From positions 679,495 to 716,514 of the forward strand of contig RQSC01000032.1 in NCBI GenBank assembly GCA_013416795.1: DNA of 37,020 nt. Reading direction: 5' to 3'. Positions 1 through 37,020 of the stretch are shown piece by piece. The notes under the pieces were generated by a model, which saw nothing but the letters and a program-made list of their open reading frames with translations, was not told where the DNA came from and searched no databases. The stretch is from Prasinococcaceae sp. CCMP 1430 (Eukaryota > Plantae > Prasinodermophyta). Within the stretch, counting starts at the first letter, position 1, and each line of letters starts with the position of its first letter. Position numbers and translations under genes: made by a program.

Positions 1-410
1 CCCCGCCCCCGCCCCCACGCAGGCGCGCCGCGCGCGGCGTGTGGGGCCTGCTGCCGCGTGCGCGTGTGCTCGCTCAACAGCCGGCGCTGCCGGGCGGGCG
101 CCGAAACGAACCAACGGATTGAAATTTGAAACGCATTTCTCAAAATATCGCTCGCCTCCTCTCGTGTCTTTTCACGGCGCGGCACTGACAATCTCCGGAT
201 ATCCAGACGTGAAGTTGACCGTCCACAACGAAGGCTCGCATGGTATGATTACCGACGGGCGACTTGCTTCCATTCGTATCACAATGAATGCGCGGTGCGC
301 GGCGAGGGGCGCGACGGGGGGGGCCGCGCGGGGTGGCGGTTACAGTCGGTTCGCGGCAGAGCATGTGCGTGCGCTCGCGCCACGCTCCCACGAGGCCAGC
401 AGGTGCCGAG

Positions 411-1886
411 ATGCGATCGCACCAGTCAGCACTGCTGGTGCTGGCGCTGGCGTTTGCGCCGGCCGCGGCCGCGGCTGAGTACCTTGCGTGCGACGGCTGC
501 TCGGGCGGCGGCAAGGTGTGTGTGTCGGGCGCCAACGGCAACACGGCGGTCGGCGATGCCGACTGCGCGCCCTGTAACGGTGCCGCGGGGCAGGCGTGGT
601 GGCCTTGCGACCTGCCTGCGGACGAGGGTGGCTGCTGGTGCTACGATTCCGACGCGTCGTCTGCGCGCGTGCCGCCGCTGATGCCCTCGGGGCTCAGCAA
701 GGCCGCCAAGGGCGTCTGCGACGTGCTCACCAGGGACATGTACCTGGATCTCACGGGCGGCACCGAGTACGAACCGTACACCTACGAGAGCTTCTGCGAG
801 GGCGTTGAGGTCGCCAACCACGGCCGCGACGAGCTGGCCTTTGGCATGGGCACTGAGGAGCAGCAGAAGGCGGAGCTGGCGGCCTTCTTCGGCCACGCGC
901 TGCACGAGTCGGGCGACCTGCGCTCCGCGCGCGAGTACCTGCCCTGCGGCGATTCGGTGGAGGTCGACGGCAAGCTCTACTGCAAGCCCTGCGCATCGGA
1001 GCACTACAACTGGGGCGCGAATACGTGCGGCTTGAGCAAACTTGCCGACAGCGGCACGTACGGCTCCTACTGCAATCCCGACCTGTCGCCGCCCGACGGG
1101 TGCGCCTGCTCCGACGAACTCACCTCGGAGGAGGTGCCGGGCCTGCCGGCCTACGAGGGCTACGTCGCGGCCGACAAGCTCTTCATCGGGCGCGGTGTCA
1201 TCCAGCTCTCCTGGAATTACTTGTACATCCGTGCGTCAATGGCGCTAACGGGCTCGGAGACGACGTTCTGCGAGAACCCGGAGCTGGTCGCCGAGGAGGG
1301 TCGCTACGCGTGGGGCTCGGGCATCTGGTTCTGGATGCAGCACGCCGTTCCGGAACAGACGGCGGAGGGAAAGCTGTCAACGCCGCACGTGGCGGCGCTG
1401 ACCGGCGGCGGTTTCGGCGGCACGCTCTTCAACATCAATGGCGTGCTGGAGTGCCCCGGTGGTGACGAGTACTGGCATACCGCGGTGGTGATGCGCGTCA
1501 ACCGCTATTGCCGCGCTGCCAGAGCGATTGGCCTCGAGGAGCTGCTTCCCCTGAGCGGCTGCGGCGGCCTCGCAGAGGCGTTCGATGGGTGCGGCGAGTA
1601 CGACTGCCCCGACTGCATGGCGTACAAGCCAAGCGCGCCCGCGCCAGGCGGTGCTGGCGGCGAGGAGACGGGCGACGATGGGGTGGACGACGCGCCCGCA
1701 CCAGCACCGAAGTCGAAGGCCAAGAAGGCCAAGAAGAAGCCCAAGAAGGCCAAGAAGACCAAGAAGCTCAGCAAGAAGCAGGTGAAGAGGCTGTGCAAAA
1801 GGGCCAAGTCCAAGAAGGCGTGCAAGGCGGGCGACGCCAAGCGGAGCTGCACCTTCAGCAAGAAGAGGGGCTGCACGCCCAAGTGA
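411..1886 (+). CDS. Secreted GH19 chitinase: signal peptide, N-terminal Cys-rich module, catalytic domain, acidic linker, Lys/Cys-rich tail
   Basis: ATG 411 gives the signal peptide MRSHQSALLVLALAFAPAAAAA. GH19 motifs: AAFFGHALHESG (catalytic HE[ST]), GRGVIQLSWNY, GIWFWM, GFGGTLFNINGVLEC. The upstream GTG start at 288 in the ORF track is probably not used. Confidence 0.85.
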   Translation: MRSHQSALLVLALAFAPAAAAAEYLACDGCSGGGKVCVSGANGNTAVGDADCAPCNGAAGQAWWPCDLPADEGGCWCYDSDASSARVPPLMPSGLSKAAKGVCDVLTRDMYLDLTGGTEYEPYTYESFCEGVEVANHGRDELAFGMGTEEQQKAELAAFFGHALHESGDLRSAREYLPCGDSVEVDGKLYCKPCASEHYNWGANTCGLSKLADSGTYGSYCNPDLSPPDGCACSDELTSEEVPGLPAYEGYVAADKLFIGRGVIQLSWNYLYIRASMALTGSETTFCENPELVAEEGRYAWGSGIWFWMQHAVPEQTAEGKLSTPHVAALTGGGFGGTLFNINGVLECPGGDEYWHTAVVMRVNRYCRAARAIGLEELLPLSGCGGLAEAFDGCGEYDCPDCMAYKPSAPAPGGAGGEETGDDGVDDAPAPAPKSKAKKAKKKPKKAKKTKKLSKKQVKRLCKRAKSKKACKAGDAKRSCTFSKKRGCTPK

Positions 1887-1938
1887 AGGAGGACCCTGAG
1901 CGCCCTCGCCCCAAAATAAAACTCAAAGAATCGGTTGG

Positions 1939-1974
<36 letters not shown>
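1939..1974. repeat. (TTGA)9 tetranucleotide microsatellite
   Basis: Perfect ttga array just downstream of the chitinase stop. Confidence 0.95.
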
Positions 1975-1976
<2 letters not shown>

Positions 1977-2590
1977 GACGGTATCGAGAGTACTAAACAG
2001 ATTGCATGAGCGGAGCGTGCCCGGAACAGCGCTTCGAAGGCCCTGGAACAACGTGTCGGTCCCCATCATCCCATCGCCTCATCGGCTCGCGCATCCCCGT
2101 GGGGATCGAGCTCGGATCGTGTGGACGACGTGGCCACGCCACGCCGGGTCTCCCGTGGTTGGCTTTGCATGAGGTGTTGGGGGTGCGAGGTGAGGTTTTA
2201 AGGGTTGTCGCGTGCGTAGGGTTTGAAATATTCATGAGACGCCATTCGGCGGCGCCGCGCGCGCGTTCCCGCCACACGTCTCGGAGCGCGCGCCGCGCGC
2301 GCGCGAGGCAAGGGGCAGGTGGAGGGGCGAGCTGCGCGCCGGCGCCGTGCGGGCGAGGAGCTGCGGCGGCGGTACGCAAGGACGGGCAGGCGCGGTGCGC
2401 GGCCCTGCCTGTCGTCCCATCCGATCCGTGGGTGGGTCGGAGTGGGGAGGTGACAGGGGCAAGGGCTCGGAGCGGAGCCGCGCGCTCGGCGGGGAGGCGC
2501 ATCGACGGGGCGCTGGTCGCCGCGCGACAGCAGCAGCGACACACCCCTTGGCCGGGGCCGCTCGGGCGAGCAGAAAGGCGTGCTATCGCC

Positions 2591-2982
2591 ATGGCCAAGG
2601 GTGGCATGGACCATCAACGCACTGTGAGCTTCTCTGACCAACATGGCAGGGTGCGTGTGGCGTTGCTAGATGCGACGTGGATGCGCGTGCCCGCGCCACC
2701 CCCGCTGCCAACGCCGCCGACGCCGCCGGCGCTCACCCGCGCCACAGCGCTCATCGCGCTATCAATTGCACCGACTGACAGGCGCACATGGCGCTGCTCT
2801 GACTGTCCCCTGTCTCGCCTTCCTCGCAGTGTCTGACCGAGGTGTTTGAGATAGAGCGGCGAAAGAGGAAGAGGCGCGAGACCGCGGAGCCGCGCGCCCC
2901 GGCCCTCTTGATCGCGCTGAGCGTGCTCATATGCGGCGTGATCCTGCTCTCCGGGCTCATTACTGCCGTGCGCCGGCGATGA
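2591..2982 (+). CDS. Two-exon ~70-aa tail-anchored protein with RVxF-type PP1-docking motif (exons 2591-2650, 2830-2982)
   Basis: Phase-0 intron GTGCGT(2651)..CGCAG(2829) gives MAKGGMDHQRTVSFSDQHGR|CLTEVFEIERRKRKRRETAEPRAPALLIALSVLICGVILLSGLITAVRRR*. C-terminal hydrophobic helix followed by RRR. The exon 1 frame is open further upstream, so the start could be earlier. Confidence 0.65.
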
Positions 2983-3151
2983 CTCCCCGCACGACGCCTA
3001 CGTTCGCTCGCTAATACAATCTCATGTCCTGACAGCGAACTCATTCGCTCACAGCACACCACCGCAACTGATACCCTCGCCAGCCTGCTCGGGGCGATCC
3101 GGGGAGGTGATGCCGCGAATACGTCGTCGAACTGGCGCCCGCGCGCCGCGC

Positions 3152-5053
3152 TCACTTGGCAGCGAACTTCATGCGTGCGCGTTGCGCCTCCTGCATGCGC
3201 TGCGCCTGCGCTCTGATGGCCGTCACCTCTTCGATGCACTTCTTGGAGGCCTTGGCCTTGCCGAGAGCCTTGAAGGTGAGGGCCTGAGAGACGAGGAGGT
3301 CTGCCACCACCGGATGGTCCTCGCCTGCCGCGTGCTTCGCCGCCGCCACCGCGCGCGCGTGCAGAGGCTCGGCCGCGGTGTGCTTTCCTTGCTCGCGGTG
3401 CAGCGAGGCGAGCAGGTTGGAGACCGCCGCCGTCTGCAGGTGGTCCTCGCCGAGGTTGGTCGCCGTGCACTCTAGAAGCCGCTCGAGCAAAGGCTCGGCC
3501 AGCGCGAGCTTGCCCTGCCGCCTGTAGCAGTGTGCCAGCGCGCCGGCCACCGCGGCGCTCTCCGGGTGCATCTCACCGCGCGCACATGTTGCGTGCTCGA
3601 GTGCGCGCTCGTACTCGCCCTCCGCCTCCTCCATCTTGCCATGCGACAACAGCACACCTGCCAGCCGCGAACGCGCCTTGGAGGCGCACGACAGCGCCTC
3701 GCGCTGCGCCTCGGGCATCTCAGGCTGCGCCGGCACCGCGTCCGCGTCGTCCGCCGAGGCCGGGCCATCAGCGGCCGCCTCCGGCGCGGCAGCGTCATCG
3801 GCGGCATCGCCCGCCTCCGCGACTTTGGTCGCGTGCCGCTCGGCGTCCTCAGCGCGCTCGCGCAGCATCGCCTCAGCCCCCGCCTTGTCGTCCGCCTCGT
3901 CGAGCAGCTCGACGAAATTGCCGAGCGTGCGCACCGTGTTCGGGTGCTCGGCCCCAAGCGCGGCCTCGCTGTAGGCCAACGCCTGCTCCATCAGAGGACG
4001 GGCCTCGTCGTAGCGGCCCTGCATGCGCAGCAGCGTGGCGAGGTTGTTGATGGCGCGCGCCGTCTCGATGTGCTCCTTGCCCTTGTGAATCTCGTTGAGC
4101 GAGATGACCCTCTTCATCGGGCCCTCGGCCTCAACGTAGCGCTTCTGATGGTAGCGCGCGTCGGCTACCCGGCCCAGCAGCAGGCAGAGGTCGTAGGCAT
4201 CGCGCCCCAGTCGCGCCTCGGCGAGCTCGAGCGCCTTGGTGAAGGCGAGCTCCGCGGCCGCATACTCGCGCCGCGCGAGCTCTCGCGCGCCGCGCTCCTC
4301 GAACATCTCCTGCAGGCGAGGTGATTGCTCGACGTCAAGCGTCGGCGATGGGCCCATCGAGGCCGCGTCCTCCTCGGCCGCCTGCGGGGGGGAAGGCTCG
4401 GCGCTCGCCTCGACGTTTGCCGAGCCAGCGCCAGCGCTCTCGGCGGGCGCATCATCTGGCTGCTGCCGATGCTCCTGCCCCTGCTCAGGCTCGGGCTCAG
4501 GCTCCTGCTCCCGCGCATGTGCCCGCGCCTGCTCCAGTGCCTGCGCCGCCGCTTGCGCCAGCGCCTGCGCCCGCGCCCCCTGCGCCAGCGCCTGCGCCTG
4601 CGCAGGCTCCTGCTCCTGCACCTGCTCCTGCTTAGGCTGCGCCTGTGCCTCAGCTTGCGCAGGCTTCCGAGCTGCGGACTTCGACTTCGACTTCTTTTTG
4701 TTGCCCTTGCCCTTGGTGGTCAGCTTCGGCTTGGCTGCCGGTGCAGACGCCGTCACCGGCGCCGGCGCCGATCGAGGCATCTGCGGCTGCGCCTGCTGCG
4801 GCGCAGCAGGCGCTTGCGCGCTCGTCGTCGACTGTGCCGGCTCGCTCGCGGCAGCCGGCTGCGGCTTCTGCTCCGCCAGAGCCTTGCGTTTCGAGAAAAC
4901 GCGGGTGCTTGTACCGCCCTCGCTCGCATCCCCCGCCCTGCCGCGGCCACGGCCGCCGCGTGGTGCGAAGATCATCACCGCGGCAACGGCGCCGAGCGCG
5001 GCCACGCCGAGCGCGGCCGCGCATAGGCGGCGCACCACCGCCGCGATCGCCAT
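3152..5053 (-). CDS. Signal-anchored TPR protein (kinesin-light-chain/TPR_10-12-like repeats)
   Basis: ATG at 5053 (MAIAAVVRRLCAAALGVAALGAVAAVMIFAP, hydrophobic anchor), then an Ala/Gln/Pro/Lys linker. Repeats such as TARAINNLATLLRMQGRYDEARPLMEQALAYSEAALGAEHPNT and GEDHPVVADLL follow. Confidence 0.8.
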   Translation of the reverse strand: MAIAAVVRRLCAAALGVAALGAVAAVMIFAPRGGRGRGRAGDASEGGTSTRVFSKRKALAEQKPQPAAASEPAQSTTSAQAPAAPQQAQPQMPRSAPAPVTASAPAAKPKLTTKGKGNKKKSKSKSAARKPAQAEAQAQPKQEQVQEQEPAQAQALAQGARAQALAQAAAQALEQARAHAREQEPEPEPEQGQEHRQQPDDAPAESAGAGSANVEASAEPSPPQAAEEDAASMGPSPTLDVEQSPRLQEMFEERGARELARREYAAAELAFTKALELAEARLGRDAYDLCLLLGRVADARYHQKRYVEAEGPMKRVISLNEIHKGKEHIETARAINNLATLLRMQGRYDEARPLMEQALAYSEAALGAEHPNTVRTLGNFVELLDEADDKAGAEAMLRERAEDAERHATKVAEAGDAADDAAAPEAAADGPASADDADAVPAQPEMPEAQREALSCASKARSRLAGVLLSHGKMEEAEGEYERALEHATCARGEMHPESAAVAGALAHCYRRQGKLALAEPLLERLLECTATNLGEDHLQTAAVSNLLASLHREQGKHTAAEPLHARAVAAAKHAAGEDHPVVADLLVSQALTFKALGKAKASKKCIEEVTAIRAQAQRMQEAQRARMKFAAK

Positions 5054-5692
5054 CACGCCTCCTCCCGCCCCCCGGCGGCCGCGCGCGCGCACCCGCCTCC
5101 CCTCGCGTCTCCTCGCCTCCGTTCGCGCGCGGAGTGGCCGCCCAACCCGCTCGCCGCCTCTGCCAGCGCTGCAATCCTCAAGCCCCTCCTCCCTGCCCCC
5201 GCACCTCCCCTCGCGCGCGCGCGTGAGCGCCGGGGTCTTATCTTTACGAGATCTGCCGCCGCTGGCCCGCCCGGTGCGACCCACCCGGCGCCGCGGGCGC
5301 GAATTCAACCTGATATATATATGGCTCGCCCGTGGGATAGTTTTTCGAATTTTAGATCTGCAAAAGTCACGCGGGGACATTATTGGAGATCCAGTGAACG
5401 CGCCGCGCGAGCGCAGCCGCGCAGCCGCGATACCAACTGCTCGGAGCGTTCTCGAGCGTCTGCAGCCGGTAGCTCTCCCGCCGCGCGACGGAGGGGCACG
5501 GAGGGGCACGGTGGCGGGGGGTAAGTGGCGACGCGGGAAGGGGAGGAGACGCCATACGAGACGGCACGGACGGCAAGGGGAAGACCCCAACCACCCCCCT
5601 ACCTCCCGCGGGAGGGATGCGCGGGAGGGAGGGCGAGGCGCGCCGCGGCCGCGCGGCCGCGCGCTGCTGAGCGCCGGTTTTGGTCCGCCGCG

Positions 5693-5935
5693 ATGGGCTG
5701 CGGGTGCAGCACCGTCGCGGCGGCCGATGCCAGCAGCGATGCCCGCACGGGCTCGGCCACGGCCGAGCGAGTAGGCGATTCGCATTTGCGCGCGAGTGTC
5801 AGCAACGGCGGCCTCTCGGACGCCAGCATTGACGGCGGCGGCAAGCCCAACCTTGCTCCGGGCTGCGAGGTTGAGAGTGAGAACGAGCAGAGGGAGCGCC
5901 TACAGAGGTCTGTCGAGTGCCGCAGGTCCCTGAAG
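5693..5935 (+). CDS. First exon of an unidentified gene with MGCGCS N-terminal acylation motif; remainder lost in the poly-C run
   Basis: ATG 5693 reads MGCGCSTVAAAD..., is open for 81 codons and ends at the strong donor AAG|GTACGT (5936). Divergent from the TPR gene. Confidence 0.45.
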
Positions 5936-6107
5936 GTACGTGCGGCCAGCGATCGGCCCTGTGCACAGAGCGCGTCCCACGGAGCATCCTGCCGCGCCCG
6001 CTCGGATGGCTGGCCGCTGACCGGAGGCGCTCGCACCGCGTCCACCTCGGGCGCGTGCACCCCCGTGCGCGTTCGTGCCGGTGCGAATGCGCTCGCACAC
6101 GCCCCCC

Positions 6108-13405
<7,298 letters not shown>

Positions 13406-13406
13406 N

Positions 13407-15669
13407 CGCTCTTGCCGACGCGGAGCTCGTCGCCGACGCTGGCGGCGGCGCGGGCGGCGCCGCGACGCTCACCGCCGCGCCCACTTTGTGGCTGTCGCCG
13501 GGGCTCATGATGTCCGCGGGCATCGCAGTCGGCGAGAGCGTCGCGGTCGCCGTCGCCGACGCGCCCGCCGGCGCGCACCTTCACACCGCGCGCGGGGGGG
13601 AGGCGCTGCCGCAGGGAGTCGCCCTGCACCAGCAAAAGCGCGAGCGGCTCGCGTCATCGCCGCGCACGCCGCCACCGGCACGCTCGCCCTCGGGTGGCAA
13701 GGGGAGGGGCGCTGCGATGCCGCTCGGCGTGGACGTGTCGCTCGCTCCGCGCTCCCTTGCGGCGCTGTGCGGGGTCCAGGAGGCCGAGGAGGGGGGGGAG
13801 GCCGCGTGCGAGCAGCGCGCGGGCAACGCGCTGCTTGTCGCCAAGGCATGGCCCGCGGCGGCGCTGCCGCCGCGGCACTGCGCGGCGTCCGCGCAGCTGC
13901 ACGGCTCGCTCGGCGGGGGCGGGGGCGCCCTATCGCTCACGGCCAGANNNNNNNNNNNNNNNNNNNNNNNNNNNNNNNNNNNNNNNNNNNNNNNNNNNNN
14001 NNNNNNNNNNNNNNNNNNNNNNNNNNNNNNNNNNNNNNNNNNNNNNNNNNNNNNNNNNNNNNNNNNNNNNNNNNNNNNNNNNNNNNNNNNNNNNNNNNNN
14101 NNNNNNNNNNNNNNNNNNNNNNNNNNNNNNNGCAAGACGGCGCTCGCGCGCGCGGCCGCGCGCGAGGCCGGGGCCTCTTTGCTGTGGGCGTCCGCGCCAG
14201 AGCTCATCGGCTCAGCGCCCGGCGAGTCGGAGGCGGCCGTGCGCGCGCTCTTCGCGGCGGCGCGCGACGCCGCCCCCGCGCTGCTCTTCCTGGACGAGCT
14301 CGACGCCGCCGCGCCAGCGCGCGGCGAGGGTGGAGCGTTCGGCGGCGCCGACGCGGAGAGCTCCATGGAGTCGCGCGTGCTACAGACGCTGCTTGCCGAG
14401 ATGGACGCGCTTGGCGCGGGGGGCGGCGGCGAGGCAGCGCTGCCGCCGGTGGTGGTGCTGGCGGCGACGAATCGGCCGGCGGCGCTGGACGCCGCGCTGC
14501 GGCGGCCCGGGCGCTTCGACGTGGAGGTGGAGGTGCCGCCGCCGACACCCGCGGGGCGCCTCGCCATCCTACACGCGCGCCTACGCGCCGTGGAGCGCGC
14601 TGGCGCGCTGGACGTCGCCGAGGCGGAACTCGCGCGGCTGGCGGCGGGCACCCACGGCTTCGTGGCCGCCGACCTGGCAGCTCTTGTCGACGAGGCGAGC
14701 CTAGAGGCGCTCAGGGAGCACGTGGAGCGGCAGCGCGAGGGATGCCACCCAGGGGAACAGGGCAAGCAGCAGCAGGACCAGCCGAGGCTCCTCGCGCGCC
14801 ACCTCGCGGCCGCGCGGCAACGAATCTCCCCGAGCGCGCTGCGCGAGGTGGCCGTGGAGGTGCCCGACGTGCGCTGGAGCGACGTGGGCGGCCTGGAGAG
14901 CGTCAAGCAGCGCCTGCGCGAGGCGGTCGAGTGGCCGCAGGCGCACGCGCAGGCGCTAGCGCGCGTGGGCGCACGCGCGCCGAGAGGCACGCTGCTGTTC
15001 GGGCCGCCGGGCTGCTCCAAGACTATGCTCGCCAAGGCGGTCGCCACCGAATGCGGCCTCAGCTTCATCTCGGTCAAGGGCCCCGAGCTTCTCTCCAAGT
15101 ACGTCGGCGAGTCCGAAAAGGCCGTGCGCTCGCTCTTCGCCCGCGCGCGCGCGGCGGCCCCCGCGGTGGTGTTCTTCGACGAGATCGACTCGCTCGCGGC
15201 CGCGCGCGCCGCGGACGGAGCGGGCGACTCGACCGGCGTGGGCGAGCGCGTGCTGTCGCAGCTGCTCACCGAAATGGACGGCGCGAGCCCGCTGGCGGGC
15301 GTTACGGTGCTGGCAGCCACCAACCGCCCCGACATGGTCGACGCGGCGCTGCTGCGACCTGGGCGCTTCGACCGTCTGCTGCGCGTGCGCGCGCCCGACG
15401 CGGCGGGCCGCGAGGCCGTCCTTCGCGCTTGCCGCGTGCCGCTCGCGGGCGACGTCGACGTCGCCGCGGTCGCCGCGCGCACCCACGGCTTCACAGGCGC
15501 CGACCTCGCGGCGCTGCTCCAGGAGGCCGCCCTGCGTGCGGCCGAGGAGGGCGAAGGGGGCGCCGAGGCGGTGACAAGCGCGCACGTCGAGGAGGCGCTC
15601 GTCCGAGCGCGGCCCACGCCGATCGACCCTGCGCTGGATGCCATCTACGCGCGCTTCGAGCGCGGCTGA
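13407..15669 (+). CDS. AFG2: AFG2/SPATA5 (Drg1)-type double AAA+ ATPase, 5'-incomplete, with an internal N gap
   Basis: D1: (G)[30 protein letters not shown]2: [74 protein letters not shown] and ISPSALRE are typical of AFG2. Confidence 0.85.
13948..14131. other. Assembly gap (184 N) inside AFG2
   Basis: Run of n. Confidence 0.99.
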
Positions 15670-15715
15670 GCTCGCCCGCGTGCGTCACCTCTTAATTACA
15701 CATGTACACAGCCCG

Positions 15716-15850
15716 TCACTTGAGCGCGCGCTTCGCCTCCGCCGACAGGCTGAGGCCTGACCACGCGGCGCCGACGGCGACCGCGACGAGCAGTCCGGCC
15801 TTGAGCGCGCCTGAGCAGCGCCGCGCGTGCGGCGAGTGCGCCGTGAACGG
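15716..15850 (-). CDS. Putative terminal exon of a small membrane protein (..ALKAGLLVAVAVGAAWSGLSLSAEAKRALK*)
   Basis: G/C-ending codons and a hydrophobic helix. Candidate CAG acceptors at 15851 or 15811. TGTAA poly(A) signal just downstream (ttaca 15696-15700). Upstream exon not identified. Confidence 0.35.
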   Translation of the reverse strand, partial: PFTAHSPHARRCSGALKAGLLVAVAVGAAWSGLSLSAEAKRALK

Positions 15851-16256
15851 CTGGCGGCGGCGCGGGGGCCCGCCGGGTCACCGCCGCCGCACGCGCGCCG
15901 CTGCGCAGCGCGTCCCAGCAACCACGACTGCCTCTCACAGGAGGGAGCCGCCAGGCGCCGCAGCCCCACCACCTCCGCCGCCGCGGCGCGCTGTGCCGCG
16001 CCCGAGCCGCACGACAGTGACGGCCGACGCCAGTGACCGCCGACGCCGGCCTGCGCGCGGTACCTGACGAGCTTCCCGTATCTATCGCAGAAATTTTTCG
16101 GAGGGTCATTTCCGCGTTTTGGGGGATAGCGAGAAGTACAATTCGAACCCCGCGTGCGAAGTGCGAAGTACGGAGTGCGTCCCCGCTGCAACGGATATCC
16201 GCGGTTTCGGCCCGCGCGTGTCCCCGCTCCGCGCCGCGCCGCGCCGTACCGCGGAA

Positions 16257-16360
16257 TTAGGGTTTAGGATCAAACCTCGAGTATCTGCTGGGCGTAGTGC
16301 CATCTGTGCTCTGTCATCTGATTCTGATGGATTGATGGTACGACGGGCACGTGGGCCCAC
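16257..16360. promoter_or_regulatory. Telo-box (AAACCCTAA on - strand) plus site-II/TCP-like palindrome GTGGGCCCAC
   Basis: ttagggtttagg at 16257-16268 and gtgggcccac at 16351-16360, in a locally lower-GC stretch between the 3' ends of AFG2 and P5CS. Confidence 0.35.
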
Positions 16361-16729
16361 GGCGCGGGAGTAAGGGTTCGTCCGACCGTCACGGAGGGTT
16401 TCTGAGCGGCCGTGCGCGCGCGCGCACCGGTGCGAGGGCGCGACGAGGACGAGGGCGCGGCGCGAGAGGGGCTGCTGTTGGTTGGTGGCGGTGCCGATCG
16501 TTGTCAATGCTTACCACGCGCGCGGCGCACACGGCGCCGTGAAGGGGCGCGGCGCTGGGCGCGGCCGCGCGCAGGTTTAGTTGCGCAGTGGAGACTCTCC
16601 TCTCGTCTTGGCGGTGCAGCAATCCCTTCGCACTTCGAAGCTACTCGTGGTGCTCCCACGCCGCACCGGCCGCGTCGAGGGAATTGTCGCCGGGTGTGCG
16701 CGACAACCTCGGTCACGCGAGGCGATGCC

Positions 16730-19018
16730 TCACGCCAGCTTCCGGTGCACGTACTTGATATCCTTGTCCTTTGCGACCACCTGTCCAGTGCCGCGGAGCA
16801 GCCAGCGCGTGGTGAGCAGCCCCTCCACGCCCACCGGCCCCCGCGCGTGTATGCGACTGGTGGAGATGCCTACCTCGGCGCCCAGGCCGAAGCGGAAGCC
16901 GTCAGCGAAGCGCGTCGAAGCGTTGTGGAAGACGCACGCGGCGTCCACGCCCGCGAGCCAGCGCTCGGCGACCTCCGCGTCCTCCGTGATCACCATCTCG
17001 GTGTGGCCGCTCCCGAAGCGGTGCGCGTGCTCGATGGCCGCCTCCACGCCGGAGACCACCTCGACCGTGCAGCGGTTGTCGCCGTACTCGTGGTGCAGCG
17101 AGGAGGCCTCCGCAGGCTTCAGGCCCAGGTCTTGCGCCGCGCCGGACGCCACGCAGCCGGGGCCCGCCCCTGGGTACACGCCCGCCTCCTGCAGCCGCTG
17201 CACGAGCCCGGCGGCGCGGCCGTCTGTCAACAGCTCCTCGTGCAGCAGCAGCGTCTCCATGGCGTTGCACGCCGCCGGATAATCCAGCTTGGCGTCCGCG
17301 GCCAGCGTGGCGGCCTTGTCCATGTCGGCCGCCTTGTCGACGAACACGTGGCAGACGCCGTCGGCGTGCCCGAGCACGGGGATTTTGGTGGAGGACTGGA
17401 TGTGGCTCACCAGCGCGTTTGAGCCGCGCGGGATGACCAGATCGATGACGTCGTCGAGAGCGAGCAGCTCGCTGATGGTGTCGCGGCTGGTCACCAGCCC
17501 GATGACCCCCGGGTCGACATCGGGCGCCAGCGCGGCCACCACCGCGCGGTGCATGGCCTTGTTGCTGCGCGTGGCCTCCTTGCCGCCCTTCAGCAGCAGG
17601 CCGTTGCCTGAGCGGAGCGCGAGCGCCGCGATCTGCGGCAGCGCGTCCGGGCGGCTCTCGAAGATGATCATGAGCACGCCCAGCGGGCTGGTGCGCTGCT
17701 CGAGCGTCAGGCCCTCGGCGACCTCCATGCGCGAGAGGAGGCGGTCGAGCGGCTCGTCCTGGTCGGCGATGGAGCGGATGCCCGCGGCGAGCTGCTGGAT
17801 CTTGCCCGGCTTGAGGCGGAGCCGGTTGAGCAGGTGCTCGTCCGTGCCATTCGCGAGCGCGTCGTTCACGTCGAGCACGTTCTCCTCGAGGATTTCGCGC
17901 TCGCGCGCGAGCAGCGAGTCGGCCACGCGACGCAGCAGCGCGGCGCGCTTCTCCGAGGACAGCGCCTGCAGCGCGCGCGAGGCGGCGCGGGCGGCCTCGG
18001 CCATCTCGCGCGACTGAGCGCCGCCGGCGCCGCTGGCGACGGCCTCCACCGCCGCCGAGTCGGCGCCCGTCAGGTTTTTCATGGACGTCACGCGCACGAA
18101 GAGCGCCTTGGCCGCCGTGGTGTCGAAGAGCGTGCCGGCCGGCTCGCCCTTGAGCACGACGCGCGTGAGCATGTCGTGAATCTTGCCGGTGGCGATGACC
18201 ACCGGCGTGCCCGCGCGCGCGGCCATCCACGCCGCGTCCACCTTGGCGGCCATGCCGCCGCGCCCCAGCCGGCTCTTGCCCTTGAACTCGACGGCCGCGT
18301 CGTGCACTTCTGGCGAGTACGTCGTGATGAGCTTCGAGGCCGGATCGGCGGGGTCACCGGTGTACAGGCCCTGCACGTCGGAGAGGATGACGAGCAGGTC
18401 TGCCCTGAGCTCGAGCGCGAGCAGCGCGGCGAGCGAGTCGTTGTCCCAGAAGATGCCCTGGTCGTCCGAGTTGGGCGCGCGGCGCGTGGTGATGGCGTCG
18501 TTCTCGTTGAAGATGGGCACCACGCCGAGCTCGTGCAGCTCGGAGACCATCTCGCGGAGGCGGTCGCGGAACTCGGGATTGGCGAAGTCGTTGTCGGTGA
18601 CCAGGATCTGCGAGGTGGTGATGTCCAGCTGACTGAAGAGCGCGTCGTACAGCGACATCAGCCCGCTCTGGCCCACCCCCGCCGCCGCGCGGCCGCTCAT
18701 GCCGGGCCTGCCCTCCATGCGCGCGAGGTCCGCCACGCTCGAGCGCAGCACCTGCTGGTGGCGCAGGCGCTGGCGGCCCACGCCGACGGCGCCGCTGGAC
18801 ACGAGGACCACCTCCTTCCCCGCGCGCTTCAGCGCGTCGATCTGCTCGCAGACCGCGCCGATGCGCCCCAGCGCCAGCTTGCCGTCATACCCGCGGGTCA
18901 CGACCGCCGTGCCGAGCTTGACGATGACGCGCTTCGCGTCGCGGATGAAAGAGCGCGACGGGTCCGTGCACGTGCTCGAGAACCGCTCCACCACCGACTC
19001 GGCGCTCACGTCCCCCAT
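16730..19018 (-). CDS. P5CS: Bifunctional delta-1-pyrroline-5-carboxylate synthase (glutamate 5-kinase + gamma-glutamyl phosphate reductase), intronless
   Basis: KRVIVKLGTAVVT, LVSSGAVG, NENDAI, GIFWDNDSLAALLALEL, GRGGMAAKV, IIFESRPDALPQIA, DYPAACNAMET, NASTRFADGFRFGLGAEVGISTSRIHARGPVGVEGL. Confidence 0.97.
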   Translation of the reverse strand: MGDVSAESVVERFSSTCTDPSRSFIRDAKRVIVKLGTAVVTRGYDGKLALGRIGAVCEQIDALKRAGKEVVLVSSGAVGVGRQRLRHQQVLRSSVADLARMEGRPGMSGRAAAGVGQSGLMSLYDALFSQLDITTSQILVTDNDFANPEFRDRLREMVSELHELGVVPIFNENDAITTRRAPNSDDQGIFWDNDSLAALLALELRADLLVILSDVQGLYTGDPADPASKLITTYSPEVHDAAVEFKGKSRLGRGGMAAKVDAAWMAARAGTPVVIATGKIHDMLTRVVLKGEPAGTLFDTTAAKALFVRVTSMKNLTGADSAAVEAVASGAGGAQSREMAEAARAASRALQALSSEKRAALLRRVADSLLAREREILEENVLDVNDALANGTDEHLLNRLRLKPGKIQQLAAGIRSIADQDEPLDRLLSRMEVAEGLTLEQRTSPLGVLMIIFESRPDALPQIAALALRSGNGLLLKGGKEATRSNKAMHRAVVAALAPDVDPGVIGLVTSRDTISELLALDDVIDLVIPRGSNALVSHIQSSTKIPVLGHADGVCHVFVDKAADMDKAATLAADAKLDYPAACNAMETLLLHEELLTDGRAAGLVQRLQEAGVYPGAGPGCVASGAAQDLGLKPAEASSLHHEYGDNRCTVEVVSGVEAAIEHAHRFGSGHTEMVITEDAEVAERWLAGVDAACVFHNASTRFADGFRFGLGAEVGISTSRIHARGPVGVEGLLTTRWLLRGTGQVVAKDKDIKYVHRKLA

Positions 19019-19101
19019 GGCCGCGACTCCGCCCCTCTCCCCCTCACGCCCCCTTCGCGCGCACGTGCGGACGTGCGTGGGTTCTCACGACCGGGACGTA
19101 G

Positions 19102-19809
19102 GCGCACGATGGACGCCTCGTGGTGCGTGGCACGCTGCAACGCGCCAACGTGCCCAACCGCAACGGGCGCGTGTACCCCAAGCACGTCATTAAGCGGGAA
19201 ATAGAACGCTACGCCCGGCGTACGCACCTGGGGGCGACCTCGAGCGGCCGGCGGAGGTTAGCGATGGGGCGTGGCACCGGAGCGTTTGGCGAACTCGACC
19301 ATCCACCTCCGGAGTCGAAGTGGTTCAGAAAGACCAACCGCGCGAACGTGTCGCACGTGTTGCTTGAGTACGGCTGGGAGGGCGACGACCTGGTGGGCGT
19401 GGTGGAGGTCCTGCCCACAGAGTGCGGCAACGTGCTGCGTGAGCTCTCCCTGATGGGAGAGGAGCTCGGTGTGTCCAGCCGCGGATGGGCGTCATTGCTC
19501 CCGGCGTCGGGCGGCACCGCTGTCATTCAGGAAGACTTCGAGCTCATCACCTTCGACTTCGTGCCCGATCCGAGCACCGCTGGTGCCTACTTGCGCCCTG
19601 TGGACCCGCAGCACCGCCTGACGCTCGAGCCACTCGCCACGGTGCTTTCACGTCTCGCGCGCGTGCCGGCGTCCGACGACGAATGCGAGACTGATGAGAA
19701 GAGGGGATGTCGCGAAAGGGGTGCAGAGGCCCCCACGAAGGCCTTCGAGCGCACGGACAAGCGGGTCGCTGCCAGGCGCGCTGCCGTAGTCGCGCACGCG
19801 TGGACCTGA
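19102..19809 (+). CDS. T4 gp21-like prohead core/maturation serine protease; true start unresolved
   Basis: GTLQRANVPNRNGRVYP, AFGELDHP (catalytic His), LGVSSRG (catalytic Ser), FELITFDFVPDPST (catalytic Asp), WEGDDLVGVVEVL. These match T4 gp21 NRNKRLYP / ALGELNHP / GVSSRG / DAVWGPS. The frame opens after TAG at 19099-19101, a possible splice acceptor. Confidence 0.85.
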   Translation, partial: AHDGRLVVRGTLQRANVPNRNGRVYPKHVIKREIERYARRTHLGATSSGRRRLAMGRGTGAFGELDHPPPESKWFRKTNRANVSHVLLEYGWEGDDLVGVVEVLPTECGNVLRELSLMGEELGVSSRGWASLLPASGGTAVIQEDFELITFDFVPDPSTAGAYLRPVDPQHRLTLEPLATVLSRLARVPASDDECETDEKRGCRERGAEAPTKAFERTDKRVAARRAAVVAHAWT

Positions 19810-20167
19810 GCTGTGATCACTTCACCACACGCGCGCTGCGGCGCTTCACGCGCTAAGGACACCTATTCAACGTCGCCATGGTCCACGTCGTCAACGCGTA
19901 GCCGCACGCAGGGCGCGTGCACCGGCATGGTGCGCGGTGGCAACGTCAGCATGGCGCGTCGAAGTCGCGCGCGGCGCGGAGCTACTTGCAAGATGGGGCA
20001 GGTGTGAGTGCGTCTTTTGGATCCCACGGCACAGCCGGGCGTCGTTACATGCTGGCACGTTTCGACTCTCAGAGGCCGTGGCGAGGCGAGGTGTGAAGGC
20101 AGCACACGGGCAGCTATCTCATCTCGACGCGGCGACACGCGCGCACAGAGGTGCGCGGGCGTGGCGC

Positions 20168-20745
20168 TTAGTCGAAGAGGTCGAAGCCCATGTCCTCCTC
20201 CTCCTCCTCCTCTTCCGGCTCCGGCTCCGGCTCAGCCGCCGCGGCGGCGGCGCCGCCGGCGCCGGCAGCGGCNNNNNNNNNNNNNNNNNNNNNNNNNNNN
20301 NNNNNNNNNNNNNNNNNNNNNNNNNNNNNNNNNNNNNNNNNNNNNNNNNNNNNNNNNNNNNNNNNNNNNNNNNNNNNNNNNNNNNNNNNNNNNNNNNNNN
20401 NNNNNNNNNNNNNNNNNNNNNNNNNNNNNNNNNNNNNNNNNNNNNNNNNNNNNNNNNNNNNNNNNNNNNNNNNNNNNNNNNNNNNNNNNNNNNNNNNNNN
20501 NNNNNNNNNNNNNNNNNNNNNNNNNNNNNNNNNNNNNNNNNNNNNNNNNNNNNNNNNNNNNNNNNNNNNNNNNNNNNNNNNNNNNCGTCCGCGCGCGCCC
20601 GCGCCCGCGCGCCGCCGCGCGCGCCCTCATTTTTTCTCCTCTCGGCGCCGCGCGCGCGAGCGCCGCGCGCGCCCCCACGCACCGAGATCTCGACCTCGCC
20701 GTCGTGGAGGATGAGGGCCGCGAGCACGCAGGCCTGCTCCGACAT
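20168..20745 (-). CDS. RPLP1: 60S acidic ribosomal protein P1; exon 1 at 20745-20683, middle part in the N gap, C-terminus at 20272-20168
   Basis: MSEQACVLAALILHDGEVEIS|GTGCGT donor. C-terminus AAAGAGGAAAAAAEPEPEPEEEEEEEDMGFDLFD*. TGTAA signal at 20045-20049 (-). Confidence 0.92.
20273..20585. other. Assembly gap (313 N) inside RPLP1
   Basis: Run of n. Confidence 0.99.
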
Positions 20746-21468
20746 GGCGGGAGGTGGGGGTGGGTGTGAGCGAGTTGTGACTCTGCGCGGACGGGTGTTT
20801 AAGCCTCGTCGAGCGAGGCACCGTACGCGTCTGAGTGGCACGCCACACCGCGCGCGCGCGCCCCAAGGGCCGCCGCGGGCCGCCGCCGCGCCGCCGCCGC
20901 CGCGCCGCGCAAACGCACGTCAAAACGCACCTGCGGACGCCCGCTCGCCAGGTAAAAAAAAAAAAACCTTTCAGTAGTACTACTACGTGTAGTGGTCGCG
21001 CCCTCCGATCAAAAAAAAAAAAAGGAAGCGCATGCTTCACTCGCACGGCCCACAACCCGGCAAACTGCGTGCATTTTCACCTTGGCAAAGGAGGCTCGCA
21101 GCGTGCCGTGCGTTTGCGCCCGTCGCGGGAAGAGGGTTCGCATCTGGCGGCGGCGGCGGACTCCAAACCGTCAAAGTCGCATGTCAGTGCGAATGTGTTT
21201 CGCCGCCGGCCTCGCGCTGTCGCCCGCCGTGCGATGTTTGGGGTTTTGGCGGTGGCCTGCGCTGCGCTGTGCACTGCGATGCGCTCACCGCCGCCCCTCC
21301 GGCGGGGCACCCGCGCCAACCGCACCTGCCCGACCGAAGCGCATGCATATGCACGTGAGTCGATCCGGAAATTGATCCACACGGCCGCAGCAGCGGCGCC
21401 TGCCCGCAGCAGAGGTCGGCCGCGCTATCGGGGTCATTTTCGGGGTGTGGGTGGTCATCGGGGGGTGG

Positions 21469-21551
21469 GTGCGAATGATGAATCGGCGCATTCGGATGCG
21501 CCTCTGCTTCTGTGTGGCGGGTGGTGTGGCGGGTCGTCTTGCCTGACGTAC
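21469..21551 (+). ncRNA. Candidate box C/D snoRNA, probably intronic in the PheRS beta gene
   Basis: Box C ATGATGA 21475-21481 and box D CTGA 21543-21546. Terminal stem GTGCG(21469-73)/CGTAC(21547-51) with a one-nt spacer before box C (k-turn geometry). Possible D' CGGA 21493-96. Length 83 nt. Confidence 0.55.
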
Positions 21552-21812
21552 AGTGTACCATCACTTCGGCGTGGTTTTTGGTGGGGTGCGCTGGCCGCCG
21601 CTGCTGCTGCTGCGCCGACGGGACGCCGCCCGGCGGCCCGGGTGGCACACCCCGCCGCGGGCACGGCGGGCGCGGGCGTGTTAGGTTTTGCGCCTCGCCC
21701 GCTGGCGCGCGCGGCTGGCCTGCGTCCGGCGTGAGCGCTGACAGGCCCTGCCTCCGGCGGCGGCTCGCGCGTTGGCCGCGCGCGAACCGCGTGATCCCGC
21801 GCTCTCCCGCAG

Positions 21813-23590
21813 CCGAGGAGCAGTTCGATGAGCTGTGCTTCGAGTACGGCATCGAGCTCGACGAGGTGACCACCGAGGAGACGGTGAAGCGCAAGGAGGC
21901 GGGCGAGGCAGCCAATGCCGGCAACAGCGCCGAGGAGGACGTCATCTACAAGGTTGACGTCCCGGCCAACCGCTACGACCTGCTGTGCGTTGAGGGCATC
22001 GCACGCGCGCTCAACGTCTTCCGCAGGCGCATCACCGCCCCTCAGTACCGCCTGGTGCCGGCCACGGGTGCGCCGGGCACGCACGACGGCCCGCAGAAGA
22101 TCACCGTGTCGCCGGAGGTGGCCCTCGTGCGCCCCTTCGTCGTGTGCGCCACGCTGCGCGGGGTGACTTTCGACGCCAAGCGCTACAAGTCCTTCATCGA
22201 GCTGCAGGACAAGCTCCACCAGAACCTGTGCAAGCGCCGCGAGCTCGTCGCCATCGGCACGCACGATCTGGCCAAGCTGAAGGGGCCCTTCACATACGAG
22301 GCGCAGCCGCCGAGCGACATTCGCTTCGTGCCGCTCAAGCCGGCCGAGCAGGATCGCGAGTTCGCCGCGGACGAGCTGCTCGACTACTACGACGAGCACG
22401 ACCGCAACCTGCGCAAGTTCAACCACATCATCCGCGACTCGGTGGTCTGGCCGGTGCTCCGTGACTCGGAGCGCACGGTGCTGTCGCTGCCGCCCATCAT
22501 CAATGGTGCCAAGAGCGCCATCACGCTGGAGACCAAGGACGTTTTCATCGAGTGCACCGCCAACGACGCCTGGAAGGCCTCGATGGTGCTCGACACCATG
22601 GTGACCATGTTCTCGGAGTACTGCGCGGAGCCGTTCACCATCGAGCCTGTCGAGGTCGTCGGCGCCGACGGCACGTCCAAGATGTACCCTGACCTTACCA
22701 CGCGTGAGCTGGTGACGGGCGTGGATTTCATCAACCGCAGCGTGGGCGCCGAGATCGACCAGGACCGCATCGTCGACCTGCTGACGCGCATGCAGCTGAC
22801 GGCCCAGCCGACCATCGGGGAGGACGGCAAGGCCGCCGTGTCGGTGGTCATCCCGCCCACGCGCACGGACGTCATCCACGCATGCGATGTGATGGAGGAC
22901 GTGGCAATCTCGTACGGTTACAACAACATCGAGCAGATCGTCCCCGCCACGCCCTCGCAGGGCAAGCAGCAGCCGGTGAACAAGCTGTCGGACCTGCTGC
23001 GCGCGGTGATCGCGCAGGCGGGCTACACGGAGATCCTGACGTTCGCGCTGTGCTCTTACGAGGAGAACTTCGCGGGGCTGCTGCGAGAGGACGACAAGCA
23101 AACGGGCGTGATCATTGGCAACCCCAAGGGCCAAGACTTCGAGGTGGTGCGCTCCTCTCTGCTGCCGGGCATGCTGAAGACCTGCTCGGCCAACCGCGAC
23201 GCCGCGCTGCCGCTGCGCCTCTTCGAGGTGTCTGATGTGTGCCTGCTGGACACGTCCAAGGATGTGGGTGCCCGCAACGAGCGCCACATCTGTGCGCTGT
23301 ACTCGTCGACCACCTCGGGCTTCGAGCAGATCCACGGCGTGATGGACAAGGTGATGCAGGCGTGCGGCGTGCCGCCCGCGCCGAAGGGCAAGCCCGAGGA
23401 GGGCTACTCCATCCAGGAGGGCGACGACCCCACCCTCTTCGCCGGGCGCCAGGCGGCCGTCTTGGTGCGCGGCAAGCGCGTGGGCTCCATGGGCATCGTC
23501 AGGCCTGAGGTGCTCGCCAAGTTCGACATCACGTACCCGTGCTCGGTGCTCGAGATGGAGATCGAGTTCGCGCTCAGCGAGGGCAAGTGA
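21813..23590 (+). CDS. FARSB: Cytosolic phenylalanyl-tRNA synthetase beta subunit; main exon (first exon not identified)
   Basis: Acceptor CCCGCAG|CC GAG GAG, then EEQFDELCFEYGIELD, IYKVDVPANRYDLLCVEG, SFIELQDKLHQNLC, AIGTHDL, LSLPPIING, PPTRTDVIHACDVMEDVAI, RSSLLPG, PLRLFEVSD. TGTAA at 23667. Confidence 0.95.
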
Positions 23591-24504
23591 GCCGCCCACG
23601 CGCGACTCTCCGCCGAGCGAGTGCTGTCCCCCTAATAAGGCGCGCGCCGCTACGCGCCGCCGCCGCTGTAAACTTACCATGTTCACTCCACGCAAGGCGC
23701 CATGGGCACTGACAGTACACTGTAGTTAGGGTTATGATTTGAGTTAGGGTCAATGGAAGTTTCGCGCGCGGGCAGATCGCGCGGAATCCCTCGGATCGCG
23801 CCAATTATTAAAATCATAGGCGCTTTGGATTCCATATTTCGATGTTGGTTTTGGATTCCGCTCGAGGTTCCGCCAGATCGGACGCATGTCCCTGCGACTG
23901 AACACGTTCGTTTGCCTCATCGACTCTTGGCGGCGGCGCGCGCCCCTTTTTTTTTTCCGCCCTCGGAATCGATTGACCGGGATCGCGCGCCAATTCGCAG
24001 ACCCGCCGACGGGCCTTCCGCGAAGCTCTCCCGGGTGTCTCCGGGGGGTTGGCGGTGGATCCCCGGTCGAGCCCGCGCGGATCCGCGTCGTCGAGGGATG
24101 CATCGGGGCTGTTGCGGGTGGCGCCGGGGGAAGGGGCTGGGGGGGGGGGCTCGCCGCTCCGATTTCGGAGCCCGGCAAACCGCGAATTGGCGGCAAAAGC
24201 GCGCGTGCACGCGCCATGGAAGCCCTCAAAACCGAAAAAACGCCCCGGCGGGGATTCCGCGCGGCGCTTCCCGGGAAGTCGCGCGGCGAGTTTTCCCGGC
24301 GAGGGCGCGCTTTCGCGCGCGCGCGCCCGCGAATCGCGCCCGCCCGGGAGTGCGCTCCGACAAGGGCCGCGGAGGGCCGGATTTGTCGCGCGCTCCGCCA
24401 AGGCGAGGAAATCGCGGGCCCGATTTCGCGGCGCGCGCGTCGACGCGGGGTCGGCGCGCTGCGCGGCGAGGGGGGCGCCATGCATGAGTGAGCGAGCGGG
24501 CGCG

Positions 24505-24506
<2 letters not shown>

Positions 24507-24547
<41 letters not shown>

Positions 24548-24682
24548 GTGACTGTGTGCATGCGTGTGCGTGTATGTGTGTGTGCGTGCAGGCATGTGCC
24601 ATTGTGTGACTGTGTGTGTGTGCGTGCATATGTGTGCGTGTGTGTGTGTGTGTGTGTGTGCGACAGTGAGTGTGTGTGTGTG
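24507..24682. repeat. Compound/imperfect (TG)n microsatellite
   Basis: Long tgtg arrays interrupted by tgcg, tatg and gact. Confidence 0.9.
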
Positions 24683-25025
24683 TTCGCGACAACTGAGTGT
24701 CCACCTGGCACCGACGAGCGCGGGAGTAGCGGCAAGCGAGTGGCAGCGCGCCACGCATGGGATCATAACGGTGCGAGGGCGCGAACGTCCACACACACAC
24801 ACACGCACGCACACGGCGGTGCCTGGCCAGCGGCCGGCACCAGCTGGCACTGCCGCCCGGATTGAGAACGAGTGGCTGGCGCACCGCCGCTGCGCACACC
24901 GGCCGCGGCGGTTGTGATTTGTGGCCAGCGGCATCGCGGGCCGGTGCCGGCGCGCGGCGCCGCGCGGGCATCGGTTTCGGATCGGCGCGCTGGCAAACTC
25001 GTGCCACGCTCGCGCGCCGGTCCAT

Positions 25026-25027
<2 letters not shown>

Positions 25028-25077
<50 letters not shown>
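25028..25077. repeat. Perfect (CA)n microsatellite (~25 units)
   Basis: Uninterrupted caca array. Confidence 0.95.
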
Positions 25078-25082
<5 letters not shown>

Positions 25083-25434
25083 CGCGCGCGCGCGCGTGTG
25101 TGGTGTGTAACACTCACTGATAACTAACAGTCCACGGGTCAAACCGGACGGAGCCGTAGACACTAAAGCGCAGCGCAGCAAACTGAGCTCGTCGACGAAG
25201 ACGCCGAGACCCGAGAGGGAACAGGCATAGGTCCTCGCTTGCCTTTACTTTATGCACGCTCCTCTGCTAGGTAGCGGGTCCGTCTGAAGTGAGTAAAAAA
25301 GTGCCTATCGAACGCGTCTCTGCGACTCTCAGGATCAGGATCCAAGTGCGCGTGCGCGGTGTGCGGGCGCCTACCAAAGTGTCGCGTGTCGCGCGCGACC
25401 CTTGGCTGTGGAGATCTCCCGTGATGTCCCACTA

Positions 25435-26625
25435 CTACTGCTGCGCGCATCGGACCTGACCGTTGTTCAACATCCGTAGGACGTCTTCGTCGCTCAGTCT
25501 CGGCCGGGGGGCGTTGCGCGGGTCGTCCTCACCGTTCGGCAGTGGCGGATACGGGGCGCCGCACAACTGGTCTTCGCGCAAGGCAGGCGCGTGAGACTTG
25601 TCGAAGGCCGTGGCGCCATCGAACATCCGAGCGCCTCTGTGCACCCTTGAGAGGTTCCACTCCGTGAGCGGCTGGTTGAATGAAGTGGCGTCCCGAAACA
25701 TGCCCCACGAGTTCCACAGGCTGGGGAGTTTCCACTGCGCGAGCGGCTGGTTGAACGACCTGGCGCTGTAGAACATTTCGCACATGTCTGTGACGCGCGA
25801 GACGTCCCACTGCGCGAGCGGCTGGTTGAACGAGGAAGCCTCGCGGAACATGTTGCACATGTCCGTGACGCTCGAGACGTCCCACTGCTCGAGTGGCTGG
25901 TTGAAGTTGCAGGCAGTGTAGAACATGTCGCTCATGATCGTGACGCTCGAGACGTCCCACTGCGCGATCGGCTGGTTGAACGAGGTGGCGCTGGAGAACA
26001 TGGCGCCCATATTCTCCACGCTGGAGACCTTACCTGCCCACCCGTTCAGCGGCTGGTTGAAGGATTCTGCCGAGTAGAACATCCTCGCCATACTCGTCAC
26101 GCTGGAGACGTCCCAACTCTCGAGCGGGTGATTGAAAGGAGTGCCTTCAAACATGCTCTCCATGGTCGTCACACTGGAAACGTCCCACCTGTCGAGCGGC
26201 TGGTCGAAACGCGTCCTGTCGAACAAGCTCCGCATGTTGGTCACGTTGGAGACCAAGTCTGCCCACCCGTTCAGCGGCTGGTTGAAGGCCGAGGCGCCAA
26301 AGAACATGCAGTCCATATTCGTCACCCTGGAGACGTCCCACTGCTCGAGCGGCTTGTTGAAGGTGGTCGCGTCTATGAACATGTTCTGCTACGAACAGTG
26401 CAACGACTGCAGGGTGAGGCTCTACAGCAGTCACTTGAGGAGCGTAGGGCGCTTCTCCGGCGGGTACAAGCACTGCGACGTGACGTCCCACTTGCCGATT
26501 GCTGAGCCGAACTCGGCCTTCGCAGCCTCCGGGTCCTCGCACCACTTCTTGACTGCCGGCCTGAGAGTGAAGTCGTCGAAGGCGGGCCTCCCCGCCGCGT
26601 TGAGCAGGAAGCCCCCTCCGCCCAT
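25435..26625 (-). CDS. DUF285 (BspA-like/PARCEL) repeat protein; N-terminal cap separated from the repeats by in-frame stops (possible pseudogene or unusual intron)
   Basis: Ten repeats of FNQPLxxWDVSxVTxMxxMFxxAxx in 25435-26382. Upstream segment from ATG 26625 reads FDDFTLRPAVKKWCEDPEAAKAEFGSAIGKWDVTS, the typical cap. The same frame then has TGA, TAG, TAG before QNMF. Confidence 0.75.
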
Positions 26626-27561
26626 GGTGCCTTGGCGGGCTCTCTCAGCAGTGACGCCCGCGCACTCGAGTGCTGCGCGCTCCGCCCTCCTCGAATGATA
26701 CTCACACGCCTCGCTGCCGTGCAGCCTCACCGCGACGTCCAGTCTGTGACAGCCTCCCCACGCCCCGCGCCGTACGTTCGCTCACCCACGCACCTTCCCG
26801 CCACCCGTCTCAAGCAGCGCTGCGCGCGCACAGCGGCGTGTAAGCGAGGTGCGCTGCACGGCGCGCGCGCCGAGTGGCGTGAGTGATGCAGGGACACCAA
26901 CCGCGGCGCACCTCGCGCGCGTGCGCGCGCCCCTTCGCGGCAGCAACGCCGCGCGCTGCGCGCCGCGAGCAGCGCAGCGCTAGTCTCTCTTGGGCGCGCA
27001 CGCACCGGACGAGAGACGCGCACGCGCACGCCCGCCGCGCCGCGCCGACCCTCGCTCGCTGCAGGGCCCCACGGACCGCGGCTGCGCGTCTGAGTGCTGC
27101 TGCAATGAGGCGTGCACGCGCACGCCCTGCCCTCCTCGATATGCGGGCAGGGCACCGCACTGAGACTCCTACGTGGCGAGCACACTGCGCAACGCGCGCG
27201 GCGTGTGGCACGGCCGCGCGCGCAGTCGCGCGCCTCTCTTCCGATGTGGTCGTGCGCTCAGTCCGTTTTTTTATCGCCGCGGAGCGACGCGCCATCAAAA
27301 CGCACCCGCAGGCGCGCGTGGGCGCCGCTCCGCTCCAGCCGCCGCCGCCACAGCAGACGTTACGCAGAGGCGCGGCAGCTCGCACACTCCAACCATGCGG
27401 GCCGTAACGCCACGAAATACGAATTACAGGCGTTCCGCGAATCCTAGCGTGCGCTTTGAAGAACGGAGACAGAAATCGCGGAGCTGTAATCGTGTGCGCG
27501 CAGACAGAGTCGCCGGCCGCGCGGCGCCGGGCGAGGCGATGCCGCCGCGGCGCGCGGCGCG

Positions 27562-28114
27562 NNNNNNNNNNNNNNNNNNNNNNNNNNNNNNNNNNNNNNN
27601 NNNNNNNNNNNNNNNNNNNNNNNNNNNNNNNNNNNNNNNNNNNNNNNNNNNNNNNNNNNNNNNNNNNNNNNNNNNNNNNNNNNNNNNNNNNNNNNNNNNN
27701 NNNNNNNNNNNNNNNNNNNNNNNNNNNNNNNNNNNNNNNNNNNNNNNNNNNNNNNNNNNNNNNNNNNNNNNNNNNNNNNNNNNNNNNNNNNNNNNNNNNN
27801 NNNNNNNNNNNNNNNNNNNNNNNNNNNNNNNNNNNNNNNNNNNNNNNNNNNNNNNNNNNNNNNNNNNNNNNNNNNNNNNNNNNNNNNNNNNNNNNNNNNN
27901 NNNNNNNNNNNNNNNNNNNNNNNNNNNNNNNNNNNNNNNNNNNNNNNNNNNNNNNNNNNNNNNNNNNNNNNNNNNNNNNNNNNNNNNNNNNNNNNNNNNN
28001 NNNNNNNNNNNNNNNNNNNNNNNNNNNNNNNNNNNNNNNNNNNNNNNNNNNNNNNNNNNNNNNNNNNNNNNNNNNNNNNNNNNNNNNNNNNNNNNNNNNN
28101 NNNNNNNNNNNNNN
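27562..28114. other. Assembly gap (553 N)
   Basis: Run of n. Confidence 0.99.
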
Positions 28115-29052
28115 GCACCCAAACCCAAACCTCACACAAAAATCACTCGTCAAAACACATTCATATAACACATGTAATGAACCCTACTATGTATATACCG
28201 TAATGGCGCCGCCCGCGCGCGCGCGCGCGCGCGGCGAGCGCGCGCGCACCCGTCTCGCCGCGGACGAGATTTTTCCGCGGGCTCCCCGAATACTCCCGCT
28301 TCCATCCCCGCAGTTCGTCAGCCCGAGTGCGCCGTGACCTCCCAAACGTACGGAAATCCTAATTTGGAGGAAGCTTCCGGAGGTCTCCAAAATTGCCTAC
28401 TTGCCTCATTTTCGGATGTACGCCCGGCTACAAATTGTTCCTTCGCGCGCCGCTTGGCCAGGGCGCCCATCTTTAAGCGAGCTCCTCATAAGGACTTGTC
28501 GCACCCCCGCCGGGGCGCGCTTTTTCGCGCCTCCGGCCGACGGAAGCGCCGCCGCGCGTGCGCGCGCGGGTGCCCCCTCGCGCGCGAGGCGCGCGCGCGG
28601 CGCACCAGTTGACGCTTCCGTTCCCGCGGTTTCGTCGCCCTGAGTGCTCCGAGACCTCTCAATTTCCACGGAAGGTCTGATTTTAGGAAATCTATCCGTC
28701 CGCGCGCGCGCGCGCATTCGAGCGGCATCGAGGAATATCCGGCGGGAAATGCATGCAACGGTCGCGACGAGAAGCTTCCCGGCGGTGCGCGCGCGACGCT
28801 TCCCGGCAAACGAAACCCAAACCCAAATCGCGCATCAAAGCCAATGAGTTACAACATAATTGGGAACCCTAATAAAATACCTAACGGATCGGCGACGCGC
28901 CGATTTTTCCGCGCGCACACGAGATGCACGGGGCGCGCGGCCGCGCGCCACTCCACGCTGAGCGCGCGCGCACGCGGTGGATGGGTGCGGGGCCGTTGCG
29001 CGTGGGAGGACTCGGACGGAGCGAGAGGCGAGGAGGTCAGGGAGGCGGTGCC

Positions 29053-29685
29053 ATGGAGCGTGGAGGGCCTTCGGCCCCGCCGACGCCCCCGCCCGCCCCG
29101 GTCACGGTCGGGCCCAACGGCGAGTTCAAGCCTGCGGACTCGGACTGTGAGGCGGCACCCACCGGGCCGCTCAAGATGCCACTTCCACACGGGTACCAGC
29201 TGCCGAGGAGGCTCGACAGCGTACAAGACGTGGACATCGCGGAGGGCACGTATAAATACGTGCTCCTACTGTACATGGCACCAGGAGAGGCCAAGATAGT
29301 AAGTCGCGCGCGCTGGTAGGCCTCAGCGCCGGCCCACTCCACGCGCCGTGGCCACACCCTCGCGTGCCCGCCCGCGACTGACAAAGCCGCGCGCGTGGCG
29401 GGCCACCAGGTGGTCAGGTCGTACGAGAGCACGCACTACCACGGCGAAGCCGTCGCCCTGGCGTCGAACGAGATCGGCAGGATGGACAGCGCCATCTCGT
29501 CGCCCGTCGTCATCGCAGGTGGCCGCATCGAGCTGAACTCCCGCGACAAGACGGTGCGGGTCTACGGCCGCAGCAAGACATACGAGCGACACGGCAAATG
29601 CAAGGGCGCCAACGAGTACGCCGCCATGCTCATCGCCAAGGCGATGCCCGGCTACGACGTCAAGTGGTCGGACGATGGCTACTGA
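29053..29685 (+). CDS. PHPT1: Janus/Ocnus family 14-kDa phosphohistidine phosphatase (exons 29053-29298, 29410-29685)
   Basis: DVDIAEGTYKYVLL..KI|VVRSYESTHYHGE..GGRIE..DKTVRVYGRS..YDVKWSDDGY*, matching PHPT1 DVDID..FKYVL / EYHA / GGGRI / VYGYS / VTWANDGY. Phase-0 intron GTAAGT..CACCAG. Confidence 0.88.
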
Positions 29686-29793
29686 AGTGCCAGCGTCAGT
29701 CGTCAAGAGAGACTAGTCTTTTTTTCCCACAACTGCGCAGCATCCAGAGACTCACAGGGACAGACGAGCACAACTGCATCAGCATGCAGTGAC

Positions 29794-29850
29794 TCACAGC
29801 AACAGCATGTACTAGGCTGACTTCACAGCAACAGCATGTACTAGGCTGAC
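29794..29850. repeat. Direct tandem duplication, 29-nt period
   Basis: tcacagcaacagcatgtactaggctgac at 29794-29821 and again at 29823-29850, in the region between the PHPT1 and lipoyl synthase 3' ends. Confidence 0.9.
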
Positions 29851-29966
29851 GTGGCCCTAAGCCCACAGCCCTGAGATAGCACAAAGCCCGAGCGAGGTAA
29901 GAAAAGCAACTTTATTCAAGCGCCGGAATCAGCGACTCTTGCCACCGTGGGCTGGGCCAGGCCGGC

Positions 29967-31479
29967 TCATGCAGTTGCGCCGTGGCCGCCAGCGAGGGAG
30001 ATGCGCTTGAGCTCCTCGAAGGCGTCCAAGCCGCGGTTGGCCATCTCGGCGGCGGCCTCCTCAACGAGCCGCTCGGCCTCCGCGGCCTCCGCTTCGGCGG
30101 GCTCCTCGAGCTCGGGCATGTCCACGAGGCCCACGAGCGCCTCGGCGTCGAGCGGCGCCGCGCTCGGCGGCGCCGGGCGGCCCTCCTCGCGCTCCCTCTC
30201 GATCATGGCCGCCATGTAGAACTCGCCCGCCTGCCGGCGGCGCGCGCGCGATAGTGGGCGCCGTCAGCCCGCCGCCTCGCGCGCGCGCGGCGACTGCCAT
30301 GCCGATGTGCGGACACGAGGCGCGTGCGTGCGTGCGTGCGTGCGTGCTCGAAAAGTGCGCGCGCGCGCGCGCGCGCGCGCCGCGCGGCCGCGGCGCCGCG
30401 AGCGCACCTTGTACGAGGACCTCACCAGCGGCCCGCTCGCCACGTAGCGGAAGCCCAGGTCCTCGGAGAACTTCTGCCAGTACTCGAACTTCTCCGGCGT
30501 GACCCACTCCTTGACGCTCAGGTGCAGCGGCGTGGGCTGCAGGTACTGACCGAACGTCACCACGTCCACGTCGGCGAGCTCGCGCAGCTCGCGCAGCGTC
30601 TTCCTCAGCTCGTCGTCCTTCTCCCCGAGCCCGAGCATCAGCGACGTCTGTCCCGCGCCCCCACCCACCGCGCGCGCGCGCGTGCAGCGCGTCAGCCGTC
30701 GCTCGGCCTACGCAGCATCGGGCGCTTCGCGGAGCGTGCGCGCGCGAGAGCGCGCACGCATGCGTGTGCGCGCACGTCTGCGCGCGCGGGCGGGCGTCCG
30801 CTCGTGCATCTTTCCGTGCGCGCGCGCGCGCGCGCGCGCGCACCTTGGTGAAGATGCCCGGCGCGACCTCCTTGGCCTTCCTGAGCACGTCGAACGACTG
30901 CTCGTATCCCGCGCGCGAGTCGCGCACCAGGCGCTGCAGCCTCTCCACCGTCTCGACGTTGTGCGCGTACACGTCCAGCCCGGAGCGCGCCACGTTGGCC
31001 ACCGCGTCCATGTCCCCGCGGAAGTCGGGCGTGAGGCACTCGACGAGCGTCTGCGGGCGCAGCGCCTTGAGCGTGCGCACCGTCCGCGCGAAGTGCTCGC
31101 TGCCGCCGTCGGGCATGTCGTCGCGGTCGACGCTCGTCAGCACCACGTAGCCGATCCCCCACTCGGCGATCGCGCGCGCTGTGTTCTCCGGTTCCATGGG
31201 GTCCGCAGGCTCGGGCGAGCTCGACGTGTTCACCGCGCAGAACTGGCAGCCGCGCGTGCACGTGTCGCCCAGCAGCATGATCGTGGCGGTGCCGTTGTCG
31301 CCGTTCCAGCACTCGCCCACGTTGGGGCACTGCGCCTCCTCGCACACCGTGTTCAGCTTGAGGTCGCGGAGGGACTCGTGAAGGTACTCGTAGCGATCGC
31401 CCTGGGGCGCGCGCTGCCGCAGCCACGGCGGCTTGCCCGTGCCCAGCCCGTCGCCCGCCCACTCGACGTTCTTGCGGCC
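29967..31479 (-). CDS. LIP1P: Plastid-type lipoyl synthase (radical SAM); exons ~31479-30844, 30647-30408, 30230-29967; 5' end unresolved
   Basis: [25 protein letters not shown] (CX4CX5C), CTRGCQFC (CX3CX2C), SVDRDD, AHNVETV, TK|[29 protein letters not shown]|AGEF. Canonical GT..AG phase-0 introns. WLRQx[12 protein letters not shown] and RAGYEQS resemble the plastid paralogue. Confidence 0.92.
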
Positions 31480-32673
31480 GCGGGCGGCGCGCGCGCTCGG
31501 ATTCGGCCGGGGGGGCGCGAAAATGTACATTTTCATTCGAACCGCATTTCGAAACGTGTTCCGCCGTTTCGAAATGTTTATTTGATTGGCATCCAACCAC
31601 ATTCGTGGGCGTTTTTTGTGCGCGGCCCCGCGCCCGGGGCAGCCGCCGCCGCGCGGGTCCTGTGGCTGGCGTCTATCGAATTCGCGGCGCGGCGCCGAAT
31701 TCGGCGGCGCGAAGCGGGCGCGGGCGGCTGATTTCGAATCCGTCGGCGGGCCGGGGCGCGCGGATTTCGGACGCCGCGGGTTCGCAGAGGCGGTTTGGGC
31801 AACGCGAGCGCGCGAGCGAGCGAGCGAGCGTGTGCGTGTGAGAGGGGGGGGAAGGGGGGCGCGGGAGGGGAGCGCGGGGGAGGGGAAGGGGGCCGCGAGA
31901 TGGTTGTGGGCGGCTCGGTCGATGCCGCGTCACACACGCGCGCGCGTGAACGGGCGCAGGCGCGGGCGCTCGCGGCGCGGCGAGGCGGACACACACACGC
32001 ACACACGCACACACACACGCACGGCGCGCGGCCCCACACGCACCACACACCGCCTGCAGCCCCGCTCCAAAAACCCTGTGTTGACCTACTTTGAAGTACA
32101 CCGGGGCAGCGAGGCGCACCCCAGGGCTGCGCCGCCGCGCCCCGCTCATTTTCGGGCGTATTTCGTTTTAAACCGGAAATCAGCCCCTGGTTTTCCTCAC
32201 GCGCACGGGACTGGACCTGGTATGTACAGTGTATGTACAGTAGTCTATTTTCTCCCCGCGTCCCCATCTAAACCTGGGCGAAAGCGCGCTGCATCCACCG
32301 CAGCCTTCGATCGCCGTCCGCGAGGTTCCGGATCAAACTCGTGGCGGGAGACTGCCCGGGCGCGTTCGCGCGCGACGGCCCCGTTTCCGTTTCGGCCGTT
32401 TCCCGGTTCGGGCGCGCGTTTCGCGCCCCGTCCCGCCTCCTTTCGCGGCGCGGCCGACCGAATCCCTCGAGCCTCCGCGCGAATGCGCGCGATTCCGAAC
32501 TCTCGAGTCGGAGTTTCGCGGAGTTTTCGCGCGCGAAGCGCGCGAAGCGGGAGCGTTCGGCGCCGCGCGCTCGCCCGCGCGCGCGCGCGCCGAACGGCCG
32601 CGGCGCTCGATCGAATCGAATTGCAATTGAGCTATTTTTACCCACGGGAGAGTTTTAGACGTGGTCGAATCGC

Positions 32674-34013
32674 ATGCGGCGGGGGGGGCGTGTGCCGGCG
32701 GGGCGCCTGCGGGGCGCCACAGCGCGCACGCGCAGGCGGGGCTGGGCGGCGCAGCCGCGTACGCGAGCGTGCTGGTGGCGGCTAACCTGGAGGACCTGCA
32801 CGGCCGCGGCCGCGGGCGGCGAGGACGCGCTGCGCGAGGCGCTCGCGCGCGCGGCGGAGACGGGCGTGGTGTCGCGGCGTGCCTTCTCTGGCTACGACGG
32901 CATTGGCGGCCTCGAGCGCAGCTACGTGCCCGTCGACATCCTCGCGCTCGGCCTCAGCCCGCTGGGCGTGCTCTTGGTGTTGGCGGAGGAGGAGGCCGTC
33001 AAGAGGCTGGAGAAGTACTCAGACGGTGTGGCCTATCCCGAGCTCCGGTCCAAGATGGTCACGCTTGCGATAGGGCAGGCCGAAGCGCAGAGCATCGTCT
33101 ACGCGAAGGTGCGCGTGCGCCGCCTACGCTCCTGCGCTGTGTGCGACGACGGGCGCGATGGACCCGCGGTGTCATACGCACGCGCGGGGGCGTTGCCCTG
33201 ACGCGATGCCCTCCCTCCCTCCGTTCTCCCCTCCCTTCTTCCCTCTCCCCCTCCTTCTTGCTCTCTCTCAAGGTGGCGCGCGCGGCCGACGAGGGCAGCG
33301 ACGGTAGCCTGAGCGAGTTCGCGCAGCTGAGCTCGGAGGGAATCGGCGAGGGCAACGGCGCAGGCGGCGAGGACGAGGACGCGGGGGGTGGGCTCGCGGA
33401 CCCGTACTTGGGCGCGGCCGACGAGGCCGGCGGTCTTAACACGCCGCGGCCGCACAAGTCCCAGACGCTCGTGCGCGCCGTCTCTGCGCTCGGCGGAACG
33501 CTGGAGCGCGTGTGCATCACCGGGCAGGTCGGCGGCACGTACTACGCGACCATCACATTCAAATCAGGAAGCGGCGCTCGCGGGGTGCGCACCGCCATTG
33601 ATGCGCGGCCAAGCGATGCTATTGCATTCGCCATTGCGGCGGGCGCCCCGGTGTACGCTAGCAAGGATCTGCTGCAGGAGACAACGCTCGGGGAGGCCAT
33701 GCGCGAGAGTGCCATTGATGGCCTGCTCGCGCCCGAGGACGGCGAGGACGCCGAGGGCGGCGACGACTTGGGAAGCGAGCAAAGTGGCAGGAGCGCAGCG
33801 CCCGATGGCCCTGCTGAAGGCGCCGGCTCTGCGAGCGAGGGCGGGGGTGCTGACAGGGCGGAGGGCGCAGTCAGAGGCCGAGCTGCCAAGGGTGATGCCC
33901 CCAGGGGGGGCCAGCCATCCCCGCCCGAAGAGGAGGAGCGCCAGCGCAAGCGCAAGGCGATGGAGCAGGCCGTCACGATCGAGATGGCGCGCGCGAGCAG
34001 CCTCGCGGCGTGA
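32674..34013 (+). CDS. DUF151/bifunctional nuclease-domain protein (exons 32674-33108, 33273-34013; start uncertain)
   Basis: LAIGQAEAQSI, LGGTLERVCITGQVGGTYYATI, IDARPSDAIAFAIAAGAPVYAS are DUF151 hallmarks. Phase-0 intron GTGCGC..pyrimidine tract..TCAAG. Confidence 0.82.
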
Positions 34014-34247
34014 TGGGCAGTGGCCGCCGTCGCTGTGCGCGCCGCCTGTGGCAGCGTGTTTTGTGTCATAATGTTTTTCACCTGTACTTCATCTCTCTCA
34101 CCGAGCTTAACGTGACGCCGCCTAGTGCGTTGCGTCTTGCCGACGCCATCCGTGTGCGGACGCGCTGATCCCCTTCTCAGTTCGCACTCAGCACCTGTGT
34201 CGGCAGAGCGACGCCCTTCTAGGGTCGAATGACCGGCAATCTCCAGC

Positions 34248-36633
34248 TCAGTTCTTCTTGGACTTCTTCTTGGACTTCTTCTTCTTGTCCTTCTTCTTCT
34301 TGTCCTTCGTCTTCTTGTCCTTCTTCTTCTTGTCCTTCTTCTTCTTGTCCTTCTTCTTGGACTTCTCCTTCTTGGACTCCTTCTTGGACTTCTTCTTCGC
34401 CGGCTCCGGCTCCTCCATGCACATCTTGCTCTTGTAGACGCAGCCATCCTCCTTGCCGCACTTCTTCTTCGAGAGGCCGTCGCAGTGGGACGGGTAGTAC
34501 CAGTCCTCAATGCACATCTTGTTCTCGTAGACGCAGCCGTCCTCCTTGCCGCACTTCTTCTTCGAGAGGCCGTCGCAGTGGGAGTAGTGCGGATAGTGGT
34601 CGTCGTACGGATAGTGCGGGTAGTGGTCGTCGTAAGGATAGTGCGGGTAGTGGTCGTCGTGCGGCTCCTCCACGCACATCTTGTTCTCGTAGACGCAGCC
34701 GTCCTCCTTGCCGCACTTCTTCTTCGAGAGGCCGTCGCAGTGGGAGTAGTATGGGTAGTGGTCGTCCGCCGGATAGTGCGGGTAGTGGTCGTCCTCCGGG
34801 TAGTGCGGGTAGTGGTCGTCGTAAGGATAGTGCGGGTAGTGGTCGTCCTCCGGGTAGTGCGGGTAGTGGTCGTCGTACGGATAGTGCGGGTAGTGGTCGT
34901 CCTCCGGGTAGTGCGGGTAGTGGTCGTCGTACGGATAGTGCGGGTAGTGGTCGTCGAACGCGCCCGTGCAGTTGGTCGTGTTGGCGCCACCGGCGCACGG
35001 CGAAGCAGGATCGAACAGCTCATCGTCATTGTACCAGGAGTAGTCATGATCGCAGTGAGCCAAGCATCCCTGCGCAGAGCGAAAACGCCGTCAAGTGCGA
35101 GCGCATGGATGTGTGTTAGCCGCAAAGGTCACTTCATGCTGCCGCCGCGGATGAACTCGCGCGCGCGCGCGCGCGCAACACGCACGCCAAGGCGGACGAA
35201 GCTAAGCTGAGCATGCGCAGCCGGGCACTCACCTCGACGTCCGCACCATCATGGTTGTAATGGCACTCCATGCATGGCTGGCAAAAGTACATGTCGCTCG
35301 TGTAGGGCATTCCGGGGCAATCTTCAGTGAAGCACTCTATCGCGCAGAATTCGTCCGGAGGGCATCCAGAATTGCGACCGTCGCACAAGCCTTCGTACTC
35401 CGGGTAGTGCGGGTACTGCTCGTCAGACGGATGCATGCCGTCGAAAAAGCACCGGCCCTCCTCCCACCCGCACATGCTGTATGACTTGCACTCGCTCTTC
35501 TTGAAGCCCGACTGCTCGCAGAAGATCTCCTCCTCCGATAGTTCGTACGTGTAGTCGTCCGGACGGTACGAGTAGTGGTCGTCCGTGTAGGGCGGATAAT
35601 CGGAGTATGCGTAAGACGGACTGTAGTAGCACCCGCCGTCGGTCCACTCGCACATGCTGTATGAGTTGCACTCGCTCTTCTTGAAGCCCGACTGCTCGCA
35701 AAAGCGCTCGCTCGCCGCTCTGGTGGTGTCGTACAGTGACTCGTGTTCGTGTTCGTTCTCAACCCACATGTGCTCATCCTCCGGGTAGTGCGGGTAATGC
35801 TCGTCATGGGGTTCCTCCACGCACATCTTGTTCTCGTAGACGCAGCCGTCCTCCTTGCCGCACTTCTTCTTCGAGAGGCCGTCGCAGTGGGAGTGGTATG
35901 GGTAGTGGTCGTCCTCCGGATAGTGCGGATAGTGGTCGTACTCCGGGTAGTGCGGGTAGTGGTCGTCCTCCGGGTAGTGCGGGTAGTGGTCGTCCTCAGG
36001 ATAGTGCGGGTAGTGGTCGTACTCCCCCATCACGCCCATCACCAGCAGGAGGCCCATCACGCCCATCACCAGCAGGAGGCCCATCACGCCCAGGTCGGAG
36101 TAGTCGTAAGACGGATTGTACCAGCACTCGCCGTCCGCCCACTCGCACATGGGGTATGACTTGCACTCGCTCTTCTTGAAGCCCGACTCCTCGCAGAAGT
36201 GCTCGCCAAACGAGTCCGCGTAGTCACCGTGGTCGTAATAGTCGTAGTATTCGTGCGCGGGCCCGTCCTCCGGATACGCCGGGTAGTGCCAGTCCCCGTC
36301 GTGTGAGTAGTGGTCGTCCTCCGGGTAGTGCGGGTAGTGGTCGTGGTGGTCCGAGTGGTCGTAGTATTCGTGCTCGGGCCCGTCCTCCGCATACGGCGGG
36401 TAGTGCCAGTCCTCTTCGTGCGGGTAGTGGTCGTCCTCGGGGTAGTGCGGGTAGTGGTCGTCCTCCGGGTAAGCGCCGGCAGCGGCCGCGGCGGGCGCGG
36501 CGCCAGCGCCCGAGCCGACGTTCGAGAGCATGTCGCCGATGTCCTGGTTGGCGAGGAACTTCTCGAAGAGAGTCGGCCAGTACGACTCGACCTCAATGCC
36601 GGCGGCGGTCACGATCGCCTTGATCTTGTCGGC
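34248..36633 (-). CDS. His/Tyr/Asp/Pro repeat protein with 4-Cys modules and poly-Lys tail, N-terminally fused to an RPLP1 exon (exons 36633-35233, 35069-34248; 5' exon outside the window)
   Basis: Acceptor CCCACAG|GCCGACAAG gives ADKIKAIVTAAGIEVESYWPTLFEKFL..VGSG (RPLP1 core), continuing in frame into YPEDDHYPH repeats. The phase-0 intron GTGAGT(35232)..GCGCAG(35070) joins ..DVE|GCLAHC.., completing a Cys-rich domain. Confidence 0.7.
34419..35889 (-). repeat. Four near-identical 69-nt coding repeats (HCDGLSKKKCGKEDGCVYENKMC) plus 27-nt YPHYPEDDH tandem repeats
   Basis: Copies at ~34419-34487, 34512-34580, 34674-34742 and 35821-35889. 27-nt units TACCCGCACTAY(CCGGAG/CCTTAC/CCGTAC)GACGACCAC lie between them. 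Confidence 0.9.
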
Positions 36634-37020
36634 CTGTGGGGACGCACGCGGTCTTACGAGTCAGACACAATCACGTATCGCAGGCGGCACAGGCACGCGC
36701 GGCCACCCGACGGCGACCCCGGGGGGGGCGGGCGCGCGCGCGCATCACGGCCGGGCTGGACACGTGTGCGCCTTTCGCGGCCGCCAACGCCTTCGCCGGC
36801 GTCTCACAGCCGACGTCGCCGATGGCGATGCCGCGTGGCGGGCCCAGCATGGTGGGCCGAGCCGACGGCACGCACATCGCCCGCAGCCGCCCCAAAACAA
36901 AATGTCCGCACGCGCGCCGGCGCCGTAGGGCGCGCGCGCGGCGCGAGCGCGCGCGCAGGTCCGGGCCCGGCGCGCGGACTCCGCGAGCAAGGCCGCGGGG
37001 GGAAAGGGAGGGGACTCCTG

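What the first reader, a model, noticed from the sequence alone, without database searches (positions are those of the whole stretch)
19102..19809. Phage T4 gp21-type prohead maturation protease embedded among housekeeping genes of an alga
Seen: the ORF has NRNGRVYP, GELDHP, GVSSRG and TFDFVPDPS in the order and spacing of T4 gp21. Established: gp21 is the His-Ser-Asp capsid maturation protease of T4-like phages and cleaves after Glu. All three catalytic motifs are intact. The neighbours are ordinary nuclear genes (P5CS, RPLP1), and no capsid, portal or terminase gene is visible in the readable part of the window. Inference: this is a horizontally acquired, domesticated phage protease with an unknown cellular substrate or assembly, rather than a provirus. 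It has a ~60-aa charged C-terminal extension after the protease fold.
Basis: partly seen in the sequence, partly recalled or inferred. Interest (0 to 1): 0.8.

Follow-up and report, generated by a model that had tools for sequence, protein, structure and literature searches.

The report
Phage-derived protease gene in green alga
The stretch is the second exon of an ordinary nuclear gene of the green alga Prasinoderma coloniale, encoding a protease that green algae took from a T4-like bacteriophage long ago and still share; it is real and curious, but already catalogued, and its cellular job is unknown.

Summary
Window 19102-19809 (+) encodes a T4 gp21-type (MEROPS S77, Pfam PF03420) serine protease domain, and its His, Ser and Asp positions are intact. 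It is exon 2, not a whole gene. Exon 1 (5693-5935) supplies the start codon and an N-terminal MGCGCS lipidation-type motif. Exon 1 plus exon 2 equal, residue for residue, the published Prasinoderma coloniale model PRCOL_00001436 (316 aa). In two Tara scaffolds the exons are 254-262 nt apart. In the window they are 13.2 kb apart, separated by a 7.3-kb poly-C run and a 5.6-kb block carrying P5CS. Four metagenome contigs and a near-identical P5CS transcript place that block elsewhere, so the P5CS adjacency is most likely an assembly artefact. The RPLP neighbour is real. The gene belongs to one monophyletic green-algal clade (bootstrap 100) that includes Pterosperma, Pyramimonas, Pycnococcus, Tetraselmis, Chlamydomonas and Volvox. 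That clade is sister to prohead proteases of Microcystis phage Mel-JY01-like T4-type phages. Its members have introns, conserved cellular synteny and no capsid genes nearby. This points to one ancient transfer followed by domestication, not a provirus. S77 in Chlamydomonas is already listed in a review, with no known role. The likely function is a membrane-tethered, self-processing protease (inferred).

The parts
5693..5935 (+). Exon 1 of the S77 protease gene (81 codons). It holds the ATG and the N-terminal MGCGCS motif (Gly2, Cys3, Cys5, Ser6), then a disordered linker and the start of a helix. The donor GT is at 5936-5937.
   Evidence: Sequence. 100% identical to residues 1-81 of P0315, the P. 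coloniale model PRCOL_00001436-RA. The same exon is intact in L001 and L008. No Pfam family matches it.
5936..6108 (+). 5' part of the intron. It is colinear with the Tara scaffolds up to a C-rich tract.
   Evidence: blastn of L001 and L008 against the window. 3% divergence from L001.
6109..13406 (.). 7297-nt run of C followed by a single N. It is not biological sequence and lies inside the intron as the window stands.
   Evidence: L001 and L008 have only short C-rich tracts, the longest C run about 12 bases, at this point.
13407..19046 (-). 5.6-kb block that most likely belongs elsewhere in the genome. It carries P5CS (16730-19018, minus, 762 aa) and a second minus-strand ORF (13581-15644, with an N run). 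The block is cut mid-gene at its low end.
   Evidence: Four contigs, L004-L007 (99% identical), match only 13407-19046 and have different flanks. The polyA transcript L003 (99.96% identical) leaves the window at 19046 and is colinear with L004 over its whole length. Pfam AA_kinase + Aldedh.
19047..19101 (+). 3' part of the intron, ending in the acceptor AG at 19100-19101. Bases 19029-19046 are an 18-nt C-rich stretch matched both by the intron of L001/L008 and by the P5CS 5' UTR.
19102..19809 (+). Exon 2 (235 codons plus stop); this is the finding. It encodes the S77 protease domain and the C-terminal tail.
19126..19602 (+). Match to Pfam Peptidase_S77 (profile positions 47-191 of 198). Conserved His is at 19300-19302, Ser at 19474-19476 and Asp at 19555-19557 (H148, S206, D233 of the 316-aa protein).
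   Evidence: These positions are invariant in 51 aligned sequences. H148 and S206 align with the two Ala positions of the crystallised T4 chain, and D233 with its Asp. pLDDT is above 90.
19228..19278 (+). Insertion specific to the Prasinoderma lineage (about 13-17 aa, protein residues 124-140), predicted to be a disordered loop.
   Evidence: Alignment A1. pLDDT is below 50. The Tara strain shares it.
19663..19806 (+). Charged, disordered C-terminal tail (protein residues 269-316). It lacks the [VI]ACE, NKVxP and LRxSW motifs found in the tails of other sub-clades.
3152..5150 (-). Upstream neighbour supported by independent contigs: a TPR-repeat protein gene, divergent from exon 1. The high bound is approximate.
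   Evidence: Pfam TPR_12 and related families. The same gene is in the same place in L001 and L008.
20168..20272 (-). Downstream neighbour: the 3' end of an acidic ribosomal protein (Ribosomal_60s) gene, convergent with the protease gene. It runs into the N run 20273-20585.
   Evidence: Pfam PF00428. The same arrangement is in L001, L008 and L009.

Best explanation
Window 19102-19809 is exon 2 of the nuclear gene PRCOL_00001436 of Prasinoderma coloniale. The gene has two exons (5693-5935 and 19102-19809) and encodes a 316-aa protein.

The protein is built as follows: an N-terminal Gly2/Cys motif of the kind that is N-myristoylated and S-palmitoylated; a disordered linker of about 55 residues; one helix; a T4 gp21-type (S77) serine protease domain with the His, Ser and Asp positions intact; and a short disordered tail.

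It is one member of a monophyletic family of cellular genes of green algae. The family descends from a single ancient capture of the prohead protease of a T4-like phage, whose nearest living relatives are Microcystis phage Mel-JY01, Flavobacterium phage immuto and about-200-aa marine sequences. After capture the gene gained introns, a lipid-anchor signal and tails.

Shown here: homology, fold, conserved catalytic positions, gene structure, clade, cellular context.

Inferred: the protein is an active endopeptidase held on the cytosolic face of a membrane by its acylated N-terminus. Like gp21 it would be kept in check by its N-terminal region and activated by self-cleavage, cutting after Glu, on cellular substrates that are still unknown and not on a capsid.

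The 13.2 kb that separate the exons in the window (a poly-C run plus a P5CS block) are most likely an assembly artefact.
For: Homology and fold:
- PF03420 57 bits against a cut-off of 27; phrog_207; 5jbl by sequence.
- 5jbl by fold, TM 0.71, rmsd 2.0 A.
- All named hits among the top 50 BFVD matches are from tailed phages or an archaeal virus, nearly all named as prohead proteases or scaffolds.

Catalytic positions: H148, S206, S207, D226 and D233 are invariant in 51 sequences.

Gene structure:
- Exon 1 plus exon 2 are 100% identical to the 316-aa EukProt model PRCOL_00001436-RA.
- L001 and L008 carry the same exons with GT-AG introns of 254 and 262 nt.

Artefact:
- L001 and L008 jump from window 6121-6129 to 19027-19029.
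- L004-L007 and transcript L003 place the P5CS block in another context.

Family:
- Named members are Pterosperma, Pyramimonas, Pycnococcus, Tetraselmis, four Chlamydomonas species or strains, Volvox and Pleodorina.
- The algal clade has bootstrap 100; together with the Mel-JY01-type phage clade it has 96-98.
- XRN-RAMA-S77-ECH-ClpB-CHCH synteny is shared by three species-level clusters.
- Introns lie at different places in different lineages.
- MMETSP transcripts exist in four lineages.

Constraint: Prasinoderma keeps 52 of 54 columns that are invariant in the other algal members. pN/pS is 0.23-0.62.

Lipid-anchor motif: MG..(S) with Cys is present in 9 N-termini, and every complete N-terminus listed but one (P0004, whose called start may not be the true one) has 1-3 Cys in the first 12 residues.

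gp21 properties (pentamer, N-terminal block of the active site, self-cleavage, cleavage after Glu, H/S/D triad): PMC9958956 and PMC5694885.
Against: - No direct evidence of expression in P. coloniale was found. The collection holds the P5CS transcript of this strain, but no transcript-derived protein at least 90% identical to this one.
- Prasinoderma has the longest branch in the algal clade and a lineage-specific disordered insertion.
- It lacks the tail motifs of other sub-clades.
- pN/pS rests on 5-19 substitutions per comparison and cannot exclude relaxed constraint.
- Lipidation, membrane location, activity, specificity and oligomeric state are inferred from sequence pattern and from T4, not measured.
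- The trees are neighbour-joining on 178 columns. Deep nodes inside the algal clade are weak (19-72).
- I could not inspect reads, so the artefact verdict rests on other strains' contigs and one transcript.
Confidence: 0.72

Rival explanations
1. The gene is a decaying relic in the Prasinoderma lineage. It is still open, but it is no longer expressed or no longer under selection as a protease.
For: - It has the longest branch in the algal clade (0.39-0.41).
- It has a disordered insertion of about 13-17 aa and a short tail without the family's tail motifs.
- pN/pS is about 0.6 between the window and the Tara strains, with dN close to the non-coding divergence.
- No transcript-derived copy was found in the collection for this strain, and no hit that could be P. 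singulare appeared, although both have P5CS transcripts there.
Against: - Both exons and the GT-AG splice sites are intact in the window, L001 and L008, and exon 2 also in L009, with no stop or frameshift.
- 52 of 54 family-invariant columns and all catalytic positions are kept.
- pN/pS is below 1 in every comparison, and 0.23 among the Tara strains.
- The domain is predicted with pLDDT above 90.
Confidence: 0.12
2. The stretch is a piece of phage, prophage or bacterial contaminant DNA, or an endogenous element of a eukaryotic virus (mirusvirus-like or giant virus), and not a cellular gene.
For: - The domain is otherwise typical of tailed phages.
- The window is clearly mis-assembled nearby.
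- Fold search also touches herpesvirus assemblins at E about 1e-4.
Against: - G+C is 0.675, like the rest of the window and the published 69.8%.
- The GT-AG intron and eukaryote-type N-terminus are shared with Tara strains.
- The TPR and ribosomal-protein neighbours are the same in three independent assemblies.
- No head, portal, terminase or other PHROG match was found in the larger window ORFs scanned, and none is on record in the Pfam hits precomputed for the called genes around four relatives.
- The best IMG/VR match is 49% identical and covers only the domain.
- There is no sequence match to the herpes-type family.
Confidence: 0.03
3. P. coloniale acquired the gene recently and independently from a marine phage. 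Likeness to other algal genes would then reflect parallel transfers from similar phages.
For: - Marine phage-like sequences of about 200 aa are nearly as similar (46-50%) as the other algal proteins (44-57%).
- The position of Prasinoderma inside the algal clade is poorly supported.
Against: - The algal clade, including Prasinoderma, has bootstrap 100 in both trees.
- The algal members share a 5-residue insertion after the His motif, an N-terminal Gly/Cys motif and the helix-forming region before the domain. None of these is in the phage proteins.
Confidence: 0.05
4. The P5CS block really does lie in the intron in strain CCMP1413, for example as a duplicated segment. The gene would then have a 13-kb intron or be split in this strain.
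For: - This is what the window shows.
- The junction lies in an 18-nt C-rich micro-homology, which could also mediate real recombination.
Against: - The block is bounded by a 7.3-kb homopolymer and an N, and is cut mid-gene.
- The P5CS transcript, 99.96% identical to the window, follows the other context.
- The published model joins exactly these two exons.
Confidence: 0.1

Closest known systems
Bacteriophage T4 gp21 prohead core protease (MEROPS S77, Pfam PF03420, PDB 5JBL)
   Same: Same fold (TM 0.71, rmsd 2.0 A over about 150 residues). The profile match is above the curated cut-off. The His, Ser and Asp positions are conserved. A helical region precedes the domain.
   Different: - About 25-31% identity only.
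- It is encoded by a spliced nuclear gene among cellular genes, not in a head module between portal, scaffold and capsid genes.
- It carries an 81-residue N-terminal extension with a lipidation-type motif and a different tail.
- There is no capsid to work in.
- Activity, pentamer formation and Glu specificity are untested.
Prohead proteases of Microcystis phage Mel-JY01 (WWT39309.1), Flavobacterium phage immuto (QQO92118.1) and about-200-aa marine metagenome relatives
   Same: Nearest non-algal relatives: 43-50% identity over the domain, and the sister clade in both trees (bootstrap 96-98).
   Different: - These are phage genes of about 200 aa. In Mel-JY01 the gene lies between the large terminase and the T4-like capsid gene.
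- They lack the Gly/Cys N-terminus, the 5-residue insertion after the His motif, and introns.
Green-algal S77 homologues: Chlamydomonas reinhardtii XP_001697524.1, Volvox carteri VOLCADRAFT_90584, Pycnococcus provasolii XRA97838.1 ('prohead core protein serine protease'), and Pterosperma, Pyramimonas and Tetraselmis transcripts
   Same: Same clade (bootstrap 100), same domain, Cys-rich and mostly Gly2 N-terminus, nuclear and cellular context. A review lists S77 as present in Chlamydomonas and absent from Arabidopsis, with its role unknown (PMC8643629).
   Different: - Prasinoderma has the most divergent domain.
- It has its own loop insertion and its own intron position.
- It has a short tail. 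Chlamydomonadales have tails of 300-400 residues, and the Mamiellophyceae-like members have the [VI]ACE, NKVxP and LRxSW motifs.
Herpesvirus assemblin (MEROPS S21)
   Same: Distantly related fold, found by structure search only (E about 1e-4, TM 0.38-0.40).
   Different: No sequence-level match. rmsd is about 9 A. The algal protein is far closer to the phage S77 family.
Other phage-derived genes fixed in eukaryotes, such as the T-odd-phage-type mitochondrial RNA polymerase (from my own knowledge, not tested here)
   Same: A single phage gene is kept as a cellular gene long after transfer, without the rest of the phage.
   Different: Those are replication and transcription enzymes with a known organellar role. 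This is a virion-morphogenesis enzyme, and its cellular role is unknown.

Membership tests
Peptidase S77 / Pfam PF03420 (T4 gp21 prohead protease) | Sequence match to the family profile above its curated cut-off | tested here: met
   57 bits against a cut-off of 27, E 2.4e-15, profile positions 47-191 of 198. phrog_207 E 7e-29.
Peptidase S77 / Pfam PF03420 (T4 gp21 prohead protease) | gp21 fold | tested here: met
   AlphaFold model with pLDDT above 90 over residues 61-250. Best PDB match is 5jbl, TM 0.71, rmsd 2.0 A.
Peptidase S77 / Pfam PF03420 (T4 gp21 prohead protease) | Catalytic His, Ser and Asp present | tested here: met
   H148, S206 and D233 are invariant in 51 sequences and aligned to the corresponding T4 positions. 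The triad composition is taken from PMC5694885. This is a sequence-level test only.
Peptidase S77 / Pfam PF03420 (T4 gp21 prohead protease) | Encoded in a tailed-phage head-morphogenesis module and acting inside a prohead | tested here: not met
   The neighbours are cellular genes. No capsid, portal, scaffold or terminase match was found in the window, and none is on record around relatives. Compare the phage contexts.
Peptidase S77 / Pfam PF03420 (T4 gp21 prohead protease) | Cleavage after Glu, self-activation by N- or C-terminal self-cleavage, pentamer | not testable with these tools
   These properties are known for T4 and related phages. Here they are only inferred.
Cellular S77 clade of green algae | Groups inside the algal clade, apart from all phage sequences | tested here: met
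   Bootstrap 100 in NJ trees of 37 and 66 sequences.
Cellular S77 clade of green algae | N-terminal extension beginning with a Gly2/Cys-rich lipidation-type motif | tested here: met
   MGCGCS in exon 1. The same kind of motif is in Pterosperma, Pyramimonas, Pycnococcus, Tetraselmis, Chlamydomonas sp. UWO241 and others. This is a pattern match only.
Cellular S77 clade of green algae | Nuclear gene with a spliceosomal intron and cellular neighbours | tested here: met
   GT-AG intron in phase, shared by L001 and L008 and used by the published model. TPR and ribosomal-protein neighbours.
Cellular S77 clade of green algae | Long C-terminal extension with [VI]ACE, NKVxP or LRxSW motifs (these define sub-clades only) | tested here: not met
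   None of the three motifs is in the 76 residues after the DPST motif. Pycnococcus lacks them too.
Provirus or endogenous viral element | Other virus hallmark genes or element ends close by | tested here: not met
   Pfam and PHROGs scans of the larger window ORFs. The Tara scaffolds show only the TPR gene, this gene and the ribosomal protein gene.
Herpesvirus assemblin (S21) | Sequence membership in the S21 family | tested here: not met
   Only PF03420 is reported at E up to 1. The likeness to assemblins is at fold level only.

The most novel reading that the evidence does not exclude
A virion-morphogenesis enzyme of a T4-like phage was captured once, at or before the split of Prasinodermophyta and Chlorophyta. 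It was refitted as a lipid-anchored cellular protease and has been kept across green algae ever since. It would still use the phage enzyme's self-cleaving activation and Glu-directed cutting, but on host (or invading-virus) proteins at a membrane. As far as I know, that would be the first described cellular use of a caudoviral prohead protease in eukaryotes. The RING-finger fusions in one sub-clade would hint at a link to ubiquitin signalling.
Probability: 0.4. Interest if true: 0.7.

Novelty: new member of a known kind. Interest (0 to 1): 0.5.

Why it matters
Phage genes fixed in eukaryotic nuclei are rare, and a capsid-maturation protease with no capsid to mature is an unexpected one. The family is conserved from Prasinoderma to Chlamydomonas and Volvox. 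It has gained introns and a membrane-anchor signal. It sits in a model organism, Chlamydomonas, where its role is said to be unknown (PMC8643629). Its function is therefore directly approachable with existing expression and proteome data.

For genome annotation there is a practical point. The window shows how a homopolymer artefact can split a gene and create a false neighbourhood. The apparent 'ORF without a start codon next to P5CS' is in fact a normal two-exon gene.

Tried and rejected
- An exact look-up of the ORF from its GTG or from its first ATG, and of P5CS read without its stop, found nothing. The gene model was reached later, through the cluster of the 95% relative.
- NCBIfam has no model for the protein.
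- An ATG just upstream of the ORF is in another frame. I considered a frameshift and dropped the idea once the Tara scaffold showed exon 1 and a GT-AG intron.
They were compared apart, and the 316-aa protein used for alignment and folding is the database model P0315.
- dN/dS between the window and the Tara strains has too few substitutions to decide anything. My first TPR-gene control was probably out of frame and is not used.
- A Biopython bootstrap timed out. I replaced it with my own NJ and bootstrap script. No maximum-likelihood program was available.
- Literature searches for prohead protease with green algae, prasinophyte genera or domestication gave nothing relevant, and 'S77' alone was swamped by noise. 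Only 'prohead' + 'Chlorophyta' led to the Chlamydomonas protease review.
- The gp21 structure paper (PMC5093050) is not held. I therefore give no T4 residue numbers. The ones I recalled did not fit the alignment, so I discarded them.
- I did not run the large representative search, because the family was already resolved.
- Species names for the Mamiellophyceae-like clusters (P0186, P0135, L002, L019, L020) were not shown by any tool, so that label is my inference.
Full report
**1. The observation**

The + frame is open from 19102 to the stop at 19807-19809. The evidence that this is a gp21-type protease is strong:
- Pfam gives a single family, PF03420 Peptidase_S77 'prohead core protein serine protease', at 57 bits against a curated cut-off of 27.
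- PHROGs gives 'head maturation protease' at E 7e-29.
- The only solved structure matched by sequence is T4 gp21, 5jbl (E 7e-8).
- tblastn finds 2157 phage records. The best is Microcystis phage Mel-JY01 at 43% identity.

The profile match starts only at profile position 47. There is no in-frame ATG near the start of the frame, and a stop (TAG, 19099-19101) lies directly upstream.

**2. Gene structure**

A Tara Oceans scaffold 97% identical to the window (L001) explains the missing start.
- About 500 nt upstream of its copy of the ORF is an ATG exon of 81 codons. It begins MGCGCS and ends at a GT.
- The 'stop' before the ORF is the AG of the acceptor, and the intron is 254 nt, in phase.
- A second scaffold, L008, has the same structure with a 262-nt intron.

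The same exon 1 is present in the window at 5693-5935. Exon 1 and exon 2, compared separately, are each 100% identical to the matching parts of P0315. P0315 is the 316-aa EukProt protein EP00793_Prasinoderma_coloniale_P006606, model PRCOL_00001436-RA.

So the organism is Prasinoderma coloniale. Its published G+C of 69.8% fits the window (PMC7455551). The finding's start coordinate is exactly the start of exon 2. The gene is already annotated with this splice.

**3. The window is mis-assembled between the exons**

L001 and L008 are colinear with window 2298-6129 and then continue at 19027-19029. In the window the gap between these points holds three things:
- a 7297-nt run of C (6109-13405);
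- a single N;
- a 5.6-kb block (13407-19046) with P5CS and another minus-strand ORF.

Evidence that the block belongs elsewhere:
- Four independent contigs 99% identical to that block (L004-L007) match the window only between 13407 and 19046. They carry different sequence on both sides.
- At the low end they run on through a gene where the window turns into N and poly-C.
- A polyadenylated P5CS transcript, 99.96% identical to the window (L003), leaves the window at 19046. It is colinear with L004 over its full length, including 119 nt of 5' UTR.
- The junction lies in an 18-nt C-rich stretch that resembles the C-tract of the intron.

I conclude that the P5CS adjacency is most likely an assembly artefact. 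I put a real rearrangement in this strain at about 0.1. The neighbours supported by independent contigs are a divergent TPR-repeat gene and a convergent acidic ribosomal protein gene.

The other larger ORFs of the window are cellular: a GH19-like protein, PheRS beta, a DUF285 protein, lipoyl synthase and a bifunctional-nuclease-domain protein. None matches a phage family apart from DUF285-type PHROGs of unknown function.

**4. A family of cellular genes in green algae**

The word-based searches returned a set of longer proteins (250-630 aa) at 44-57% identity, lying on contigs of up to 1.2-4.5 Mb. Named members are:
- Pterosperma sp. CCMP1384 and Pyramimonas parkeae (MMETSP transcripts);
- Pycnococcus provasolii (NCBI XRA97838.1, named 'prohead core protein serine protease');
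- Tetraselmis chuii;
- Chlamydomonas reinhardtii (XP_001697524.1), C. eustigma, C. schloesseri and Chlamydomonas sp. UWO241;
- Volvox carteri, V. africanus and Pleodorina starrii.

Further MMETSP transcripts (P0186, P0135) head clusters that I take to be Mamiellophyceae. That label is inferred, because no species name was shown.

Neighbour-joining trees on 178 columns gave these results:
- All algal sequences fall in one clade with bootstrap 100. The trees held 37 and 66 sequences in all, of which 18 and 38 were algal.
- Its sister clade holds Microcystis phage Mel-JY01, Flavobacterium phage immuto and about-200-aa marine sequences (joint bootstrap 96-98).
- Cyanophage Syn19, pelagiphage HTVC008M, Caulobacter phage Cr30, a T4-like coliphage, a Vibrio phage and a Campylobacter phage lie further out.
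- Inside the algal clade, Tetraselmis plus Chlamydomonadales (bootstrap 95) separate from the prasinophyte-type sequences, which include Prasinoderma (bootstrap 66). This roughly follows the organisms, but the deep nodes are weak.

Other signs of long residence as a cellular gene:
- Three species-level clusters share the order XRN - RAMA - S77 - enoyl-CoA hydratase - ClpB - CHCH (L002, L019, L020).
- The Pycnococcus copy lies among ion-channel, thioredoxin, PsbP and transporter genes.
- The Mamiellophyceae-like genes have an intron after the RLIVYG motif. This is about ten codons downstream of the Prasinoderma intron position. Pycnococcus and several others have none there. Introns were therefore gained after the capture.

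In IMG/VR the best matches are 49% identical and cover only the domain. In Mel-JY01 the gene sits between the terminase and the T4-like capsid gene.

All this fits one old transfer from a T4-like phage followed by vertical descent. It excludes a provirus, a contaminant, or a recent private acquisition.

**5. Anatomy of the protein**

The model was built from a 51-sequence alignment (mean pLDDT 70.8). Residues 61-250 are confident, mostly above 90. In order:
- Residues 1-55 are disordered.
- A helix spans 63-82.
- The domain follows.
- Residues 124-140 form a disordered loop. This is an insertion found only in Prasinoderma and its Tara relatives.
- A short helix spans 259-268.
- The tail, 269-316, is disordered.

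The best PDB match is T4 gp21 (TM 0.71 on the target, rmsd 2.0 A). Herpesvirus assemblins follow far behind. The named viral models that match are tailed-phage prohead proteases or related head proteins.

H148, S206, S207, D226 and D233 are invariant across 51 algal and phage-like sequences. H148 and S206 align with the two positions that are Ala in the crystallised T4 chain, and D233 with a conserved Asp.

The N-terminus fits the usual N-myristoylation pattern, with Cys next to it. This kind of motif recurs in Pterosperma, Pyramimonas, Pycnococcus, Tetraselmis, P0186, UWO241 and two unnamed members. All complete N-termini in the table except P0004 have 1-3 Cys in the first 12 residues. The phage proteins have nothing of the kind.

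Tail motifs ([VI]ACE, NKVxP, LRxSW) mark sub-clades and are absent from Prasinoderma.

**6. Constraint and expression**

- Prasinoderma keeps 52 of the 54 columns that are invariant in the 15 other algal sequences.
- Both exons and the splice sites are intact in the window and in L001 and L008, and exon 2 is also intact in L009.
- pN/pS is 0.60-0.62 between the window and the Tara strains, and 0.23 among Tara strains. These rest on only 5-19 substitutions per comparison, so they are suggestive, not decisive.
- I found no transcript-derived copy for P. coloniale in the collection, although its P5CS transcript is there.
- Orthologues are transcribed in at least four other lineages.

**7. How it most likely works**

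Established for T4 gp21 (PMC9958956; PMC5694885):
- It is a pentameric serine protease with a His-Ser-Asp triad.
- Its N-terminal region blocks the active site until nine residues are self-cleaved.
- It and related phage enzymes cut after Glu, and related phage enzymes also trim their own C-terminus.

Shown here: the algal protein keeps that domain and its catalytic positions, and has added a lipidation-type N-terminus and a variable tail.

Inferred: it is a protease tethered by its acylated N-terminus to the cytosolic face of a membrane. It would be held inactive by the N-terminal helix and linker, and activated (and perhaps released) by self-cleavage. It would act on cellular substrates that cannot be named from sequence.

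My estimates are about 0.95 for the identity and history of the gene, about 0.85-0.9 for the artefact, and about 0.5 for the mechanism.

**8. What is known, and novelty**

- The gene is annotated in the published genome.
- NCBI names the Pycnococcus orthologue after the Pfam family.
- A review of Chlamydomonas proteases lists family S77 (prohead endopeptidase) as present in Chlamydomonas and absent from Arabidopsis. It adds that nothing is known of its role (PMC8643629).
- The P. coloniale genome paper does not mention it.

Within the searched library I found no paper that describes the single origin, the phage sister group, the lipidation motif or the synteny. That is only an absence in that library.

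I therefore rate the finding as a new member of a known, uncharacterised kind. It is of moderate interest.

**9. Limits and compliance**

- The trees are distance-based.
- Lipidation is a pattern match.
- No reads could be inspected.
- The N runs were not filled and their letters were not read.
T4 residue numbers that I recalled did not fit the alignment and were dropped.

Noticed in passing
window 6109-13406: A 7297-nt homopolymer of C followed by one N. It sits inside the intron of the protease gene and next to a block that is cut mid-gene. It looks like an assembly or processing artefact, not biology.
   Followed up: partly
P0389, P0390 and P0382, P0384, P0392, P0400, P0401, P0407, P0428 (tree): A long-branch sub-clade (bootstrap 100) sits inside the Mamiellophyceae-like group. 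In it the S77 domain is fused to RING-finger domains (PF00097, PF13639) or to another N-terminal region in place of the lipidation motif. The organisms are unknown.
   Followed up: no
window 25435-26382 (-): A DUF285 ('Mycoplasma protein of unknown function') repeat protein scores 291 bits. It also matches large PHROG families of unknown function.
   Followed up: no
window 34400-36210: Several internal direct repeats of 100-255 nt at 78-96% identity, overlapping long ORFs on both strands that have no family match.
   Followed up: no
window 36473-37020 and 20171-20272: The last 548 nt of the window are 98.6% identical to the part of Tara scaffold L008 that lies where the window has its N run 20273-20585. 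Pfam finds the N-terminal half of a Ribosomal_60s protein near 36470-36606 (-) and the C-terminal half at 20171-20272 (-). This suggests a displaced or duplicated piece. The letters were not read or used, because N runs are not to be filled.
   Followed up: no
L010 7155-7382 (Microcystis phage Mel-JY01): The phage closest to the algal family carries an annotated ribosomal protein S21 (RpsU) gene two genes after its prohead protease.
   Followed up: no
L002 10665-10693: In the 1.56-Mb contig, the match to transcript P0186 changes frame within the tail-coding part of the orthologue (overlapping tblastn pieces). This could be a second short intron or a polishing error. It was not resolved.
   Followed up: no
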